Below, one piece after another: positions 1 through 64,000 of a DNA stretch of 64,000 bases. The translations under genes and the position numbers were made by a program. The notes beneath the pieces were generated by a model. The model saw nothing but the letters and a program-made list of their open reading frames with translations. It was not told where the DNA came from and searched no databases. Source of the stretch: Minisyncoccota bacterium (GTDB lineage: Bacteria; Patescibacteriota; Minisyncoccia; Phycocordibacterales; Phycocordibacteraceae); contig JBAZXD010000001.1 in NCBI GenBank assembly GCA_041660025.1, positions 40,059 to 104,058 of the forward strand, given 5' to 3'. Positions within the stretch are counted from its first letter, which is position 1, and each line of letters starts with the position of its first letter.

Positions 1-491
1 CAGAGCTCGGAGACGCGCAATCCGGTGGAGAACAATAATTCAAGAATAGCGCTATCGCGCAGGTAATTCCGCGCCTTGTCAGGATCTTCTTCCTTCTCGA
101 ATGCTTCGCGCGGGGAACGCATAAGGCGCTCGAGCTCGGCGGAGGTGATGAGGTCGAGCTGGCGCTCGGGGAGCTTCGCGAGCTCTATCTTCTCGGGGGA
201 AATGGCGTCGATATCGCGCTTGCGGAGGAACTTCAGAAACGCGCGGAGCGCGATCATATAGTAATTCTGGGTGCGGCGTTTCATCGAGTCGGCTTTCGTG
301 CCCGGCTGACGGTTAAGCCAGAGGCGGAACTCGCGGACATTCTGTTCAGTGATGTCGCGCACATCCTTTATCTTCATCTGGCTGAAGTAGCGGGTGAGGT
401 AGCGGTCGTAATTCTCGATAGTCTTCACCGCGCGCCCGCGCTCAATCTCGATGTATTCCAGAAATTGCCTCTTCGCCGCCTCCGCATTCAT
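1..491 (-). CDS. tyrosine site-specific recombinase, XerC/XerD-like (N-terminal part; 3' end runs off the window)
   Basis: Reverse-complement translation from ATG at 491..489 reads MNAEAAKRQFLEYIEIERGRAVKTIENYDRYLTRYF...LRDSAILELLFSTGLRVSEL: an SAM-like N-terminal core-binding domain followed by the LLxSTGLRxSEL motif typical of XerC/XerD and phage integrases. It is absent from the ORF track because no stop lies in the window. Confidence 0.6.
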   Translation of the reverse strand, partial: MNAEAAKRQFLEYIEIERGRAVKTIENYDRYLTRYFSQMKIKDVRDITEQNVREFRLWLNRQPGTKADSMKRRTQNYYMIALRAFLKFLRKRDIDAISPEKIELAKLPERQLDLITSAELERLMRSPREAFEKEEDPDKARNYLRDSAILELLFSTGLRVSEL

Positions 492-583
492 TACCTAGCA
501 GTATAGCGCGGCAAATATTGTGCGCAGTACTGATTCTGCGACACTTGCGCGTTTTCGCAAGGCGTGGTAGGGTAGGGGGACTC

Positions 584-850
584 ATGCTTACGACTAAGAA
601 AAAGATGGCGGTTATGAAGAGCACCGCCCGGCACGACACGGACACCGGCTCGCCGGATGTTCAGGTCGCGCTCCTCTCGAAGCAGATCGACGAGCTCGCG
701 AAGCACCTCAAGAAGAATCCGAAGGATTTCCATTCCCGCCGGGGCCTTCTCCAGATGGTCGCCGACCGCCGTATGCATCTGCGCTATCTCGAGACCTCCG
801 ACAAGCGTCGCTACAACGCGCTTATCAAGAAGCTCGGTTTGAAGAAGTAA
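584..850 (+). CDS. rpsO: 30S ribosomal protein S15
   Basis: DTGSPDVQVALLSKQIDELAKHLKKNPKDFHSRRGLLQMV...YLETSDKRRYNALIKKLGL matches the S15 family. ATG at 584 sits 5 nt after GGGGGA; an alternative ATG is at 605. Confidence 0.9.
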   Translation: MLTTKKKMAVMKSTARHDTDTGSPDVQVALLSKQIDELAKHLKKNPKDFHSRRGLLQMVADRRMHLRYLETSDKRRYNALIKKLGLKK

Positions 851-926
851 TTTTTCTTAATGGTAGAATGTGAGTAGTGGCGTTGCCACGAGTTTCATTA
901 TTTCGTTTCTATAAGTATTTATTTTT

Positions 927-1442
927 ATGGCAGTTATCAAACATCCAGCCCAGCGCGTCGGGGTATTCATCGACACGCAGAATCTCTATCACAGCGCCAA
1001 GCATCTCTATAAAGCGCGCGTGAACTTCGCAAAGGTCCTCGAAGAGGCCGTCGGTGGTCGCGTACTCGTGCGCGCCATCGCCTATGTCATCTCGACCGAG
1101 GCGGGTGACGAGACCAACTTCTTCGAAGCGCTCACGAAGATAGGCATCGAGACCAAGGTAAAGGGCCTCCAGGTCTTCGCCGACGGCGCGAAGAAAGCCG
1201 ACTGGGACGTCGGGCTCGCAATCGACGCGGTCAAACTCGCGCCCAAGCTCGACACAGTCATCATCGCTTCCGGCGATGGCGATTTCGTTCCGCTTATCCA
1301 GTATCTCGATATGAACGAGGGATGCCAGGTAGAGGTCATCTCCTTCGGCAAGTCTTCGTCGGGCAAATTGAAGGAAGCAGCGCACGCCTTCACCGATATG
1401 TGCGACGATCCACGCAAATTTACTATCACCTCGCGGGCATAA
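927..1442 (+). CDS. NYN/LabA-like domain protein (PIN-like putative RNase)
   Basis: VFIDTQNLYHS...DWDVGLAIDA...IIASGDGDFVPL motifs of the NYN (PF01936) fold. The last 18 codons lie inside direct repeat copy 1. Confidence 0.7.
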   Translation: MAVIKHPAQRVGVFIDTQNLYHSAKHLYKARVNFAKVLEEAVGGRVLVRAIAYVISTEAGDETNFFEALTKIGIETKVKGLQVFADGAKKADWDVGLAIDAVKLAPKLDTVIIASGDGDFVPLIQYLDMNEGCQVEVISFGKSSSGKLKEAAHAFTDMCDDPRKFTITSRA

Positions 1443-1443
1443 C
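1389..1443. repeat. direct repeat copy 1 (55 bp), which is the in-use 3' end of the NYN gene
   Basis: ttcaccgatatgtgcgacgatccacgcaaatttactatcacctcgcgggcataac. It is 52/55 identical to 2896..2950; all three differences are synonymous third-position changes, AT-richer in this copy. Confidence 0.8.
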
Positions 1444-1498
1444 TAGTTCGGCAAAAGAAAGCCCCGCGCATTGCGCGAGGCTTAATCGAAATCTGCAC

Positions 1499-1936
1499 CT
1501 AAATGACGTAAGCGAATCCATTAGAAGGTGCTTTCCAGAGACAATCGAGATCATCTGATGCCCCATCTAGCGATCCATTACGACCATAGCGGGTTATCTG
1601 CAGGAAAGGACTATCGCCCAAGACAACAATCGTAAAAAGACCCATAGCTTCAATATCCTCGTTCGAAAACTTGTCCCGAATGAGGCAAGCGACCTCCGCA
1701 GCCGATACGGACTCACCCCTTGTAAAGTTGTGACGAGGTATTACTCCGTCAAGTATGGCTACTTCCACCGTCCTGCCGAAAGTCGGCCTGAAACTATCGC
1801 TACGGAGGACATCTTTGGCGTGGAAATCAATTTCGAAGCTCTTCTTTTCCAATCGCTCAATCCATATAGGACCGGTTGTTCCGTCAGAGGTAACCCTGAG
1901 AAGGATTACGCCGTCTTGTTTCCGCCAGTTGTTCAT
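1499..1936 (-). CDS. hypothetical protein (145 aa), islet cargo
   Basis: Complete ORF with intermediate GC. No family recognised by eye (MNNWRKQDGVILLRVTSDGTTGPIWIERLE...GLFTIVVLGDSPFLQITRYGRNGSLDGASDDLDCLW). Divergent from the TrmB-like gene across an extremely AT-rich 165-bp spacer. Confidence 0.4.
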   Translation of the reverse strand: MNNWRKQDGVILLRVTSDGTTGPIWIERLEKKSFEIDFHAKDVLRSDSFRPTFGRTVEVAILDGVIPRHNFTRGESVSAAEVACLIRDKFSNEDIEAMGLFTIVVLGDSPFLQITRYGRNGSLDGASDDLDCLWKAPSNGFAYVI

Positions 1937-2101
1937 TTAGTACCTCCGTGAATTAATGGGTAAAAGACCAGCCACCAGCCAAAATATAGCATATGACTAC
2001 ACTAAAGTCAATATAAAGTACCGCGTTTGCAATATATTTATGAAAGATGTATATTTAAAACATACACATTTAAATTAAAGGTGGTTCCCGCCACTATTTT
2101 T

Positions 2102-2884
2102 ATGGTCAATTCTGAAAACAAAGAAGAATCCGCTCTTTACACTTCTCTTAAGGAATTGGGTTTAAGCGACCCGGAAGCCAATTTATATGCTGTTTCTCTT
2201 AAGCTTGGGCCAAGCTCAATTTCTGAACTGGCAAAAAATGTGAATGTCTCTCGTCCAAATGTTTATAAAATTATAGAGGGCCTTCAGATGTATGGACTCG
2301 CATCTTTTTATGGAAAAGAGAAATACGCTCGCAACTTCATGGTTGAATCCCCGACGATTGTTTTTGAGAAACTTCAAGCAAAGAAGGAATCGTTAAATAG
2401 GCTTGGACATCAGATTGTTACTGAATTGCCTGAATTGCTTGCACTTTATCAACAGGGCGGGAAAGACACGAAAATAAAAATTCTTAAAGGGCGAGAACAA
2501 TATGTAAGAGTGTTCCTTCAAACAGCTGATGAAACAGCAAATGGAGGAGTGATTGAATTTTTTGGGTCAGCGGAGGATTTTATTGGTCTTACTGGTTGGG
2601 ACACGGAGAAAATCTGGATTAAAAAGCGTATTAAGAAAAATATTTCAGTGAAATCACTCGTTCCGCCAGGATCTGTCGCGATGCTCAAAAAGAATCAAGA
2701 GGACGAATTAAGAGAGGTAAGGATTTATAGTGGAAACTTTTCTTTTAGTACCGCTTTCGAGCTCTTTGGAAACAAAATGATCGTTTGGCAGCCCGTGGCA
2801 CCGCTAGCTGTCCTCATTGAGGATCAATATATAGTTTCTATGTTTCGCAGTATCTTTTATACCTTGTGGGGAAAGTCAAAATGA
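2102..2884 (+). CDS. TrmB-like winged-helix transcriptional regulator with uncharacterised C-terminal domain
   Basis: N-terminus SLKELGLSDPEANLYAVSLKLGPSSISELAKNVNVSRPNVYKIIEGLQMYGLAS fits the TrmB-type HTH. The ORF track starts at a TTG at 2027; the ATG at 2102 (MVNSENKEE...) is more plausible. Low GC (AT-rich codons throughout). Confidence 0.5.
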   Translation: MVNSENKEESALYTSLKELGLSDPEANLYAVSLKLGPSSISELAKNVNVSRPNVYKIIEGLQMYGLASFYGKEKYARNFMVESPTIVFEKLQAKKESLNRLGHQIVTELPELLALYQQGGKDTKIKILKGREQYVRVFLQTADETANGGVIEFFGSAEDFIGLTGWDTEKIWIKKRIKKNISVKSLVPPGSVAMLKKNQEDELREVRIYSGNFSFSTAFELFGNKMIVWQPVAPLAVLIEDQYIVSMFRSIFYTLWGKSK

Positions 2885-2895
2885 TTATATGTTAC

Positions 2896-2950
2896 TTCAC
2901 CGATATGTGCGACGACCCGCGCAAATTTACCATCACCTCGCGGGCATAAC
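2896..2950. repeat. direct repeat copy 2 (55 bp), the displaced GC-rich copy of the NYN gene 3' end
   Basis: ttcaccgatatgtgcgacgacccgcgcaaatttaccatcacctcgcgggcataac. In frame it would encode the same FTDMCDDPRKFTITSRA* peptide as copy 1. Confidence 0.8.
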
Positions 2951-2986
2951 GCCGAGCATAGTGCGTTCGGTGCGGTACTATAGAGA

Positions 2987-4099
2987 GTGATGGACGAGCC
3001 GAAGAAATATATCCGCACATTCGCGGGAGATATGGAGACCCTGAAAAAGGGAGGCACGCCTGATCTCGCACCGTTGCGCACTGTTCCAGCTGTACCATCC
3101 GTACCGTCCGCACAGCCGCCTGTCGCGACGCTCCCCGCACAACCGCTCCCGACGCCGCCTCCGCCTGAACCACAGAAGATCGCGGAGCCGTTCCCGAGCG
3201 TCGCGCCGAAGGAGCCCGCGGCGGCGCCGCTCAAGACCTATTCGGGCGACTTTTTCGACCGGATGAAGGCGACGAAGGCTACGACCGCCACCGTGCTCGC
3301 CGCCGAACAGGATTCGGCGCCGATTATTTCGCAACCGCCCCCAGAAAAATTTTCACGCAGCAATATTCTCTACAGCATCGCGGGCGGCATACTGCTTATT
3401 GCCGGCATAGCCGGAGCGTATGTCGCGTACACGCGCTACCTCGCCGTATCCTCTCCGATATTGCCGGTCCTCACGGTCTCGGCGCCGATATTCGTCGACG
3501 AACGCGAGCAGATTTCTGGCACGGGTACTACGCTCTTTCAGGCAATCGGACAGTTAACGACGCGTCCGCTTGCGGCCGGCGCCGTCCGACTCCTCTCTCT
3601 CGACGCTACGGCCACTACCAGCGTATTCTCAGCGCTCCAGGTGCCGGCACCCAGCGTCCTACTCCGCAACGTGGTCACCGCCGGGAGTATGGCGGGCGTC
3701 GTGTCCACGGGAGGTGGAACACAAAGCCCGTTCTTCATCCTTTCGGTCGCTTCCTTCGGGGATACCTTCGCCGGTATGTTGCAGTGGGAGCCGCTTATAT
3801 TGCGCGACCTCGCCAGACTTTTCCCGCCATATCCGGCTCCGGCGATAGCGACCACGACGAGTGCGACCACGACGCTGAAGAGCACGGGGAAAACGGCTTC
3901 CACGACGCCGCCCGCGCCCGCCGCTCGCTTCGTCGATGCGATCGTCGCTAATCACGATGTCCGCGTCTATCGCGACACGCTCGGCCGGGACATCCTGCTC
4001 TACGGCTATTGGAATCAGACGACGCTCGTTATCGCGCGCGACGTCGCCGCGTTCACCGAGATCATAGGAAGACTTGCAACTTCCCGTGCACAACTCTAG
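2987..4099 (+). CDS. hypothetical single-pass membrane protein with proline-rich N-terminal region
   Basis: 370-aa ORF. P/A-rich low-complexity stretch (PAVPSVPSAQPPVATLPAQPLPTPPPPEPQ), one TM helix (ILYSIAGGILLIAGIAGAYVAYTRYL), then a ~220-aa extracytoplasmic domain. No family recognised. Confidence 0.5.
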   Translation: MMDEPKKYIRTFAGDMETLKKGGTPDLAPLRTVPAVPSVPSAQPPVATLPAQPLPTPPPPEPQKIAEPFPSVAPKEPAAAPLKTYSGDFFDRMKATKATTATVLAAEQDSAPIISQPPPEKFSRSNILYSIAGGILLIAGIAGAYVAYTRYLAVSSPILPVLTVSAPIFVDEREQISGTGTTLFQAIGQLTTRPLAAGAVRLLSLDATATTSVFSALQVPAPSVLLRNVVTAGSMAGVVSTGGGTQSPFFILSVASFGDTFAGMLQWEPLILRDLARLFPPYPAPAIATTTSATTTLKSTGKTASTTPPAPAARFVDAIVANHDVRVYRDTLGRDILLYGYWNQTTLVIARDVAAFTEIIGRLATSRAQL

Positions 4100-4119
4100 G
4101 TGTCTGCTATTATCCCTGC

Positions 4120-4467
4120 ATGAAGACCGAACACTTCAGGAAGAAACTCTCCGCGGAGAAGGCGCGACTGGAATCAGAAATGGGAACGGTCGGTCGCCAG
4201 AATCCTGCGGTGCCCGGTGACTGGGAATCGGTCCCGTCGGAGACGGGCGTCGAATCCGACCTCGCCGACCAGGCCGACATCGTGATGAGCCGCGAGGGCA
4301 ACAGTGCTATCCTCGCCGATCTTGAAGCACGGTACGACACGGTCATCTCAGCGCTCGCGCGGCTCGAGAACGGCACGTACGGGAAGTGCGAAGTCTGCGG
4401 CAAGAAGATAGAAGAAGAGCGTCTCGAGGCCAACCCCACCGCGACGACCTGCGTCGAACATTTGTAA
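4120..4467 (+). CDS. DksA/TraR-family zinc-finger protein
   Basis: [20 protein letters not shown]...[30 protein letters not shown]: coiled-coil plus C-terminal CxxC...C zinc finger of the DksA/TraR type. ATG at 4120 lies inside the longer track ORF 4009..4467. Confidence 0.65.
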
Positions 4468-4472
4468 TACTC

Positions 4473-6053
4473 ATGCCCGCGGCGCGCTCGGAATCCGCAA
4501 CAGTCCGCCCGTCCGCTCCCTTGAAGAGAGCCGCGCCGAAAAGCGGCTACGCCAAGACGCTTGCCGCACAACCGGTCGGCTCCGGCGCGGAGATCATTAC
4601 CGTCGAGGCCGACCTCACGCGCGGTTTGCATAATTTCTCGGTCGTCGGGCTCGCCGACAAGGCGGTCGATGAGGCGCGCGATCGGGTTAGCGCCGCGATA
4701 CGCCACTCCGGTCACAAGCCACCCAAACAGCAGAACAAACGTATCGTCCTCTCGCTCTCGCCAGCGGACCTGAAGAAAGAAGGCTCGCACTACGACCTCG
4801 CGCTCGCGCTTGCTTACCTCATCGCCGCCGGCGACCTCGCGCCGCTTGAAAGCGAGATGCTGTTTGCCGGCGAGCTCGCGCTCGACGGGACTCTGCGGAG
4901 CGTGCGTGGCATACTCCCGCAAGTGCTCGCCGCCAAGCGCCGCAAGGTCAAGACGATGTTCGTCCCGCCAGGAAATGCGCGCGAGGCGCTTCTCGCGGAA
5001 GGCGTGGCGATCTATGCGCCAAAGTCGCTTGCGGAACTTTTACAGCATTTGAAAGGGGAGAAGCCGCTTCCACGCCTTCTGCGCGACCGCCGCGCGCCGG
5101 TGCCGCCGCCCGCGCTCGACCTCCAGGATGTGAAAGGGCAAGAGAGTGCGAAGCGCGCACTCGAGATCGCCGCCGCCGGTCGCCACAACATCGTCTTTTA
5201 CGGCCCGCCGGGGACAGGGAAGACGATGCTCGCTCGCGCGCTCTCCGGCATCCTCCCGCCGCTCTCCGATGACGAGATGCTCGAGGTAACAGCGATACAC
5301 TCGACCGCCGGACTGCTCAAAGACGGCGAGGCAGTCTACTGGCCGCCCCTGCGCGCGCCGCACCACTCGATATCCCACGTCGCCATCGTCGGCGGGGGCA
5401 CGTTCCCGAAGGCGGGCGAGGTAACGCTCGCGCACAAGGGTGTCCTCTTCCTCGACGAATTCCCCGAGTTCGACTCCCGCACGCTCGAAGCGCTCCGTCA
5501 GCCGCTCGAAGACCGCGTCGTAACCGTCTCGCGCGCACGGGCGAGCATTACCTTCCCGGCCGACTGTATGATCGTCGCGGCGATGAATCCCGCGGACACA
5601 CTCTCCGACGACGCGCGGGTCGCCTTTCGCGCCGCGGCGAAGCAGGCGCGCCGCATCAGCCGGCCCATCGTCGACCGCCTCGACCTCTGGATCGAAGTGC
5701 CGCTCGTTCCGCACGCGACACTTGCGAAACTGAGTACCGGAGAATCGTCGGAGAGCGTCCGCGAACGCGTCGTCGGCGCGCGAGTACGGGCGGCGAAGCG
5801 AAGCGGTAAGTCAGGCGCGACGAACGCCGCGCTCTCTGGTCGTGAACTCGACGAAAAAAGTGGATTTACCCCGGAAGCGAAGGAGACGCTTACCCAGTCT
5901 GCCGCGCGCCTCAATCTCTCGCCGCGGAGCTACCACCGCACGATGCGCGTCGCGCGCACCATCGCCGACCTCGCCGGCGTCGAAGCGGTCACTCCGGCTT
6001 TCGTGCACGAGGCTCTACAATATCGCCCCCGCGGTCTCTTCGGATTTGAATGA
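4473..6053 (+). CDS. comM: YifB/ComM-family Mg-chelatase-like AAA+ ATPase
   Basis: Lon-like N-terminal domain, Walker [28 protein letters not shown], and C-terminal Mg-chelatase domain. ATG at 4473 (MPAARSE...). Confidence 0.85.
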
Positions 6054-6060
6054 TCGATGC

Positions 6061-6099
6061 AAAAATCCCGCGATGCCGGAGGCATCGCGGGATTTTTAT
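6061..6099. terminator. bidirectional intrinsic terminator between convergent comM-like and M23 peptidase genes
   Basis: aaaaatcccgcgatgcc-ggag-ggcatcgcgggattttt: a 13-bp perfect stem with an A-tract on one side and a T-tract on the other. Confidence 0.6.
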
Positions 6100-6186
6100 A
6101 AAGAGCTTACTACGACGAGCGAGGGAACAAACGAATGCATTTTGTTTGTTCCTCGAGCGAGGAAGGAGAAAGCGTGCAAGTAACGC

Positions 6187-7299
6187 TTATTGGGGAGCAC
6201 AGACAGCGCCGACAGAGCAATTACGGAAAGGATTGGCCGCGCCGCGGACTTCGAAGTGGAGATGCGCTCCGGTTGAGAGACCGGTCGAGCCGACATAGCC
6301 GATAATCTGGCCGGACGCGACCGACTGTCCCGGCGAGACCGCGACGCTCCGCATGTGCGAATAGAGGGTCTGTGAACCATTACCGTGCGTGATAACGACG
6401 TAGTTGCCGTAGCCGCCATTCCAGCCGCCGCCGCCGCGCGCGACGATGACGGTCCCGTCGGCGGCGGCGCGGATCGTCGTGCCGCGCGAGGCGCCGAAGT
6501 CGACGCCGTTCCAGCCGTGAAGTCTCTGCGTGAGGACGGCGCCCGGGATGGGATTGCTGTAGTAGCCCGTCTGTGCGGAGCCACCACCACCCAAGAAAGG
6601 TTCGCGGATGGTGGATGACGGACGTGCGCTCGACGCGGGCGCGATGATCTCGCCGCCCGGGATGATGATGGTTGAACCGACCTTAAGAGGTTCCGCCGGA
6701 TCGAGACCGTTGAACTGAGCTATATCACCCGCATCGGCACTGTATTTCTTGGCGAGCGACTTGAGCGTATCGCCCTTCGCGATCACGCGCTCGACGCCCG
6801 AGACGGGCAGGATGACGAGCGTATCGCCCGGATGCACATCCCGCGTGCTCTTCAGATTGTTCGCCCACAGGATGGTATTTACCGAGACACCGAACATGTT
6901 CGAGATATCCGAGAGGGTATCGCCCGCGCGCACTACGTAGACCGAGATGCGGTCGGGTTGTACTGCACCCTCGACGTCCGCCAGCGTGCCGGAGGGGCCG
7001 CTATAGGAGACGAGCGCCGCACCGCCAGAGGTAGCGAGCGCTATGGGCGCCCCGGGGTTCGGGTTCCTGTTTATTGACGCCATCAATACCGGCGTCGAAG
7101 CGCTCGGGACGAGCGCATTGGTCGTTGCCGCCCCCGCATTCGTAGAAAAAGGCCAGAACGCACTTGCGTGGTTCGGCAAGATTGCGGCGGCACCTACGAC
7201 GGCCGCGAATCCGAGTATGAAGAATTGTTTGTTGAATGTAATGGGAAAACGAGGGTGTCGGCGGGTCTTTCTAATACAAAAATGGCTTACATAAGCCAT
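6187..7299 (-). CDS. secreted LysM-domain M23-family peptidoglycan endopeptidase
   Basis: Signal-like N-terminus. LysM motifs (YVVRAGDTLSDISNMFGVSVNTILWAN; IAKGDTLKSLAKKYSADAGDIAQFNGL). M23 catalytic motifs HxxxD...GYVGSTGLSTGAHLHFEVR. The exact start is uncertain. Confidence 0.8.
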   Translation of the reverse strand: MAYVSHFCIRKTRRHPRFPITFNKQFFILGFAAVVGAAAILPNHASAFWPFSTNAGAATTNALVPSASTPVLMASINRNPNPGAPIALATSGGAALVSYSGPSGTLADVEGAVQPDRISVYVVRAGDTLSDISNMFGVSVNTILWANNLKSTRDVHPGDTLVILPVSGVERVIAKGDTLKSLAKKYSADAGDIAQFNGLDPAEPLKVGSTIIIPGGEIIAPASSARPSSTIREPFLGGGGSAQTGYYSNPIPGAVLTQRLHGWNGVDFGASRGTTIRAAADGTVIVARGGGGWNGGYGNYVVITHGNGSQTLYSHMRSVAVSPGQSVASGQIIGYVGSTGLSTGAHLHFEVRGAANPFRNCSVGAVCAPQ

Positions 7300-7358
7300 T
7301 TCTTGCGTACTTCCATATCAGCTATACCCCGAGTATAGCCGAGGGGGGCGCTTCGTCA

Positions 7359-9341
7359 ATGAAGCCTCTAAACGCCTGTGGAGAACGGTTTTTAGGGTAT
7401 ATTTGGAAAGTGAAATACCTCGACGGATTAAATGAGGCGCAAAAACGGGCTGTCCTTGCAAAGGACGGCCCGATCTCGGTCCTCGCGGGCGCCGGAAGCG
7501 GGAAAACGCGGGTGCTCACCACGCGGATATACCATCTGATACGCGAAGGCGTCGCGGCGGAGCAGATCCTCGCCGTTACCTTCACCAACAAGGCCGCCCG
7601 TGAGATGCGCGAACGGGTGCGGGGACAGCTCGGCGCGGACCCTTCGATGGACTCAGGACAGGCGGGGCCGCTCCCGTTCATCGCCACCTTCCACGGTCTT
7701 GGCCGCGAGCTCCTCGAGAGCTACGGGAAGGCGATTGGCATCTCGCGCTACTTCAGCGTCTACGACCGCGACGATTCTGAAAAGGCGATCGGCGCGGCGC
7801 TTAAGGCGCTCGATGTCGGCGCGAAGGAGCTTTCGCCGCGCGCGGTCCTCGGCCGCATCTCGCGCGAGAAGGGTGCCGGGATGCGCGCGAATGAATTTTA
7901 TGAGAAGCACGGCCGCGGGAGCTTCGGCGCGCGCGTCGTCGCGGAGGCGTGGCTTCGCTACGAGAAAACACTTGCGGCAGAGAAATCGCTCGACTTCGAC
8001 GACCTCATCGCTCTGCCCGTGCGGCTCCTCGAGGAGCACGCCGACATCCGCGCACTCGCGCAGGACCGCTGGCGCTACATCCACATCGACGAATATCAGG
8101 ACACCAATGCGCTCCAGGGACGGCTCGCGAATATGCTCGCCTCGAAACATCGGAACCTCTTCGTCGTCGGCGACATCGACCAGACTATCTACACGTGGCG
8201 CGGCGCAACGATTGAGAACCTGCTTGAATTCGACAAAACGTATCCGGATGCGCAAACGATTATTCTCGAACAGAACTATCGTTCGACGAAAAATCTCGTC
8301 GACGCCGCGAACGCGGTTATCGAGAAGAACAAGAATCGTAAGGAGAAGTATTCGACGACGAAAAAGGCAACCGGCGAGCCGATCCTTGTGCATATGGCGC
8401 GAAGCGCGGACGACGAGGCGCGCTGGATCGCGCTCCGGATACGGCAATTAATGAGCGCGGGCCAGAAACCGGAGGGGATCGCTATACTCTTCCGCACCAA
8501 CTTTCAATCCCGCGCGCTCGAGGAGGGGCTCCTGCGCGCGGGCGTGCCGTACAAGCTGCTCGGCACGCGCTTCTTCGCGCGCAAGGAGGTGAAGGATGCG
8601 CTCGCCTGGATGCGTCTTGCGATGGACTCCTCGCGCGAGGTCGACAAGCTGCGCGCGGCGGCTGCGCCGCCGCGCGGGCTCGGTAAGGTGACGCTCGCGA
8701 AGCTCGCGGCGGGCCAGCGTTCATTGCTTCGCGCCGGCGACCTTACGAAGGTCGAACAATTCGAACAGATCGTCGCAGAGCTCGCGGGCGCCTCGCTCGT
8801 CCTCTCGCCCTCCGCATTCGTAAGACTCGTCATCGAGAAGAGTGGTATACGCCGCGCGCTCTACGACGAGGGGAGCGCGGAGGACCGCGAGCGCTTCGAG
8901 AACGTCGAAGAGCTCGCCTCGGTCGCCGCACGGCACGATGCGATGCCGGGCAGAGAGGGAATCGCCGCATTTCTCGCCGAATCCGCCTTGGCGAGCGATC
9001 AGGACGAGATGGATCAGGGCGAAAAGAAAGGCGTCACGCTTATGACGGTTCATTCGGCGAAGGGACTCGAGTTCGATACGGTATTCGTGAGCGGTATGGA
9101 AGAAGGACTCTTCCCGCATCAGGGGATGGGGAATGAGGGAGATCGTGATGAAGAGGAGGAGCGACGGCTCTTCTACGTCGCAATGACGCGCGCGAAAGAG
9201 CGCCTCATCCTCACGCTCGCGCGCGTTCGCAAGATTTACGGCAGTGACTTCGCGTCGGAGCCCTCGTCATTTCTCGCGGATATCGACGGAGCGCTGATGC
9301 ACTATGACGAGACCGAAGGAGAAGAGGTTATCGAGGCCTAA
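7359..9341 (+). CDS. UvrD/PcrA/Rep-family ATP-dependent DNA helicase
   Basis: Walker A AGAGSGKTRVLT, helicase motifs TFHGLG, DEYQDTN, VGDIDQTIY, C-terminal VTLMTVHSAKGLEFDTVFV. GAGGGGGG RBS 10 nt before the ATG at 7359. Confidence 0.85.
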   Translation: MKPLNACGERFLGYIWKVKYLDGLNEAQKRAVLAKDGPISVLAGAGSGKTRVLTTRIYHLIREGVAAEQILAVTFTNKAAREMRERVRGQLGADPSMDSGQAGPLPFIATFHGLGRELLESYGKAIGISRYFSVYDRDDSEKAIGAALKALDVGAKELSPRAVLGRISREKGAGMRANEFYEKHGRGSFGARVVAEAWLRYEKTLAAEKSLDFDDLIALPVRLLEEHADIRALAQDRWRYIHIDEYQDTNALQGRLANMLASKHRNLFVVGDIDQTIYTWRGATIENLLEFDKTYPDAQTIILEQNYRSTKNLVDAANAVIEKNKNRKEKYSTTKKATGEPILVHMARSADDEARWIALRIRQLMSAGQKPEGIAILFRTNFQSRALEEGLLRAGVPYKLLGTRFFARKEVKDALAWMRLAMDSSREVDKLRAAAAPPRGLGKVTLAKLAAGQRSLLRAGDLTKVEQFEQIVAELAGASLVLSPSAFVRLVIEKSGIRRALYDEGSAEDRERFENVEELASVAARHDAMPGREGIAAFLAESALASDQDEMDQGEKKGVTLMTVHSAKGLEFDTVFVSGMEEGLFPHQGMGNEGDRDEEEERRLFYVAMTRAKERLILTLARVRKIYGSDFASEPSSFLADIDGALMHYDETEGEEVIEA

Positions 9342-9676
9342 GTAGTCTCTAGTTCCGGTTCCGTGACACCGAAGTGGCTTTTGAACGACCGTTCGATGAC
9401 CTCCCGTTCTTTGGGTTTGAGGTCATGGCGACCTTCGTAGTGCGTGTCTAAGAATTTCATAGCCATATCGATGTGGTGGCTTTTCATCCCTAATTTCAAA
9501 TCCTCCTTTTTTTCCACGTGAGCGATAGCGGCTTTCAGAGCTGCATCGACGCGCGCCCTGCCGTGTTCTTGTAGACCGGCTGCATTTTGCAGGTGAGTAA
9601 ATAGTTCGCGCGGTTGTCCTCGTTCAAGATGCTCGTGCGTAAGGTTGCCGTAGTTCATATAACCAGTATTGTACAC
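9338..9676 (-). CDS. hypothetical protein (112 aa)
   Basis: Complete ORF, His/Glu-rich, no family recognised. GC is visibly lower than the neighbouring genes. Its stop overlaps the helicase stop by 4 nt (convergent). Confidence 0.4.
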   Translation of the reverse strand: MYNTGYMNYGNLTHEHLERGQPRELFTHLQNAAGLQEHGRARVDAALKAAIAHVEKKEDLKLGMKSHHIDMAMKFLDTHYEGRHDLKPKEREVIERSFKSHFGVTEPELETT

Positions 9677-9678
9677 CT

Positions 9679-10428
9679 ATGCGCGCTAAGAAAAGTCTCG
9701 GGCAGAATTTCCTGATGCACGCGCGCATCGCGGAGCGTATTGCGCTCGCCGCTCATCTCGCGCCGAGCACGGTCGTGTTCGAGATCGGCCCCGGGACCGG
9801 CATGCTCACGCGGGAACTCCTGAAACTGGCAGGGAAAGTAGTTGCGCTTGAAGCGGACTATGAACTCATCGAGAAATTACGAATTGATTTTTCGGATGAG
9901 ATCGCGAATGGCCGGCTCGAACTCATCCACGGTGACATACGCACATTCAACATCTCTTCGCTCCCGAAGGGATATGCGCTCGTCGCGAATATTCCGTACT
10001 ATCTGACGGGCGAGATTTTCCGGATGTTCCTTGCGGCGCCGAACCAGCCGAGCTCGATGACGCTTTTGGTACAGAAAGAGGTTGCGGCGCGTATCGCGCG
10101 TGCGAAGAAAGAGAGCATTCTTTCGCTCTCGGTAAAGGCGTACGGCACCCCGGCATATGAGTTCACGGTCCCGCGCGGGGCGTTTTGCCCCGCGCCCAAG
10201 GTCGATTCCGCCGTGCTCGCCGTCCGCGACATTTCGCGGAAGGATTTTCCCTCACCAGAGGAAGAAGAGCGATTTTTCGCGCTTCTGCACGCGGGGTTCG
10301 CACACAAACGTAAATTCGTGCGAAAAAATCTGGCCGATGCCGGACTGCCTGCGGGAACTATTCCTGAAAAAGCTCGCGCCGAAGACCTGCCGCTCTCGGT
10401 ATGGCTCGCCCTAAGCAGGGTCGAATGA
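9679..10428 (+). CDS. rsmA: 16S rRNA (adenine1518/1519-N6)-dimethyltransferase
   Basis: LGQNFL, SAM motif VFEIGPGTGMLT, VANIPYYLTGEIF. Confidence 0.85.
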   Translation: MRAKKSLGQNFLMHARIAERIALAAHLAPSTVVFEIGPGTGMLTRELLKLAGKVVALEADYELIEKLRIDFSDEIANGRLELIHGDIRTFNISSLPKGYALVANIPYYLTGEIFRMFLAAPNQPSSMTLLVQKEVAARIARAKKESILSLSVKAYGTPAYEFTVPRGAFCPAPKVDSAVLAVRDISRKDFPSPEEEERFFALLHAGFAHKRKFVRKNLADAGLPAGTIPEKARAEDLPLSVWLALSRVE

Positions 10429-10433
10429 TACGA

Positions 10434-11408
10434 CTATACCGGAGAAGAGCCGACCACCGGTGTGATCAGACCCTCTGAGTAGATGTAGTACGGTCCGATC
10501 CAGCATGCGCCGGGACCGGGAGTGTATTCTCCAAGAAGCCAGCTCGTCGCCGGTATATTGTACGAGAGAAATGCCTGGGATCCCGACATATAAGAGACAA
10601 GGGTTACAAAAGTAGGAGGAAGCGGTGAGAGCATAATGTTCCAGACACCGCCATTGCAGGGGAGAGGGAACAGAAGCGCACCGCCGAAGGGAACGCCGGT
10701 CCCGGCGCGTGCACGACCGGGCATAAAGACGGTATCAAACGCGCGTTCTACCATCGCCAAAGTTCTACCGATAAGAGAGGTATCCTGCACTGCTTGGTTG
10801 GGTGTGTCTTGAACCATTTTCAGAAAAGTGGCGTGCAGGTCGGTCGTGGTAGCAATCACTTTCATAACCTGTTCCTTCACTGCGGCGATCTCAGTGGCAG
10901 AGGCTCCCTGCTTTGTCGCGACGCTGTCGAGAGCGGCTAAGAATTTGTCGACATTCTTCAGATTCGGATTTTGAGAAGCCATTGCCGGAGCGGGAGTCTC
11001 GGCGGGTACAGTCTGCGTATCGACACGTGGAGCGCTTGTTTGCGACAAGGTAGAAATCGTATTGAGTTTCGCTCTCGTATACAGTCCTACATAGCCATTA
11101 CCCTGGGATAGGCCGGCGGGTGTCAAGACTTCGCTTGCGTACTTCGCTTGGAACCGTACAACGGCTCTTTTCGTGAGCGCTCCAAAGTAGCTCGTTTCAT
11201 TTCCCGGAGAACCTGAACCGGTGCTCGCAATGCGCGTATCCGGGTCGCGGTTCAGGATACGCTGAAGCGCGATAACCTGCGGGCCCGAAGAACCGAGCGA
11301 GAGATTATTCATAAACGCATTCGGGGCGCCCGCCTGTGCGTTCGCGAATGTTCCGTACGGGAACACGATACTAAAAGCCGCGATGAGAGAGAGAAACGAA
11401 GCTCGCAT
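10434..11408 (-). CDS. secreted protein with putative peptidoglycan-binding (PG_binding_1-like) domain
   Basis: Signal peptide (MRASFLSLIAAFSIVFPYGTFANAQA). GPQVIALQRILNRDP...YFGALTKRAVVRFQAKY resembles PF01471. The C-terminal half is unassigned. Confidence 0.55.
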   Translation of the reverse strand: MRASFLSLIAAFSIVFPYGTFANAQAGAPNAFMNNLSLGSSGPQVIALQRILNRDPDTRIASTGSGSPGNETSYFGALTKRAVVRFQAKYASEVLTPAGLSQGNGYVGLYTRAKLNTISTLSQTSAPRVDTQTVPAETPAPAMASQNPNLKNVDKFLAALDSVATKQGASATEIAAVKEQVMKVIATTTDLHATFLKMVQDTPNQAVQDTSLIGRTLAMVERAFDTVFMPGRARAGTGVPFGGALLFPLPCNGGVWNIMLSPLPPTFVTLVSYMSGSQAFLSYNIPATSWLLGEYTPGPGACWIGPYYIYSEGLITPVVGSSPV

Positions 11409-11476
11409 AAATAAAAGGATAGCACGCGATAAGAACCCGCGAGTTTATGCACTTAGGTCTCTAGGGTAATCGGTTC

Positions 11477-12535
11477 GTGCTGGGTATACTTCATATGCAT
11501 ACTATGGGCAGAATTCTCGAAAACTGGCGGGTTCTTATCGCGGCTCTCCTTGCAATGGGGCTTATCGTTGGTTCGTTTATGCTCGCGCGCGGCATCGAAT
11601 CGCCCAGGAGCGCGCAAGCGTCGGCCGAGACCGCGCTCCTCCAAGCGATCGCATCGAAGGATACGGACGGCGACGGACTTCCCGACTGGGAAGAAGCGCT
11701 CTACGGGACATCGTCGAGCACCGCCGATACATTCAAGCTCGGTATGACCGACGGCGAGGCGGTCGCGCGCGGTCTTATCGTGCCGAAGGCGATTTCCGAC
11801 ATCGCAGTGAAGACTTCCGCTCCGGCAGATGCCGACGCGGACGGTCTTCCCCCGCCTGCCGCCGAGGGGACGCTCACTGCCGCATTCGCACAACACTTCT
11901 TCACTCTCTACCTCGCGGCGAAAGAGGCGAACGGCGGCGCGAATCTCTCTGAAAGCGGCATGGCGAGCATTGCGAACGAGGCCCTGAGCTCTCTCTCCTC
12001 CGCCATTACCGCCGCGCCCGACTTCAAAGCCGCAAAGGACCTAAAGGTCTCCGGTTCGGGCCCTGAAGCCCTTAAAGCGTTCGCGGCCGCGGCCGAAGCG
12101 GTGCTGCGGAAGAATACGACCAGCGCGACGAAGAATGAGGTTTTGTACTTAGAGGACGCGGTCCAAAAGAATGACGCTAGGGCGTTGTCGTACATCGCCG
12201 GAATCGCGAAAGGGTATCGGGAGTCTGCCGTCGGCCTTTCTATGCTCGCCGTCCCGCAAGAGCTTGTCGCGGACGATCTCGCGCTCATTAATGCGATGGT
12301 CCGCATAAGCGAGATCATTACCGACTTCGCGCGCGTGAATGACGACCCGCTCGCGGCGATGCTCGCCCTCGGGCAATACCCGGCGGCCGTGCAGTCTCTC
12401 GGAGAGGCTTTTATACGCGTCGGCGCGCAATATAGAGACGCGGGTATCTCCCTCTCTGCGGGTACGCCCGGGGCGGCATTCGTGAATCTCATTAGCGACC
12501 TGGCACAAGAACAGGCTGCCGCAAAAAAGCCATGA
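11477..12535 (+). CDS. hypothetical N-terminally membrane-anchored protein (first gene of the envelope operon)
   Basis: TM anchor LIAALLAMGLIVGSFMLA. DTDGDGLPDWEE calcium-binding-like motif. Ala-rich extracytoplasmic domain. Stop overlaps the next start (ATGA at 12532). An alternative start is at 11504. Confidence 0.5.
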   Translation: MLGILHMHTMGRILENWRVLIAALLAMGLIVGSFMLARGIESPRSAQASAETALLQAIASKDTDGDGLPDWEEALYGTSSSTADTFKLGMTDGEAVARGLIVPKAISDIAVKTSAPADADADGLPPPAAEGTLTAAFAQHFFTLYLAAKEANGGANLSESGMASIANEALSSLSSAITAAPDFKAAKDLKVSGSGPEALKAFAAAAEAVLRKNTTSATKNEVLYLEDAVQKNDARALSYIAGIAKGYRESAVGLSMLAVPQELVADDLALINAMVRISEIITDFARVNDDPLAAMLALGQYPAAVQSLGEAFIRVGAQYRDAGISLSAGTPGAAFVNLISDLAQEQAAAKKP

Positions 12536-14262
12536 AATCGCGCTTCATTTCTCCACTGCTCTCGGCACTTCTCGTCGTATCGCTTCTTGCGCCATCGCTC
12601 TTCTTCGTAGCACCACAAGAAGTGCATGCCCAGTCTATAGGCGTTCCAACGGACGACTGGGTGGTTCGGATCAAGGAAACGCTCAACCTGGTATCGACCT
12701 ACACGAACACTGCCGCGAATGTCGCGATGCAGATCAACGCGTACGTGCTCCAGCCGCTCGCCTTCGCGCTCTCGGGGGATCTGCTGAAGATGATCACCGC
12801 CGGCGTCATCTCCTTCGTCATCGGCAAGGCGAACGGCACCGGCATCCCGCAGTTCGTAGTGGACGTGCAGAAATCGCTCCAGACGGTCGGTGACGCACGC
12901 GCTCTTACGTTCCTTGATCAGTTCGGGCGGAACTCCAATTCGCCCTTCGCCTCTTCAATAGCATCGTCCTTGCGCAACGATTACCTCTCCAAGACGAGTC
13001 TCGCCGGATTCTGGGCCGCCAATATGAATACGCTCGCGCGCTCGACGCCCTCGTATCGGCCGGGCTACCTCGCCGGGAACTGGTCGCAGGGCGGCGTGCG
13101 GGCGTGGTTCGCGCTCACGACACAGGTGCAGAACAACCCGTACACGTTCTATCAGAATTCGCAGGAACGGCTCGGCACTATGATTGGCCCCGGCATCGGC
13201 GGCGCCACCGGCGCGCGTGTCGCGGAGCTCAATTGGGGGCAGGGTTTCACCTCGTGGTGCGGAGCGACCGACACGGGGGGTAGTGACGGAACGGAGATGG
13301 AGTCTGAGGCAGGCGTGAATCCGGGAGACCCGTGTACTGACAAAGACGGGAACCCGGGCTCTATCAAGACGCCCGGCTCGGTCATCGTGGCGAGCCTTAA
13401 TAAGGCGCTCGGTAGTCAGACGGATTCGATACTTCGGATGGGGAATGTCGGCCCCGAGATCAATAACATCCTGAGGAACATCGGGACCGTTATGCAGACG
13501 GTGAACTTCGCGACGCAGATACTCGGCGGCTCGGGCTCGGGCGGCCTCTTCGGCGTGAATGCCACCTCTGGCACGAATCCGACTTCTCGGCTTATGCAGT
13601 ACCAGAACACGCCCGGGTACCTAGGCGTCACTCAGTCTTCGGTGTTACAGAACGCGGCGACGCTCCCGGTAGTGAGTTCTGATATGTCGGGCCGTCTCAC
13701 TCAATACGAATCGTCGTGGAGCACTATCAGCTCGGCGGCGAACGCCGCGTCGACGACCGTCGCGAGCCTCGCGAATTTCTGTATTGCAGAGCAGAAAGTC
13801 GCGCCGTCGGTATTCAACAATGATGAGGCAGGCTTAGCGGCTTTCTTAAGCGCGAGCACCGCCCAGGCGAATACCGCGCGTTCCGTGCTCACGACGACGA
13901 TCGCACCAGTGCTCGCTCAGGCTTCAGCTGCCGCCACAACAATTGCTACGGCGCGCGCGATGGTGCAAAGAGTCCAAAGCGGTCAGAATTCGACCTCTGG
14001 AACGGCGAGTGCCGCATATCTCGCCGATCTGCAGACGCTGCAAACTATGCCGCCCTCGGACGCGGACATCTCGAATGCTCTGCAAGATGCACAAATTGCC
14101 GGCGTGGCGACCGCTATTCCGGCAGGTTCCCTCACGGTCTCGGGCGGAACGATCGTCGGCAGGATGAGCCTGCTCAGCACGAATGCCGAGGCGCTCAAGG
14201 CTTCGGTCTGTACTCCCGTCGCGTCTGTGAGAGGAAACAACAACAGCGACAATGGCGATTAA
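12532..14262 (+). CDS. hypothetical secreted protein (576 aa)
   Basis: Cleavable-looking signal peptide (MKSRFISPLLSALLVVSLLAPSLFFVAPQEVHAQ). Ser/Thr/Gly/Asn-rich, no family recognised. Overlaps the next gene by 11 nt. Confidence 0.5.
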   Translation: MKSRFISPLLSALLVVSLLAPSLFFVAPQEVHAQSIGVPTDDWVVRIKETLNLVSTYTNTAANVAMQINAYVLQPLAFALSGDLLKMITAGVISFVIGKANGTGIPQFVVDVQKSLQTVGDARALTFLDQFGRNSNSPFASSIASSLRNDYLSKTSLAGFWAANMNTLARSTPSYRPGYLAGNWSQGGVRAWFALTTQVQNNPYTFYQNSQERLGTMIGPGIGGATGARVAELNWGQGFTSWCGATDTGGSDGTEMESEAGVNPGDPCTDKDGNPGSIKTPGSVIVASLNKALGSQTDSILRMGNVGPEINNILRNIGTVMQTVNFATQILGGSGSGGLFGVNATSGTNPTSRLMQYQNTPGYLGVTQSSVLQNAATLPVVSSDMSGRLTQYESSWSTISSAANAASTTVASLANFCIAEQKVAPSVFNNDEAGLAAFLSASTAQANTARSVLTTTIAPVLAQASAAATTIATARAMVQRVQSGQNSTSGTASAAYLADLQTLQTMPPSDADISNALQDAQIAGVATAIPAGSLTVSGGTIVGRMSLLSTNAEALKASVCTPVASVRGNNNSDNGD

Positions 14263-16300
14263 TATGCGGCGATTCCTCCTCACCTCCTTCGCAGTCCTCG
14301 CGCTCGTCGTGGGCGCGGCGCCCGCCACGCATGCTCAATACGACTCTTCTCAAAACATGGAGGCAGCGTTGGATCAGACAGCAGCCACGGCAGCAAATTC
14401 TGTCTCCGACCCTGCCGCCGCGAAGGCAGCGAACGACTACAAGCCGGAGAGCACCGACTCCGCCTACAACACCATCATGATTAAGATCATGACTCTCTTC
14501 GCGTGGCTCGTCGGTGTTGCGATGATCACTCTCAACTACGCGGCATACTACACCGTCGTCACGATGGGGACCTATGTGAACGATCTCTCCGCCATCGGCG
14601 TTACCTGGAGCATCCTCCGCGACATCGGCAACATATTTCTCATATTCGGCTTCCTCGCGATCGGCATCACCACTATCCTGAACGTTGACTGGTACGGCGG
14701 CGGCAAGAAGATGCTCCCGATGATGTTCGTCGCCGCCATATTCCTCAATTTCTCCCTCTTCATAACCGAGGCGGTCATCGACACGGGCAATCTCTTCGCG
14801 ACCCAGTTCTATACGCAGATAAACGACGGCAATCTCCCGACAGCGGCGACCTTGGTGGATGAAGGCATCTCGAGCAAGATAATGTCCCAGCTCGGACTCA
14901 CGACGATCTATGGTCAAGCTCAGAATAATGAAAGGGCGAAGGACATATTTAAAGGCGGTAATCCGTGGATCATCGGTTTTATGGGCATCATACTTTTCAT
15001 CATCCTGGCATTCGTGTTGTTCTCGCTCGCATTCGTACTCATTGCGCGTTTTGTCATTCTCATCTTCCTTATTATCCTCGCGCCCGTCGGCTTCGCGGGT
15101 CTCGCCGTGCCTCAGCTCGCGAGCGTCGCGAAGAAGTGGTGGGACAAACTCTTCGAGCAGACCATCACCGCGCCGGTCCTGCTCCTGATGCTCTACATCG
15201 CGCTTACCATCATTACCGATGTGCGATTTCTTACCGGTTTTGGTTCCGATCAGGGCGCGGATTGGCTCGGGACCATACGAGGCGACATAGCCGGATTCGC
15301 ACCGGTCCTGCTCTCCTTCCTCGTCGCGATGGGGCTCCTCCTCGCGGTCGTCATTTTCGCCAAAAATCTCTCCGCCTTCGGCGCTTCTGGAGCGACAAAA
15401 CTTGCAAGTAAGCTTTCTGGAGTGTCTGTCGCCGCAGCCGCGCCTGGATGGGTCGGGCGCAATACATTTGGCTTGGCTGGCAATTATGCCGCGAAAAAAT
15501 TGCGTGACACTGGGTTTGGCCGCTCATTTGTCGGTCGAGGCATTGCTGGGACGCTTGAGAAACGAGTGGCGGGTGCAAGTTTTGATATTCGCAATACAGA
15601 CTTTGGCAAATCGGCATCCAAAGTCGGTCTCAATCTTGGTAAAGGTCAGACGGGTGGCTACAAGGCGGATCTTGAGGCTCGCGTAAAATCTTATGAAGCG
15701 GCATCGGCTGGGATCACTGGCGGCGCGAAGGAGAAAGAAGAAAAGCAGGCGGCTAGGCAGGCTAAAGCAACTATAGATGCGACACGCGAGGCACGCGATA
15801 AGGCAGAGGCTGAACATAGGCGTATTGAGCCTGCTCTGGCACAAGAAAATGCAAGACAAAAAGCAGAAGTTGAGCGGCTTGAGAAAGAAAAAGAACGCTT
15901 CGGGGCCGGGACTTTTGCTGCAAATGAGATCGACAAAAAACTCATTCCGGCCCGCGAAAGTCTTGTCAAGAGTAATGAGGCACTTAAGGCCGCAAATGAT
16001 AAGTTAACTGATGCTAAAACCGCTCTTGCAACCGCAATGAATGATGAGGCCGCAGCAAGAAAGAATGTTGGGACAGCTAAGAAAGAAGCTCAAAGCGAGT
16101 ATGCCGATAGACTTGAGAGTATATGGGGCAGAATCCCTCTCGCCGGCACCGCAGCTACAGCCGCGGCGCCAAGAGTTCGTAGCAATATCGGTAAAACAGC
16201 GGACCAGCGTGCAATAGAAGGACTCCTCAAGGAAATAAAAGACAAGGCGGGAGCGAGCGGCGGAGGAGAGAAGAAGGAGGAGAAAGAAGAGGCGAAATAA
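14252..16300 (+). CDS. polytopic membrane protein with VirB6/TrbL-like topology and long C-terminal coiled-coil
   Basis: Signal peptide, about 7 hydrophobic helices between aa ~75 and 380 (e.g. WIIGFMGIILFIILAFVLFSLAFVLIARFVILIFLIILAPVGFAGLAV), then a Gly-rich linker and a K/E/A-rich coiled-coil tail. The topology resembles TrbL/VirB6 proteins; the family assignment is an inference. Confidence 0.5.
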   Translation: MAINMRRFLLTSFAVLALVVGAAPATHAQYDSSQNMEAALDQTAATAANSVSDPAAAKAANDYKPESTDSAYNTIMIKIMTLFAWLVGVAMITLNYAAYYTVVTMGTYVNDLSAIGVTWSILRDIGNIFLIFGFLAIGITTILNVDWYGGGKKMLPMMFVAAIFLNFSLFITEAVIDTGNLFATQFYTQINDGNLPTAATLVDEGISSKIMSQLGLTTIYGQAQNNERAKDIFKGGNPWIIGFMGIILFIILAFVLFSLAFVLIARFVILIFLIILAPVGFAGLAVPQLASVAKKWWDKLFEQTITAPVLLLMLYIALTIITDVRFLTGFGSDQGADWLGTIRGDIAGFAPVLLSFLVAMGLLLAVVIFAKNLSAFGASGATKLASKLSGVSVAAAAPGWVGRNTFGLAGNYAAKKLRDTGFGRSFVGRGIAGTLEKRVAGASFDIRNTDFGKSASKVGLNLGKGQTGGYKADLEARVKSYEAASAGITGGAKEKEEKQAARQAKATIDATREARDKAEAEHRRIEPALAQENARQKAEVERLEKEKERFGAGTFAANEIDKKLIPARESLVKSNEALKAANDKLTDAKTALATAMNDEAAARKNVGTAKKEAQSEYADRLESIWGRIPLAGTAATAAAPRVRSNIGKTADQRAIEGLLKEIKDKAGASGGGEKKEEKEEAK

Positions 16301-16307
16301 TTGCAAT

Positions 16308-17177
16308 ATGGACACAAATCAAGAACCAACATTTGATCAAGATTTATCAACAATAGTCTCGCAATTGCCGCCGCCTATAAAGACGTTTTTCGTGAGTGGG
16401 AAAGTGGAGATTATTGCGAAGAATTTGATGCAGAAAAATCAGCTTCATATTGATCAGGGTGCGATCGTGGAACGTGAGATCATTTTACTCCTGCTCGGAC
16501 TTAAAACCCCTACTGAGTTTACTCAGGCGCTTGCGGAGGAAGCGCGTCTTGACCCGCAGGTCACGAGCGGCATCGTGCAGGATATAAATGCGCAGATATT
16601 TATGCCATTGCGGGAGGAGATGCGGAAGGGAATGTCTGGTGCGGCAGAGCCGGCGAAGACTGTGGCGCCGAAGGCTGCGCAACCCGCGAGCCATTTCCAT
16701 CTGGAGAACAAGTTGCCCGCCCGCTCCGCTCCGCCAGTGCCTCCTCGTCCCGCCTCCAACATCGCGCCTCTACCGCCGAAGACGGTGTTGCCTCGCAGTG
16801 GGGGTCTGCCTGCCACACGACTGCCAGTGTTGAAGCCGATAGACACGAGTCGACTGCTCGAAGATCATGAGGAGCCGCACATTGAGTTTCCTGCATTGCC
16901 TACACCTATAAGCATGACAAAGGCGCCGCGACCTCTGCAAAGAGCCGCAGAAACCCCGCTCCAACAGGCCCTGCGAACCGTTCTGCCTCGCCCCGCCGGA
17001 GTTTCTAACGCAGGAAGTCCGCCACCGAATCTCCCAGGAGCTCTCTCGCCGCGCATTCCTCCCAAGGTCGAACCCTCCATTTCACAGACCCAACCGAAAC
17101 CTGCCCAGCCGGTTGTTCCTCCCCCCGCTCCCGCCAGGCCGTATTCCTCCGACCCCTACCGCGAGCCGATCGAGTGA
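16308..17177 (+). CDS. hypothetical protein with proline-rich C-terminal half
   Basis: Starts 8 nt after the previous stop. C-terminal PPVPPRPASNIAPLPPKTVLPRSGGLP...PKPAQPVVPPPAPARP low complexity. Confidence 0.45.
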   Translation: MDTNQEPTFDQDLSTIVSQLPPPIKTFFVSGKVEIIAKNLMQKNQLHIDQGAIVEREIILLLLGLKTPTEFTQALAEEARLDPQVTSGIVQDINAQIFMPLREEMRKGMSGAAEPAKTVAPKAAQPASHFHLENKLPARSAPPVPPRPASNIAPLPPKTVLPRSGGLPATRLPVLKPIDTSRLLEDHEEPHIEFPALPTPISMTKAPRPLQRAAETPLQQALRTVLPRPAGVSNAGSPPPNLPGALSPRIPPKVEPSISQTQPKPAQPVVPPPAPARPYSSDPYREPIE

Positions 17178-17229
17178 GTTTCGTTGCGTTAGTTGCGTTC
17201 TTGCCTACTATTATATATAGTACTTCTGT

Positions 17230-17249
17230 CCCGCGAACGCGGGTTTTCT
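17230..17249 (+). terminator. hairpin plus T-tract ending the envelope operon, 7 nt upstream of rpsL
   Basis: cccgc-gaac-gcggg followed by ttttct. Confidence 0.4.
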
Positions 17250-17255
17250 AAATAA

Positions 17256-17669
17256 ATGGCCACCATCAATCAGCTGTCCAAGAAGGGACGCAAGAACAAA
17301 TCGCGCAAGACGAGCGTGCTCGCTCTTGCGCGTGGTTTTAATGCACTCAAGAACCGTCCGACTTTCTATCCTTCTCCCTTCAAACGAGGTGTGTGTACTA
17401 AAGTGACCACCAAGACCCCGCGTAAGCCGAACTCCGCCATCCGTAAGATCGCCCGCGTTCGCCTCACGAACGGGATGGAGGTAACGGCCTACATCCCAGG
17501 CGAAGGGCACAACCTCCAGGAACACTCGGTCGTCATGCTCCGTGGTGGTCGCGTGAAGGACATCGGCGTCCAGTACACCATCGTGCGTGGCAAGCTCGAC
17601 ACCGCCGGCCTCGAGAAGCGCCGCACCGCCCGCTCGCGCTACGGCGCGAAGCGCCCGTCCGCTAAATAA
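17256..17669 (+). CDS. rpsL: 30S ribosomal protein S12
   Basis: [12 protein letters not shown]...[45 protein letters not shown]. Carries an internal insertion compared with the canonical ~124-aa protein. Confidence 0.9.
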
Positions 17670-17671
17670 GT

Positions 17672-18136
17672 ATGCGCCGACCCCTGAAAAAGAAGCGCAC
17701 CTGGCGTCCGGACCTCAAATACGGTTCGGAGACTCTCACTCGCTTCATCAATGCGGTTATGTGGGACGGTAAGAAGGATACGGCGCGCACCGTCGTCTAT
17801 GACGCCCTCGCCGTTATCGAGAAAGGAGGGGAGAACCCGCTCGAGACATTCGAAGCGGCGCTTCGCAACGTGTCGCCTTTGATGGAGGTCCGCTCCCGCC
17901 GCGTCGGCGGTGCGAACTACCAGGTGCCGCGCGAGGTGCCGCAGACGCGCCGTCTCGCACTCTCGTTCCGCTGGCTCATCACCGCAGCGCGCAACAAGAA
18001 GGGTAAGCCGATGGCGGAGAAGCTCGCCGCCGAGCTCCTCTTGGCCTCTAAGAACGAGGGTGACGCTATCAAGAAGAAGGACGAGATGCACCGTATGGCG
18101 GATGCCAACAAGGCCTTCGCCCATTTCGCCTGGTAA
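17672..18136 (+). CDS. rpsG: 30S ribosomal protein S7
   Basis: FINAVMWDGKKDTARTVVYDAL...RRVGGANYQVP...LAAELLLASKNEGDAIKKKDEMHRMADANKAFAHF. Confidence 0.9.
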   Translation: MRRPLKKKRTWRPDLKYGSETLTRFINAVMWDGKKDTARTVVYDALAVIEKGGENPLETFEAALRNVSPLMEVRSRRVGGANYQVPREVPQTRRLALSFRWLITAARNKKGKPMAEKLAAELLLASKNEGDAIKKKDEMHRMADANKAFAHFAW

Positions 18137-18223
18137 GCTTTGAAGACAAAGCTTTCTCCCTACGCTCGCCTCGGACAAATATATGCAGACATACATTTGT
18201 CACTCGGCTCGCTTGGTAGTAAT
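18137..18223 (+). repeat. structured intergenic element, copy A (between rpsG and fusA)
   Basis: gctttg-aaga-caaagc hairpin, then conserved block ctacgctcgcctcgg, variable hairpin acaaat...atttgt, then conserved block cactcggctcgcttggtagtaa. Weak hairpin and T-run follow (18231..18255). See findings. Confidence 0.5.
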
Positions 18224-18262
18224 CTATTAGTGCGCCACGGCGCTTTTATTTTTATTTAATTT

Positions 18263-20410
18263 ATGAACAGAGACTACCCGCTTGAGAAAGTCAGAAATTT
18301 CGGCATCATCGCGCACATCGACGCGGGGAAGACGACTACGTCCGAGCGCGTTCTTTTCTATACGGGTTCCCAGCACAAGATAGGCGAGGTGCACGAGGGC
18401 GAGACGACGACCGACTGGATGGAGCAGGAGCGCGAGCGCGGCATCACCATTACCGCGGCGGCCATCACCTGCTTCTGGACCAAGACCGGCGAGCCGGACA
18501 AGAAGGATACGGCGAAGAAATTCCGTTTCAACGTCATCGACACTCCCGGACACATCGACTTCACCGCCGAGGTGAAGCGCTCGATGCGCGTCCTCGACGG
18601 CGCTATCGTCGTGTTCGACGGTGTTGCAGGCGTGGAGCCGCAGTCCGAGACCAACTGGCGCTACGCCGACGAGGCGCAGGTGCCGCGCGTCTGCTTCATC
18701 AATAAGCTCGACCGCACGGGCGCCTCATTTGAGAGTTCCTACGCGAGCATTCTCGACCGGCTCTCGCCGAAGGCTATCCGTATGCAAATCCCCATCGGCG
18801 AAGAGGCGGCGCACGAGGGTTCTATCGACCTGCTCACGATGAAGGCCTATACCTTCTCGGGGAATATGGGCGAAGAGGTGACCGCGGGCGAGATCCCGAC
18901 ACATCTCCTTGAGGACGCGAAGAAATATCGTGGCGAGCTTATCGAGCGTATCGTCGAACAGGACGACGCGGCGATGGGCGCCTACCTCGAGGGTAAGGAG
19001 CCTTCGCTCGACGAGCTGAAAACAATTTTGCGCAAGGCAGTCATACATAATGAGATTTTCCCCGTCTATTGCGGTAGCGCGCTCAAGAACAAGGGCGTCC
19101 AGCTCGTGCTCGACGCCGTCGTCGACTACCTCCCGTCCCCCTTGGATCTCCCGCCCGCGACCGGCAAGAATCCGAAGACCGGCGAGCCGATCGAGCGTCA
19201 TGCCTCTGACGACGAGCCGTTCTGCGCGCTCGCCTTCAAGCTCCAGACCGATCCGTTCGTCGGCGCGCTGACCTTCTTCCGCGTCTACTCGGGCACCCTC
19301 ACCGCCGGTTCCTACGTCTATAACTCGACGACCGGCTCGAAGGAGCGCGTCGGCCGCATCGTGCGCCTCCAGGCCGACAAGCGCGAGGAAGTCGAGAAGG
19401 TATTCACCGGTGAGATCGCCGCCGCCGTTGGTCTGAAGGATACGAAGACCTCGCACACGCTCTGCGACGAGGCGAACCCGATTATGCTTGAAGAGATCAA
19501 GTTCCCCGAGCCGGTCGTGTCGCTCCGCATCGAGCCGAAGACCAAGGCCGACCAGGAGAAGATGGGCGTCGCGCTCAGGAAGCTCTCGGACGAAGACCCG
19601 ACATTCCGTATCAAGACCGACGAAGAAACCGGCGAGACTATCATCTCCGGTATGGGTGAATTGCATTTGGAAATTCTCGTGGACCGTATGAAGCGCGAGT
19701 TCAACGTCATCGCGGATGTAGGGAAGCCGCAGGTGGCGTATCGCGAGACCATTCTCGGTTCTGCCGAGGCTGAGGGCAAGTACATCAAGCAGACCGGCGG
19801 TCGCGGCCAGTACGGGCACGTGAAGATTAAGATGAAGAAGATGGAACCGGTGGACCCGGAAAAGAAGGTCGCCAAGAACATCACGCGCGAAGACCATTTC
19901 GAATTCATCAACAACATCAAAGGCGGCGTCATCCCTCAGGAATTCATCGCGCCAGTGGAGAAGGGTCTGCGCGAGGCGATGGCGCGCGGCTTCCTCGCCG
20001 GCTTCCCGATGGTCGACGTCTCCGTCGACCTCTACGACGGTTCGTACCACGACGTCGACTCCTCGGAAATCGCCTTCAAGATTGCTGCATCGATGGCCTT
20101 CCAGGAAGCGGCGGGGAGGGCGAAGGCCGTCATCCTCGAGCCGATTATGCGAGTGGAGGTTATCGTGCCGGACCAGTTTATGGGCGACATCACCGGCAAC
20201 CTCTCAGGGAAGCGCGCGCAAATAGAGGGTATGGAGGAACGCGGTATGAACAAGGTCGTGCATGCGAAGGTCCCGCTCTCCGAAATGTTCGGCTACACCA
20301 CCACGCTCCGCTCGATGACTGAGGGCCGCGGTTCGATGACCATGGAGTTTGATCATTACGACACCGTGCCGAAGAACGTTGCCGACGACATCATCGCGTC
20401 GCGTAAATAA
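18263..20410 (+). CDS. fusA: elongation factor G
   Basis: [32 protein letters not shown], and full-length EF-G domain order. Confidence 0.95.
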
Positions 20411-20522
20411 CCAGGTATATACAGCATTTTAAACGGCTCAGACCCCGTCTGAGCCGTTGGGCTTCCCCAATGTATTTTGTGGTATAGTGGCTCTCGCAGT
20501 CCTTTATTCTAGGAGGTACCAA

Positions 20523-20702
20523 ATGTCTCAAACGTTACAGAAAAGTCTCAACCTCGGCCTTACCGAGCAAATCATCTGTTCGTACTGCAATGAGAGCATT
20601 ACGGAAGAAGATGTCCACTCTGGTAAGGTGTCCACAACATTTGGCTCTCCGATGCACCAGGAGTGCGCTCTCGACAAACATTTCGATGCGTTTGAAATCT
20701 AA
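20523..20702 (+). CDS. small Cys/His-containing hypothetical protein (59 aa) inserted between fusA and tuf
   Basis: Perfect AGGAGG (20511..20516) 6 nt before the ATG at 20523. MSQTLQKSLNLGLTEQIICSYCNESITEEDVHSGKVSTTFGSPMHQECALDKHFDAFEI with a CxxC...HxxC arrangement. GC is lower than both neighbours. Confidence 0.45.
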   Translation: MSQTLQKSLNLGLTEQIICSYCNESITEEDVHSGKVSTTFGSPMHQECALDKHFDAFEI

Positions 20703-20747
20703 GTGATGGGATGAAGGATTCTTTCGCTCTTTTAGTAGCGGCCGCCG

Positions 20748-20780
20748 ATGTAATTGGCGGCCGGTTTGTTTCCCCGCTTC
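20748..20780 (+). terminator. intrinsic terminator after the small ORF
   Basis: cggccgcc-(9 nt loop)-ggcggccg followed by gtttgttt. Confidence 0.5.
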
Positions 20781-20935
20781 TCTATCTTGCGCTTTTATAC
20801 GAGGTCGGGTACATTCATAGATAACGCATCTTGGCGTCGCTCTTTGGCTTTCTGCTGTTATTAGTGGCGAGCCGGAGTGTATTTCCGACTCGGGTCGGAT
20901 TATTAATTCGTGAATTATTAATTTAACCGATTACT

Positions 20936-22135
20936 ATGGCAGAATTTAATCGTGCGAAGCCGCACATGAACGTAGGCACCATCGGCCACGTTGACCACGG
21001 CAAGACGACCCTCACTGCAGGCATCCTGCATGTGCTCTCAATGCTCACCGGCGAAGGCTACTCGGCCCGCGTCGAAGGCGTCGATAAGATCGACAGCGCG
21101 CCGGAAGAGAAGGCGCGCGGTATTACTATTGCGCTCCACCACTCGGAGTACGAGTCGCCGAATCGTCACTACGCGCACATCGACGCGCCGGGACACGCTG
21201 ACTACATCAAGAACATGATCACCGGCGCCGCCCAAATGGACGGAGCGGTGCTCGTGGTCGCTGCGACTGACGGCGTGATGCCCCAGACGCGTGAGCACAT
21301 CCTCCTTGCGAAGCAGGTGGGCCTCAAGAAGCTCATCGTCTTCCTCAACAAGGTGGATATGGTTGCCGAGGCGGACCTCATCGACCTCGTCGAAGAGGAA
21401 ATCCGCGAACTCCTCACCAAGCAGGGCTACGACGGCGCGAATACGCCGATTATCCGCGGTTCGGGCCTCAAGGCGCTCGACGCCAAGGACGTAAGCGACG
21501 AATGGGCGCAGAAGGTGAAGAGCCTCGTCGATACGATGGACACCTACTTCGACCAGCCGGAGCGCGAGGTCAACAAGCCGTTCCTGATGCCGATCGAAGA
21601 CATCTTCTCGATCGAAGGTCGCGGCACCGTGGTCACGGGCCGCATCGAGCGCGGTGTCGTGAAGGTGGGCGAGGAAGTCGAGATCGTCGGCATCAAGCCG
21701 ACGGCGAAGACGACCGTCACCGGTATCGAAATGTTCAACAAGCAGCTCACGGAGGGTATGGCAGGCGACAACGCAGGCATCCTGCTCCGCGGCACCAAGA
21801 AAGAAGACGTGCATCGCGGACAGGTCCTCTCGAAGACCGGCGCAGTTACGCCGCATACCGACTTCGACGCAGAGGTCTACATCCTTTCCAAGGACGAAGG
21901 CGGCCGTCACACGCCGTTCTTCTCCGGCTACAAGCCGCAGTTCTACATCCGCACGACGGACGTGACGGGTGAAGTGACGCTCGCGGAGGGTAAGGAGATG
22001 GTGATGCCGGGCGACACAGTCACCTTCAAGGTGAAGCTCGTCGCACCGGTCGCGCTCGAAGAGCAGCAGCGCTTCGCCATCCGCGAAGGCGGTAAGACCG
22101 TCGGCGCCGGCGTCGTGACGAAGATCACCGCCTAA
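20936..22135 (+). CDS. tuf: elongation factor Tu
   Basis: [24 protein letters not shown], and C-terminal beta-barrel domains. Confidence 0.95.
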
Positions 22136-22156
22136 GCGTTCGAGGACTAGACTCAT

Positions 22157-22567
22157 ATGGCAACAGCCACGGCAACAAAGCCAAAAGCAAAGAAGGTCGC
22201 GGTGTCGAAAGCTCCGCGGGCGAAGGTCGCAGCCAAGAAAGCTGTAGCCCCGGCCCCGGCAGAGCACAAGCTCCGCATCCGCGTCCGCGCGTATGAGCAT
22301 AAGATCCTCGACCTCTCGGTGAAGCAGATTATGGACACCGCCGCGCGCTTCGACGCCGTCGTCGTCGGCCCCGTGCCGCTCCCGACCGAGATCAAGCGCT
22401 GGACGGTGAACCGCTCGACTTTCGTCTACAAGGACGCGCGCGAGCAGTTCGAGATGCGCATCCATAAGCGCCTCATCGATATCCTGAACCCCTCGCCGAA
22501 GGTGATAGAGGCCCTCACGAATCTCAACCTTCCCTCGGGAGTCACGATAGATGTGAAAATGGTTTAA
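22157..22567 (+). CDS. rpsJ: 30S ribosomal protein S10 with Lys/Ala-rich N-terminal extension
   Basis: Core HKLRIRVRAYEHKILDLSVKQIMDTAARFDAVVVGPVPLPTEIKRWTVNRSTFVYKDAREQFEMRIHKRLIDI. A ~35-aa AKK-rich tail precedes it. Confidence 0.9.
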   Translation: MATATATKPKAKKVAVSKAPRAKVAAKKAVAPAPAEHKLRIRVRAYEHKILDLSVKQIMDTAARFDAVVVGPVPLPTEIKRWTVNRSTFVYKDAREQFEMRIHKRLIDILNPSPKVIEALTNLNLPSGVTIDVKMV

Positions 22568-22585
22568 CAAAGACGACCAAGAAAA

Positions 22586-22620
22586 GCGAAACCGCCCATT
22601 TGGGCGGTTTCGCTTTTCTT
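22586..22620 (+). terminator. strong intrinsic terminator/attenuator between rpsJ and rplC
   Basis: gcgaaaccgccc-attt-gggcggtttcgc (12-bp perfect stem) followed by ttttctt. Confidence 0.6.
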
Positions 22621-22647
22621 GCATCTTTTTGCCACCTCGTGTAGAGT
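22619..22647 (+). promoter_or_regulatory. candidate sigma70-like promoter for rplC and downstream genes
   Basis: TTGCAT-N17-TAGAGT immediately after the rpsJ terminator. The following ~80 nt leader has long-range complementarity (aatcgct / agcgatt). Confidence 0.3.
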
Positions 22648-22724
22648 AGCCGAATCGCTATGTCCCATTGGGGACCTCCAGCACATCGCGCCCAGCGATT
22701 GCTGTGGCGCGATTTGCATACACA

Positions 22725-23339
22725 ATGAAATTCATCCTCGCCAAGAAAGAAAAGATGACCCGTATCTTCACGGCGGACGGCCTTGCGCATGCGGGGACTA
22801 TTCTTGTTACCGACCCTATCACGGTGACGCAGGTCAAGACGAAGGACGGCAAGGATGCCTACGCGGCTATCCAGGTCGGCCAGGGCGTGCGCAAGACGAA
22901 GAACATCAGCAAGTCGGTCTTGGGTCATACGAAAGGCAAAGGGTATGAAGCCATTCGCGAATTCAGAACTGACGAGACGGCGGAAGTCGGCAGCACCATC
23001 GACGCATCGGTGTTCGCCGTCGGCGACACGGTGCAGGTTTCCGGTCTTACGAAGGGTAAGGGCTTCGCGGGGGTCGTAAAGCGTCACGGTTTCCACGGCG
23101 GCCCGCGTTCTCACGGACAGAAGCACACCGAGCGCTCCCCGGGCTCTATCGGCGGCGGTGGCGGTCGTGCGGGCGGTCGCGTTGCCAAGGGTATGCGCAT
23201 GGCCGGTCGTATGGGCACTGACCGCGTAACCGTCACGAACCTCAAAGTGCTTGTGGTCGACGTGGCGGCAGGTAAGATCATCGTCAGTGGCGCGGTGCCG
23301 GGCCGTCGCGGTACCCTGCTTGAGGTCGTCTCTGCATAA
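22725..23339 (+). CDS. rplC: 50S ribosomal protein L3
   Basis: MKFILAKKEKMTRIFTADG...GKGFAGVVKRHGFHGGPRSHGQ...RMAGRMGTDRVTVTNLKV. Confidence 0.9.
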   Translation: MKFILAKKEKMTRIFTADGLAHAGTILVTDPITVTQVKTKDGKDAYAAIQVGQGVRKTKNISKSVLGHTKGKGYEAIREFRTDETAEVGSTIDASVFAVGDTVQVSGLTKGKGFAGVVKRHGFHGGPRSHGQKHTERSPGSIGGGGGRAGGRVAKGMRMAGRMGTDRVTVTNLKVLVVDVAAGKIIVSGAVPGRRGTLLEVVSA

Positions 23340-23349
23340 TTTTCATACT

Positions 23350-24069
23350 ATGACTACTGCTAAAAAGATAACGAAGAAGGTGAAGAAGGAATACGTCCCG
23401 GTCGAGGCGGCTATCTTCTCTATGGCGGGCGAGAAGGTCGGGAGCATCTCGCTTCCCGAGAGCATCTTCGGCGCGCCGTGGCGGAGCGACCTCGTACATC
23501 AGGTCACGACCGCGATGCAGGCCAATCTCCGTCAAAATCGCGCACACACGAAGGACCGCGCCGAGGTCTCGGGCGGCGGCAAGAAGCCCTGGAAGCAGAA
23601 GGGCACCGGCCAGGCACGTCACAGTTCCACACGTTCGCCGATCTGGCGCCACGGCGGCATCACCTTCGGTCCGCGCTCGGAGCGTGACTACAGCGAGAAG
23701 ATCAACAAGAAGATGCGTATCGGCGCACTCCTCTCGGTGCTCTCGCGGAAGGCAAAAGAAGGTGAGATTATTTTCGTCGACGAATTTACGTTCGGCGCAC
23801 CCTCGACGGCAGAAGCGAAGTCCGCGCTTGCGAAGCTCGCTAAGGGTTCAGGCGCGGAGCAGTTGGTGACGAAGAAAAAGAATGCCGCGCTCCTCGCACT
23901 CGCCACCTACAACGTGAGCGCGATAAAGAGCTTCCATAACTTCGGGAATGTGATGACCGAAGAGATGCGTAGCCTCAACCCGGTCGACGTGCTCTCGCAC
24001 AAGTATCTCATCATCGAGAAGCCGGAGGCGGCGTTCAAAGCACTCATTGCCCGCGCGAAGTCTAAATAA
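23350..24069 (+). CDS. rplD: 50S ribosomal protein L4
   Basis: KPWKQKGTGQARHSSTRSPIWRHGGITFGP. ATG at 23350 inside the longer track ORF. Confidence 0.9.
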   Translation: MTTAKKITKKVKKEYVPVEAAIFSMAGEKVGSISLPESIFGAPWRSDLVHQVTTAMQANLRQNRAHTKDRAEVSGGGKKPWKQKGTGQARHSSTRSPIWRHGGITFGPRSERDYSEKINKKMRIGALLSVLSRKAKEGEIIFVDEFTFGAPSTAEAKSALAKLAKGSGAEQLVTKKKNAALLALATYNVSAIKSFHNFGNVMTEEMRSLNPVDVLSHKYLIIEKPEAAFKALIARAKSK

Positions 24070-24075
24070 ATCACT

Positions 24076-24441
24076 ATGGCACTCTTCGGCACCACAAAGA
24101 AAATAAAGAAGGAGGCGGTCGTGCGTAAGCACCGTGCGCGCACCGCGCCGTCTGTAGGAGGTACTGCGCACGAGATCATCCGCGCGCCGTGGTTCTCCGA
24201 GAAAGCGCTGATGGCGACCGAGAAGGGCGTATACGCTTTCGCTGTGCCTGAGCGCGCGACGAAGGCGCAGATCGCCGGCGCCATCAAGGAGATCTACAAT
24301 GTCGAACCGAGGAAGATCCGCATCGTGAATCTGCCCGGCAAGCCCAAGGCAATGCGCACCAAGCGCGGCATCGGCCACCGCGCCGCGCGGCGTAAGGCGT
24401 ACGTGTACCTGAACAAAGGCGACACGATTCAGTTTGCCTAA
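24076..24441 (+). CDS. rplW: 50S ribosomal protein L23 (N-terminally extended)
   Basis: IIRAPWFSEKALMATEKGVYAFAVPERATKAQIAGAIKEIYNVEPRKIRIVNLPGKPK. Confidence 0.85.
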   Translation: MALFGTTKKIKKEAVVRKHRARTAPSVGGTAHEIIRAPWFSEKALMATEKGVYAFAVPERATKAQIAGAIKEIYNVEPRKIRIVNLPGKPKAMRTKRGIGHRAARRKAYVYLNKGDTIQFA

Positions 24442-24450
24442 TATTTCCGT

Positions 24451-25299
24451 ATGAAAACGTACAAACCAACTTCCAAGAGCCGCCGCCACATGACCACGCT
24501 TCCGTACAAGGAGCTCCTTTCCGGCCATGCGCCGCACAAGCCCCTGCTCAAGAAGAAGAGTAGCCAGGGCGGCCGGAACGCCTTCGGGCGCATCACCACC
24601 CGGCATCAGGGCGGCGGGCACAAGAAGCGCTTCCGCGACGTGGACTTCTCCTACAACAAGAAGAACATCCCGGCGAAGATCGAGACCGTCGAATACGATC
24701 CGTTCCGCAGTGCCTTCATTGGGCTCGCGCTGTATCGCGACGGCGAGCGCCGCTATGTCATCCTGCCGAAAGAGATGAAGGTCGGCAGTTCGTTCGTCGT
24801 CGGAGAGGATGCACCGCTCACGATTGGCAATCGCCTCCCGCTCGGGAAGATACCGGTCGGTACATTTATCTACAATATCGAGCTCCAGCCGGCCGCAGGC
24901 GCCATTCTCGTCCGCTCCGCAGGCAACTTCGCCGAGGTGGTCGCGCACGACGCCGGCTACGCGCAGGTGAAGCTCCCCTCGACCGAGATCCGCAAGGTCT
25001 CCGACCTCTGCTACGCTTCTATCGGCGCGGTGGGCAATGAGGAATACAACCTCGTCGTTATCGGTAAGGCAGGCCGCTCCCGCTGGATGGGCATCCGCCC
25101 GACCGTTCGCGGTACCGCGATGAACCCGGTTGACCATCCGCACGGCGGCGGCGAGGGCAAGCAGGGTCGCGGTCTCCGGCGCGCGAAGAGCAAGTGGGGC
25201 AAGCCCACCGGCAAGGGACAGAAGACCCGTACGCCGAAGAAGTACAGCAACGTCTTTATCGTTTCTCGCCGCAAGGTCGGCAAGAAGCGTAAGGGATAA
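24451..25299 (+). CDS. rplB: 50S ribosomal protein L2
   Basis: GRNAFGRITTRHQGGGHKKRFR...MNPVDHPHGGGEGK. Confidence 0.95.
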   Translation: MKTYKPTSKSRRHMTTLPYKELLSGHAPHKPLLKKKSSQGGRNAFGRITTRHQGGGHKKRFRDVDFSYNKKNIPAKIETVEYDPFRSAFIGLALYRDGERRYVILPKEMKVGSSFVVGEDAPLTIGNRLPLGKIPVGTFIYNIELQPAAGAILVRSAGNFAEVVAHDAGYAQVKLPSTEIRKVSDLCYASIGAVGNEEYNLVVIGKAGRSRWMGIRPTVRGTAMNPVDHPHGGGEGKQGRGLRRAKSKWGKPTGKGQKTRTPKKYSNVFIVSRRKVGKKRKG

Positions 25300-25318
25300 T
25301 TTCACAAATCAGGCACAC

Positions 25319-25346
25319 AAAGCCCCGCGAAAGCGGGGCTTTGCTT
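25319..25346 (+). terminator. hairpin terminator after rplB
   Basis: aaagccccgc-gaaa-gcggggcttt followed by gctt (short T-run). Confidence 0.45.
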
Positions 25347-25508
25347 AGGTAAGCTGCGCAGAAAAGTAGGACACATTGAAAACCCTATTTGTCAAAGTTC
25401 TGGAATCGCCCAGGATTTATGAGGGTGTTTTGGAACGGTAGTTTGACTTCGCAATCGCCTTCGTGTATCTTTGAGCTATCCCGCTGTGCGGGCTTTTCAT
25501 TACTTTTT

Positions 25509-25859
25509 ATGCCACGCTCACTTAAGAAAGGACCCTTCGTGGACGTCAAACTCCTGAAGAAGGTCGCCAATGCGAAACCGGCAACCGCCGGCGTAATAAA
25601 CACGTGGGCGCGCCGGAGCCAGATAAGCCCCGAGATGATCGGATTTACCTTCGGCGTCCACAACGGCAAGTCGCACGTCGAAGTGCTTGTGAACGAGGAT
25701 ATGGTGGGACACCGCCTCGGCGAGTTCTCGCCGACGAAGAAGTTCCTCCGCCACGGCGGTAAGATGCAGAAGGAGTTGGAGGCGAAGAAGCAGGAGGCTG
25801 AGATCGCCTCGGCGAAGGCCGCGAAGGCTCCGGCCGCCGCCGCACCCGCGAAGAAATAA
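25509..25859 (+). CDS. rpsS: 30S ribosomal protein S19 with K/A-rich C-terminal tail
   Basis: [19 protein letters not shown]...[29 protein letters not shown], then an [26 protein letters not shown] tail. Confidence 0.9.
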
Positions 25860-25862
25860 TAT

Positions 25863-26210
25863 ATGGCACGCGCAACACTCAAGAGCCATAACCAGACCCC
25901 GCGCAAAGTCCGTCTCGTCACGGACCGCGTGAAGGGTAAGAAGGTGTCGGTGGCGCTCGCGGAGCTCGAGTTCCTCCCGAAGCGCGCCTCGGAGACTATC
26001 GTGAAGCTCATCCGTAGCGCGGCCGCGAACGCGAAGGAGCGCGGCGAGAACGTTGACGATCTTATGGTGCAGTCGATCATCGTCGAGAACGCCGGTATGC
26101 TGAAGAAGTATATGCCGCGCGCGTTCGGCCGTGCCTCGATGATCCGCCGCCGGAAGAGTCGCGTGCTCGTAACGCTCGCCCCTATGGCGTCGAAGAAGAA
26201 GGCCAAATAA
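25863..26210 (+). CDS. rplV: 50S ribosomal protein L22
   Basis: ARATLKSHNQTPRKVRLVTDRVKGKKVSVALAELEF...RASMIRRRKSRVLVTLA. Confidence 0.9.
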   Translation: MARATLKSHNQTPRKVRLVTDRVKGKKVSVALAELEFLPKRASETIVKLIRSAAANAKERGENVDDLMVQSIIVENAGMLKKYMPRAFGRASMIRRRKSRVLVTLAPMASKKKAK

Positions 26211-26215
26211 ATTTT

Positions 26216-26917
26216 ATGACACACATCGTACATCCGTATGCGCATCGTCTCGGCATCATCCGGGACTGGAAGAGCCGTTGGTTCGCCGGCGATAAGAAGA
26301 GTTATCGCGAGAACATCAAGGTCGATGAGACGATTCGCCGTTTCCTCACCAAGCGCCTGCGCGGCACCTATACGAGCGGTATCGAGATCGAGCGCTCGGC
26401 AAACGAGCTGCGCGTCATCCTCTCGACGGCGCGCCCCGGGCTCGTCATCGGCCGTTCCGGTGAGAACGCGGTAAAACTGCGCAAGGAGCTCTCCGACGAA
26501 GTCCGTAAAGTCGCCTCAGGAGACCGTCGCGTACTGAAATTCGATATCAATGAGATACGCCAACCGGAGACCGACGCGGCGGTCGTCGCATATATGATCG
26601 CCGAGGGGCTCGAGAAACGAATGCCGTTCCGCCGCGTGCTGAAGCAGACGATCGAGAAGGTCATCGCCGCCCGTGAGGTCGAGGGCGTGCGCATTGCGAT
26701 CTCGGGCCGCCTCGGCGGCGCGGAGATGAGCCGCAAGGAGGAGCTCAAGAAGGGCCGCATCCCGCTCCAGACCTTCCGCGCGGACATCGATTTCGCGCAC
26801 GAGCAGGCCTACCTGCCCTATGGTGTCATCGGCATCAAGGTGTGGATCTACCGTGGCAACGTGTACCAGGACAAGAAGACGAAGGTAGCGCTGCCCGAGA
26901 GCGCGCCGCGCGGATAA
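26216..26917 (+). CDS. rpsC: 30S ribosomal protein S3
   Basis: VHPYAHRLGIIRDWKSRWF...KH-like domain...ISGRLGGAEMSRKEELKKGRIPLQT. Confidence 0.9.
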   Translation: MTHIVHPYAHRLGIIRDWKSRWFAGDKKSYRENIKVDETIRRFLTKRLRGTYTSGIEIERSANELRVILSTARPGLVIGRSGENAVKLRKELSDEVRKVASGDRRVLKFDINEIRQPETDAAVVAYMIAEGLEKRMPFRRVLKQTIEKVIAAREVEGVRIAISGRLGGAEMSRKEELKKGRIPLQTFRADIDFAHEQAYLPYGVIGIKVWIYRGNVYQDKKTKVALPESAPRG

Positions 26918-26926
26918 TATTTTCGT

Positions 26927-27349
26927 ATGTTGTTTCCCAAGAAAGTAAAACATCGCAAGTGGCAGACTCAGCGCAAGAGCGAGAAGCGCTTGAACCGTCC
27001 CGAGACGCGCGGCATTACCGTTGTATTCGGCTCGTTCGCGCTCAAGGCGCTCTCGAGCGCCCGAGTGACGAGCAACCAGATCGAGGCGGCGCGCAAGGTG
27101 CTCACGCGCGCGACCGCGAAGACCGGCAAGCTCTGGATCCGCATTTTCCCGGACCGTCCGGTGACCGCGAAGCCGGCGGAGGTGGGTATGGGTAGCGGTA
27201 AAGGCGACCCGAAGCACTACGTCTTCGAGGTGCGCCCCGGGCGCATCCTCTTCGAGCTCGACGGCGTGGCCGAGGACGTTGCGCGCGCGCATTTGCGGCA
27301 GGCGGGGATGAAGCTCCCGGTCAAGACATCGATCGTCACGCGCCAGTAA
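26927..27349 (+). CDS. rplP: 50S ribosomal protein L16
   Basis: MLFPKKVKHRKWQ...GMGSGKGDPKHYVFEVRPGRILFEL. Confidence 0.9.
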   Translation: MLFPKKVKHRKWQTQRKSEKRLNRPETRGITVVFGSFALKALSSARVTSNQIEAARKVLTRATAKTGKLWIRIFPDRPVTAKPAEVGMGSGKGDPKHYVFEVRPGRILFELDGVAEDVARAHLRQAGMKLPVKTSIVTRQ

Positions 27350-27371
27350 TAATTGCTTTTTTACGATTTCT

Positions 27372-27572
27372 ATGACAAAAAAGGATGTAATGGCCACGAA
27401 GACTGATCAGGAGCTCTCGAAGCTCCTCGCTGACACGCGCGCGACGCTCCGCACCGAGCGCTTCTCGGCTGCCGGCGCACGCGCGAAGGACTCTAATGCG
27501 CCGCGCAAGCTCCGTACCCTTATCGCCCGCGTGCTCACCGAACAGCATGCTCGTGCCCTGAAGGCCGCATAA
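27372..27572 (+). CDS. rpmC: 50S ribosomal protein L29
   Basis: 66 aa, ELSKLLADTRATLRTERFS..., in the position expected after rplP. Confidence 0.85.
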   Translation: MTKKDVMATKTDQELSKLLADTRATLRTERFSAAGARAKDSNAPRKLRTLIARVLTEQHARALKAA

Positions 27573-27577
27573 CTACT

Positions 27578-27853
27578 ATGGAAACAAAAACCCTCCGCCC
27601 CCAGACATTCGTCGGCGTCGTCGTGAAGACGGCGATGAAGGACACTGCCACGGTCAAGGTCGACCGCTATGTGAAGAACGCGAAATACAAGAAGTATTTC
27701 GTGCGCTCGAAGAAGTATCTCGCGCACGATCCGGGTAATACGGTCGCGGTCGGCGACACGGTGACGATCGTCGCGACGCGCCCCATCTCGAAGTTGAAGC
27801 GTTTTGCCATCGATCCGACGAAGACCGTCCGTGCGGAGAACGGCGCCGAATAA
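27578..27853 (+). CDS. rpsQ: 30S ribosomal protein S17
   Basis: TFVGVVVKTAMKDTATVKVDRYVKNAKYKKYFVRSKKYLAHDPGNTVAVGDTVTIVATRPISKLKRF. Confidence 0.9.
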   Translation: METKTLRPQTFVGVVVKTAMKDTATVKVDRYVKNAKYKKYFVRSKKYLAHDPGNTVAVGDTVTIVATRPISKLKRFAIDPTKTVRAENGAE

Positions 27854-27856
27854 TAT

Positions 27857-28234
27857 ATGTTGCAGCCCCAATCCATCGTTACTGTGGCAGATAATTCCGG
27901 CGGCACCGTCGCGCGGATCTTCAAGGTGCTCGGCGGGAGCAAGCGCCGCTATGCGGAGATAGGGGACGTGGTCGTTGTTTCCATCCAGACCGCGGCTCCG
28001 CGAAAGGCGGTGAAGAAGAAGGACATCTTCCGCGCGGTCGTCGTACGGCAGGTCAAGCCGTTCGGCCGCAAGGACGGTTCGTACCTGCGCTTTGATGAGA
28101 ACGCGGTCGTGCTCATCGAGAAGCAGGGTAAGGAGATGGCACCGAAAGGGAACCGCATCTTCGGCCCGGTGCCCCGCGAGCTCTCCGAGCGAGGCTGGCA
28201 CAACATCGTGGCGCTCGCGCCTGAAGTCGTCTAA
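27857..28234 (+). CDS. rplN: 50S ribosomal protein L14
   Basis: MLQPQSIVTVADNSGG...AVVVRQVKPFGRKDGSYLRFDENAVVLIEK. Confidence 0.9.
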   Translation: MLQPQSIVTVADNSGGTVARIFKVLGGSKRRYAEIGDVVVVSIQTAAPRKAVKKKDIFRAVVVRQVKPFGRKDGSYLRFDENAVVLIEKQGKEMAPKGNRIFGPVPRELSERGWHNIVALAPEVV

Positions 28235-28244
28235 TTTTTCTCAT

Positions 28245-28493
28245 ATGCATATCAAAAAAGGCGACAAGGTAAAGGTAATAACGGGCAAGGATAAAGGCAC
28301 GACCGGTGTTGTCCTGCGTGCGCTCCCGCGCGCGGACAAAGTGATCGTCGAGGGCGTCGCGCTCTACAAGCGCCATATGAAGGGCACGGCGGGGAAGGTC
28401 GGGCGCATCATCGAGAAGTCCCGCCCGGTGCACGTGTCGAACGTCGCACTCGTTTCGAAAGAGAAGATCAAATCCGCGCTTGACGCAAAATAA
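28245..28493 (+). CDS. rplX: 50S ribosomal protein L24
   Basis: MHIKKGDKVKVITGKDKGTTGVVLRALPRADKVIVEGV (KOW motif). ATG at 28245 inside the longer track ORF. Confidence 0.85.
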   Translation: MHIKKGDKVKVITGKDKGTTGVVLRALPRADKVIVEGVALYKRHMKGTAGKVGRIIEKSRPVHVSNVALVSKEKIKSALDAK

Positions 28494-28495
28494 TT

Positions 28496-29047
28496 ATGTC
28501 CATCACCAAACAACGACAGCAAAGCGCCTATCTCGCACTCGCGGAGACCTTCGGCTACACGAGCGCGATGCAGGGCCCGCGCATTATGAAGGTCGTCGTT
28601 TCCTCCGGCGTCGGCAAGAAGCGCGACAAGAAGCAGCTCGAGGTCATTGAGGATCGTCTTGCGAAGATCACCGGACAGAAGCCGTCCGCGCGCGCCGCGC
28701 GCCTCTCCATCGCCTCTTTCAAGGTGCGCGAGGGCGATACGGTCGGACTCCAGGTAACGCTTCGCGGCGCGCGGATGTACGACTTCCTCGACAAGCTCAT
28801 CCACATCGCGCTCCCGCGCACCCGCGACTTCCGCGGCCTCTCCGCGAAAGCGATCGATGATATGGGGAATATCACCATCGGTATCAAGGAGAACACCATT
28901 TTCCCGGAAACGTCTGATGAAGACCTGAAAGATGTGTTCGGGTTCGCCATTACCGTCGTCACCACGGCCAAGTCGAAGGCCGAAGCTGAAGCCTTCTTCC
29001 GCCATCTCGGGCTCCCGCTTATCGTTGACTCGAGCGTAAAACGCTGA
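28496..29047 (+). CDS. rplE: 50S ribosomal protein L5
   Basis: RIMKVVVSSGVGKKRDKKQLEVIEDRLAKITGQKP...GNITIGIKENTIFPE. Confidence 0.9.
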   Translation: MSITKQRQQSAYLALAETFGYTSAMQGPRIMKVVVSSGVGKKRDKKQLEVIEDRLAKITGQKPSARAARLSIASFKVREGDTVGLQVTLRGARMYDFLDKLIHIALPRTRDFRGLSAKAIDDMGNITIGIKENTIFPETSDEDLKDVFGFAITVVTTAKSKAEAEAFFRHLGLPLIVDSSVKR

Positions 29048-29083
29048 TATTCTGGAGTGACGCTCCTCGGAGCTTTATTTTTT

Positions 29084-29353
29084 ATGGCAAAGAAATCCCA
29101 ACTGGCGAGATACGCCAAAAAGGTCAAACTCGTAAAGAAGTACGCGGTCAAGCGTGCGGCTTTGAAGCTGGCCGGGGATGCCGCCGGGCTCCAGGCGCTC
29201 CCGAGGAATTCTTCGCCGGTCCGGCTGAAGAACCGTTGCGCGATTACCGGCCGCTCTCGCGGCTATATGCGCACCTTCGGCCTCTCTCGTATCCAGTTCA
29301 GGGAACTCGCCCGCGAGGGGAAGATCCCGGGCGTTAAGAAAGCATCATGGTAA
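29084..29353 (+). CDS. rpsN: 30S ribosomal protein S14 (long, non-zinc-ribbon type)
   Basis: [20 protein letters not shown]...[39 protein letters not shown]. Confidence 0.85.
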
Positions 29354-29751
29354 GCGACCGTATCGGCGATTTCATCGTTCGTCTGCAGAATGCGGCGATG
29401 ATTGGTAAGAAGGAGGTATCAGCACCGCATTCGGCGCACCTGCTCGCTATCGCGAAGAAGCTTAAGGAACTCGGTTTCATAACACATGTGGAAGTGAAGG
29501 AGAAGGAAGAGGGAAGCGTGAAGAAAGATGTCGTTGTGACGCTCGCGTACGACGAACGCGGTCTCGCCAAACTGCGCGGCGTGAAGCGCATCAGCAAGCC
29601 CGGTCGCCGGCTCTACGCGCCGCACACGGCAATCCACAAAGTGAAGGGCGGTACGGGCGCACGTATCCTCTCGTCTTCGGTCGGTATCATCACCGATGAC
29701 GAAGCGCGTAAGCAGCGGGTCGGCGGGGAAGATCTCTTCGAGATCTGGTAA
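29347..29751 (+). CDS. rpsH: 30S ribosomal protein S8
   Basis: [21 protein letters not shown]...[34 protein letters not shown]. Confidence 0.9.
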
Positions 29752-29761
29752 TAATTTTTGT

Positions 29762-30292
29762 ATGAGCCGCCTCGCAAAGAAGCCAATAATCGTAGGGAAA
29801 GCCGATATCTCGGTACAGGGCGGCGTGCTTACCGTGAAGGGTGCCAAGGGCACACTCACGAAGCGCGTACACCCGTCCGTGTCGATCACGATCGATGAAA
29901 ACGGCGTGCATATCGCACCGAAGGATGCTTCCCGGCTCGCGAAAGCGCTTACCGGTACCTTCGCTTCACACGTGAAGAATATGGCGGCAGGCGTCGAAAC
30001 GCCGTTTACGAAGAAGCTCATTCTCGAAGGTGTCGGCTACAAGATGGAGGTCAAGGGTAAGGACGTAGTGCTCACGGTCGGCTTCTCGCACACCGTCGCG
30101 CTCCCGATACCGGAAGATGTCACCGCCACGGCAGAAAAGAACGTGATGAAACTCGAGAGCGCGAACAAGGAGTCGGTCGGGCAGTTCGCCGCGAACATCC
30201 GCCGGGTCAAGCCGCCGGAGCCGTATCTTGGGAAAGGCATCCGCTACGAGGGCGAGGTCGTCCGCCGCAAGCAGGGCAAGAAGGCCGTCTAA
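29762..30292 (+). CDS. rplF: 50S ribosomal protein L6
   Basis: MSRLAKKPIIVGKADISVQGGVLTVKGAKGTLTKRV...PEPYLGKGIRYEGEVVRRKQGK. Confidence 0.9.
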   Translation: MSRLAKKPIIVGKADISVQGGVLTVKGAKGTLTKRVHPSVSITIDENGVHIAPKDASRLAKALTGTFASHVKNMAAGVETPFTKKLILEGVGYKMEVKGKDVVLTVGFSHTVALPIPEDVTATAEKNVMKLESANKESVGQFAANIRRVKPPEPYLGKGIRYEGEVVRRKQGKKAV

Positions 30293-30301
30293 TATTCTGA
30301 T

Positions 30302-30652
30302 ATGAAACACGCAGGCACCACCAATCGAGAACTACGCAAGCGCCGTCACGCGCGGGTGCGCGCGACTATCAAGGGTACCGCAGAGCGTCCGCGCCTCGCA
30401 GTATTCCGCAGTAACCGCTTCGTCTCCGCTCAGCTCATTGATGACACTGCGGGGAAGACGATTGCCGCCTCGCACGGCCGCGATTTCAAGGGACCGCAGT
30501 CCGTACAGGCGAAGGAGGTCGGCGCCGCGATAGCGAAGGCGGCAAAGGCATCCGGCATCACCACAATTGTGTTCGATCGTGGCGGGTATCGCTACGGCGG
30601 GCAGGTAAAGGCGCTCGCCGACGCCGCACGCGAGGGCGGACTCGCCTTTTAA
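30302..30652 (+). CDS. rplR: 50S ribosomal protein L18
   Basis: [27 protein letters not shown]...[29 protein letters not shown]. Confidence 0.9.
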
Positions 30653-30660
30653 ATACAACT

Positions 30661-31290
30661 ATGACTACACCCATTGAACCGGAGATCATACAGGAAGTGG
30701 AGGATACTGCCGCACCGGAGGCGCTTCCGGCTGAGGCCGTGATTGCGGAAGTCGCTCCGGTCGCGGCGGCAGTCCCGTCGCCACGTAGTGGCGGCCGCGG
30801 CGCGCTCCGCGGCCGCGCTCCGCGCGCGGGAGGCCGCGGGCGCCCGCCGCGCGAGCGTGGCGAGTTCGAGCAGGTCACCATCGACGCACGTCGCGTGGCG
30901 CGCGTGATGGCGGGCGGGCGCCGTTTCAACTTCAGCTTGGTGGTCGTCATCGGCGACAAGAAAGGGCGCGTTGGTGTTGGGCTCGGAAAGGGTATCGACA
31001 CGGCGCTCGCTATCGACAAGGCGACGCGCGATGCGAAGAAACATCTCTTTACCGTCCCGCGCACCGCTTCTGGTTCGATCCCGCACCAGGTCTCTTCCAA
31101 GTACGCGTCCTCGACAGTCGAGATCATCCCCTCGAAGGGGCGTGGGCTCGTCGCCGGCTCGGCGATGCGGACGGTGCTCGACCTTGCAGGCGTGACCGAC
31201 GTGGTAACGAAGATCCATACGCGTTCCAAGAATAAGCTCACTATCGCGCGCGCGACCGTTGCGGCGTTGAAGAAGCTTCGCACGAAGTAA
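30661..31290 (+). CDS. rpsE: 30S ribosomal protein S5 with ~60-aa acidic/Ala-rich N-terminal extension
   Basis: Core VARVMAGGRRFNFSLVVVIGDKKGRVGVGLGKG...RGLVAGSAMRTVLDLAGVTDVVTKIHTRSKN. Confidence 0.9.
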   Translation: MTTPIEPEIIQEVEDTAAPEALPAEAVIAEVAPVAAAVPSPRSGGRGALRGRAPRAGGRGRPPRERGEFEQVTIDARRVARVMAGGRRFNFSLVVVIGDKKGRVGVGLGKGIDTALAIDKATRDAKKHLFTVPRTASGSIPHQVSSKYASSTVEIIPSKGRGLVAGSAMRTVLDLAGVTDVVTKIHTRSKNKLTIARATVAALKKLRTK

Positions 31291-31299
31291 TTTTTTCCT

Positions 31300-31776
31300 A
31301 TGCAACTCCATTCCATCGTTTCCCGCACCAAGAATAAGAAGAATCCGCCCGTCGGTCGCGGCGGCAAGCGCGGCAAGACCTCTGGTCGCGGCGGCAAGGG
31401 GCAGACAGCGCGCGCCGGACACAAGATCCGCCCGGAAGTTCGCGACCTCATCAAGAAGATTCCGAAGCGCCGCGGCCACGGCAAGAACCGCGCCCGCACG
31501 GTCCGCACGAATCGCATCGCCGTTTCCGCGGTGAACCTTGCCGCGCTCGAGGCGCTGTACAAGGTCGGCGAGACGGTCTCGCCCGCGACCCTGCTCGCCC
31601 GGGGGCTCGTACGCCGGGCGAAGGGGCGTGCGCCGGTGGTGAAGATTCTCGGCACCGGCGCGCTCACGAAGGCGCTTGTCGTCGAGAACTGCACGTTGTC
31701 TGCCGCCGCACTCGCCGCGCTCACTGCGGCGGGCGGTACCATTCGCGGCGAGCAGGTTCGAACCAGCCATGCTTAA
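31300..31776 (+). CDS. rplO: 50S ribosomal protein L15
   Basis: GRGGKRGKTSGRGGKGQTARAGHKIRPE. No L30 gene lies between rpsE and rplO. Confidence 0.9.
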   Translation: MQLHSIVSRTKNKKNPPVGRGGKRGKTSGRGGKGQTARAGHKIRPEVRDLIKKIPKRRGHGKNRARTVRTNRIAVSAVNLAALEALYKVGETVSPATLLARGLVRRAKGRAPVVKILGTGALTKALVVENCTLSAAALAALTAAGGTIRGEQVRTSHA

Positions 31777-33043
31777 TTCCTTTTTTCGTAAACTCAAACT
31801 CGCGTTCGGCGACCCCCAGATCCGTGCCCGCATCTTGTTTCTCATAGGCGCGCTCGCGCTGTTCCGTATCCTCGCATCGATCCCGATCCCGGGCGTCGAT
31901 AAGAATGCACTTGCGGCCTTCTTCGCGAATAACCAGTTTTTCGGCCTCCTGAACATCTTTTCCGGAGGCGGTCTCTCGAGCCTTTCTATCGTGATGCTCG
32001 GCGTCGGTCCCTACATCACCGCGTCGATCATTATGCAGCTCGGCACCATCATCTTCCCGCAGGTAAAGCAGGCATACTTCGAGGAGGGCGAGGCGGGGCG
32101 GGCAAAGTTCGTCGGCTGGAGCCGCCTCCTCACCATCCCGATGGCTATCCTGCAGGGCATCGCATTCCTGTTCCTGCTTGAGAGCCAGGGCGTCATAGCG
32201 CACCTCAGTACGGTGGCGCTCATCGCGAACATCGCACTCGTCGCCGCGGGTTCGATGCTCCTTATGTGGCTCGGCGAGCTCGTTACCGAGTTCGGTATCG
32301 GTAACGGCGTCTCGCTCATCATTCTCGCGGGCATCCTCGCGGGCCTGCCGGCGAGCATCTCGCAGACCATCTTCGCCGCCTCCGCGGCGAACATCCCCGC
32401 GTACCTCGCCTTCATCGCCTTCGGCCTTGCGATGATATATGCGGTCGTGGTCGTCTCTGACGCCGAGCGCTCCATACCGATCGCGTATGCGCGCGCGGTG
32501 CGCGGTGCGGCGCTCTCCCAGGGCGCGGCGACGTATCTCCCGATCCGCCTGCTCCAGGCCGGCGTGATCCCCATCATCTTCGCGCTCTCACTCCTCCTTC
32601 TGCCGCAGATGGTACTCTCGGCGCTCGGCGCGCTCGACCTGTCCTTCGCTTCAAGCGGAGCGCTCTGGTATACCGCCTTCCTCTCCAATCCGTGGAAGTA
32701 CGGCGCGGCGTACTTCTTCCTCGTGGTGGTCTTCACCTATTTCTATACCTCGGTCACCTTCGAGCCGCATCGCGTCGCGGAGAATCTCCAAAAGACCGGC
32801 GCGTTCGTCCCCGGCGTGCGTCCTGGCCGCGAGACAGAGGAATACATCGGCAATGTCGTGAACCGCGTCACGCTCCCCGGCGCCACCTTCCTCGGCCTCA
32901 TCGCCGTCTCCCCGAGCATCATCCAGGGACTTACGGGCGTCACCACCCTCGTCCTCGGCGGCACCGCGCTTCTTATCGCGGTCCAGGTCGCCCTCGACCT
33001 CGCCCACAAGATCGACGCCCAGGTCTCGCTTCGCGAATACTAA
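31769..33043 (+). CDS. secY: preprotein translocase subunit SecY
   Basis: Ten predicted TM segments and SecY signatures (GVGPYITASIIMQL, LGELVTEFGIGNGVSLII). ATG at 31769 overlaps the rplO stop. Confidence 0.9.
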   Translation: MLNSFFRKLKLAFGDPQIRARILFLIGALALFRILASIPIPGVDKNALAAFFANNQFFGLLNIFSGGGLSSLSIVMLGVGPYITASIIMQLGTIIFPQVKQAYFEEGEAGRAKFVGWSRLLTIPMAILQGIAFLFLLESQGVIAHLSTVALIANIALVAAGSMLLMWLGELVTEFGIGNGVSLIILAGILAGLPASISQTIFAASAANIPAYLAFIAFGLAMIYAVVVVSDAERSIPIAYARAVRGAALSQGAATYLPIRLLQAGVIPIIFALSLLLLPQMVLSALGALDLSFASSGALWYTAFLSNPWKYGAAYFFLVVVFTYFYTSVTFEPHRVAENLQKTGAFVPGVRPGRETEEYIGNVVNRVTLPGATFLGLIAVSPSIIQGLTGVTTLVLGGTALLIAVQVALDLAHKIDAQVSLREY

Positions 33044-33058
33044 AAATGTTAGAGTAGT

Positions 33059-33628
33059 TTGATGGATACACGGACAATATTTTTTATTGGAAAGCCCGGA
33101 TGCGGGAAGGGAACTCAGGCGAAACTGCTCTCGGAGAAGACCGGATGGCCGGTATTCGCCTCAGGGAAGCTCTTCCGCGCCATTGCGCAGGAGGATACGC
33201 CGGTGGGACATAAGATGAAGGCTGAGAACGACGCCGGTGTCCTCGCACCGCATTGGTTCGCGATGTACCTCTATCTCAACTCGCTTTTTTCTATCCCTGA
33301 CGGGCAGAGCGCGATATTTGACGGGTTCAATCGCAAGGTTCCCGAGGCCGAGCTTGTTTTGGACTCGCTGCAGTGGCTCGGGCGCCCGTGCACGATCTTG
33401 AATATCAAAGTTTCCGATGAAGAGGTCCGTCGCCGCCTCGTCCTGCGCAAGGAGATGGAGGGTCGCACCGATGATGCTGTCGTCGAGGAGCGTCTGAAGG
33501 AATACGAGGCGCACACCGCGCCTGCGATCGAGTTCTTCCGCACCGCGGGTGCGTTGATCGAAATAAACGGCGAGCAGACTCCGGAAGAGATCGCGGTCGA
33601 TATCCGTGCGGCGCTCAGCATAAAATGA
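33059..33628 (+). CDS. adk: adenylate kinase (short form)
   Basis: P-loop GKPGCGKGTQA, in the position expected after secY. Confidence 0.8.
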   Translation: MMDTRTIFFIGKPGCGKGTQAKLLSEKTGWPVFASGKLFRAIAQEDTPVGHKMKAENDAGVLAPHWFAMYLYLNSLFSIPDGQSAIFDGFNRKVPEAELVLDSLQWLGRPCTILNIKVSDEEVRRRLVLRKEMEGRTDDAVVEERLKEYEAHTAPAIEFFRTAGALIEINGEQTPEEIAVDIRAALSIK

Positions 33629-34389
33629 CGATTAAGAACGACACCGAGCGGGCGAATCTTATCGAGGGCGGGAAGCGTCTTGCGGCCGTCCTTCGCGCGC
33701 TTCGTTTGAAAGTCGCGCCCGGCGTGACCTCAGAAGAACTCGATACCTTGGCGGAACAGCTCATCCGCGCGGGCGGCGACGAGCCCTGCTTCCTCGGGTA
33801 TACCCCCGAGGGAGCGCACCGGCCGTACCCGGCGACCTTGTGTGTTTCCATCAACGACGAAGTCGTGCACGGCATCCCGAATGAGTCGACGAGGACATTG
33901 AAAGAGGGCGATATCGTCGGCCTTGACCTCGGACTCACGCATAATGGCGTCATCGTGGACGCGGCTATCACGGTGCCGGTCGGGGAGGTGGATGAAGAAA
34001 CGAAAAAACTGCTTGTGGCGACCGAGCGCGCGCTCGCGGCGGGCATCGCGCAGGCCATTCCGGGAAATCATATCGGTGATATCTCGCACGCGATCCAAAA
34101 AGAAATTGAAGATGCGGGATTTAAAGTGGTGAAGGAGCTCGGCGGACACGGCGTGGGCGATCTTGTCCACGAAGAGCCCTTCATTCCGAACTATGGCCGC
34201 CCAGGCGAGGGGGAACTCCTCGAAGAGGGCATGGTGCTCGCGCTCGAACCCATTTCGACTGCCGGCAAGGCCGCCGTGGTGCTCGCGCCCGACGGCTATA
34301 CGTATCGCACCAAGGACGGCTCGCGCTCGGCCCATTTCGAGCACACCATCTTGCTCGAGACGTCCGGAGCGCGTATAGTGACTCAATAA
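33625..34389 (+). CDS. map: type I methionine aminopeptidase
   Basis: Metal ligands in VHGIP, DIVGLDLG, GHGVGDLVHEEP, and LEPIS contexts. Confidence 0.9.
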   Translation: MTIKNDTERANLIEGGKRLAAVLRALRLKVAPGVTSEELDTLAEQLIRAGGDEPCFLGYTPEGAHRPYPATLCVSINDEVVHGIPNESTRTLKEGDIVGLDLGLTHNGVIVDAAITVPVGEVDEETKKLLVATERALAAGIAQAIPGNHIGDISHAIQKEIEDAGFKVVKELGGHGVGDLVHEEPFIPNYGRPGEGELLEEGMVLALEPISTAGKAAVVLAPDGYTYRTKDGSRSAHFEHTILLETSGARIVTQ

Positions 34390-34417
34390 CCGCCGCGGGC
34401 GATTTCATTTTTAAACT

Positions 34418-35023
34418 ATGGCACATCCTAAAACAGAGAGAACGCTCGTCATCGTGAAGCCTGACGGCATCCAACGTGCCCTCATCGGCGAGATTATGAA
34501 GCGCTATGAGCGTCTCGGCCTGAAGCTCGTCGCGCTCAAGATGATGGTCCCGACCGAAGAGATGATCGAGACACACTACCTGCTCGATCCGAATTGGAAG
34601 AAGAACGTCGGCGAGAAGTCGATCGCTTCGTATGTTAAGAAAGGGGAGACACCGCCTTCGAACGACCCGATCGAGGTGGCGAACGTCGTTGTCGGAAATC
34701 TAAAGAAGTATATGACGAGCGGCCCGGTCATCGCGATGGTCTGGGAGGGCGCACACGCCGTGGAACTCGTACGGAAGATCACTGGCGGAACAGAGCCGCG
34801 AAGCGCAAGCATCGGAACTATCCGTGGCGATTTCGTCGTCGATTCCTACCAAATGGCGGATACTGACAGTCGTGCCATCCGCAACCTCATCCACGCATCG
34901 GGTTCGGTACCGGAGGCGGAGATGGAGATACCGCACTGGTTCAACGATGCAGAGATCATGAAATATAGCGTGCCGCACGAGGCGACGCTCTACGACGTGG
35001 ATATGAAGGGTATTCTTAGCTAA
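34418..35023 (+). CDS. ndk: nucleoside diphosphate kinase (with insertions and C-terminal extension)
   Basis: ERTLVIVKPDGIQRALIGEIMKRYE...IAMVWEG...RKITGGTEP...GTIRGDF. Confidence 0.8.
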   Translation: MAHPKTERTLVIVKPDGIQRALIGEIMKRYERLGLKLVALKMMVPTEEMIETHYLLDPNWKKNVGEKSIASYVKKGETPPSNDPIEVANVVVGNLKKYMTSGPVIAMVWEGAHAVELVRKITGGTEPRSASIGTIRGDFVVDSYQMADTDSRAIRNLIHASGSVPEAEMEIPHWFNDAEIMKYSVPHEATLYDVDMKGILS

Positions 35024-35029
35024 TTCGAT

Positions 35030-35239
35030 GTCTCATCGTACTGTCGAGTATAGTTATCCACCGAGACATTTGACACGGGGTGTATACTCGTAAGTGGAGC
35101 CGTTCCTTTTTTACGCAACTTGCCTAACTCTCGGGAGCCATGCAGTAAGGCAGTTTGGCGAATTCCGCAAGGAAATCCGAGAACTGCCGTTGCACTACCC
35201 ACCTGGCAAGATAAAGTTGCTTAAGGGAATGACTCCACG
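35030..35239 (+). promoter_or_regulatory. structured leader/candidate cis-regulatory RNA upstream of the beta-CASP RNase gene
   Basis: Nested complementary segments (caacttgcc/ggcaag..gttg; ggcagtt/aactgcc) followed by a strong terminator that ends 18 nt before the gene start. No coding potential. Confidence 0.35.
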
Positions 35240-35270
35240 AAAAAACCGCTCCTTATGGAGCGGTTTTTTC
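35240..35270 (+). terminator. intrinsic terminator/attenuator
   Basis: aaaaaccgctcc-ttat-ggagcggttttttc. Confidence 0.6.
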
Positions 35271-35288
35271 GCGTGGTAGAGTTCATAT

Positions 35289-36677
35289 ATGTCATTGCGA
35301 CTTAGTTTCTACGGCGGAGCGGGGAAAGTGACCGGCTCCAATTTTTTAATTCAAGGCGCTCGCGGAAAGGTGCTCGTTGATTGCGGCATCGAGCAGGGTG
35401 CCGATTTTGCTGTAGAGGAAGTGTACGGGCCGTTTCCGTACGACGTGAAAACGATTGACGCACTCGTTGTTACTCATGCGCATCTTGACCACGTCGGGCG
35501 CATTCCGAAGCTTGTGCGGGATGGTTTTCACGGGAAGATATTTATGACACCGGCGACCCGCGATCTCGCGGCACTTATTCTGCTCGACTCGTCCCACATC
35601 CTCGCGGAAGAAGCCGGACGTCTTGGACGCATGCCTTTATATGATGCCAATGACGTTGAAGCGGCGTTCGCGCTCGTCGAAACACTTGAGTATCATACTG
35701 AAAAAGAAGTTGCGCCCGGGCTCTCTGCTTATTTCCGCAATACCGGGCACATTCTCGGTTCGGCGAGCGTGCGCATCACGGACGAAGACGGAACGACGGT
35801 CGTACTCACGGGCGATATCGGCAATTCTCCTTCGCCTCTTCTGCCAGATTGGGAGCCGGTTCCGGACGCCGATGCTCTGGTGATGGAGAGTACCTATGGC
35901 GACAAGGTTCATGGACAGGGAGACCGCAACCTCTTGCTTAAAGAGAGTCTTCAGCACGCGATCAAGCGTGACGGCACAATCCTCATCCCCGCCTTCTCGA
36001 TTGAGCGCACTCAGCTCATGCTTTATGAGCTCTCAAACTTTTTTGATGCCGGCGATTTACCGAAGATTCCAGTCTTCTTGGACTCGCCACTCGCGATTAA
36101 GGTGACGGCAGTGTATGAGAAGTGGGGGATGAGCTATTTCAAACCCGAGACCGAAGACGAGATGAAGCGAGAAGGAAGCATCTTTGAATTCCCGTTCTTG
36201 AAGGCTACGCTCTCGCAGGAAGACTCAAGAGCGATAGAGAAGGTGTCGGGGCCGAAGATCATCATCGCGGGCGCAGGCATGAGCCACGGTGGCCGTATCG
36301 CTCGTTGGGAGACGCGCTACTTGCCTGACCCCTCGACGACGCTCTTTATGGTTGGCTACCAGGCGCCCGGTACGCCCGGGCGGCGCATGATGGAGGGCGC
36401 GGGAAGTGTCCGTATTGCCGGCGCCGAGGTGAAAATCAAAGCAAAGGTTGAAAAGCTTGAAGGATGGTCGGCACACGCCGACCGCGACCAGCTCCTTAAG
36501 TTTGCCGAGGCCGCGCTTGCGAAGAAGCGGCCCAAGGCCGTCTTTACCGCTCATGGCGAGCCTTCTTCCGAACGTTTCCTCGCCCAACGTATCCACGACT
36601 ACCTGGGTGGAAACGCCATCGTCCCCGAGCAGGGTCAGACGTGGGAGATTACCAAAGATTCGGTTAAGAAGGTTTGA
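35289..36677 (+). CDS. MBL-fold beta-CASP family ribonuclease (RMMBL C-terminal domain)
   Basis: HAHLDHVG motif, beta-CASP motifs, C-terminal GWSAHADRDQL (RNA-metabolising MBL motif). 462 aa. Distinct from RNase J at 44392. Confidence 0.75.
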   Translation: MSLRLSFYGGAGKVTGSNFLIQGARGKVLVDCGIEQGADFAVEEVYGPFPYDVKTIDALVVTHAHLDHVGRIPKLVRDGFHGKIFMTPATRDLAALILLDSSHILAEEAGRLGRMPLYDANDVEAAFALVETLEYHTEKEVAPGLSAYFRNTGHILGSASVRITDEDGTTVVLTGDIGNSPSPLLPDWEPVPDADALVMESTYGDKVHGQGDRNLLLKESLQHAIKRDGTILIPAFSIERTQLMLYELSNFFDAGDLPKIPVFLDSPLAIKVTAVYEKWGMSYFKPETEDEMKREGSIFEFPFLKATLSQEDSRAIEKVSGPKIIIAGAGMSHGGRIARWETRYLPDPSTTLFMVGYQAPGTPGRRMMEGAGSVRIAGAEVKIKAKVEKLEGWSAHADRDQLLKFAEAALAKKRPKAVFTAHGEPSSERFLAQRIHDYLGGNAIVPEQGQTWEITKDSVKKV

Positions 36678-36681
36678 AACG

Positions 36682-36714
36682 AAAACCGCCCCGCTTTAAG
36701 CGGGGCGGTTTTTG
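36682..36714. terminator. bidirectional intrinsic terminator between convergent RNase and rplT genes
   Basis: aaaaccgccccgc-tttaa-gcggggcggttttt. Confidence 0.7.
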
Positions 36715-36720
36715 TAAAAT

Positions 36721-37068
36721 TTAGACGACTTGTTTCGCGATGCGTTCGAAGATTTCGGGGTGGTCGGCGGCGAACTCGGCGAGGACCTTACGGTCGAGGG
36801 CGAAGCCGTTCTTCTTCAGCTTCGCGATGAAGGTGGAGTACGACTGGTGGCCGTTCTCGCGGACGGCGGCGTTGAGCCGGACGATCCAGAGCTGGCGGAA
36901 GTCGGTCTTCTTGTCGCGGCGGTGGGCGAAGGCGTAGCGGCCGGCGCGCATCAGCGCCTCGTGCGCGGCGTGTAGCTTCTTCGAGCGGATGCCGCGGTAG
37001 CCCTTGGCTCTCTCGAGAATATTCTTGCGGCGTTTCGTCGCCATCACCCCACCTTTGATTCTTGTCAT
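36721..37068 (-). CDS. rplT: 50S ribosomal protein L20
   Basis: MTRIKGGVMATKRRKNILERAKGYRG...DFRQLWIVRLNAAVRENG. Confidence 0.9.
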   Translation of the reverse strand: MTRIKGGVMATKRRKNILERAKGYRGIRSKKLHAAHEALMRAGRYAFAHRRDKKTDFRQLWIVRLNAAVRENGHQSYSTFIAKLKKNGFALDRKVLAEFAADHPEIFERIAKQVV

Positions 37069-37095
37069 ACGAGAAAGATTACTAAAATAGATTAA

Positions 37096-37290
37096 TTATT
37101 TCGCACCGGTGCCCGGGAGGAAGCGGCGACGCACCTTTGCGGTCAAGGTGAGGCTCACCGAGCGACGCTTCGCGCTACGCGCAGAGCCGCTCTGCTTCGC
37201 ATTGAAATGGTTCTGACCCTTCGCGCGCACCACAAGCTTCCCGTTGCGGGTGACGCGGATCCTCTTTGTATAAGATTTATTTGTTTTCAT
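37096..37290 (-). CDS. rpmI: 50S ribosomal protein L35
   Basis: 64 aa, MKTNKSYTKRIRVTRNGKLVVRAKGQNHFNAK, between infC and rplT. Confidence 0.85.
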   Translation of the reverse strand: MKTNKSYTKRIRVTRNGKLVVRAKGQNHFNAKQSGSARSAKRRSVSLTLTAKVRRRFLPGTGAK

Positions 37291-37837
37291 GTTTTAATTC
37301 TTTTTCTCTCTTGGCTTGTGCGATAAGGTCTCTCTCTATCACACCGGCGAAGCCCTTCGGGCTCCGGGTGACCGGCTCGGCGATCTTGTACGCATACGGG
37401 ATGCGAACGAGGAACTTCTCGAGACGGTCCTTGAGGAATTCCTCACTCATACCCTTATAGCGGCCTTTGAGGAAGAGCTCGGCGCGGACCCGGTGGCCCT
37501 CAGTGAGCCATTCGGCGGCCTTCTTAGCCTTCAGCTCCATGTCGTGGTCGCCGGTGCCCACCTTGATCTGGACCTCCTTGGTTTCAGACACTTTTACCTT
37601 GGCTTTTGCTATCTTTTCCTTCTTACTGCGCTCGTATTCAAATTTACCATAATCCATGATTTTCGCAATTGGCGGGACGGCCGAGGGCGAAATCTCGATG
37701 AGATCGAGCCCGGCGGTCTTTGCTGCCGCGAGGGCGGCTTCGAGCGAGAGGACGCCCAGATTACTCCCATCAGCGCTGATAACACGCAACTCTGTTGCGC
37801 GTATCTCGTTATTGATGCGAAGTCGGTCGGTAGCCAC
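37277..37837 (-). CDS. infC: translation initiation factor IF-3
   Basis: INNEIRATELRVISADGSNLGVLSLEAALAAAKTAGLDLIEISPSAVPPIAKIMDYGKFEYE plus the C-terminal domain. Overlaps the rpmI start. Confidence 0.85.
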   Translation of the reverse strand: MATDRLRINNEIRATELRVISADGSNLGVLSLEAALAAAKTAGLDLIEISPSAVPPIAKIMDYGKFEYERSKKEKIAKAKVKVSETKEVQIKVGTGDHDMELKAKKAAEWLTEGHRVRAELFLKGRYKGMSEEFLKDRLEKFLVRIPYAYKIAEPVTRSPKGFAGVIERDLIAQAKREKELKHENK

Positions 37838-37882
37838 TGGAAGTAACTGTAATATAGCACAAAAAGGGTAGGCGGCGCAACA

Positions 37883-38800
37883 TCATTTCGAGAGCTGACT
37901 GACCTCGGAGAGGACGATTTCGGCTTTGCCTTGGTAGGAGGCGATTTTGCCGGTGAGGGTGATGGTTTGTCCGGCGTAGCGGGAGAGGTCGCCAAATTGT
38001 TTCGCATCGTCGGCGAAGATGACGCCGGAGAAAGGGCAGGTCTTATAGTTCTCACAGAAGTCGAGGAAGACGGTGCCGGAGGCTGAGGTGTAGGCCTCGA
38101 TAAGCTTCCCGCGCACGGAGGCGTATTCGCCTACGTGCGCGGGAGCCTGCGTGTAGTCGATTGTCCCGATAGAAACAGGCGCGGCCGCTCCCGCGGCCGC
38201 GTTGCCTCGGTAGGCATCCAAGAGTCGTTTCAATATGTTCTCGTACGCTTGTCGGAGCGCCGGAGCGGTACCGATTTCAAGAATCTCATCATTAATGGTT
38301 GTTGCCGATTTAGTCCAGTTGTAGCTACCGAAGGCGTACGCCCGTTCCGTTACCAGAAGTTTGATATGCATAATCCCATTGCCGGTCGCATGCTTCTCCC
38401 TCACGAGAGGAATGCCGGCGGAGAGGAGTTTCGCCGTGATTGGAGCGCCGTAACTGTTGCTACTTTGTTCCGAGTCCACGATTCCCCGCACATCGACACC
38501 GCGTTTCTTGGCTTCGACAAGGGCGTCAGCGATACTCGGGAGAGTAAAGGTGTAGATCGCGAAGTAGATACGCTCCTTTGCGGCGGTAATGAGCGCGATG
38601 ATCTCCTGATCGTTCTGTTTTTGGTTCAAGCTGTATACGATGCGTACCGAATCAGCGGGCGGAGCTGCAACTGTCTGCGCTGGGATGGCGACACTCGCCG
38701 CTTCCGCCGCCGCGTTCCCGCTCCCGAGCGCGTATCCGGCGCCGCCCGCCGCAAGTGCGAGCACCAGTGCCACACCCGCACGAAGTACCTTCGGATTCAT
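37883..38800 (-). CDS. secreted phospholipase-D-family (Nuc-like) nuclease with C-terminal OB-fold-like domain
   Basis: Signal peptide. HxK(x)4D(x)6GS motif in MHIKLLVTERAYAFGSYNWTKSA. The C-terminal ~90 aa (VRGKLIEAYTSASGTVFLDF...TLTGKIASYQGKAEIVL) resembles an OB-fold nucleic-acid-binding module. Confidence 0.6.
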   Translation of the reverse strand: MNPKVLRAGVALVLALAAGGAGYALGSGNAAAEAASVAIPAQTVAAPPADSVRIVYSLNQKQNDQEIIALITAAKERIYFAIYTFTLPSIADALVEAKKRGVDVRGIVDSEQSSNSYGAPITAKLLSAGIPLVREKHATGNGIMHIKLLVTERAYAFGSYNWTKSATTINDEILEIGTAPALRQAYENILKRLLDAYRGNAAAGAAAPVSIGTIDYTQAPAHVGEYASVRGKLIEAYTSASGTVFLDFCENYKTCPFSGVIFADDAKQFGDLSRYAGQTITLTGKIASYQGKAEIVLSEVSQLSK

Positions 38801-38891
38801 ACGTCCAGTATATACCGCGACTGTCCACAGCTCCGTACATTTCCAGAGCGGGTAGTATGGAAAGAAGCATTAGTCGCTCATACCACACACT

Positions 38892-39425
38892 ATGCATATC
38901 GTCGCCATTTCAGGGAGTCTGAGAAAGGGGTCGTTTAACACGGCGCTTCTGCGCGAGTTCGCGAAACTCGCTCCGGAGGATATGCAGATCGAAATTGCAG
39001 ATATCGGCAGTCTCCCGCTGTATAATTCTGACGACGAAGCGGCGTTTCCGGCTGAGGCGCAAGCATTTAAGAATAAAATAAAAGCCGCCGACGGCGTCAT
39101 CATCGCGACGCCGGAATATAATCGCTCCATTCCGGGTGTACTGAAGAATGCAATCGACTGGGCGAGCCGCCCGTACGGACAGAATTCCTTTGCGAAGAAA
39201 CCGGTCCTCGTCGCGGGCGTGTCGGTCGGGAAGATCGGCACCGCCGTCGCGCAGAGCCACCTGCGGCAGATTATGGTCTATCTTGATACAGTTCTCGTCG
39301 GTCAACCTGAGATCTATGTCGGTCCCGTGCAAGGGATTTTTGACGAGAAAGGGAACATGACAGACGATTCGACGAAAGCATTGCTCGCGAATGCACTCAG
39401 CGCACTTGCCGGCCGAGTACGCTGA
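38892..39425 (+). CDS. NAD(P)H-dependent FMN reductase family protein
   Basis: IVAISGSLRKGSFNTALL...GVIIATPEYNRSIPGVLKNAIDWAS. Confidence 0.8.
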   Translation: MHIVAISGSLRKGSFNTALLREFAKLAPEDMQIEIADIGSLPLYNSDDEAAFPAEAQAFKNKIKAADGVIIATPEYNRSIPGVLKNAIDWASRPYGQNSFAKKPVLVAGVSVGKIGTAVAQSHLRQIMVYLDTVLVGQPEIYVGPVQGIFDEKGNMTDDSTKALLANALSALAGRVR

Positions 39426-40043
39426 TCACTGCTCGTCCCGGTTTGGCGCATTCGCGGCAATCCTTCCCGCGCGATAGGCGAGGAGATTGTGCCGTCCAAT
39501 AAAAAAGAGGATGAGGAGGAATGCTCCCGCAATGCCCCAGCGTATATGGATGACCCATCCTGAAGTTAGACTGCCGAACCAATACGAGAGGGAGAAAAGG
39601 ATTGTCAGCAGGACCAGACCCCCAGCGAGCGCCGTCGGCAGGTACGTAGCGAGTGGATAACGGAAGAAGCCGCTCGCTACGTATGACGTGAATCGGAATC
39701 CGGGCACGAAGTGCCCGGAGAAGATATTGAACGCATACCGATTCCCGAGCCAGGAGCGAAAGGGTGCAGTGAAATCGTGATCGATATAATGCGCGAGCCG
39801 CGGGTGAGTACGGGCGAAGGCGCCGAGAGCATACAGCAGGGAGTCCCCAAGGATGATACCGGTGTAGAGGGAGAGGAATGCAATCGGGACCGAGATCATA
39901 CCATCTGCCACGAGCACCCCGACGACCAGTATCGTGAGGTCTTCGAGAACCGAGGCGCACAAAACAATCACGAGCGATAGAAGCATCGCACTGCTGACCG
40001 TATCACCGGCAAAATGGGAAAGGAAAGCGAACATAGGAATCAT
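39426..40043 (-). CDS. DedA/SNARE-associated (VTT-domain) membrane protein
   Basis: Multi-TM. GDSLLYALG and FRFTSYVASGF motifs. Confidence 0.75.
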   Translation of the reverse strand: MIPMFAFLSHFAGDTVSSAMLLSLVIVLCASVLEDLTILVVGVLVADGMISVPIAFLSLYTGIILGDSLLYALGAFARTHPRLAHYIDHDFTAPFRSWLGNRYAFNIFSGHFVPGFRFTSYVASGFFRYPLATYLPTALAGGLVLLTILFSLSYWFGSLTSGWVIHIRWGIAGAFLLILFFIGRHNLLAYRAGRIAANAPNRDEQ

Positions 40044-40113
40044 CCCAGTCTACCAGATTTCCATAGGACGTTGTCGCTTGCGTGCGGCGCGCAGAGCGCG
40101 TATTCTGTACTCT

Positions 40114-40563
40114 ATGAAACGAGTGGGTGCCATCCTCATCCTCATTCTCGCCTTCTTCGGGCTCGCGGATTCCGCTTATCTCACTCTGCATCTGTTGAAC
40201 GGCACACCGCTTTTGTGCGATATCCAAAATCTTTCCGGCTGCAACATCGTCGCCGCAAGCCAGTATTCGAGCATCTTCGGCATACCGCTCGCGGAGTTCG
40301 GAGTCCTGTTTTACAGTGTCCTCTTCGTCCTTGCCGCTCTTGAGATTGTCCTCTTTGACCAGCTCTTGCGCCGTGCGCTCCAAGTGCTCGCGCTTGTCGG
40401 CGTCATCGCTTCGCTTTATTTCACCTTCCTCCAAACATTCGTCATACAGGCATTTTGCATCTACTGTCTGGCTTCGGCTGTCATCACGCTACTCATCCTC
40501 GTTTTCGCGAGCTTGCTCGAGCCGATACGAAAGCGCCCGTCTTCCTCACCACTCACGTCATAA
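40114..40563 (+). CDS. vitamin K epoxide reductase (VKOR)-family protein
   Basis: Four-TM protein with loop cysteines (CDIQNLSGC) and active-site CIYC in the last helix. ATG at 40114 inside the longer track ORF. Confidence 0.7.
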   Translation: MKRVGAILILILAFFGLADSAYLTLHLLNGTPLLCDIQNLSGCNIVAASQYSSIFGIPLAEFGVLFYSVLFVLAALEIVLFDQLLRRALQVLALVGVIASLYFTFLQTFVIQAFCIYCLASAVITLLILVFASLLEPIRKRPSSSPLTS

Positions 40564-40571
40564 CCTACACT

Positions 40572-41738
40572 ATGCGACGAGCTCTCCTCATCCTTCTCGC
40601 GGCGCTTCTCATACCGACGAGCGCCTTTGCGGCACGCGAACCCGCCTCCTTTTCTACGGGGCGTTCGCTCATTGTCGCCAGCTCTTCGCCCGGGAATGCG
40701 TATTTCACGGGCGTTTCAGTCGTCAGCACCGCGCCGATCGCGGGAGACCTTTCCGCGGTCGGCGGTTCGATAGTCGTTGCGGCGCCGGTTGCGGGCGACG
40801 AATTCCTTCTTGCTGGCTCGGTAAGTTCTCGCGCACAGGTCGCTGGCGACGTGCGCGTAGCGGGCGGGAACATCACGCTTGAGAGCTCGATTGCCGGTGA
40901 TCTGGTCGCACTTGGCTTTTCTGTACAGGGCCTTGGGCGTATCCGCGGGAGCACGTTTATCGTCGCGGCGGATACCTCCCTTTCAGGGGGCGCCTCGGGG
41001 CCGGTCACCATCTATGGCAATAACATCTCGCTTGCGGGCGACTTCACGGACGATGTCACGATCATCGCGACTGGCCGCCTGTCTCTTGCCGAGGGTACCA
41101 CTATCCGCGGTGTGCTCTCGTACCAAGCGCCGGAAACAGCCGTCATTCCCGCATCCGCCACGGTCATCGGCGGCATCGAATATACCAGCGCTTCCTATCT
41201 GCCCGACCCCGGCACTTCGCGCATACTCGCGCTCGTAAGTATCGGATTCTTTCTCTTTGCGCGCATTCTCGGAGCGCTTATTCTCGCCGGACTTCTCGCG
41301 GGCCTCTTCCCTAAACTCGCGGAGGCGATGACGGAGCGCCTGTACACCGAACGCCCGCGCAGTATCTTGCTCACGATGCTACTCGGCTTCGCAGTGCTCG
41401 TTGCAGCGCCGGCGCTGATTCTTCTGCTCGCGCTTACGTTCGTCGGCATCGGCCTCGCGTTCCTGCTTCTCATCTTGTACGCCCTCCTCGCTTTGCTCTC
41501 AGCGCTCTATGCGGGCATCCTGCTCGGCAGTCTGTTCGCGCGCCGCTTCTTGGGGCGCGAGGTGGTGCTCTGGCGCGACGGTATGCTCGGTATGCTCGCC
41601 CTCTCGCTCGTGACGCTCATACCGGTCATCGGGTTTCTTATCGCATCGCTTCTCACGATGTTCACTGCGGGCGCGCTCCTGCAACTCTTTTTCCACTTCG
41701 CTTTCCCGGGCGAGGAACAGACACCTGAATCGGTATGA
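40572..41738 (+). CDS. hypothetical protein with N-terminal signal, bactofilin-like repeat region and C-terminal multi-TM domain
   Basis: Repeating AGD(L/V)x(A/V)xGGxI unit (AGDLSAVGGSIVVAAPVAGDEFLLAGSVSSRAQVAGDVRVAGGNITLESSIAGDLVALG...) followed by 4-5 hydrophobic helices. Confidence 0.5.
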   Translation: MRRALLILLAALLIPTSAFAAREPASFSTGRSLIVASSSPGNAYFTGVSVVSTAPIAGDLSAVGGSIVVAAPVAGDEFLLAGSVSSRAQVAGDVRVAGGNITLESSIAGDLVALGFSVQGLGRIRGSTFIVAADTSLSGGASGPVTIYGNNISLAGDFTDDVTIIATGRLSLAEGTTIRGVLSYQAPETAVIPASATVIGGIEYTSASYLPDPGTSRILALVSIGFFLFARILGALILAGLLAGLFPKLAEAMTERLYTERPRSILLTMLLGFAVLVAAPALILLLALTFVGIGLAFLLLILYALLALLSALYAGILLGSLFARRFLGREVVLWRDGMLGMLALSLVTLIPVIGFLIASLLTMFTAGALLQLFFHFAFPGEEQTPESV

Positions 41739-42394
41739 GCCGTGACGAGCGTGCGGAGCGCGCGAAGAAGATACTCGCGTATTTGAAAAGGGCGTACCCC
41801 GAACCCGAGAGCGAGCTTATGCACACGACACCATTCCAGTTCGTCGTCGCGGTTATCCTCTCGGCGCAGTGCACCGACAAGGCGGTAAATAAGCTCACCG
41901 CGACGCTTTTTAAGAAATACAAAACACCCGCTGACTTCGCGAAGGCGAATCCCGCGGTATTTACCAAGGAGGTCTCGTCCGTGCCGTTCTTCCGCAACAA
42001 GGCGAAGGCGATCCAAGGCGCGGCGAAGATGGTCCAGGAAAAATTCGGCGGGAAGGTGCCACAGACCGAAGCCGAGCTTGTGCAACTGCCGGGCGTGGGC
42101 TACAAGACCGCGCATGTCGTCCTCGGCGAACTCCACGGTGTGTGGGAAGGCATCGCGACCGATACGCACGTAAAGCGTTTTGCGAAGCGTTTCGACCTCA
42201 CCGACCAGAATGACCTCACGAAAATATCCAAAGACTTGGAGGCGCTTATACCGAAAAAAGATTGGAAATATGTGAACAACGACCTCGTGCTCTACGGCCG
42301 CTATGTCTGTCCGGCGCGCCCGCACGACTGTGCGGCGCACCCGCTCACCAAACTCTGGCCGCCCGCCGCGCTCCGCTGGCCGAAAGCGAAGTAA
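41735..42394 (+). CDS. nth: endonuclease III-like HhH-GPD DNA glycosylase
   Basis: HhH motif LVQLPGVGYKTAHVVL and catalytic region. The C-terminal cluster has only CPARPHDCAAH (two Cys and His), not CX6CX2CX5C. Confidence 0.8.
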   Translation: MSRDERAERAKKILAYLKRAYPEPESELMHTTPFQFVVAVILSAQCTDKAVNKLTATLFKKYKTPADFAKANPAVFTKEVSSVPFFRNKAKAIQGAAKMVQEKFGGKVPQTEAELVQLPGVGYKTAHVVLGELHGVWEGIATDTHVKRFAKRFDLTDQNDLTKISKDLEALIPKKDWKYVNNDLVLYGRYVCPARPHDCAAHPLTKLWPPAALRWPKAK

Positions 42395-42404
42395 CCTTCA
42401 GGAA

Positions 42405-43184
42405 ATGACCTCGATACCGAGCTTTCGGAAGATCGTATGGGCGCAGTATAGAAAATCCGGACGGCATACTCTACCGTGGAGAAAAACATACGCTACATAT
42501 AGGGTACTGGTTTCTGAGGTGATGCTCCAGCAGACGCAAGTGGAGCGGGTACTGCCGTTCTACAAAGATTTCATTAAAAAGTTCCCGACGGCGAAGCGGC
42601 TTGCGGCCGCGCCGTTCTCTGAAGTACTGAAAAGCTGGCAAGGACTCGGCTACAATCGCCGAGCAAAGATGCTGCATAGTGCTGCGAAGGAACTCGCGAC
42701 GCGAAAGGCAACTACAGTCTCTGAACTGGAGGCGTTGCCGGGCGTCGGGCCGTACACGGCCCGCGCGATTAGCGCATTCGCTTATAATCAGGATGTTGTT
42801 TTCGTCGAGACAAACATTCGTACTGCTGTCATACACCATTTCTTTAGGAATAAGAAGAAAGTATCAGATACGGAAATAGAAAAAATCTTGGCACAGGCAC
42901 TACCGAAGGGGAGGGCACGGGGGTGGTACAGCGCGCTGATGGACTATGGTGCATTCCTGAAGCGCTCTGGCATCTCATATAATGCGAAAAGCAAAACGTA
43001 TGCGAAACAGTCGAAATTCAGCGGCTCACTCCGCGAAGCGCGCGGCGCTATTTTGCGCGAATTCACACAAGGAGTTACGTCTCGCACCCATCTGGTGAGT
43101 CTTCTCGGTCCTGCGCGCAGACAACAGATGAAAACGGCGTTTGAAGCGCTTCTCGCGGAAGGACTGATCAGCGGAAATCCTTGA
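42405..43184 (+). CDS. MutY-like adenine DNA glycosylase catalytic domain (no FeS cysteines, no NUDIX domain)
   Basis: IVWAQYRKSGRHTLPWRKTYATYRVLVSEVMLQQTQVERVLPFYKDFIKKFPT and LPGVGPYTARAISAFAYNQDVVFVETNIRTAV match the MutY N-terminal region. No Cys in the C-terminal third. Confidence 0.6.
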   Translation: MTSIPSFRKIVWAQYRKSGRHTLPWRKTYATYRVLVSEVMLQQTQVERVLPFYKDFIKKFPTAKRLAAAPFSEVLKSWQGLGYNRRAKMLHSAAKELATRKATTVSELEALPGVGPYTARAISAFAYNQDVVFVETNIRTAVIHHFFRNKKKVSDTEIEKILAQALPKGRARGWYSALMDYGAFLKRSGISYNAKSKTYAKQSKFSGSLREARGAILREFTQGVTSRTHLVSLLGPARRQQMKTAFEALLAEGLISGNP

Positions 43185-44343
43185 TGAACATCGTCGCGCC
43201 AATGCCAGCGAGCGCGACGAACCCACCGGTAAGAAGGAAGAGTAGTTGGTAATTCCCGAACAGAAGGATGAAGCTTCCAATAACCGGTGCGATAAGATTA
43301 GCGAGCGGCCAGATGCCCCGGAACACGCTGACTGAATTGATATCTTTTTCCGAGACGCGCCGGAAGAAATGACCCTCCGTCATACTCTCGATGAGCGCGG
43401 ACCCGACGCGCGACGTGACAAGCACGCACGCGATGACGACGAGCGGGGTCGCTGAAGAAAAGAGGCCGACTGTGGCGAGCGAGACGCCCGCGAGGAAGAA
43501 TCCGGTGAACAGCATTTCTTTATCGCCGATATACCGATCGGCGAGGATGCCGGAGGGATACTGGATGAGCACATAGGGCAGGAGCATAACGAAGAATATC
43601 CAACTGAGCTCGCTCCAAGGGATGCCGAGCTCGGTATGCAGATAGACGGGCACATAGAGCGGCGCCCAGATGAAGAAGAGGTAGAGGAGCAGGTGGCCGA
43701 ACGTTACCGCCGCGAGGTCGCGGTCCTTCAGGAGGCACCGCAGGGTGTCGACCATATGGGAAAGCTGGGGCGTCTTCACTTCCGGTAATCGCCGCGCGGC
43801 GAAGAGCGTGATGAACGGCACGAGCGCGACTGCGCCGGCGAGGAACACATTGCTATAGGCTTCGGAGCGCGCCAGGAGAGCGCCGATGAGGAGCGGCGAG
43901 GCGAGCGCGGCGGCGTTCCACGCTGTGAGGTACAGCGCGCGTATGCGCCCGGTCGCATCTTCCGCAGAAACCGTCGCTTCAAGCAGGAGATCGAGCTCGT
44001 AGGCAAGGAACGGCTGAAGCGCCACCGTGAGCGCGACGAAGAACGCGGCCGCGACCGCTCCCGGCGTCGCGGCGAGCGCGAGGAACGCGATCATCTCGAG
44101 GATCGCGAATACGAGTGCGAGCTGCTGTGCGCCGTAGCGCTCGACGAAGCGGGGGAGGAATGGGAACAATACACAGGCAACGAGCGCGCCGCCCGCGATG
44201 ACGAGTCCCGTATAGGCCGTTGGCATAAAGGACGAGAGGTACGGAAGGAGGATATACATCGTCGTCGTGGAAAAGAGCGCGAAGAAAAAATTCCCGACGG
44301 AGATGACCACACGCGGATGCATTGTGTCGAGGATACCATACAA
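43168..44343 (-). CDS. MFS transporter
   Basis: Twelve predicted TM helices and an MFS-type loop motif. An alternative start is at 44322. Confidence 0.75.
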   Translation of the reverse strand: MYGILDTMHPRVVISVGNFFFALFSTTTMYILLPYLSSFMPTAYTGLVIAGGALVACVLFPFLPRFVERYGAQQLALVFAILEMIAFLALAATPGAVAAAFFVALTVALQPFLAYELDLLLEATVSAEDATGRIRALYLTAWNAAALASPLLIGALLARSEAYSNVFLAGAVALVPFITLFAARRLPEVKTPQLSHMVDTLRCLLKDRDLAAVTFGHLLLYLFFIWAPLYVPVYLHTELGIPWSELSWIFFVMLLPYVLIQYPSGILADRYIGDKEMLFTGFFLAGVSLATVGLFSSATPLVVIACVLVTSRVGSALIESMTEGHFFRRVSEKDINSVSVFRGIWPLANLIAPVIGSFILLFGNYQLLFLLTGGFVALAGIGATMFIKDFR

Positions 44344-44391
44344 AAACCACGGCGCGCCTTTGGCGCGCCGTGGTTTTCGATGCGATCCAAA

Positions 44392-46125
44392 CTACATCCC
44401 GATGAGGACGGGGATGACCATCGGCGCCTTGTTGGTACGCTGGAAGAGGAACCCCGCCATCACGTCGGTGAGATTGTTCTTCACGTAATCGAGGTCGATG
44501 GGGTTCATATTGCGCGTCGAGTCCTCGATGGTCTTCTTGATGAGGACGCGCGCCTCGTTGAGCATATTCTGCGACTCGCGCAGGTAGATGAAGCCGCGGC
44601 TGATGATGTCGGGCGACTTGCGCAGTTTGCCGGTCTTGAGGTTCACGCTCGCGATGATGACGAACATACCGTCCTTCGCGAGCGACTGGCGGTCGCGGAT
44701 CACCACCTCCTGGATGTCGCCGATCGTGAAGCCGTCGACGACCATCGGCGCCGACGGGACCTTCTGCTTGTGCACATTCATCCGTTCACCGTTCTCGATG
44801 TCGATGACGGTGCCGTTGTCGGCGATGATGATGTTCTCGCGCGGGAAGCCCGATTGCTCGAGCGCCTTCGCGTGGCAGGTCGTCATCGAGCGGTAGCCGT
44901 ACGCGGGCATAAAGAATTTCGCGCCGACCTGTTGGTTGATCCAGATGAGTTCGCCGGTGTTGCCGTGGCCGGTCGAGTGGACGTCGCTTGAACGGTAGTG
45001 GATGAGCGACACGTTGTGGCGGTAGAGATTATCCTTCAACTTCTGCACCGAGATCTCGTTGCCGGGGATGACCGAGGAGGAAAGCACGATAGTGTCACGC
45101 TCGGTAAGCGTGATGTATTTGTGCTGGCGCGTTGCGATACGCATCAGTGCGGCGAACTCCTCGCCCTGCGCGCCGGTCGAGAGGATGACGATCTTGTCCG
45201 GCGGATAATTACCGATGTCCTGAGAGGGGATGATGGTGTCCTTCTTGATCTTGAGGAGTCCGGTCTTCTCCGCGATCTCCAGGTTGTTCTTGATGGAACG
45301 CCCTTCGGTGACGATCTTCTTGCCGAGCTTCTCGGCGGTTTCCATAATGTGGATCATACGCTCGAACTGCGAGGCGAAGGTGCCGATGATGAGGCGTCCG
45401 GAGACCGTCTTGATGATGTCTTCCAGGGTCTGGATGACGCGCTTCTCGGGGATGGAGAAGCCGTCGCGCTCGGCGTTCGTCGAGTCGGCGATGAAGAAGA
45501 TGTTCTTGTCCTTGCCGAGCGTTCCCCACGTCTTCACTTCGCGTTCGGAAGGGATGCCGTCATCGTGGTCGAGCTTGAGGTCGCCGGTGATGACCACGTT
45601 GCCCTGCGGCGTCTCGATCGAACAGCCCATCGAATCGGGGATCGAGTGCGTGACCGGGAAGAACTTCACCCGCGTGCTCCCGATGACCACCGACTGGCCC
45701 ACTTCAACGACGATCATTTCCGACTTCGGTACGTCCGGATACTCTTCCTGGCGCCGCTGGATCATGATCGACGTGAGATTCTGGGTGTAGATGGGCGGCG
45801 TGCCGAAGCGCGGCAGGATGAAGGGGATGCCGCCGATGTGGTCGAGGTGACCGTGCGTAATGATGACGCCCTTCACGCGGCTGGCGTTCTTCTCGAGATA
45901 CTTGGTGTTCGGGAGGATGTAATCGACGCCGGGAGAAGTGTCCTCGGAGACGAACTGGAATCCCGCGTCGAAGACGAGGATGTCGCCTGTGGCGCCTATC
46001 TCGACTGCGGTCATATTGCGACCGACTTCCTCGACACCGCCCAAGGGGATGATACGGACCGATGTCGGCCCGACCGGCTCGGGGTAATAGTCGGCGGTGC
46101 GGTTTACTCGTGTGGGCTGAGCCAT
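44392..46125 (-). CDS. rnj: ribonuclease J (an in-frame extension to 46356 would add a Pro/Arg-rich low-complexity N-terminus)
   Basis: VRIIPLGGVEEVGRNMTAVE, HGHLDHIGG, beta-CASP and C-terminal domain. MAQPTRVN start at 46125; upstream in-frame MNSAPAPAPAPAPTPVPPRP... is of uncertain reality. Confidence 0.8.
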   Translation of the reverse strand: MAQPTRVNRTADYYPEPVGPTSVRIIPLGGVEEVGRNMTAVEIGATGDILVFDAGFQFVSEDTSPGVDYILPNTKYLEKNASRVKGVIITHGHLDHIGGIPFILPRFGTPPIYTQNLTSIMIQRRQEEYPDVPKSEMIVVEVGQSVVIGSTRVKFFPVTHSIPDSMGCSIETPQGNVVITGDLKLDHDDGIPSEREVKTWGTLGKDKNIFFIADSTNAERDGFSIPEKRVIQTLEDIIKTVSGRLIIGTFASQFERMIHIMETAEKLGKKIVTEGRSIKNNLEIAEKTGLLKIKKDTIIPSQDIGNYPPDKIVILSTGAQGEEFAALMRIATRQHKYITLTERDTIVLSSSVIPGNEISVQKLKDNLYRHNVSLIHYRSSDVHSTGHGNTGELIWINQQVGAKFFMPAYGYRSMTTCHAKALEQSGFPRENIIIADNGTVIDIENGERMNVHKQKVPSAPMVVDGFTIGDIQEVVIRDRQSLAKDGMFVIIASVNLKTGKLRKSPDIISRGFIYLRESQNMLNEARVLIKKTIEDSTRNMNPIDLDYVKNNLTDVMAGFLFQRTNKAPMVIPVLIGM

Positions 46126-46426
46126 CGGGCGGCGCAGGATCCGCTGGATGCGGCGGCTGGCGCCGCCGGGACGCGGTCCGCTCTGCCTGCCGGCAGGCGT
46201 TCGAGAACCGGGCGGCCGGCTTCCGCGATCGAAACGTCTCGGCGCATGTGCGCTCCCTGAACGCGTTTCACCTCCGGGGCTCGGTTGTCCATGACTTGGA
46301 CGAGGGGGCACGGGAGTTGGTGCGGGCGCAGGTGCTGGTGCTGGTGCTGAGTTCATACTGGATTGATTAGTTACTGGGCTTGTGAAATTAATAATTTAAA
46401 ACCCGTACGGAAATTACTGATGTGAG

Positions 46427-48169
46427 CTACTTTTTTGCAAAAAACGGCCAGACACGATCGGTCACGCGATACCACGACGCAACAGTCGCGAAGCGGTCTG
46501 CGGGAATGATGATCTGCGAGAGCTCGACGCCGCGCAGATCCTCGGGCACCGAGTAGGTGAAGTCCGGTGCATAAATGAATGCGGCCGGATAATCTGCCGC
46601 GACGATATTCTCGATCTTCTGGAGATCCGCCGCGCGCTCCGTCGGGTCGGCGGAGCTCCGCGCGTGCTCCAGGAGCGCGTCGACGGTCTTATTCGCATAG
46701 AGCGCGATGTTGAGACCGGGGTCATTGCGTTCTTGCGAATTCCAGAAGGCGTAGAGGTCCTGGTCGCGGCCGATGACCATACCGTAGAGGAGCGCTTCAT
46801 ACTTACGCGGGCGGATAACGTTTTGCGAGAGGTCGCCGGGCTCGTACAGCTCGACGTCGACCGGGACGCCGAACCGCTCCCATTCGGCCTTCACTGCGCT
46901 CGCGACATTCTTCAATTCGGGCACGTTGCTGGTGCGGAGTGTGATGCGGTCGAGCGTCTGCTTCGCGCCCGTATGTTTCCAAACGCGCGAGGAACTGTCG
47001 TATACCCATCCCGCCGACTGGAGTACCTTCGCCGCGGCCGCCGTCGGATTTTCCGATTGGGGCACCGGCACCTGCTGGACGTTCTCTCCCGGCGGCACGG
47101 GCCCCATAATCGCGGTCGCATAGCCGCCGAGTACGGTGTCGACGATGTTCTGCCGGTCGAGCGCGAGCGAGAGCGCTTTGCGTACTTCGGCACGCGCGTA
47201 CACCTGTTTCTCGCCCGGATTCCAGAACACGCCGAACACGCGGGCGTACGGTGCGGTCAATGCGTTTTTCGACGAGATGCCGTACGCGCTCTCGACCGCC
47301 CCGCTCCGCACCGCCGCCGCGAGGTCTTCGGCGCGCGAGTAGAAGTCGAAGCGGATACCGTCGAGATACGGCCGGCCGAGCGCGTACTGCGGATTCCCAA
47401 CGAGCGATACGCTTTTGATAAGTCCGGACGCATCGCGCGAGACACTGTCGACCTTGAAGGGTCCCGCACCCACCGGGTTCGTCTCAAGATTCGAGAAAGG
47501 GAATTCTTCGTTCGAGATGTTCTGCCAAAGCCTCGACGGGAGGATGCCCAAGGTCGTGAGCCCGAGGAACGGTGCATACGGTTTCGCGAGCGTGAAGCGC
47601 ACCGTGTGCGCATCGACCGCGAGTACGCTGACGCCGGACCAGTTCGCGTATTCGGGGCTCTTGAGCGCGGTGTCCTGTGCCTTGCGGACGGTGAAGACGA
47701 CATCCTGCGCCGTGACCGGCGTGCCGTCGGTGAATACGGCATCGTTTCTGAGGGTGAAGGTGTAGCTCTTTCCGTCGGGAGACAGCGTGTAGCTCTCGGC
47801 GAGCACCGGTACGAGGGAGCCGGTGCCCGAGAGTCCCATAAGTCCGGCGTAGACGAGGCTCGAGAGGTCGCGGTCGGCGTCGCTGATGGCGAGGAGCGGA
47901 TTGATGAATTGCGGACTCCCGAGCTCGCCCTCGACGAGGCTCCCGCCGTAGGTCGGCACCTCCGCGAGGAGCGACTGCTCGAGAGCGTAGAGCCCGGCAA
48001 GGGAAGCGACACTCACGAGGACCGCGAACAGATAGAACAGAGCCCGGTCGCCCGGGGAGAAAGCGCGGATGCGCTCGCGCAAACGTTCAAGAGCTTCGAC
48101 GCTCCGAGAACGCAAGAGTCTCTCTCGCCACAGTTCGAAGCGCTCGCGGAGGCTAACGGGGTCCATCAT
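46427..48169 (-). CDS. ABC transporter substrate-binding protein, family 5 (oligopeptide-type)
   Basis: N-terminal anchor helix and SBP_bac_5-like length and architecture (GGSLVEGELGSPQFINPLLA...). Confidence 0.7.
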   Translation of the reverse strand: MMDPVSLRERFELWRERLLRSRSVEALERLRERIRAFSPGDRALFYLFAVLVSVASLAGLYALEQSLLAEVPTYGGSLVEGELGSPQFINPLLAISDADRDLSSLVYAGLMGLSGTGSLVPVLAESYTLSPDGKSYTFTLRNDAVFTDGTPVTAQDVVFTVRKAQDTALKSPEYANWSGVSVLAVDAHTVRFTLAKPYAPFLGLTTLGILPSRLWQNISNEEFPFSNLETNPVGAGPFKVDSVSRDASGLIKSVSLVGNPQYALGRPYLDGIRFDFYSRAEDLAAAVRSGAVESAYGISSKNALTAPYARVFGVFWNPGEKQVYARAEVRKALSLALDRQNIVDTVLGGYATAIMGPVPPGENVQQVPVPQSENPTAAAAKVLQSAGWVYDSSSRVWKHTGAKQTLDRITLRTSNVPELKNVASAVKAEWERFGVPVDVELYEPGDLSQNVIRPRKYEALLYGMVIGRDQDLYAFWNSQERNDPGLNIALYANKTVDALLEHARSSADPTERAADLQKIENIVAADYPAAFIYAPDFTYSVPEDLRGVELSQIIIPADRFATVASWYRVTDRVWPFFAKK

Positions 48170-48402
48170 CCTACGAGAAGGAAGTTCGCTACCGCCGCGA
48201 GTACGAGCAGGATCGCAATGACAACCGTCGCATTGAATAGGAATTTTTCGGCGCCTCTGCGCTTGTAAAAGGTCGACGCGAAATTATCGCCTCCGAAGGC
48301 TCCGCCGAGGGTCGCACCGCGCTGCTGGAGCACGATGCCGACGATGAGGAGTACTGCGAGGATGATTTCCGCGTACGGCAGTGCCGATACGAGTGCCTCC
48401 AT
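48166..48402 (-). CDS. secG: preprotein translocase subunit SecG
   Basis: 78 aa, two TM helices, LLQQRGATLGGAFGG motif. Confidence 0.7.
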   Translation of the reverse strand: MEALVSALPYAEIILAVLLIVGIVLQQRGATLGGAFGGDNFASTFYKRRGAEKFLFNATVVIAILLVLAAVANFLLVG

Positions 48403-48520
48403 CTTGTCTGCAACAATAGCATGGGCGGGTATATCGGCGCAACTTGCGTGTGAACTGGAGTTTCTCTATACTCCCCACACAAGGGCAGGTGCGAGATTAT
48501 CCATTTATATATAGAACGCT

Positions 48521-50466
<1,946 letters not shown>

Positions 50467-50566
50467 CAAGCGAGTGAATCAAAAGAATATTCCTTATTCT
50501 TTTGTGAACGAGCGCTGCTAGAAAGCCGGCTTTGCGGCTTACTAAGGTCCGACCTTAGAATTTTTG

Positions 50567-50604
50567 AAAAAACACCGCGGCGCCTTGAGCGCCGCGGTGT
50601 TTTC
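50567..50604. terminator. bidirectional intrinsic terminator between groEL and the convergent phosphatase gene
   Basis: acaccgcggcgc-cttga-gcgccgcggtgt flanked by an A-tract and a T-tract. Two smaller hairpins precede it (50523..50540, 50545..50557). Confidence 0.7.
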
Positions 50605-50605
50605 A

Positions 50606-51307
50606 TCACTCCGGCTGCTCGTTGTAGGAGACGACCTCCCAGCCGCGCGTCTTTGAAAAGAGTTTCCACGAGTGGAATTCACAGACGGTGATGCCAGCAT
50701 TGTCCGAGACGTTGAAGAACGCGAGTTTCGCGAAGTCGGCAGCGTGAAGCCGTTCGCGGTGGAGGAGGTACGCGACGAGTATCTTGAGAAAAACGTGGTG
50801 CGTCACGACGGCGGTCTCGCGCGCGCCCTGGCGCGCGAGGAGATTGAGACATTTGCGTGCCCGCTTCTTCAGGTCGATGAAATTCTCCTCGTCGGAGAAG
50901 CGGTACTCGTCCTCGTGATAGGCGAGGTCCATCGCGTCGACGATGCGGACGACGTCCGGGTCGTCCGTATGCTTGCCGACGAGCTCGCTCGGGTTCTTCC
51001 GCTCGACGAACAAGGGGGAATAGATGATCGGCGCCTTCAGATGGGTGTTGATGATCGCCGCAGTCTCCCGCGCGCGCGGATAGATGCTCGCGAGGACGCG
51101 CTCGATAGGGAACCGCTTCAGATACTCGCCGACCTTTTCCGCCTGCTGCCGGCCGCGCTCGGAAAGCGCCCTCTCCGCGCCCTGCTTGATGTGCTCGGCA
51201 TTCAGGAGCGTCTCGCCGTGGCGGATGAAGTAGAAGCGCCGCGGCCGCATAAGGAATATGGCGATGACAATGCCGAGTGCGGCAATGAAGAGGGAGGGAG
51301 GCGACAT
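50606..51307 (-). CDS. membrane-anchored histidine phosphatase (phosphoglycerate-mutase-like) family protein
   Basis: FIRHGET catalytic motif after an N-terminal TM helix. Start at 51307 (MSPPSLFIAAL...). Confidence 0.7.
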   Translation of the reverse strand: MSPPSLFIAALGIVIAIFLMRPRRFYFIRHGETLLNAEHIKQGAERALSERGRQQAEKVGEYLKRFPIERVLASIYPRARETAAIINTHLKAPIIYSPLFVERKNPSELVGKHTDDPDVVRIVDAMDLAYHEDEYRFSDEENFIDLKKRARKCLNLLARQGARETAVVTHHVFLKILVAYLLHRERLHAADFAKLAFFNVSDNAGITVCEFHSWKLFSKTRGWEVVSYNEQPE

Positions 51308-51344
51308 GGTGCATTCAGTATACCCGAGTGGTACACTTATTTTA

Positions 51345-52856
51345 ATGCAGTCTCTCCTCAATCGTCTCGCATTTCCGGGGTGGCGCTATGCGCTCGCGGC
51401 GCTCATCGTGCTTGCGGCGGGCGGGTATTTCTTTTTCGGCCGGAGCGACGACTCGGGCGCGACATTTGTCGTTATTTCGGGCGATTTTCGACAACAAGTG
51501 AACGTCTCGGGCGCCGTCATCGCGGCCCGGGATGTCGATCTTGGCTTTGCGGCGAACGGGCGCATCTCCGGCACGTACGCGAGCGTCGGTCAACGCGTTT
51601 TCGCGGGAGCGGTCATTGCGGAGACAGAGAATGGCGACCTTGTCGCGGCGCTTACGCAGAAACGCTCCGCGCTTACTGAAGCCGAGGCGGATCTCTCAGC
51701 ACTCCGCGCCGGCACGCGCGGAGAAGAACTCGCCATAGCCTCCGCCTCCGTTGTGAATGCGCAGGCCGCGCTCGTTGACGCCGTACGAGGCGCCTACACT
51801 TCTTCTGATGATGCTATTCACAATAAAACAGACACCTTTTTTACCAATCCGCGCATCGACCCGAAGCTTTCGTTCAATGTCTCGAACGCAAGCCTAAAGA
51901 CTACGGTCGAACGCGACCGCACCGCGCTTGAGCCGGTGCTCGCGCAATGGGCGCTTCTCGTCGGAGCGCTCTCGAGTGCGAATGCCGCTTCTGCGGCGAA
52001 ACAATCTCAGACCTTTCTTGCACAGGTCACGACGTTTCTCGCCGACGCGAATGCCGCAATCAACCAAGGCGTTCCGGATTCGACCGTGACAGCCGCCACG
52101 CTTACCTCGTATGGGACGACGCTCGCGACGGCGCGGAGCAACGTGAACGCCGCCGCGACGACGCTTACGACCGATACCTCGGCGCTCAACTCGGCCGAGC
52201 GGAATCTCGCGCTCAAGCAGGCCGGCTCGACGAGCGAAGACATCGCGGCGCAAGAAGCGGCGGTCGCCGCCGCCGCGGCGGACGTGGAACAGGCGCGCGC
52301 CGCGCTTGCTAAGACGCGCGTCGTTGCGCCCTTCACCGGCATTATTACCCGTATGGATGCGAAGGTTGGTGAGATCGTTTCCCCCTCGACCTCTCTTATT
52401 TCTATGCAGAGCGACGGCATCTTTCAGATCGAGACCTACGTTCCCGAAGTATCCATCGCGCGCGTTGTCGTCGGGAACAGAGCGACGACGACGCTTGACG
52501 CGTACGGCTCCGCGATCGCATTCCCCGCGACGGTCGTCGCGGTCGACCCGGCGGAGACGATGAAGGACGGCGTGCCGGCGTATAAGACGACGCTCGCGTT
52601 CCTCACGGCGGACCAGCGTATCCGGAGCGGTATGACGGTGAACGTCGTCATCGAGACCGGCGTGCTCCGCGACGCCATCGTCATCCCCGCGGGCGCGGTC
52701 GGTACGAAGGACGGCGCGTCGTACGTCTCTGTTTCCACCGGCGATACCATAGTGCCCCGTCCGGTCACCACCGGCCCCGCTCCCGCGCTGGGGCAAGCTC
52801 AGATCCTCTCGGGCCTCTCATCCGGCGACGTTATTCTTCTCTCTCCTGCGCCCTAG
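51345..52856 (+). CDS. HlyD/MacA-like membrane-fusion (periplasmic adaptor) protein
   Basis: N-terminal TM anchor, long Ala-rich coiled-coil, C-terminal beta-barrel/lipoyl-like region (VAPFTGIITRMDAKVGEIV). First gene of an MFP-permease-ATPase trio. Confidence 0.65.
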   Translation: MQSLLNRLAFPGWRYALAALIVLAAGGYFFFGRSDDSGATFVVISGDFRQQVNVSGAVIAARDVDLGFAANGRISGTYASVGQRVFAGAVIAETENGDLVAALTQKRSALTEAEADLSALRAGTRGEELAIASASVVNAQAALVDAVRGAYTSSDDAIHNKTDTFFTNPRIDPKLSFNVSNASLKTTVERDRTALEPVLAQWALLVGALSSANAASAAKQSQTFLAQVTTFLADANAAINQGVPDSTVTAATLTSYGTTLATARSNVNAAATTLTTDTSALNSAERNLALKQAGSTSEDIAAQEAAVAAAAADVEQARAALAKTRVVAPFTGIITRMDAKVGEIVSPSTSLISMQSDGIFQIETYVPEVSIARVVVGNRATTTLDAYGSAIAFPATVVAVDPAETMKDGVPAYKTTLAFLTADQRIRSGMTVNVVIETGVLRDAIVIPAGAVGTKDGASYVSVSTGDTIVPRPVTTGPAPALGQAQILSGLSSGDVILLSPAP

Positions 52857-52858
52857 GC

Positions 52859-54115
52859 ATGCTCTCCCTTCTCAATATCCGCGTCGGCTTCTACCTCGCC
52901 CTGCGACAGCTCCGCAGAGCGAGTCTCTGGACCACGGGGCTTATCGTGTTCGTGATGCTTCTCACGTTCCTCAATCTCGTCGTCGTCACCGGCATCCTCG
53001 TCGGGCTCATTGACGGCATCAACAATAGTTATCGTACCCAATACACGGGCGACGTTATTCTCTCGGCGCTCTCGACGAAGGAGTACATCGAGGATACGCC
53101 GAGCATCGTCGCGTTCCTGAAGACGCTGCCGCAGGTCGCGCTCCTGACCGAGCGGTACCAGACGGGCGGCACCATAGAAGCGAACTATCTCACACGCACG
53201 AGCGAGACAGAGAAGCCGAATGCCACCAGCGCGCAGATTATCGGTATCGACCCCGTCGCCGAGGACGCGTTCACCGGACTCTCTCAGCACATTATCGAGG
53301 GGCAGTATCTCGCCGACGGGGACTACGACCAGATCCTCGTCGGCAATTACCTGCTCGCGCAATATGCGTTCGGCGAGCTGCCGGGCCTCACGCCTCTGAA
53401 GAACGTCTCGCCGGGAACGAAAGTGCGCCTCACCGTGAACGGCGCCACGCGCGAGGTCATCGTGAAAGGATTTGTGAAGACCAAGATTGACGCGCTCGCG
53501 ATGAGCATCTTTATGCCCGCGTCCGAATTGCGGACGATCATGGGCCGGAACGACCAGAACGTCGCGCAGGTGGCGATACGCCTTACTCCCGGGAGCGATC
53601 CGGTCGCGTTCAAGGAACTCCTCCTCGCGAGCGGCATCGGGGTAAAGGCGAAGGTGCAGACCTTCGAAGATTCCATCCCGAACGGCGTCGCCGATATCAA
53701 GACGACCTTTGCGATGCTCGGGAACGGCTTCAGCAGTATCGGGCTCGTCGTCGCGGCCATCACCATCTTCATCGTCATCTTCATCAATGCGATCACGCGG
53801 CGGAAATTCATCGGCATCCTCAAAGGTATCGGCATCTCGGGCGAGGCTATCGAGATCTCCTACATCTTCCAGTCGCTCTTCTACGCCGTCATCGGCTCGG
53901 CGATAGGCGTGCTCGTCCTCTACGGAGTCCTGGTGCCCGGGCTCGCCGCGCACCCGATCGATTTCCCGTTCAGCGACGGCATCCTCGTCGCGCCACCGGT
54001 CGATACTTCGGTGCGTATTCTCCTGCTCGTCTTCACGACCGTCGTCGCGGGCTACCTGCCCTCGCGGATGATCGTGCGCCGGAACACGCTCGACTCCATC
54101 CTCGGTCGCAATTAA
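52859..54115 (+). CDS. ABC transporter permease, FtsX/MacB-like
   Basis: N-terminal TM, large extracytoplasmic domain, three C-terminal TM helices (FtsX fold). Confidence 0.8.
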   Translation: MLSLLNIRVGFYLALRQLRRASLWTTGLIVFVMLLTFLNLVVVTGILVGLIDGINNSYRTQYTGDVILSALSTKEYIEDTPSIVAFLKTLPQVALLTERYQTGGTIEANYLTRTSETEKPNATSAQIIGIDPVAEDAFTGLSQHIIEGQYLADGDYDQILVGNYLLAQYAFGELPGLTPLKNVSPGTKVRLTVNGATREVIVKGFVKTKIDALAMSIFMPASELRTIMGRNDQNVAQVAIRLTPGSDPVAFKELLLASGIGVKAKVQTFEDSIPNGVADIKTTFAMLGNGFSSIGLVVAAITIFIVIFINAITRRKFIGILKGIGISGEAIEISYIFQSLFYAVIGSAIGVLVLYGVLVPGLAAHPIDFPFSDGILVAPPVDTSVRILLLVFTTVVAGYLPSRMIVRRNTLDSILGRN

Positions 54116-54121
54116 CTATCT

Positions 54122-54802
54122 ATGATCGAAGTCACAAATCTCGTAAAAAGTTTTAAGGACGGCCCAATCGAGACGCGAGTCCTGAAGGGTATCGATTTCT
54201 CCGCGAAGCGGGGCGAGTTCATCGCCATTATGGGCCGCTCGGGAGCGGGAAAGAGCACCCTCCTCTACCAGATGTCGCTTCTCGACGAACCGACCTCAGG
54301 CGAGATCCGCATCAATGGCAAGGAGGCGCACCGGATGAGCGAACACGAGAAGATGCTCTTCCGCCTCACCGAGTTCGGCTACGTGTTCCAGGACTATGCG
54401 CTTCTGCCGGAGCTCACGGCGCTCGAGAATGTCGCCCTGCCGCTCCTTATGCAGGGCGCCACGCGCGCCGCCGCGGAGGCGAAGGCCTCCTCCGCGCTCG
54501 AGCGCGTCGGCCTCGGGAGCCGGCTCAATAATCTCCCGAGCCAGCTTTCGGGCGGCGAACAGCAGAGAGTCTCCGTCTCCCGCGCCATCGCGCACACACC
54601 GGACATCCTTTTCGCCGACGAACCGACGGCGAACCTCGACCGCGAATCTTCTTCGACCGTGATGGATATCTTCAAGGAGCTCCACAAAGCGGGGCAGACC
54701 ATCATTATGGTGACGCACGAGGAGGAATACGCGCGCATCACCGACCGTATCATCACTCTCGACGACGGAAAAATAATTTCTAACGAACGCGCATCCGCCT
54801 GA
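54122..54802 (+). CDS. ABC transporter ATP-binding protein (MacB/LolD-type)
   Basis: Walker A GRSGAGKSTL, signature LSGGEQQRVSVSRA, Walker B ILFADEPTANLD. Confidence 0.9.
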   Translation: MIEVTNLVKSFKDGPIETRVLKGIDFSAKRGEFIAIMGRSGAGKSTLLYQMSLLDEPTSGEIRINGKEAHRMSEHEKMLFRLTEFGYVFQDYALLPELTALENVALPLLMQGATRAAAEAKASSALERVGLGSRLNNLPSQLSGGEQQRVSVSRAIAHTPDILFADEPTANLDRESSSTVMDIFKELHKAGQTIIMVTHEEEYARITDRIITLDDGKIISNERASA

Positions 54803-54915
54803 TGCGCCATTTAATGCGAATACGTTTTGCACAGGGGGGTCTCCACACTGTGAGAAAGGGGGTCATACTATATCGAGCGGACCACCACCCCCGCTTTAAC
54901 CATCTTTCAACCCGC

Positions 54916-55143
54916 ATGAAGTTACACGCTATCGCGTTCGTTCTTGTCGTCATCGGCGGTCTCAATTGGGGACTCGTGGCGATTGGGTCCTATATGGGCA
55001 GCAACTGGAACGTCGTGAACCTCCTCCTCGGCTCGTGGCCGGCGGTCGAGAATCTCGTCTATCTGGTTGTCGGTCTCTCGGCGCTCACACTCGTCTTCTC
55101 GCACAAGAAGGACTGCCGCGCCTGCAACCCTTCGGGGATGTAA
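54916..55143 (+). CDS. DUF378-family small membrane protein
   Basis: GGLNWGLVAIG...VENLVYLVVGLSALTLVF. 75 aa. ATG at 54916 inside the longer track ORF. Confidence 0.55.
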   Translation: MKLHAIAFVLVVIGGLNWGLVAIGSYMGSNWNVVNLLLGSWPAVENLVYLVVGLSALTLVFSHKKDCRACNPSGM

Positions 55144-55144
55144 A

Positions 55145-55228
55145 CTCTGAAGACAGAGTTTTCTACCTACACTCGCTCGGAAATAATGAAGTAAAGATCT
55201 CATTATTTCCTCGCTCGTTTGGTAGTAA
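55145..55228 (+). repeat. structured intergenic element, copy B
   Basis: actctg-aaga-cagagt hairpin (covaries with copy A), ctacactcgctcgg, variable hairpin aaataatga...tcattattt, cctcgctcgtttggtagtaa. Its own strong terminator follows at 55250..55285. Confidence 0.5.
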
Positions 55229-55249
55229 GCCGCAAGGCAAAAAGCAAAA

Positions 55250-55285
55250 GAATCGCCGGCGCAAAGCGCCGGCGATTCTTTTTAC
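55250..55285 (+). terminator. strong intrinsic terminator following element copy B
   Basis: gaatcgccggcgc-aaa-gcgccggcgattc followed by ttttt. Confidence 0.6.
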
Positions 55286-55350
55286 TCCCTTCGCTCGCCT
55301 CGGTCGAACGCATGGGGACATGCACTCGACGTTCGGCTCGCTTGGTAGTA
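55284..55350 (+). repeat. structured intergenic element, copy C (lacks the 5' hairpin)
   Basis: ttcgctcgcctcgg, variable hairpin tcgaacg...cgttcg, gctcgcttggtagtag. Confidence 0.5.
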
Positions 55351-55422
55351 GCATCAAAATGTTGAAAGGAATTGCTTTCGACAAAACAAACGGATGCTCT
55401 GTCAAAAAAAGGAGAGGTTCGA

Positions 55423-55779
55423 ATGAAAAAAGGAACGATAGAAAGAGAAGAGGGCGGCGCAGTATGGCCGCCACATGCTGTTGTAGCACGATATTCCGAT
55501 CGCGACGAAAGACTGGATGAAGTCGAAGCGAGCGACTATCGTGCAACGGCGCATCGCGAAGACGCTCCTGCGCCGGTAAAATGTCTCGGGTTCGCCTGTC
55601 CTGCGTCGTCAGACATCTGCGATATCTGTCATCTGAACCCGAGTTACATACCTCCGAAAAAGAAACTCACTCGTCCGCAACGGCCTGAAGATGGTCTCGC
55701 GAGTATCGGAGAAGCAAAGCACTATGTGCGCCTTGCTGTCCCGATGTCCCGCGGTCGTCGCGGCGTCGTAAGTCTCTAA
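55423..55779 (+). CDS. hypothetical Cys-cluster protein (118 aa)
   Basis: AAGGAGAG RBS before the ATG at 55423. CLGFACPASSDICDIC (C-x4-C-x6-C-x2-C). GC is visibly lower than the host genes. No family recognised. Confidence 0.45.
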   Translation: MKKGTIEREEGGAVWPPHAVVARYSDRDERLDEVEASDYRATAHREDAPAPVKCLGFACPASSDICDICHLNPSYIPPKKKLTRPQRPEDGLASIGEAKHYVRLAVPMSRGRRGVVSL

Positions 55780-55804
55780 TAAAACAAACTCCCCCCATTC
55801 GACA

Positions 55805-55846
55805 AGAGCGTCCGAGATGTTTCCGGACGCTCTTTTGTTTTCTTTC
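55805..55846 (+). terminator. intrinsic terminator
   Basis: agagcgtccg-(9 nt)-cggacgctct followed by tttgttttctttc. Confidence 0.6.
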
Positions 55847-55848
55847 TG

Positions 55849-55873
55849 GCGGAGGGGGAGGGACCGCGAATAC
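55849..55873. repeat. partial duplicate of the tRNA-Ser 3' end (att-like remnant)
   Basis: ggcggagggggagggaccgcgaa versus 56031..56054 ggtgcggagggggagggattcgaa. A second fragment agggagggattcgg lies at 55901..55916. Confidence 0.5.
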
Positions 55874-56034
55874 GCTTTTCGAAACGTACCATTTCAGTAC
55901 AGGGAGGGATTCGGTCACGCATAAAATCCTGTTGGATTTTTGCGCGACCCCGCCTCGCGCCGTCGCGCTCCGGCTTTCGAATCCCGTCCTCCCGATACAA
56001 AAAGCGCCCATAAGGGGCGCCTTTGTATCGGGTG

Positions 56035-56123
56035 CGGAGGGGGAGGGATTCGAACCCTCGATACGGTTTTACCCGTATAGCGAGTTAGCAACCCGCCGCA
56101 CTAGGCCTCTATGCGACCCCTCC
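56035..56123 (-). tRNA. tRNA-Ser (anticodon GCU), type II with long variable arm
   Basis: The reverse complement folds by hand: acceptor GGAGGGG/CCCCTCC, D-arm GCA-TAGAGGCCTAG-TGC, anticodon stem GCGGG/CTCGC with loop TTGCTAA (GCT), 20-nt variable arm ATACGG-GTAAAA-CCGTAT, T-arm GAGGG-TTCGAAT-CCCTC, discriminator G. CCA is not encoded. Confidence 0.8.
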
Positions 56124-56145
56124 GTATGAGGCAACACTACCAAAT

Positions 56146-56754
56146 TTAGTGCGCGAGAGCGAGCGAAATGATGCGTTTTGCGCCCGCGCCCGCGAGGGTA
56201 TCGATGGCGGATTGGAGCGTAGCGCCGGTGGTGATGACGTCATCGATGACTATATAGGTGTGTGATGGATCGATAGAGTGCGCGGCGCCGAAGGCGCCGC
56301 GCATATTCTTCTCGCGTTCGCGGCGCTGGAGCGAGACCTGCGAGGTTGTCTCGCGCGTGCGGATGAGCAGTGTCGTATCGACCGGGATGCCGAGCTCATT
56401 TGCGGCTCGCTGCGCGATCTCCTCGACCTGATTGAAGCCGCGCTCCTTGCGCCGAGCGGCACCGAGCGGCACCGGTATAATGAGGGGTTTGCGATATCCG
56501 TCATCGGCGTCGCGGAGGTAGTCGGCGAGCGCAGTGGCGAGGAGCTCGAAGGCACGACTGCTTCCGTGATACTTCGCTTCGTGGATAGCCGCGCGCACGC
56601 GCTCGTTGGCGAAAGAGAGGATTGCGACCGTCTCCGGACGCGTCTCCGGCACCACTCGCGGGACTACGAGCGCGAGGAATGCGTCAACCGAGACCTTGCG
56701 GACTGCGATCTCATCCACGCGCGGGGGGAACAAGAAATCCAAAAAGCGCATCAT
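56146..56754 (-). CDS. comF: ComF-family phosphoribosyltransferase-domain competence protein
   Basis: PRTase motif YIVIDDVITTGATL. 202 aa, no N-terminal zinc finger. Divergent from pilM. Confidence 0.7.
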   Translation of the reverse strand: MMRFLDFLFPPRVDEIAVRKVSVDAFLALVVPRVVPETRPETVAILSFANERVRAAIHEAKYHGSSRAFELLATALADYLRDADDGYRKPLIIPVPLGAARRKERGFNQVEEIAQRAANELGIPVDTTLLIRTRETTSQVSLQRREREKNMRGAFGAAHSIDPSHTYIVIDDVITTGATLQSAIDTLAGAGAKRIISLALAH

Positions 56755-56768
56755 GGTATTATTGTTGC

Positions 56769-57872
56769 ATGTCGTTCCTCTCCGATCTCTTTGTGAAAAA
56801 GGAAAAGAGCGTTCTGGGTGTCGATATCGGCTCCTCCTCTTTGAAGGTGGTCCAATTGCGCAAGGAGCGCGGGCAGGCAGTGCTTGAGACGTACGGCGAA
56901 CTCTCGCTCGGTCCCTATGGCGGGGGAGAGATCGGCCAGGCGACGAACCTCTCCGCCGAACAGATCGCCGAAACCTTGAAGGACCTCCTGCGCGAAGCGA
57001 AGGTGACCACGAAGAATTGCGGCGTCTCGATACCCTACGCGCGCTCGCTCCTCACGCTCGTTCAGCTACCGTACCGTGTCGATGCGAAGGAACAGAAGAC
57101 CGTCATCGAGCTTGAGGCGCGCAAATATATTCCGGTACCCGTTGCCGAAGTACAGCTCGATTGGTTCATCGTCCCGCAGATGAGTCCCGCACAATCGGTC
57201 GCGGGCGTCGCCGGCTCGCAGCCTCCCGCCCAAGGGGGGACTGTCGACGTCCTGCTCGTCGCCGTCCACAATGACGAACTCACCCTGCTTCAGAAGATTG
57301 TTGCCACGGCGAATCTCGCGGCCAGCTTCTACGAGATCGAGATATTCAGTACCATCCGGGCGGCGGTTGAGGATCCGGTGAAGCCGGTCATGGTGCTTGA
57401 TATTGGCGCCGCATCGACGAAAGTATATGTCGTCGAACACGGCGTGGTGGCGCTCTCGCACGCGATAAGCGCGGGGAGCCAGGACATCACACGCGCTATC
57501 GCGATCTCCGGCAATATGCCCATCGCCCAAGCCGAAGCGCTGAAGAAGAGGGAGGGACTCGGAGAGAGCGGTGCGCTCGGGAGCCCCGAACTCGTGTTCT
57601 CGCGCATCTTCTCCGAGGTGCGTCGTGTCTTGATGCAGTACGAGACGGCGCACAAGAAATCGGTCACTTCTATCATATTCACCGGTGGTGGCGGGATCAC
57701 GAAAGAGCTCGGTGTTTATGCGAAAAAAGTTTTCTCGATCGACGTGCACATCGCGAACCCCTTCGCGAAGACCGAGGCGCCGGCCTTCATGCGCCCGGTC
57801 CTCGAGGAGATCGGTCCCGAGTTCGCCGTGGCGGTCGGTCTCGCGCTCCGCAAGCTCGAAGAGATAGGATGA
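56769..57872 (+). CDS. pilM: type IV pilus assembly protein PilM (actin-like ATPase fold)
   Basis: VLGVDIGSSSLKVVQL...VLDIGAASTKVYVVEHG...IIFTGGGG. ATG at 56769 inside the longer track ORF. Confidence 0.8.
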   Translation: MSFLSDLFVKKEKSVLGVDIGSSSLKVVQLRKERGQAVLETYGELSLGPYGGGEIGQATNLSAEQIAETLKDLLREAKVTTKNCGVSIPYARSLLTLVQLPYRVDAKEQKTVIELEARKYIPVPVAEVQLDWFIVPQMSPAQSVAGVAGSQPPAQGGTVDVLLVAVHNDELTLLQKIVATANLAASFYEIEIFSTIRAAVEDPVKPVMVLDIGAASTKVYVVEHGVVALSHAISAGSQDITRAIAISGNMPIAQAEALKKREGLGESGALGSPELVFSRIFSEVRRVLMQYETAHKKSVTSIIFTGGGGITKELGVYAKKVFSIDVHIANPFAKTEAPAFMRPVLEEIGPEFAVAVGLALRKLEEIG

Positions 57873-57929
57873 CGTTTTGCACAGCGTTCCGGCGTGACGC
57901 TTGCGCTGATAGCGTATACTGAAAGAGAA

Positions 57930-58553
57930 ATGGCTCTTCCTCCCACGATACCAACCTCGTTCGTTCCGCACGCGACCTCCGCGCCCGCGCGTCGGTTCCG
58001 CACCGACCTTGTCGGCGCATTCGGTTTTTTCACATACGCGGTTCTCGGCATCACTTTCGTGCTTGCTCTCGGCGTATTCTTCTACGGCCGCATTCTCGCG
58101 TCGAACAAGGCCGCGAAGGATGCAGAGCTCGCAGCCGCCCAGGCGAACATCGACCCGGCGACCGTGGAGAACTTCGTCCGCCTGCGCGACCGCCTCACCT
58201 CGAGCAATTCGCTCCTCGCGAAGCACGCCTCCTTCTCCAGCTTCTTCTCCTCGCTCGAGAAACTCCTCCCCGCGAGCGTCCGCTTCACGTCGCTCCACCT
58301 CTCGCAGAGCGATATCGGTATGCCGAAGATGGAGGGCGTCGGCACCGCGAAGAGCTTCAACGCCCTTGCGTCGGCGTCGAACGCCTTTGCGACCGACGGA
58401 CGGATCAAGGACGCTATCTTCTCGAACATAAGCGTCAACCGGGATGGCTCGGTCTCGTTCGTTCTCTCGGCGACGCTTGATCCGAAGATCATCGCTTTTT
58501 CACCGGCCGCCGCACTGACCGATGACGCGGGAACGCCCGCCCCACTGCCATGA
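57930..58553 (+). CDS. pilN: PilN-like type IV pilus assembly protein
   Basis: Single TM (FGFFTYAVLGITFVLALGVFFY) then coiled-coil then periplasmic domain. Position after pilM. Start may be 57894. Confidence 0.55.
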   Translation: MALPPTIPTSFVPHATSAPARRFRTDLVGAFGFFTYAVLGITFVLALGVFFYGRILASNKAAKDAELAAAQANIDPATVENFVRLRDRLTSSNSLLAKHASFSSFFSSLEKLLPASVRFTSLHLSQSDIGMPKMEGVGTAKSFNALASASNAFATDGRIKDAIFSNISVNRDGSVSFVLSATLDPKIIAFSPAAALTDDAGTPAPLP

Positions 58554-59110
58554 ACGACCGGATCCTCCCGCTCATCGCGCTCGCCATTGCTCTCGGCATA
58601 TTCTTTACCTACGTGAGCCCGACCTGGTCCGGCTCGATCGCAGCAGCGAAAGAAGCCATCGCGCTCGACGATAAAGCGCTCGCCGCGGCGAAACAATACA
58701 CGGAACAACAAAATGCGCTTGCCTCGGCGCGCAATGCTATCGATCCTGCGAATCTCGCGCGCCTTTCTGTCTTCTTGCCCGATTCGGTCGATAACGTCGG
58801 GCTCATCTTGGACCTGAACGCGCTCGCGGCGCGCTCGGGATTCTCGCTCTCTAATATCGACGTGGTCTCGAATACCGCGGCCGCTGCGAAGACACCGGCG
58901 CAAAAGGGATTGCCGGCGGCAGGGGTAAGCCCGGTAGGCTCGATCGACCTCTCGCTCTCCGCGGTTGGGACCTACGCGGCGCTCCAGTTGTTCCTCGCCG
59001 GCGTTGAAAGGAGCGCACGTTTCCTCGACGTCCGTGACATCCTTGTGAAGGGCTCCGAAACGGGTGTCTACAATTACCAGATGACGCTGCGCCTCTACTG
59101 GCTCCGCTAG
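58550..59110 (+). CDS. pilO: PilO-like type IV pilus assembly protein
   Basis: N-terminal TM, coiled-coil, C-terminal domain. Overlaps the pilN stop. Confidence 0.6.
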   Translation: MNDRILPLIALAIALGIFFTYVSPTWSGSIAAAKEAIALDDKALAAAKQYTEQQNALASARNAIDPANLARLSVFLPDSVDNVGLILDLNALAARSGFSLSNIDVVSNTAAAAKTPAQKGLPAAGVSPVGSIDLSLSAVGTYAALQLFLAGVERSARFLDVRDILVKGSETGVYNYQMTLRLYWLR

Positions 59111-59131
59111 CCGCTGAGCGCACTATCCCCT

Positions 59132-59437
59132 ATGAAAATCGACTCCAACACCACGCTCATCGTCATCGCGACACTCATCGTCGCGGCCGGTGCGTACTGG
59201 TATTTCTTTACCGGAACGGGGAATCAGCCGCCCTTGACCGCCACGACCGTTACCGAAAACGAGGCGCAGATGCGATTCCAGGCGCTTGTCAGCGAACTGC
59301 AGCCCATATCGTTTGACACGAGCATCTTCTCGAACCCGCGCTTCCTGTCGCTCACCGATCTGACGACACCGATCACGCCAGAGTCGTCCGGCCGCCTTGA
59401 CCCATTCGCCTCCATCATCGGCGTAAGCGCAAAATGA
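59132..59437 (+). CDS. small membrane-anchored hypothetical protein (possible PilP-like accessory)
   Basis: TM helix LIVIATLIVAAGAYWYFF then ~70 aa. Position between pilO and pilB. Confidence 0.35.
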   Translation: MKIDSNTTLIVIATLIVAAGAYWYFFTGTGNQPPLTATTVTENEAQMRFQALVSELQPISFDTSIFSNPRFLSLTDLTTPITPESSGRLDPFASIIGVSAK

Positions 59438-59440
59438 GTA

Positions 59441-61225
59441 ATGAACTTTCTCGAATTACTGGTTGACAAAGGGCTCATTTCCAAAAGCGATCGCGCCGCG
59501 GTCGAAGCAGAACTCGCCAAAGGACGTCCGTTCGCCGACGTGCTCGCCGAGCGCGGCATTTCGCTTGAGAGCGCGCTCGCCGAGGCCGCAAAGCCGTATG
59601 GCATCCCTTCCCGCGTGCTCGGCGACCCTCCCGCCGCCCAAGAGGTGTTCGCCTATGTGCCGATCGATTCTGCTCGCCATTACGGATTCGTGCCGCTCGA
59701 TATCAAGGAGGGCGCGCTCGAGGTCGGCATCATCGACCCCGACAACATCGAGGCGCTCGACGCCCTGCAATTCATCTCCGGGAAGATCGGGATGCCATAC
59801 AAGATATTTCTCATCACGAAACAGGATTTCGACCGGGTGATCGACGCCTACCAGAATCTCTCGGGCGAGATCGGCAAGGCGCTTTCCGAATACGAAACGA
59901 CGACGACGCCGGTCGCGGAAGAGCGTCACGCCGGTAGCCCATCCGCCGTCGAGGAAACCTCGGTGCTGGATGAAGAAACGCTCGGTCTTACCGGCCCGCA
60001 CGAGACGCTCAAGGAGGATGCGCCGGTGACAAAGATCGTCTCGACGATATTGCGATACGCCATCGAGCAGCATTCTTCCGACGTTCATATCGAACCTTCA
60101 TCCGAGAGGACGCGCGTCCGCTTCCGTATGGACGGCGACCTGCACACCTCGCTTGAATTACCGGCGAAGGTGCATGAAGCGGTCGTCGCGCGCATCAAGA
60201 TCCTCGCGAAATTGCGCCTCGACGAGAAGCGCAAGCCGCAGGACGGACGCTTCTCGGCGAGCGTCGAGAAGCGGAGCATCGATTTCCGCGTTTCCACCTT
60301 CCCGACGGAATACGGCGAGAAGGTCGTGATGCGCATCCTCGACCAGTCGGATGCGACCGCGACGCTCGAATCCGTCGGGCTCTCGGCCGCCCAGCTCGTC
60401 GAGGTCCGCGAGATGATGAAGGTCCCGTACGGGATCATTCTCATCGCGGGACCGACCGGCTCGGGTAAGTCGACAACGCTTTTCGCGATGCTCTCCGAGA
60501 CCGACCGCGAAACGGAGAACGTCGTGTCGCTCGAGGACCCGGTCGAGTATGAGATCCCCGGCGTCGCGCAGAGCCAGATGCGTCCCGAGATCGGTTACAC
60601 GTTCGCGAGCGGTCTCCGCTCCGTCCTGCGCCAGGACCCGGATATCATTATGGTCGGCGAGATCCGCGACAAGGAGACCGCGGTACTCGCGGTGCAGGCC
60701 GCGCTCACCGGCCACCTCGTATTCTCCACCATCCATACCAACACGGCGGTCGGCGCGATCCCGCGCCTCATCGATATGGGGGTCGACCCATTCCTCATCG
60801 CGCCGACACTCGTTTCCGTCATCGGTCAGCGGCTCGTCCGGAAGCTCTGTCCCGGGGCAGGGAAGCCGTTCCCGATCAAGGACAGCATCAAGGAATTCCT
60901 CGATCGGCAATTCGCCGACCTGCCCGAAGAACATCGCCGCGCCCTGCCACCGTTCAAGAATTTTTATCACGCGAGCCCGACGGAGGATTGTCCGAACGGC
61001 ACGCGCGGCCGTACCGGCGTCTTCGAAATACTGAAAATGGATAAGACGCTCGAGCAGGTCGTGCTCAAGGAGCCGGTCGAAGAGAAGGTCTTTGCCACCG
61101 CGCGCGCGAACGGTATGCTCACGATGCGTGAGGACGCCATTATGAAAGCGCTTGCGGGCGAGATCCCCTTCGAAGAGATCAACACGCTCGGCGGCGAACT
61201 TTTCCCCGAGGGCGCCCCTGCTTGA
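59441..61225 (+). CDS. pilB: type IV pilus assembly ATPase PilB (GspE family)
   Basis: N-terminal GspII-like domains, Walker A GPTGSGKST, Asp box, Walker B DPDIIMVGEIRD, His box LVFSTIHTN. Confidence 0.9.
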   Translation: MNFLELLVDKGLISKSDRAAVEAELAKGRPFADVLAERGISLESALAEAAKPYGIPSRVLGDPPAAQEVFAYVPIDSARHYGFVPLDIKEGALEVGIIDPDNIEALDALQFISGKIGMPYKIFLITKQDFDRVIDAYQNLSGEIGKALSEYETTTTPVAEERHAGSPSAVEETSVLDEETLGLTGPHETLKEDAPVTKIVSTILRYAIEQHSSDVHIEPSSERTRVRFRMDGDLHTSLELPAKVHEAVVARIKILAKLRLDEKRKPQDGRFSASVEKRSIDFRVSTFPTEYGEKVVMRILDQSDATATLESVGLSAAQLVEVREMMKVPYGIILIAGPTGSGKSTTLFAMLSETDRETENVVSLEDPVEYEIPGVAQSQMRPEIGYTFASGLRSVLRQDPDIIMVGEIRDKETAVLAVQAALTGHLVFSTIHTNTAVGAIPRLIDMGVDPFLIAPTLVSVIGQRLVRKLCPGAGKPFPIKDSIKEFLDRQFADLPEEHRRALPPFKNFYHASPTEDCPNGTRGRTGVFEILKMDKTLEQVVLKEPVEEKVFATARANGMLTMREDAIMKALAGEIPFEEINTLGGELFPEGAPA

Positions 61226-61252
61226 CGCGACCGCGTAGTATACTGGCGAGTA

Positions 61253-61645
61253 ATGGCGTACCGCGTGTATCTTGTCGACGACGATAGGTTCCTGCTCGAA
61301 CTCTATGCGGTCAAGTTCAGAAATGCCGGTCACGAGGTGACTGTGTTCGGGAGCGGCGAAGACCTTCTCGCGGCGCTCCGGAAGGAAGATGCGCCGCCGC
61401 CGGATGCGATACTGCTCGACCTTATTATGCCCGGCGTGGGCGGGTTCGAAGCGCTCGAGACGATACGGAAGGAACAGCTCGCGAAAACCTCGAAGATCAT
61501 CATCCTCTCGAACCAGGGCCAGGATTCTGACATCGAGAACGCGAAAAAATTGTCCGCTGACGGTTACATCATAAAAGCGTCCGCGATCCCTTCGGAAGTG
61601 CTCGCAGAAACGCTGCGCACCATCGAGTCAGAGATCGCTCGTTGA
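61253..61645 (+). CDS. single-domain response regulator (CheY-like receiver)
   Basis: VYLVDDD...ILLDLIMPGVGGFEALETIRK...IILSNQG...DGYIIKA. Confidence 0.8.
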   Translation: MAYRVYLVDDDRFLLELYAVKFRNAGHEVTVFGSGEDLLAALRKEDAPPPDAILLDLIMPGVGGFEALETIRKEQLAKTSKIIILSNQGQDSDIENAKKLSADGYIIKASAIPSEVLAETLRTIESEIAR

Positions 61646-61652
61646 ATACTAT

Positions 61653-62714
61653 ATGGCTACGGACAAACATCTCGAAGAACTTCTCGACATCGTCATCGCC
61701 CAGGGCGGTTCCGATCTCCACATCTTCGCCGGAGGTTCTCCGATGCTCCGCGTGTCCGGCACGCTCGTTCCTCTCACGAAGTATTCTGCGCTTTCTCCCG
61801 AAGGGACCGAGGCGATGCTCAAGAGCATCGTACCTCCTGATCGCTGGTCATCCTTCCTCGCCAACCAGACGATCGATCTCTCGTACGCACACAAGGTTGA
61901 CGCGCGATTCCGCGTCAACGGCTATCGCGTACAGGGGACGACCGCGCTCGCGCTTCGGCTCATCCCGCGCACCATCCACACCTTCACCGAGCTGAATCTT
62001 CCGTCCGTGCTCGAAGTATTTACCCAGCGCGCACAGGGGTTCTTCCTCGTCGTCGGTCCGGTAGGGCAGGGCAAGTCGACCACGCTCGCCACGATGATCG
62101 ACCGCATCAATGAGACTCGCGCCGAACACATCCTCACCATCGAGGACCCGGTCGAATACCTCTTCACACCGAAGAAGTCGCTCATTCATCAGCGCGAGGT
62201 CTACATTGACGCGCCCGATTTCCATACGGCGCTCCAGAGCTCGTTCCGCGAAGACGTGGACGTCATTATGGTTGGCGAGATGCGCGACTACGAGACCATT
62301 TCCTCCGCGGTGACCGCCGCCGAGACCGGCCATCTCGTGTTCTCCACGCTCCACACCAATAACGCCGCACAGACCATCGACCGCATTATCGACATGTTCC
62401 CGGCCGAGCAGCAGTCCCAGGTGCGCGTACAGCTGGCGGGGAGCCTTGCGGGCATCTTCTCGCAGAGGCTCATCCCGCGGGTCTCGGGCGGGCTCATCCC
62501 GGCATACGAGCTCCTCATCAACAACAACGCGGTGAGTACGCTCATCCGCGACGGGCGCAGTCAGGAGATCAGCGCAGTGATCCAGACCTCGTCGCAGGAG
62601 GGGATGATCGATATGGATCGCTCGCTCGCCGAGCTCGTACAGAAGGGCGAGGTGACGGTCGAACACGCCTACGAGCATTCGATGGATCCCAAGACCTTCG
62701 AGCGTTATCTGTAA
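61653..62714 (+). CDS. pilT: twitching-motility (retraction) ATPase PilT
   Basis: Walker A GPVGQGKSTT, LTIEDPVEY, DVIMVGEMRD, LVFSTLHTNNA. Confidence 0.9.
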   Translation: MATDKHLEELLDIVIAQGGSDLHIFAGGSPMLRVSGTLVPLTKYSALSPEGTEAMLKSIVPPDRWSSFLANQTIDLSYAHKVDARFRVNGYRVQGTTALALRLIPRTIHTFTELNLPSVLEVFTQRAQGFFLVVGPVGQGKSTTLATMIDRINETRAEHILTIEDPVEYLFTPKKSLIHQREVYIDAPDFHTALQSSFREDVDVIMVGEMRDYETISSAVTAAETGHLVFSTLHTNNAAQTIDRIIDMFPAEQQSQVRVQLAGSLAGIFSQRLIPRVSGGLIPAYELLINNNAVSTLIRDGRSQEISAVIQTSSQEGMIDMDRSLAELVQKGEVTVEHAYEHSMDPKTFERYL

Positions 62715-62717
62715 AAT

Positions 62718-63923
62718 ATGCTTTTTAAATATCACGCCATCGACCAGGACGGCTACGAGCGGGACGGGACCATCGAGGCGCCGTCGCAGGAGGTGGCCGT
62801 CTCCGCTCTCCAGCGGCGCAATCTTATCGTCTCGGCGATCGATTCTGCCGAGAAGCGTTCCCTGCTCGAGCTCAATTTTTCATTCTTCGGGCGGGTTTCC
62901 AACAAGGACGTCGTGATCCTTTCGCGGCAGATAGCGACGCTCTTTGAGGCGCAGGTCTCCGCGCTCCGCATCTTTCGTCTCCTGGCCGCCGAGGTCGACA
63001 ATAAGCAGTTGGCGACCGTCCTCTCTTCCGTCGGCGACGACCTGCAGGGCGGCAGTCCCATCAGCTCGGCGCTCGGGCGGCACCCGAAGGTCTTCTCGGT
63101 GTTCTATGTGAATATGGTTCGCGCGGGCGAAGAATCGGGCAAACTGTCGGAAACGTTCGTGTACCTCGCCGACTATCTCGACCGCACGTACGACGTTGTC
63201 AGCAAGGCCGAGAATGCCCTCATCTACCCGATATTCGTCATCGTCGTCTTCTTCGGCGTGATGGCGCTGATGCTTACCCTCGTCATCCCGAAGATCAGCG
63301 CCGTACTCATTGATTCCGGACAGGCGGTACCGGTGTACACCGCGATCGTCATCGGATTTTCGAATTTCCTCGTGCACTACGGGATATTCGTACTTATCGC
63401 GCTTGTCGGGCTCGGGTTCTATGCGTGGCAGTTGAGTAAGACCGAGCGCGGCCGACTCGTGCTCGACAGCCTCAAGCTCTCGGTGCCGTATGTAGGCGAT
63501 CTCTACAAGAAGCTCTATCTCGCCCGCATCGCGGACAACTTCTCCACGATGCTCCTCTCCGGCGTTGCCGTTGTCGAGGCGATCGAGATTACCGGCTCGG
63601 TCGTGGATAACGCCGCGTACAGGATCGTGCTTGAAACCGTGGGGAGGGATGTGAAGGGCGGGTCTTCGATCTCAGACGCGCTTGGCAAGCATGCGGAGAT
63701 ACCGGGCATTATGGTCGCGATGACGAAAGTCGGCGAGGAGACCGGCGAGCTCGGCAAGATCCTCACGACACTGGCCAAGTTCTACAACCGCGAGGTGACG
63801 AACGCTGTCGACACGCTCGTCGGTCTCATCGAGCCGATCATGATCGTCCTTCTCGGTCTCGGCGTCGGCACGCTACTCGCCGCCGTCCTGCTCCCGATAT
63901 ATAACCTCGCCGGCTCTATTTGA
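62718..63923 (+). CDS. pilC: type IV pilus inner-membrane platform protein PilC (GspF family)
   Basis: Two GspF repeats (VFYVNMVRAGEESGKL; MVAMTKVGEETGELG) and three TM helices. Confidence 0.9.
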   Translation: MLFKYHAIDQDGYERDGTIEAPSQEVAVSALQRRNLIVSAIDSAEKRSLLELNFSFFGRVSNKDVVILSRQIATLFEAQVSALRIFRLLAAEVDNKQLATVLSSVGDDLQGGSPISSALGRHPKVFSVFYVNMVRAGEESGKLSETFVYLADYLDRTYDVVSKAENALIYPIFVIVVFFGVMALMLTLVIPKISAVLIDSGQAVPVYTAIVIGFSNFLVHYGIFVLIALVGLGFYAWQLSKTERGRLVLDSLKLSVPYVGDLYKKLYLARIADNFSTMLLSGVAVVEAIEITGSVVDNAAYRIVLETVGRDVKGGSSISDALGKHAEIPGIMVAMTKVGEETGELGKILTTLAKFYNREVTNAVDTLVGLIEPIMIVLLGLGVGTLLAAVLLPIYNLAGSI

Positions 63924-64000
63924 GGGTTGTCCACACCCGTATTCCCATATCGGGTGCTATGCCGTACAATTTAGCTATTAACCGCACAATATTCACTATG

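What the first reader, a model, noticed from the sequence alone, without database searches (positions are those of the whole stretch)
55144..55372. Copies B and C of the same structured element in tandem, copy B with its own strong terminator
Copy B (55145..55228) reproduces the full architecture of copy A and is followed by a 13-bp-stem terminator (55250..55285). That fits a self-contained small-RNA-like transcription unit, or a terminator-bearing mobile repeat. Copy C (55284..55350) starts right at the end of that terminator, lacks the 5' hairpin, and sits ~70 nt upstream of a strong RBS for the low-GC Cys-cluster gene (55423). All three variable hairpins have different sequences but intact stems (6, 9, 6 bp). 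Tandem occurrence next to a tRNA integration hotspot suggests these elements proliferate or mark recombination junctions.
Basis: seen in the sequence. Interest (0 to 1): 0.6.

Follow-up and report, generated by a model that had tools for sequence, protein, structure and literature searches.

The report
Mobile hairpin repeats of Parcubacteria genomes
Copies B and C are two of five copies in this window of a previously undescribed small hairpin-forming DNA repeat that has inserted at TA dinucleotides (often inside stop codons) across many Parcubacteria (Paceibacterota) genomes; they are not a small-RNA gene, and the terminator between them is not part of the repeat.

Summary
B (55141-55227) and C (55283-55350) belong to a repeat family with five copies in the window. 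A covariance model finds 87 more copies in about 70 Paceibacterota (Parcubacteria) genome bins. The unit is an optional variable 5' hairpin plus a roughly 65-nt rod. The rod has conserved, deliberately mismatched arms around a variable inner hairpin, and covariation is strong.

The element is mobile DNA, not a transcription unit. Relatives with an identical neighbouring protein lack B, C or D. The terminator persists where B and C are both absent, so it belongs to the DUF378 gene. Every unit is flanked by TA. Forward insertion into a stop codon rebuilds TAA, and this accounts for 40 of 88 copies. Reverse and in-frame coding insertions also exist.

Unexpectedly, the antisense strand folds better in 80 of 89 copies. 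Tandem G·A pairs and G·U wobbles lie on that strand. This argues against an mRNA-level role and for a single-stranded, structure-recognised intermediate.

No Rfam family, paper, transposase or autonomous partner was found. I read it as a new variant of the REP/MITE kind. The enzyme that mobilises it is unknown.

The parts
55141..55227 (+). Copy B, long form. Left TA at 55141-42, which is the first two bases of the DUF378 stop codon. 5' hairpin at 55142-55161. TTTCT linker. Rod CTACC...GGTAG at 55163-55225. Right TA at 55226-27.
   Evidence: CM hit of 65.0 bits and fold. Identical copy in L174; absent from L175 and L176, whose empty site reads gatgTAAGCTCGC.
55229..55238 (+). Small hairpin GCC-GCAA-GGC right after B. 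It resembles a solitary 5' hairpin of the family. It is either a footprint or pre-existing target context.
   Evidence: Sequence. The corresponding stretch in the empty site of L175/L176 is TAAGCTCGCAAATCGGG, which resembles the start of other copies' 5' hairpins.
55246..55283 (.). Bidirectional intrinsic-terminator hairpin of the DUF378 gene (17-bp stem, loop AAA, T runs on both strands). It is not part of the repeat.
   Evidence: It is conserved (90% nucleotide identity over 40 nt) in L175 and L176, which lack B and C.
55283..55350 (+). Copy C, short (rod-only) form. TA at 55283-84, rod CTCCC...GGTAG at 55285-55348, TA at 55349-50.
   Evidence: CM hit of 69.6 bits and fold. Absent from L174, L175 and L176. 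The same TA|CTNCC short form occurs in L018 and L027.
18134..18221 (+). Copy A, long form, inserted in the TA of the rpsG stop codon (TAA at 18134-36), upstream of the conserved fusA leader hairpin.
   Evidence: CM hit of 77.4 bits. The rpsG site is empty in most S7 relatives, filled in L103 and L139, and filled in reverse orientation in L096.
50461..50541 (-). Copy D, long form of the CTAGC/GCTAG variant, inserted in reverse into the TA of the last (Tyr) codon of groEL. The reverse complement of its end rebuilds TAC TAG.
   Evidence: CM hit of 66.8 bits. L174 has the empty site GGG TAC TAA cgag.... The displaced original TACTAA now lies at about 50536-50541.
6108..6189 (-). Copy E, a degenerate long form in the stop codon (TAA at 6189-6187) of the LysM/M23 peptidase gene, followed by that gene's terminator.
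   Evidence: CM hit of 32.9 bits, E = 1.6e-07; sequence; Pfam.
54916..55143 (+). DUF378 membrane-protein gene whose stop codon received copy B.
   Evidence: Pfam PF04070, E = 5e-13. The identical protein occurs in L174-176.
55386..55779 (+). Conserved leader and RBS (55386-55427) plus the Cys-rich ORF (55423-55779). This is context only and is not part of the repeat.
   Evidence: The leader is conserved in relatives that lack C, but the ORF body is unrelated to theirs. No Pfam match.

Best explanation
B and C are copies of a non-autonomous mobile DNA element, a miniature hairpin repeat in the broad REP/MITE sense, that is specific to Paceibacterota (Parcubacteria).

**Anatomy (shown).**
- The long form is about 85 nt. 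It has a variable 5' hairpin, then TT(N), then a rod.
- The short form is about 65 nt and is the rod alone.
- The rod arms are conserved: CTCCC-TG-CGCTCG(C)YTCG on the 5' side and CTCRCTCGCTTGG-TAG on the 3' side. They pair only partly and enclose a free-to-vary inner hairpin.
- Each unit is bracketed by TA on both sides, and an empty site has a single TA.

**Insertion behaviour (shown).**
- Insertion happens in either orientation.
- A forward insertion into a TAA or TAG stop codon rebuilds TAA, because the element starts with A. It leaves ...GGTAG-TA-A/G at the other end. This explains why about half of all copies sit flush with a stop codon in the sense orientation. B is one of these.
- C is a short form that landed on the TA at the end of the terminator's T run.

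**Mobilisation (inferred).** The element is mobilised in trans by an enzyme that recognises the folded single strand. Selection for pairing is strand-specific. The reverse-complement strand carries the G·U wobbles and turns the conserved UC/UC loops into stable tandem sheared G·A pairs (5'-CGAG/3'-GAGC). Whether the TA is a true 2-bp duplication (DDE style) or a target plus an identical element end (HUH style) cannot be told from sequence. The enzyme is unknown.

**Effect on the host at this locus (inferred).** The effect is probably near neutral. B lengthens the DUF378 3'UTR by about 85 nt, and C lengthens the spacer ahead of the next gene's leader.
For: **The family exists.** A pattern scan of one genome per species returned 92 stretches, of which about 70 are Paceibacterota or Patescibacteria bins. 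The covariance model R1 finds 87 copies in those loci and 5 in the window.

**The structure is supported.**
- 95.0% of cells are paired.
- 191 cells carry a change on both sides.
- 0 of 500 shuffles reach the observed value, and slid controls give 37-51%.
- The outer stem covaries: CTCCC/GGTAG, CTAGC/GCTAG, CTGAC/GTCAG, CTGTC/GACAG and CCGCC/GGCGG.

**The element is mobile.**
- B is present in the window and in L174 but absent from L175 and L176. C is absent from all three. D is absent from L174. All four sequences encode an identical DUF378 protein and are 84-94% identical at nucleotide level.
- The rpsG site is filled in L139 and empty in L142. It is occupied in only about 4 of 75 S7 relatives.

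**TA junctions.**
- L096 carries a reverse insertion that splits the conserved fusA leader: GCGCC-TTTT-TA-[element]-TA-TTTTTT.
- The flanks of pilin-leader insertions rejoin to GGG TT-TA-CA = G F T.
- The base after the 3' TA is a purine in 85 of 88 copies.
- In 40 of 88 copies the 5' TAR is the stop codon of a same-strand ORF of at least 60 codons.

**Strand asymmetry.**
- The reverse complement is more stable in 80 of 89 copies, by 4.2 kcal/mol on average (p = 2e-14).
- In the inner hairpin alone the count is 55 to 23, with 63 G·U pairs against 29.
- The consensus energy is -15.2 against -6.8 kcal/mol.

**Spread.** Rods that are 96% identical lie at unrelated loci of different bins.
Against: - No transposase, recombinase or autonomous full-length element was found in the window (Pfam). 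No ORF is bracketed by element ends in 176 loci.
- There are no terminal inverted repeats beyond CTNCC/GGNAG, so the element is not a classical MITE.
- The arms are conserved across bins with very different G+C. Apparently orthologous copies differ by compensatory changes (L003 against L033; the rpsG-site copies). This could mean a host-level function rather than pure selfishness.
- Presence/absence could partly reflect precise deletion between the short flanking repeats rather than fresh insertion.
- The five copies in this window differ a lot from one another, unlike a recent burst.
- The 14-nt 3' arm and CGCTCG were fixed by my search pattern, so their invariance in the first 70 sequences is by ascertainment. 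The 17 hits found only by the covariance model relax this.
Confidence: 0.75

Rival explanations
1. A host cis-acting structured RNA placed in 3'UTRs and intergenic spacers, for example an RNase III processing site, a stabiliser against 3' exonucleases, or a leader for the downstream gene. On this reading it spreads only incidentally.
For: - Strong covariation.
- Most copies lie between a stop codon and a terminator, so they are transcribed.
- The arms are conserved across many genera.
- Apparently orthologous copies differ by compensatory changes (L003 against L033).
Against: - The transcribed (sense) strand is the worse folder in 80 of 89 copies, and the wobble pairs lie on the other strand.
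- Copies are dispensable among near-identical relatives.
- Both orientations occur at the same intergenic site (window A against L096).
- Copies occur in frame inside coding sequence.
- The leader and RBS of the 55423 gene are conserved without C.
- There is no Rfam family.
Confidence: 0.12
2. A folded single-strand recombination site, analogous to integron attC sites or the CTX-phage attP hairpin, used by a tyrosine recombinase. The units would be sites that capture or shuffle adjacent ORFs rather than transposons.
For: - Architecture resembles attC: conserved, imperfectly paired outer arms with fixed mismatches plus a variable terminal hairpin.
- One strand is preferred for folding.
- Position is at the 3' end of ORFs, co-oriented with them.
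- Copy C borders a slot whose ORF differs between relatives.
Against: - There are no RYYYAAC/GTTRRRY core sites.
- The polymorphic unit is the element alone, with no cargo gene.
- Hosts are core genes: rpsG, groEL and tRNA neighbourhoods.
- No integrase-like gene was seen in the window.
- The variable ORF is bounded by a conserved leader and a conserved terminator, not by two elements.
Confidence: 0.08
3. A multicopy small antisense RNA gene family transcribed from the better-folding strand.
For: The reverse-complement strand forms a stable rod with tandem G·A motifs typical of structured RNAs.
Against: - That strand has no conserved promoter or terminator inside the unit. Its upstream flank is whatever lies next to the insertion.
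- Copies embedded in frame in pilin leaders, or overlapping the groEL stop, would then be sense, not antisense.
- The unit behaves as inserted DNA with TA junctions.
Confidence: 0.05

Closest known systems
REP / REPIN elements mobilised by RAYT (Y1 HUH) transposases
   Same: - Short extragenic imperfect palindromes, often just after stop codons and often in tandem.
- The hairpin is maintained by compensatory changes and is recognised as a folded single strand.
- A GTAG motif sits at the foot of the stem.
- The elements are non-autonomous.
(The REP side of this comparison is from my own knowledge of the literature.)
   Different: - REPs are species-specific 20-40-mers, with GTAG lying 5' of and outside the stem. 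Here GTAG is 3' and is part of the stem.
- The arms are conserved across many genera.
- There is a separate variable 5' hairpin.
- Units are bracketed by TA.
- No RAYT gene could be looked for genome-wide.
TA-duplicating bacterial MITEs that fold as RNA hairpins (Neisseria Correia/NEMIS, enterobacterial ERIC, pneumococcal RUP)
   Same: - Size of about 70-150 bp.
- TA at both junctions, with one TA in empty sites.
- Insertion in either orientation in intergenic DNA.
- Co-transcription with neighbouring genes.
- For Correia elements, no cognate transposase is known.
(From my own knowledge.)
   Different: - Those elements have long, near-perfect terminal inverted repeats. Here only 5 bp (CTNCC/GGNAG) are inverted.
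- The arms carry fixed mismatches.
- The inner hairpin varies with covariation.
- Folding is strand-biased.
Rickettsia palindromic elements (RPE)
   Same: Small palindromic repeats that can sit in frame inside protein-coding genes without destroying them, as seen here in pilin-like leader peptides. (The RPE side is from my own knowledge.)
   Different: - In-frame insertion is the exception here: six units in five pilin-like genes.
- There is no family-wide open frame (50 of 91 stop-free, like the other frames).
- There is no sequence similarity.
Integron attC sites
   Same: One strand folds preferentially. The outer arms are conserved and mismatched, and the terminal structure is variable. The location is at the 3' ends of ORFs.
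   Different: - No R''/R' core sequences.
- No cassette cargo.
- No integrase in view.
- The elements insert on their own.

Membership tests
REP/REPIN-RAYT | Imperfect palindrome of about 20-40 nt (REPIN: an inverted pair) with a conserved GTAG-like tetranucleotide 5' of the stem | tested here: not met
   The rod is about 65 nt. GTAG is at the 3' end and pairs within the outer stem (CTNCC/GGNAG). On the other strand the 5' motif reads CTAC.
REP/REPIN-RAYT | A RAYT (Y1 transposase) gene in the same genome, typically flanked by REPs | not testable with these tools
   Only 64 kb of this genome and 8-kb pieces of others are held. No such ORF was seen.
REP/REPIN-RAYT | Extragenic, multicopy, with the hairpin kept by compensatory change | tested here: met
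   Five copies in 64 kb and 87 in 683 kb of related loci. Covariation.
TA-duplicating MITEs (IS630/Tc1-mariner-derived; Correia, RUP, ERIC) | TA at both junctions, with a single TA at the empty site | tested here: met
   Copy B against L175/L176; copy D against L174; L096; pilin leaders. A true duplication cannot be told apart from a target TA plus an element-borne TA.
TA-duplicating MITEs (IS630/Tc1-mariner-derived; Correia, RUP, ERIC) | Terminal inverted repeats of at least about 15-25 bp that match a transposase-bearing IS | tested here: not met
   Only CTNCC/GGNAG is inverted, and the arms are CGCTCG against CTCGCT. The long form has no inverted termini at all. No parent IS was found.
Integron attC | R''(RYYYAAC)...R'(GTTRRRY) core sites | tested here: not met
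   Absent from the consensus on either strand.
Integron attC | Preferential folding of one strand, with conserved mismatches and a variable terminal structure | tested here: met
Integron attC | Arrays of ORF-attC cassettes next to an intI integrase | tested here: not met
   Copies follow core genes (rpsG, groEL, DUF378, M23 peptidase). The polymorphism involves the element alone. No integrase is in the window.
Any curated RNA family (Rfam 15) | Score at or above the family's gathering threshold | tested here: not met
   Only tRNA-Ser passes in the window. In E-value mode on 55100-55420 every match lies far below its threshold and mostly hits the terminator hairpin.
Intrinsic terminator | GC-rich stem followed directly by a U run | tested here: not met
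   The rod ends in GGUAGUAA. The real terminators lie beside the copies (55246-55283; after E; after the minus-strand gene upstream of D) and persist without them. The 5' hairpin followed by UUUCU is only weakly terminator-like.

The most novel reading that the evidence does not exclude
This is the first sighting of a lineage-wide class of strand-specific hairpin transposable elements in the reduced genomes of Paceibacterota (candidate phyla radiation). On this reading:
- An as yet unknown enzyme that reads a folded single DNA strand mobilises them. The folded strand has tandem G·A arms and a free inner hairpin.
- They target TA with a strong bias for stop codons.
- They are built so that insertion repairs what it breaks. 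The stop codon is rebuilt in one orientation, TAC-TAG is rebuilt in the CTAGC variant in the other orientation, and a second G|FT cleavage site is created in pilin leaders.
Probability: 0.45. Interest if true: 0.7.

Novelty: new variant of a known kind. Interest (0 to 1): 0.6.

Why it matters
- **Mobile DNA in reduced genomes.** Patescibacteria have tiny, streamlined genomes and are usually described as poor in mobile DNA. A conserved miniature element at about one copy per 13 kb that is still polymorphic between close relatives changes that picture.
- **A population marker.** The element gives a ready marker for strain-level population genomics.
- **A practical annotation issue.** The copies sit on stop codons, split tRNA-like sequences and lengthen pilin leader peptides. 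Gene callers and tRNA finders will mis-call these places.
- **A route to an enzyme.** The strand-specific, mismatch-bearing hairpin with a free inner stem is a defined substrate. It could lead to a new single-strand DNA transposase or recombinase, of the kind that has proved useful as a genome-engineering tool.
- **A warning about covariation.** Strong covariation in an intergenic repeat need not mean a functional RNA on the transcribed strand.

Tried and rejected
- **Known RNA family.** Rfam at gathering threshold and in E-value mode gave nothing.
- **sRNA unit with its own terminator.** The terminator is conserved without the elements, and there is no promoter-like site.
- **Leader of the Cys-rich gene.** The leader and RBS are conserved without C.
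- **S7 autoregulatory or operon element.** Copy A and eight other copies follow rpsG, but the site is empty in most S7 relatives and is filled in reverse in L096.
- **tRNA intron.** Copies lie in the D-loop of tRNA-like 5' halves (L016, L055, L085, L077). These are partial duplicates next to intact or group-I-intron-bearing tRNA genes (PMC13011429).
- **Coding module.** The reverse strand reads TTKRAE...SEASAG in pilin leaders. However, only 50 of 91 copies are stop-free in that frame, like the other two frames.
- **DNA uptake sequence.** The two arms are not inverted copies of one motif, and the density is too low.
- **Autonomous parent element.** No split ends bracket an ORF.
- **Phage origin.** The single viral-contig pattern hit is a chance match that the covariance model rejects.
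- **Replication-strand bias.** GC skew in the window is flat and uninformative.
- **Literature.** Five searches found no description of such repeats in Patescibacteria or Parcubacteria.

Full report
**1. What is at 55144-55372**

The sequence shows the following features in order:
- the DUF378 gene (54916-55143; Pfam PF04070), ending ATG TAA;
- a small hairpin, AAACTCTG-AAGA-CAGAGTTT;
- TTTCT;
- a long imperfect hairpin running from CTACC (55163) to GGTAG (55225), followed by TAA;
- a mini-hairpin, GCC-GCAA-GGC;
- a 17-bp GC-rich hairpin with T runs on both sides (55246-55283);
- directly after it, TA and a second long hairpin from CTCCC (55285) to GGTAG (55348), followed by TAG.

About 60 nt further on lie the RBS AAAGGAGAGG and the ATG at 55423.

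A covariance model built later (R1) scores C at 69.6 bits, B at 65.0 bits and the earlier copy A (18151-18221) at 77.4 bits. D lies at 50526-50461 (66.8 bits) and E at 6173-6108 (32.9 bits, E = 1.6e-07). Nothing else in the window exceeds 11.7 bits.

**2. It is a large family restricted to one lineage**

I scanned one genome per prokaryotic species with the pattern CGCTCG-N25-55-CTCGYTTGSTAGTA. The scan returned 92 stretches. About 70 of them are metagenome-assembled genomes labelled Paceibacterota, Parcubacteria, Kaiserbacteria, Nomurabacteria, Minisyncoccia or Patescibacteria. The other 22 are chance hits inside genes of unrelated phyla.

The parts not fixed by the pattern are conserved too. 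The consensus is [TAA]GC-hairpin-GCTT(T/G/C)-CTCCC-TG-CGCTCG(C)YTCG-[inner hairpin, 25-30 nt]-CTCRCTCGCTTGG-TAG-TA-(A/G).

R1 finds 87 copies in those 683 kb. Some of these diverge from the pattern.

Rfam has no such family. Five literature searches found no description. The viral collection gave one chance match, which R1 rejects.

**3. The structure is real**

I counted pairs on a MAFFT alignment that was not fitted to any structure.
- 95% of pair cells are standard pairs.
- 191 cells carry changes on both sides.
- 12 of 17 pairs show such changes.
- No shuffle out of 500 reaches these values.
- Sliding the partners by 1-3 columns drops pairing to 37-51%.

The inner hairpin falls into two main sequence types and many variants, always with compensation.

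The five-pair outer stem also covaries. CTCCC/GGTAG is the commonest form. CTAGC/GCTAG occurs three times, and CTGAC/GTCAG, CTGTC/GACAG and CCGCC/GGCGG each occur once.

The 5' hairpin varies freely in sequence and length. Loops are often NRGA.

**4. It is inserted DNA, present in some close relatives and absent in others**

Three assemblies (L174-176) encode a DUF378 protein identical to the window's. They are 84-94% identical to the window at nucleotide level.

*Copy B.* L174 carries B base for base. L175 and L176 lack it. Their sequence runs gatgTAAGCTCGC... straight into the same terminator.

*Copy C.* None of the three relatives has C. All three have the terminator, and all three have the leader and RBS of the next gene. 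The terminator therefore belongs to the DUF378 gene, and C is not that gene's leader.

*Copy D.* L174 also lacks D. There groEL ends GGG TAC TAA, followed by 19 nt and the convergent gene's terminator.

*The rpsG site.*
- L139 has two tandem copies where L142 has none. Their downstream flanks are homologous.
- Only L103, L139, L096 and, weakly, L126 are occupied at that site, out of about 75 S7 relatives with enough downstream sequence.
- In L096 the copy is in reverse orientation.

**5. The junctions**

In every resolvable case the unit is bracketed by TA, and the empty site has one TA.

| Case | Junction |
|---|---|
| B | ATG-TA-[AACTCTG...GGTAG]-TA-AGCC, against the empty site ATG-TA-AGCT |
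| L096 | The conserved fusA leader GCGCC-TTTT-A-TTTTT is split as ccttttTA[reverse element]TAtttttt |
| D | GGC-TA-[CTAGCAAG...GGCT]-TA-CTAAGG, against the empty site GGG-TA-CTAACG |
| C, L018, L027 | The rod alone is bracketed: ttttTA\|CTCCC...GGTAG\|TAg |

From sequence alone a 2-bp duplication cannot be told apart from insertion next to a TA by an element that itself ends in TA.

- The element begins with A, so a forward insertion into TAA or TAG rebuilds TAA. It leaves GGTAG-TA-A/G at the far end. The base after the unit is a purine in 85 of 88 copies.
- In 40 of 88 copies the 5' TAR is the stop codon of a same-strand ORF of at least 60 codons. Eight more copies follow another copy in tandem.
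- A reverse insertion at a stop codon would read through into TAC TAC CAA... The two reverse copies that touch a gene end (window D, and L078 by analogy) are of the CTAGC/GCTAG variant. The reverse complement of that variant reads TAC TAG, so GroEL still ends ...G-Y-stop.

**6. In-frame insertions in pilin leaders**

In L010, L013, L063 and L088 the element lies on the coding strand's complement inside type IV pilin-like genes. It is in frame, and each unit adds 29 codons. An example is MKNSSSGFT|TKRAERQTRVFTCLSEASAGREAVRGFT|LIETMIAV. L013 and L063 each carry two units in tandem.

The flanks rejoin to G-F-T. The unit ends by recreating G|FT, so the lengthened leader should still be cleavable. 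That last point is an inference.

This is not a general property of the family. Only 50 of 91 copies are stop-free in that frame, against 54 and 48 in the other two frames.

**7. The folding strand is the 'wrong' one**

Folding each rod on both strands shows the reverse complement to be more stable in 80 of 89 copies. The mean difference is 4.2 kcal/mol (Wilcoxon p = 2e-14).

Two things cause this:
- The conserved UC/UC internal loops of the sense strand become tandem sheared G·A pairs in a CGAG/GAGC context on the other strand.
- The one-sided changes in the inner hairpin are G·U on the other strand and A·C on the sense strand. The counts are 63 against 29 wobble pairs, and 55 against 23 copies.

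The consensus energies are -15.2 against -6.8 kcal/mol.

About half of the copies are co-transcribed in the sense orientation. Selection for pairing is therefore not acting on the mRNA. It acts on a single strand of the opposite sense. In the absence of any promoter in the unit, the most economical reading is a folded single-stranded DNA intermediate recognised by a trans-acting enzyme, as with REP/RAYT, IS200/IS605 or attC/IntI. This step is inferred, not shown.

**8. What I could not find**

- No transposase, integrase or HUH-like ORF lies in the window. The window is core genome: the str and S10 ribosomal operons, groEL, RNase J, pilM/pilB and comF-like genes.
- No ORF is bracketed by element ends in any fetched locus.
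- GC skew is flat.

**9. Points that cut the other way**

- The arms are conserved across bins whose elements range from 38 to 63% G+C. Rods that are 96% identical occur at unrelated loci of different bins. Yet the five copies in this window differ from each other.
- Copies at the same gene end in different species show compensatory differences. Examples are the DUF378 site (window B, L003, L033), the rpsG site and a roughly 420-aa protein ending ...HKK.
- These facts fit either several long-lived master lineages with hot-spot insertion or some host-level constraint. I give the host-RNA reading 0.12.
- The 3' arm (CTCACTCGCTTGGTAGTAA) closely resembles the rpsG 3' end (GCTCACTTCGCTTGGTAA) and tRNA D-arms, where copies recur. 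This hints at target choice by likeness to the element's own end. I leave this unexplained.

**10. Verdict**

The copies are a proliferating repeat. They are not terminator-bearing, not an sRNA unit, not a leader and not tied to the tRNA.
- The family works like REP/REPIN or Correia-type miniature elements but fails defining features of each. It has no 5' GTAG outside the stem, no long inverted termini and no attC cores.
- I class it as a new variant of a known kind, with moderate to high interest because of three points: its host lineage, its strand-specific architecture and its insertions that repair their own damage.

Noticed in passing
L010 about 5000-5200(-); L013 1700-1930; L063 6600-6800; L088 7000-7650: The element is inserted in frame (29 codons per unit, one or two units) inside the leader peptide of type IV pilin-like genes. 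It duplicates the G|FT cleavage motif, for example MKNSSSGFT|TKRAERQ...EAVRGFT|LIETMIAV.
   Followed up: partly
L016 3930-4100; L055 350-540; L085 1640-1960; L077 4590-4700: Copies sit exactly in the D-loop (TGGTA^G) of partial tRNA 5' halves. These lie next to an intact tRNA-Gln (L085) or next to tRNA-Asp-like genes that ARAGORN misses. The misses are probably the group I intron-bearing tRNAs described in PMC13011429. In L085 the flanks of the insertion form an 18-bp hairpin.
   Followed up: partly
window 18228-18262 and the same place in L095, L100, L102, L107, L110, L117, L118, L149, L151: A conserved hairpin (GCGCC-nnn-GGCGC) followed by TTTTATTTTTAT lies immediately upstream of the fusA start codon. 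It is widely conserved and independent of the repeat. It may be a terminator/attenuator or a promoter region of fusA.
   Followed up: no
L093 1098-1138, L094, L097, L100, L107, L112, L136, L162 (just after the rpsG stop): A second, unrelated pair of hairpins lies flush with the rpsG stop codon in relatives (ttttacgaagtaaaatt + ATCCCGAG-cttgt-CGAGGGAT). The pattern matches 7 fetched loci and none in the window. The rpsG stop appears to be a hot spot for small insertions.
   Followed up: partly
window about 51380-54780: The HlyD/FtsX/ABC-ATPase (MacAB-like) operon is an indel among relatives with an identical DUF378 protein. It is absent in L174 and L176 and present in L175 and the window. No repeat copy lies at its borders.
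   Followed up: partly
window 55386-55863: This is a variable ORF slot. The leader and RBS (55386-55427) and the terminator (55804-55863) are conserved in L174-176. The 118-aa Cys-rich ORF body has no detectable similarity to the 110-111-aa ORF at the same place in those relatives, and it has no Pfam match.
   Followed up: partly
window 50530-50556 (-): The mini-hairpin CTAAGG-tcgga-CCTTAG just 5' of copy D contains the displaced original groEL end (TAC TAA). It looked at first like an element with its core deleted, but it is flank sequence.
   Followed up: yes
L126 1960-2062; L121 1960-2010: Diverged relatives of the element follow rpsG. Their 3' end is an exact 15-nt copy of the rpsG terminus (CACTTCGCGTGGTAA), giving long direct repeats. 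This bears on the origin or the targeting of the 3' arm.
   Followed up: no

Follow-up and report, generated by a model that had tools for sequence, protein, structure and literature searches.

A tRNA-Ser locus with two small, probably inserted structured elements of an apparently undescribed tRNA-end family in Paceibacterota (CPR)

Because the tRNA-Ser(GCU) gene in the window (by which we mean the whole 64,000-nucleotide stretch of DNA analyzed) is followed by two short fragments that repeat its own 3' end, we asked how these fragments arose and what the DNA around them represents. A preliminary description had seen in the locus a decayed integration hotspot, the scar of elements that had come and gone, with a small foreign cargo gene retained. 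The features needed for the argument are listed below; X denotes a direct and X' an inverted copy of the tRNA end, v1 and v2 are the two elements of the window, and L-numbered labels refer to the related loci and contigs that were compared with it.

54916-55143: the DUF378 gene
55423-55779, plus strand: open reading frame for a 118-aa protein with a C-x4-C-x6-C-x2-C cluster, preceded by a Shine-Dalgarno sequence (the Cys-cluster gene)
55804-55843, plus strand: terminator of the Cys-cluster gene, conserved in L213-L215; resident flank and outer boundary of the inserted DNA
55849-55863, minus strand: outermost copy of the tRNA end, UCCCUCCCCCUCCGC, an exact 15-mer
55864-55901, minus strand: 3' remnant of v2, UGUACUGAAAUGGUACGUUUCGAAAAGCGUAUUCGCGG, with the 5' half missing, assigned by its likeness to the v2 element of L017
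55902-55913, minus strand: inner copy of the tRNA end, CGAAUCCCUCCC, an exact 12-mer that is also the 3' strand of helix P1 of v1
55907-55985, minus strand: core of v1, a 79-nt three-way junction, from covariance model R1 and the minimum free energy (MFE) fold
55986-55993, minus strand: vestigial X', GGGAGGAC, a partial inverted copy of the 3' strand of the tRNA acceptor and T-stem
55991-56033, minus strand: terminator-like hairpin, ACCCGAUACAAAGGCGCCCC...GGGCGCUUUUUGUAUCGGG, directly after the tRNA, the innermost inserted DNA
56035-56123, minus strand (lower end at 56034/35): intact tRNA-Ser(GCU), called by ARAGORN and matched by the Rfam tRNA model at 51.3 bits

The segment that is duplicated downstream comprises the last 19 nt of the tRNA-Ser gene, from C56 of the T-loop through the discriminator and 1 further nt (56034-56052). 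The outer copy is a 15-mer, GCGGAGGGGGAGGGA, in which 55849-55863 match 56034-56048 with no mismatch; it spans the last base of the T-loop, the 3' strands of the T-stem and acceptor, the discriminator and one additional base, and there are only two occurrences of it in the 64 kb even when 2 mismatches are tolerated. The inner copy is a 12-mer, GGGAGGGATTCG (55902-55913, identical to 56041-56052), that covers the T-loop and the 3' strand of the T-stem plus 2 nt. It pairs with CGAATCCCGTCCTCCC at 55978-55993, an inverted copy of that end which was absent from the preliminary description. By our own arithmetic an exact 15-mer is expected by chance approximately 1e-4 times per window, and therefore two exact copies within 190 nt of their source are far above chance.

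Evidence for how the copies arose comes from L213, a close relative in which the DUF378 protein is identical, the flanks are 87-93% identical, and nothing separates the terminator of the neighboring gene from the tRNA 3' end. In the alignment, window positions 55804-55863 correspond to L213 positions 1933-1991, and 56033-58370 to 1976-4340, with the outermost copy (55849-55863) occupying the position of the live tRNA 3' end in L213. Because the site is empty in this relative, positions 55864-56033 of the window constitute a 170-nt insertion and 55849-55863 mark the former tRNA end, though the state of L213 could equally be explained by a precise deletion between two copies of X. Examination of the window ORFs revealed no gene within the insert. 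Other pairs of filled and empty sites are L009 or L005 (filled) against L033, and L120 against L092.

The locus is a genuine integration hotspot. Across approximately 55 related loci the tRNA and the DUF378 gene are separated by as little as 66 nt or as much as several kb; a search of related tRNA-Ser loci for larger intact elements found large serine recombinase islands at the same site in L044, L049, L057 and L088, a 1.8-kb island in L034 has a 24-nt tRNA repeat at its bounds, and an island in L036 is bounded by a 14-nt repeat. The preliminary description was thus correct about the hotspot, about the two duplicates of the tRNA end and about their nested origin by insertion, which the uninterrupted site of L213 bears out; the matches are exact and in register with T-loop C56 rather than a chance likeness of poly-G/A runs. 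What did not survive is the notion of a decayed scar, since the insert consists of one intact and one truncated copy of conserved structured elements.

The Cys-cluster gene, in turn, is not foreign cargo. The 118-aa ORF, its cysteine cluster and the strong terminator beyond the fragments (a hairpin at 55804-55834 with a 9-nt loop, followed by a T-run) are all present as had been reported, but the gene lies outside the outermost repeat and no copy of the tRNA end lies beyond it. Its product is one of a small family in which four cysteines are invariant, and this family fills the slot in the order DUF378, Cys, tRNA-Ser, ComF in relatives that are only 67-73% identical in DNA sequence (syntenic homologs in L081-L087 and, weakly, in L024). 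Because of this synteny and of its conserved promoter and terminator, to which a conserved 5' UTR may be added, we regard the gene as resident. The lower GC content that had been ascribed to it holds for third codon positions (GC3 0.471, rank 3 of 63) but is only mild overall (GC 0.549, where genes average 0.585 with sd 0.045; rank 10 of 63), within one standard deviation. Conservation is not complete, however: the same promoter and terminator enclose another ORF in the closest relatives, L213-L215. The gene is therefore an old resident of a variable slot, with no part in the elements. Likewise, of the tandem structured repeats B and C that had been drawn into the same scar, B is indeed a conserved structured element, found downstream of the DUF378 gene, and C is a partial local copy of B at the promoter of the Cys-cluster gene, but neither belongs to the tRNA-end elements. 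The Cys protein matched nothing in Pfam or PHROGs, a word-based homolog search returned only the protein itself, and exact-protein look-ups with the Cys and ComF proteins of the window gave no match; the AlphaFold model of the Cys protein (pLDDT 57.7) was too poor for a fold search.

Within the insert, the hairpin that directly follows the tRNA is also present in L009 and L024 and is missing from the empty site of L213; because it lies inside the inserted DNA, the element supplies its own terminator. Next comes the v1 core, whose helices are P1 (GGGAUUCG/CGAAUCC), P2 (GCC/GGC, a GGAG/CGAG internal loop and a hairpin) and P3 (GGUCGCG.../...UGUGACC, with a conserved G.U pair); the vestigial X' lengthens P1 by only about 3 bp. 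The MFE fold of this copy has a z-score of -6.7. Model R1, which was built from copies behind other tRNAs, matches the core at 97.4 bits (E = 6e-24), the sole good match in the window. The inner copy of the tRNA end is cut off after 12 nt by a deletion that fused v1 to the remnant of v2, and aligned with the complete v2 of L017 this remnant shows 90.6% identity to its 3' end over 53 nt. The v1 element is shared by the window, L009, L023 and L081, and v2 by L017, L006 and L038, with v2 also found behind tRNA-Arg (L147, L197). The window has an intact v1 and a v2 tail, and L006 has the opposite arrangement. We considered two familiar structures for the core. A hidden tRNA, tmRNA or intron-split tRNA was rejected, as ARAGORN and Rfam detect only the upstream tRNA and the core is a three-way junction with no anticodon arm and no cloverleaf of D, anticodon and T arms; a k-turn at the P2 internal loop was not adopted, as the bulge is 1 nt rather than 3.

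The same core is widespread. An 18-mer from it, GGGATTCGAAAGCCGGAG, occurs in at least 120 metagenome contigs, and among the matches listed 86 of 126 occurrences have a tRNA on their own strand no more than 400 nt away and mostly follow it at a distance of 40-90 nt (mode 56-58). Among these listed matches the core follows approximately 19 kinds of tRNA – Ser (five anticodons), Tyr, Arg, Ala, Glu, Gln, Asn, Val, Cys, Leu, Pro and Lys – and one tmRNA, and it is always followed by a copy of the cognate tRNA end from T-loop C56 onward. Near-identical 79-nt cores stand behind Val, Ser, Arg, Glu, Tyr and Gln tRNAs. Some contigs carry two or three copies (e.g., L171, L153 and L196), tandem arrays are found in L102, L114, L127, L141 and L143, and L160 and L153 come from Paceibacterota. 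Units measure 130-250 nt and contain no remnant of a recombinase; in the cargo versions small genes take up 0.6-1.7 kb, no recombinase among them.

Base changes across the copies support the fold. Approximately 100 full-length copies show compensatory changes. RNAalifold counts 14 of 29 pairs as compensatory. Over 93 distinct sequences, in an alignment fitted to the model and hence inflated in its pairing, 93.3% of cells are paired as against 73.3% in shuffles, and 27 of the 29 pairs have changes on both sides. The covariation score is 0.388, compared with 0.112 for shuffled alignments (reached by 0 of 500 shuffles) and about 0.05 for slid controls. G.U pairs outnumber A.C appositions by 152 to 41, from which it follows that the tRNA-sense strand is the one that folds. 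Two further modules occupy the spacer between tRNA and core and are missing from most copies: X', counted where 7 nt or more are exactly inverted, in 23 of 69 spacers (5% in controls), and H1, a small hairpin with a conserved AACUGCU loop, in 18 of 69 spacers on 12 different stems. A kissing interaction between the H1 loop and the P3 loop (CAGCAG) was considered by eye and set aside, as many H1-bearing copies lack the partner.

None of our searches returned a named counterpart. In Rfam 15 the window, run in both gathering and E-value modes, matches only the tRNA, and six clean copies gave no match to the element at E <= 0.1. Phage and plasmid collections likewise gave no match to the element, nor did viral contigs to the v2 motif; a single IMG/VR match to the 18-mer (L208) is due to chance, as it lies inside an ORF and lacks P2 and P3. 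A literature search that included the raw motif found no description of the element. The group I introns of Patescibacteria tRNAs lie in the anticodon loop and are unrelated (PMC13011429). We conclude that the elements form a widespread, apparently undescribed family of non-coding structured units at tRNA ends.

The explanation that we favor, and hold to be somewhat probable, is that 55864-56033 represents two successive insertions of small, non-coding structured elements at the 3' end of tRNA-Ser, and that such elements are specialists of tRNA ends in Paceibacterota (CPR). Read in the direction of the tRNA, a complete unit comprises a terminator hairpin, often X', often H1, the three-way-junction core, and X. 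X' is an inverted copy of the 3' strand of the cognate tRNA's acceptor. X directly repeats the tRNA end, starting at T-loop C56 and running to the 3' terminus, a duplication of 19-25 nt whose outer edge is imprecise; the first helix of the core pairs GGGAUUCG with T-loop and T-stem bases, CGAAUCCC. A newcomer would land beside the live tRNA, leave it intact and terminated, and shift older copies outward, which would place the intact v1 inside and v2 outside as in the window. The 5' half of the outer v2 would then have been lost by deletion, and the outermost X would be the original end of the tRNA.

As to how such units might move, they would be non-autonomous, served by an enzyme encoded elsewhere that recognizes the universal T-arm, and the conserved core may act as a cis-acting handle that is read single-stranded, whether in a transcript or in ssDNA. 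The analysis found no partner tied to the elements, be it a recombinase, a transposase or something else. We reject large serine recombinases as helpers because they co-occur with the elements on only about 5 of 120 contigs, and a screen of the window for this type detected no similar sequence. A classical T-loop crossover demands a matching tRNA end for each element, which sits badly with near-identical cores behind seven kinds of tRNA; a long target-site duplication, for now only a candidate, would fit better. The target-specific inverted copy X' is accounted for by neither.

Of the alternatives, the one that survives best, though we think it doubtful, is that the unit is primarily an RNA gene: a putative tRNA-trailer non-coding RNA, transcribed by read-through and cut by RNase P and RNase Z, since the stack of X'/X on P1 mimics an acceptor/T-arm minihelix bearing the cognate acceptor sequence. 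It might mimic a tRNA, whether as a decoy or by sponging up an enzyme or toxin that binds acceptor ends, or it might be a processing or stability element, with copies behind other tRNAs arising by duplication or gene conversion, and it is compatible with mobility. The conserved junction nucleotides, the variable but covarying hairpins and the near-invariant G.U pair all speak for it, and such a pair, together with conserved junction bases, would sooner be expected in a functional RNA than in a recombination site. Folding is confined to the tRNA-sense strand, the H1 loop is kept on covarying stems, and X' follows the displaced X (e.g., GT/AC in L009). Furthermore, the element region is approximately 90% identical between the window and L009, whereas the ComF protein is only about 70% identical. 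Against this reading, a strong intrinsic terminator usually separates the tRNA from the core, no promoter-like site was seen in the units, no Rfam family matches, and a full X' and H1 are each lacking in most copies, that of the window included; truncated copies, tandem arrays and cargo versions resemble mobile DNA instead.

An unlikely, though not far-fetched, possibility is that the core is the guide-RNA scaffold of an RNA-guided mobile system that homes to tRNAs, or that the units encode mimics of the acceptor stem, each fitted to its own tRNA, with a protective or regulatory role at tRNA 3' ends. Guide-RNA logic is known from the omega-RNA of IS200/IS605, the bridge RNA of IS110 and the delocalized crRNA of type V-K CAST, which homes to tRNA genes. 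Here, too, a conserved structured scaffold would carry some 20 nt matching the target beside it: the flanks would be derived from the target, X (3' of the core) matching and X' (5' of the core) being complementary to the T-loop-to-3'-end segment of the cognate tRNA, and a protein effector would be encoded elsewhere in the tiny CPR genomes or on their mobile islands. In contrast to those systems, no gene for TnpB, IscB, an IS110 recombinase or Cas12k lies in or beside the units, the Rfam families for those RNAs are unmatched, and the units come with a direct repeat of the target.

Slightly less credible still is that we see plain att-site scars, that is, attL/attR arms and partial tRNAs left when integrase-bearing islands were deleted, with functionless sequence between them. 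It is true that serine recombinase islands use this very tRNA, that recombinase-less islands with 24-nt and 14-nt bounding repeats occur there, and that many contigs end right after the tRNA; in tycheposon islands, too, newcomers displace older elements and leave partial tRNAs behind (bioRxiv 10.1101/2020.12.28.424599). Yet the intervening DNA here is a complete, conserved 79-nt core with compensatory changes among its copies, the small units have no remnant of a recombinase, and random deletions are not expected to converge on one architecture behind 19 kinds of tRNA. Among the loci compared, no integrase-bearing element with a v1 or v2 core in its attP-proximal arm was seen. Finally, chance likeness between G/A-rich low-complexity runs and the G-rich reverse complement of the tRNA end, suggested by the purine-rich strings and by 3 of 100 shuffles in which the 15-mer was matched two or more times with no more than 2 mismatches, is refuted, as both matches are exact, close to the tRNA and registered to C56, the cognate tRNA's own sequence recurs at dozens of unrelated loci, and in L213 the tRNA end itself occupies the homologous position.

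The favored reading, that of inserted tRNA-end elements, bears on a group of bacteria, the CPR or Patescibacteria, with tiny genomes and few recognizable transposons, in which the exchange of DNA is poorly understood. The 79-nt fold is an easy marker of insertions behind many tRNAs, sometimes with one or two small genes, and it offers a handle on cassette-like gene shuffling at tRNA ends and on the enzyme that would read the T-arm. Should the units prove to be functional RNAs, they would form a new and abundant class that copies the acceptor end of the neighboring tRNA. We note also a practical matter: the partial tRNA copies and the contig breaks that result from the units confuse tRNA annotation and the assembly of metagenome-assembled genomes.

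Among known systems, the closest in position are the islands that target tRNA genes, including tycheposons and cis-mobilizable elements (CIMEs). A CIME is defined by its excision as a circle or its mobilization through the recombinase of a helper. In the elements as in these islands, the inserted DNA follows the tRNA 3' end and is closed off distally by a direct repeat of that end, the newest unit of a tandem stack lies beside the tRNA, and partial tRNAs are left as remnants. Integrase-less units with att-like repeats on either side are described for tycheposons (bioRxiv 10.1101/2020.12.28.424599) and, in two reviews, for CIMEs (PMC5704250, PMC6323972). Like integrative elements in general, the units are bounded by a tRNA and a direct repeat and are present in some genomes and absent from others, but they encode no integrase or recombinase, and no integrase has been identified for them. 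They differ from islands as well in being only 130-250 nt long and usually geneless, in their conserved, covarying three-way-junction core, in the frequent inverted copy of the target, and in the use of one core behind some 19 kinds of tRNA.

In size the elements resemble MITEs, which are likewise short, geneless and present in multiple copies per genome, with a flanking direct duplication and terminal inverted repeats – here GGGATTCGAA...TTCGAATCCC, extended by X'/X. No parent autonomous transposon was found among the loci compared, and unlike those of MITEs the duplication is 19-25 nt long and is always the same functional segment of a tRNA, and the inverted repeats are partly derived from the target.

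The final comparison is with integron cassettes and their attC sites, and with the folded attP of the CTX phage, where the cis-acting site is, like the core here, an imperfect inverted repeat of which one specific strand folds. The elements differ in that their ends, GGGATTCGAA...CGAATCCC, lack the R''/R' boxes (RYYYAAC/GTTRRRY), in that no tie to IntI or XerCD emerged from the loci compared, and in that the center of the site is conserved in sequence rather than variable; their attachment point is the T-loop and 3' end of a tRNA rather than attI or dif, and their arrays start at the tRNA gene. Both, however, consist of small units, empty or with one or two genes, that form tandem arrays at one attachment point. 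In both, moreover, a strand-specific fold may re-create a double-stranded copy of the target, which in our elements would be the stem of the core rebuilding a replica of the tRNA segment from the T-loop to the 3' end.

We find that the occupants of the site behind the tRNA-Ser(GCU) gene are widespread, structured, gene-less tRNA-end elements of Paceibacterota, which are apparently undescribed. The preliminary description had read the locus as a hotspot with nested insertions, decayed to a scar that retained a foreign cargo gene; the hotspot and the nesting stand, and the decayed scar and the foreign cargo do not. The two partial tRNA-end copies that it reported are exact repeats, and no further copy of the tRNA-Ser 3' end was found across the 64 kb. 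The features are:

54916-55143: DUF378 gene, backbone on the opposite side of the tRNA from ComF; ABC ATPase and FtsX genes lie beyond
55423-55779: 118-aa ORF with a C-x4-C-x6-C-x2-C cluster (the Cys gene), preceded by a Shine-Dalgarno sequence
55804-55834: terminator hairpin of the Cys gene
55849-55863: outer tRNA-end copy, exact 15-mer (repeat search): last T-loop base, T-stem 3' strand, acceptor 3' strand, discriminator and one further base
55902-55913: inner tRNA-end copy, exact 12-mer (repeat search): T-loop from C56, T-stem 3' strand and two further nt
55907-55985: v1 core, the 79-nt three-way junction of element type v1, matched by its covariance model R1 (97.4 bits, E = 6e-24); sole copy in the window
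55978-55993: inverted tRNA-end copy, pairing with the 12-mer and overlooked previously
55991-56033: 43-nt hairpin directly after the tRNA, part of the insert (common to loci L009 and L024, absent in L213)
56034/35-56123, minus strand: tRNA-Ser(GCU), the single tRNA of the window (ARAGORN and Rfam)

Insertion at the tRNA-Ser end is demonstrable by sequence comparison with L213, a contig of another sample whose DUF378 protein is identical to that of the window. Identity is 93% over DUF378 and repeat B (a hairpin element) and 87% over tRNA-ComF-PilM, and only 4-5 nt separate the neighbouring gene's terminator in L213 from the tRNA 3' end. L213 1933-1991 aligns to window 55804-55863, and L213 from 1976 on aligns to the window from 56033 on; the window therefore has 170 nt of additional DNA, at 55864-56033. 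The outer 15-mer lies exactly at the tRNA-end position of this empty site.

The clade has three or more widely differing sequence versions of the tRNA-Ser(GCU) gene itself (5' ends GGAGGGG.., GGATGGG.. and GGAGACG..), which also differ in the D and variable arms (window 56035-56123; L017; L213 1977-2064). Since the window and L213 versions differ between flanks that are 87% identical, the whole gene seems to have been exchanged between lineages.

Comparison of the 230 nt downstream of the tRNA across all related loci revealed two recurring units. Type v1 reads ...GGGATTCGAAAGCCGGAG-hairpin-CGAGGCGGGGTCGCG-hairpin-TGTGACCGAATCCC and then the tRNA end (window, L009, L023, L081); type v2 reads GGGATTCGAARACCTTGCGAG...CGCAAGGTGTACTGAAAnnGTAnGTTTCGAAAAGCGTAATCGCGGT and then the tRNA end (L017, L006, L038). 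The window insert holds a complete v1 adjoining the tRNA and, outside it, only the last 38 nt of v2 (90.6% identity to L017 over 53 nt); in L006 the arrangement is mirrored. It follows that the inner 12-mer represents a truncated v1 end and the outer 15-mer a v2 end, and the inserted DNA consists of recurring units, not rubble.

A scan with the adjacent ComF protein gave about 60 Kaiserbacteria/Paceibacterota loci, in which the order PilM-ComF-tRNA-Ser(GCU) is nearly universal. The locus is variable: related loci have anything between 66 nt and several kb from the tRNA to DUF378, seven of them (L002, L003, L011, L031, L034, L054, L056) have the tRNA in reverse orientation to ComF, and many contigs stop at the tRNA or within about 100 nt past it (L008, L012, L013, L021, L022, L027, L030, L032, L214, L215), which usually points to strain-level heterogeneity or repeats there. 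Inverted copies of the acceptor 3' strand could have been the substrate for the seven inversions. Larger elements do occupy the site in several relatives, both large serine recombinase islands with KAP NTPase or Rep/Ltp cargo (L044, L049, L057, L088) and islands without a recombinase, bounded by 24-nt and 14-nt tRNA repeats (L034, L036).

The large serine recombinase genes of Ser-tRNA islands run antisense over the tRNA 3' end (L088 8567-10171; L159 271-486; L109 133-1680), so that the tRNA/att region encodes their C-termini. The L109 gene begins directly after the tRNA-end copy of a v1 element. A second indel less than 5 kb from the tRNA is the presence or absence of the HlyD-like/FtsX/ABC-ATPase operon (window 51380-54780), which is missing from L213, where a His_Phos_1 gene adjoins DUF378.

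The Cys gene and its terminator are real, and the gene is resident. An exhaustive HMMER search with its protein gave 12 relatives with four invariant Cys and the common motifs DEPxDxVEASD, EPTxCLGFACP..C..C.LNP and AP..RGRR. All five relatives of at least 32% identity whose context was looked up lie in the slot DUF378 -> Cys -> tRNA-Ser -> ComF, in genomes with only 67-73% DNA identity to the window, and in L086 even the order FtsX-ABC-DUF378-Cys-tRNA is complete. The promoter (TTGACG...TAnnAT), 5' UTR and terminator are conserved, and the gene lies outside the outermost tRNA repeat; its GC, previously called visibly lower, is within 1 sd of the window genes, and only its GC3 is low. On these grounds it is a resident gene. 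Its sole close database twin is annotated Candidatus Paceibacterota. Residence is qualified by the variability of the slot, described below, and by the spread of the homologues: among 60 species representatives a weak one occurs in L024 alone, and the three most distant lie elsewhere, with no tRNA nearby. Pfam and PHROGs gave no match to the protein, and its AlphaFold model was unusable.

In the closest relatives (L213-L215) an unrelated 110-aa ORF, sharing with the Cys family only a C-terminal 'llAP..(R/K)G.Ra' motif, stands between the same promoter and terminator. This shared frame of promoter, 5' UTR and terminator (window 55325-55422 and 55423-55843; L213 1478-1975; L214; L215) means that the slot itself turns over, and it looks like a swappable small-protein slot. 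In several relatives (L081-L084) the DUF378-Cys pair is preceded not by the ABC transporter but by heavy-metal genes (HMA/DsbD_2, a cupredoxin-like protein, SHOCT, a P-type ATPase), a neighbourhood that hints at a metal-related role for the four-Cys protein. Repeat B, just 3' of DUF378 (window 55160-55228, plus strand; L081 5815-5885; L086 4725-4795), has a conserved outer part, CTnCC...GGTAG, and an inner stem with compensatory substitutions among these three, and could form a 3' UTR or small-RNA structure; a partial duplicate of it specific to the window, repeat C (about 55286-55350), overlaps the Cys-gene promoter. By far the strongest compositional outlier of the window is a TrmB-like HTH regulator gene (2027-2884, plus strand; GC 0.38 against a window mean of 0.585; adjoining ORF 1499-1936, GC 0.48), which is a better candidate than the Cys gene for recently acquired DNA.

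The v1 family is large and is not restricted to tRNA-Ser. Its 18-mer GGGATTCGAAAGCCGGAG has matches in at least 120 metagenome contigs, and among the matches listed a same-strand tRNA lies no more than 400 nt from 86 of 126 occurrences, in most cases 40-90 nt before the motif (mode 56-58); those with no tRNA nearby are mostly at contig ends. The tRNAs before these listed matches are Ser (GGA, GCU, UGA, CGA, 'ACU'), Tyr, Arg (two), Ala, Glu, Gln (two), Asn, Val, Cys, Leu, Pro and Lys, with one tmRNA. All complete copies among them end in GTGAC followed by the upstream tRNA's own sequence from C56 to the 3' end, usually continuing 0-9 nt past that end; longer duplications are tandem arrays. Some 79-nt cores that are nearly identical to one another stand behind tRNAs as different as Val, Ser, Arg, Glu, Tyr and Gln. 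No recombinase was found among the small genes that a number of units carry (0.6-1.7 kb; hydrolase-like, PspC-like, NUDIX, CPCC). The hosts of two long element-bearing contigs are Paceibacterota.

An alignment of 22 sequences gave a three-way junction with compensatory changes in 14 of 29 pairs (RNAalifold). Helix P1, GGGAUUCG/CGAAUCC, has as its 3' strand the T-loop/T-stem portion of the displaced tRNA end. P2 pairs GCC with GGC and contains a GGAG/CGAG internal loop, P3 (GGUCGCG.../...UGUGACC) includes a G.U pair, and both carry a variable hairpin. R1 also matched seven sites in Kaiserbacteria and related loci and, among the matches listed, 101 in metagenome loci. In 93 distinct sequences from the listed metagenome matches, 93.3% of cells were paired, against 73.3% in shuffles; fitting the alignment to R1 inflates the pairing, but slid controls and an independent MAFFT alignment agree with the result. 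Both sides had changed in 27 of the 29 pairs, and the covariation score was 0.388 against 0.112, reached by none of 500 shuffles (slid controls, about 0.05). G.U pairs outnumber A.C pairs 152 to 41, which identifies the tRNA-sense strand as the one that folds. The 186-nt trailer of the window folds to exactly this shape (z = -6.7). The single-strand fold is under selection, on the sense strand.

Two optional modules may precede the core. One is an exact inverted copy of the cognate acceptor 3' strand: of 69 spacers, 23 have it at 7 nt or longer (controls, 5%) and 15 at 9 nt or longer (controls, 0.2%). The other is a hairpin whose conserved apex, C-AACUGCU-UG, sits on 12 different stems; 18 of the 69 spacers have it (chance expectation 0.08). 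In the window copy the first module survives only as a vestige and the second is absent. Behind a tRNA-Arg, L147 has a complete v2 and a complete v1 followed by three exact 70-nt tandem repeats (7308-7513), and every repeat joins the P3 half of a v1 core to part of a tRNA-Arg end and to a 30-nt spacer. In L127 (minus strand, around 842) a v2-like module (..CGAAAGGT GTACAGAATCTGTAAG ATTCG..) is apparently nested within a v1 core, in its P3 arm, suggesting recombination between the two families or their insertion into one another.

No Rfam family matches the element, phage and plasmid collections gave no match, and a literature search that included the raw motif found no description; the single viral-contig match to the 18-mer is a chance match, and identity as a tRNA, tmRNA or group I intron was ruled out.

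We favor the reading of the units as mobile; the main rival to it is that a unit is primarily an RNA that functions by mimicking a tRNA. They insert adjoining a live tRNA, with the segment from C56 to the 3' end duplicated, they supply their own terminators, they stack, and they decay by internal deletion. In L120 compared with L092 a new unit brings its own terminator and the old one remains with the displaced tRNA end, a pattern that fits an order with the newest unit nearest the tRNA. We infer, with moderate confidence, that the units lack autonomy and depend for their movement on a putative enzyme, acting in trans, that reads the universal T-arm. The matching tRNA end, sometimes with its inverted copy, could be gained at each new tRNA through a long target-site duplication or, alternatively, through priming on the T-arm from the GGGATTCG/CGAATCCC ends. 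For this enzyme the cis handle would be the core, whose fold may act as RNA or as ssDNA, and the stem formed by P1 and the inverted acceptor copy would rebuild a duplex copy of the target, an arrangement analogous in logic to folded attC or CTX attP sites.
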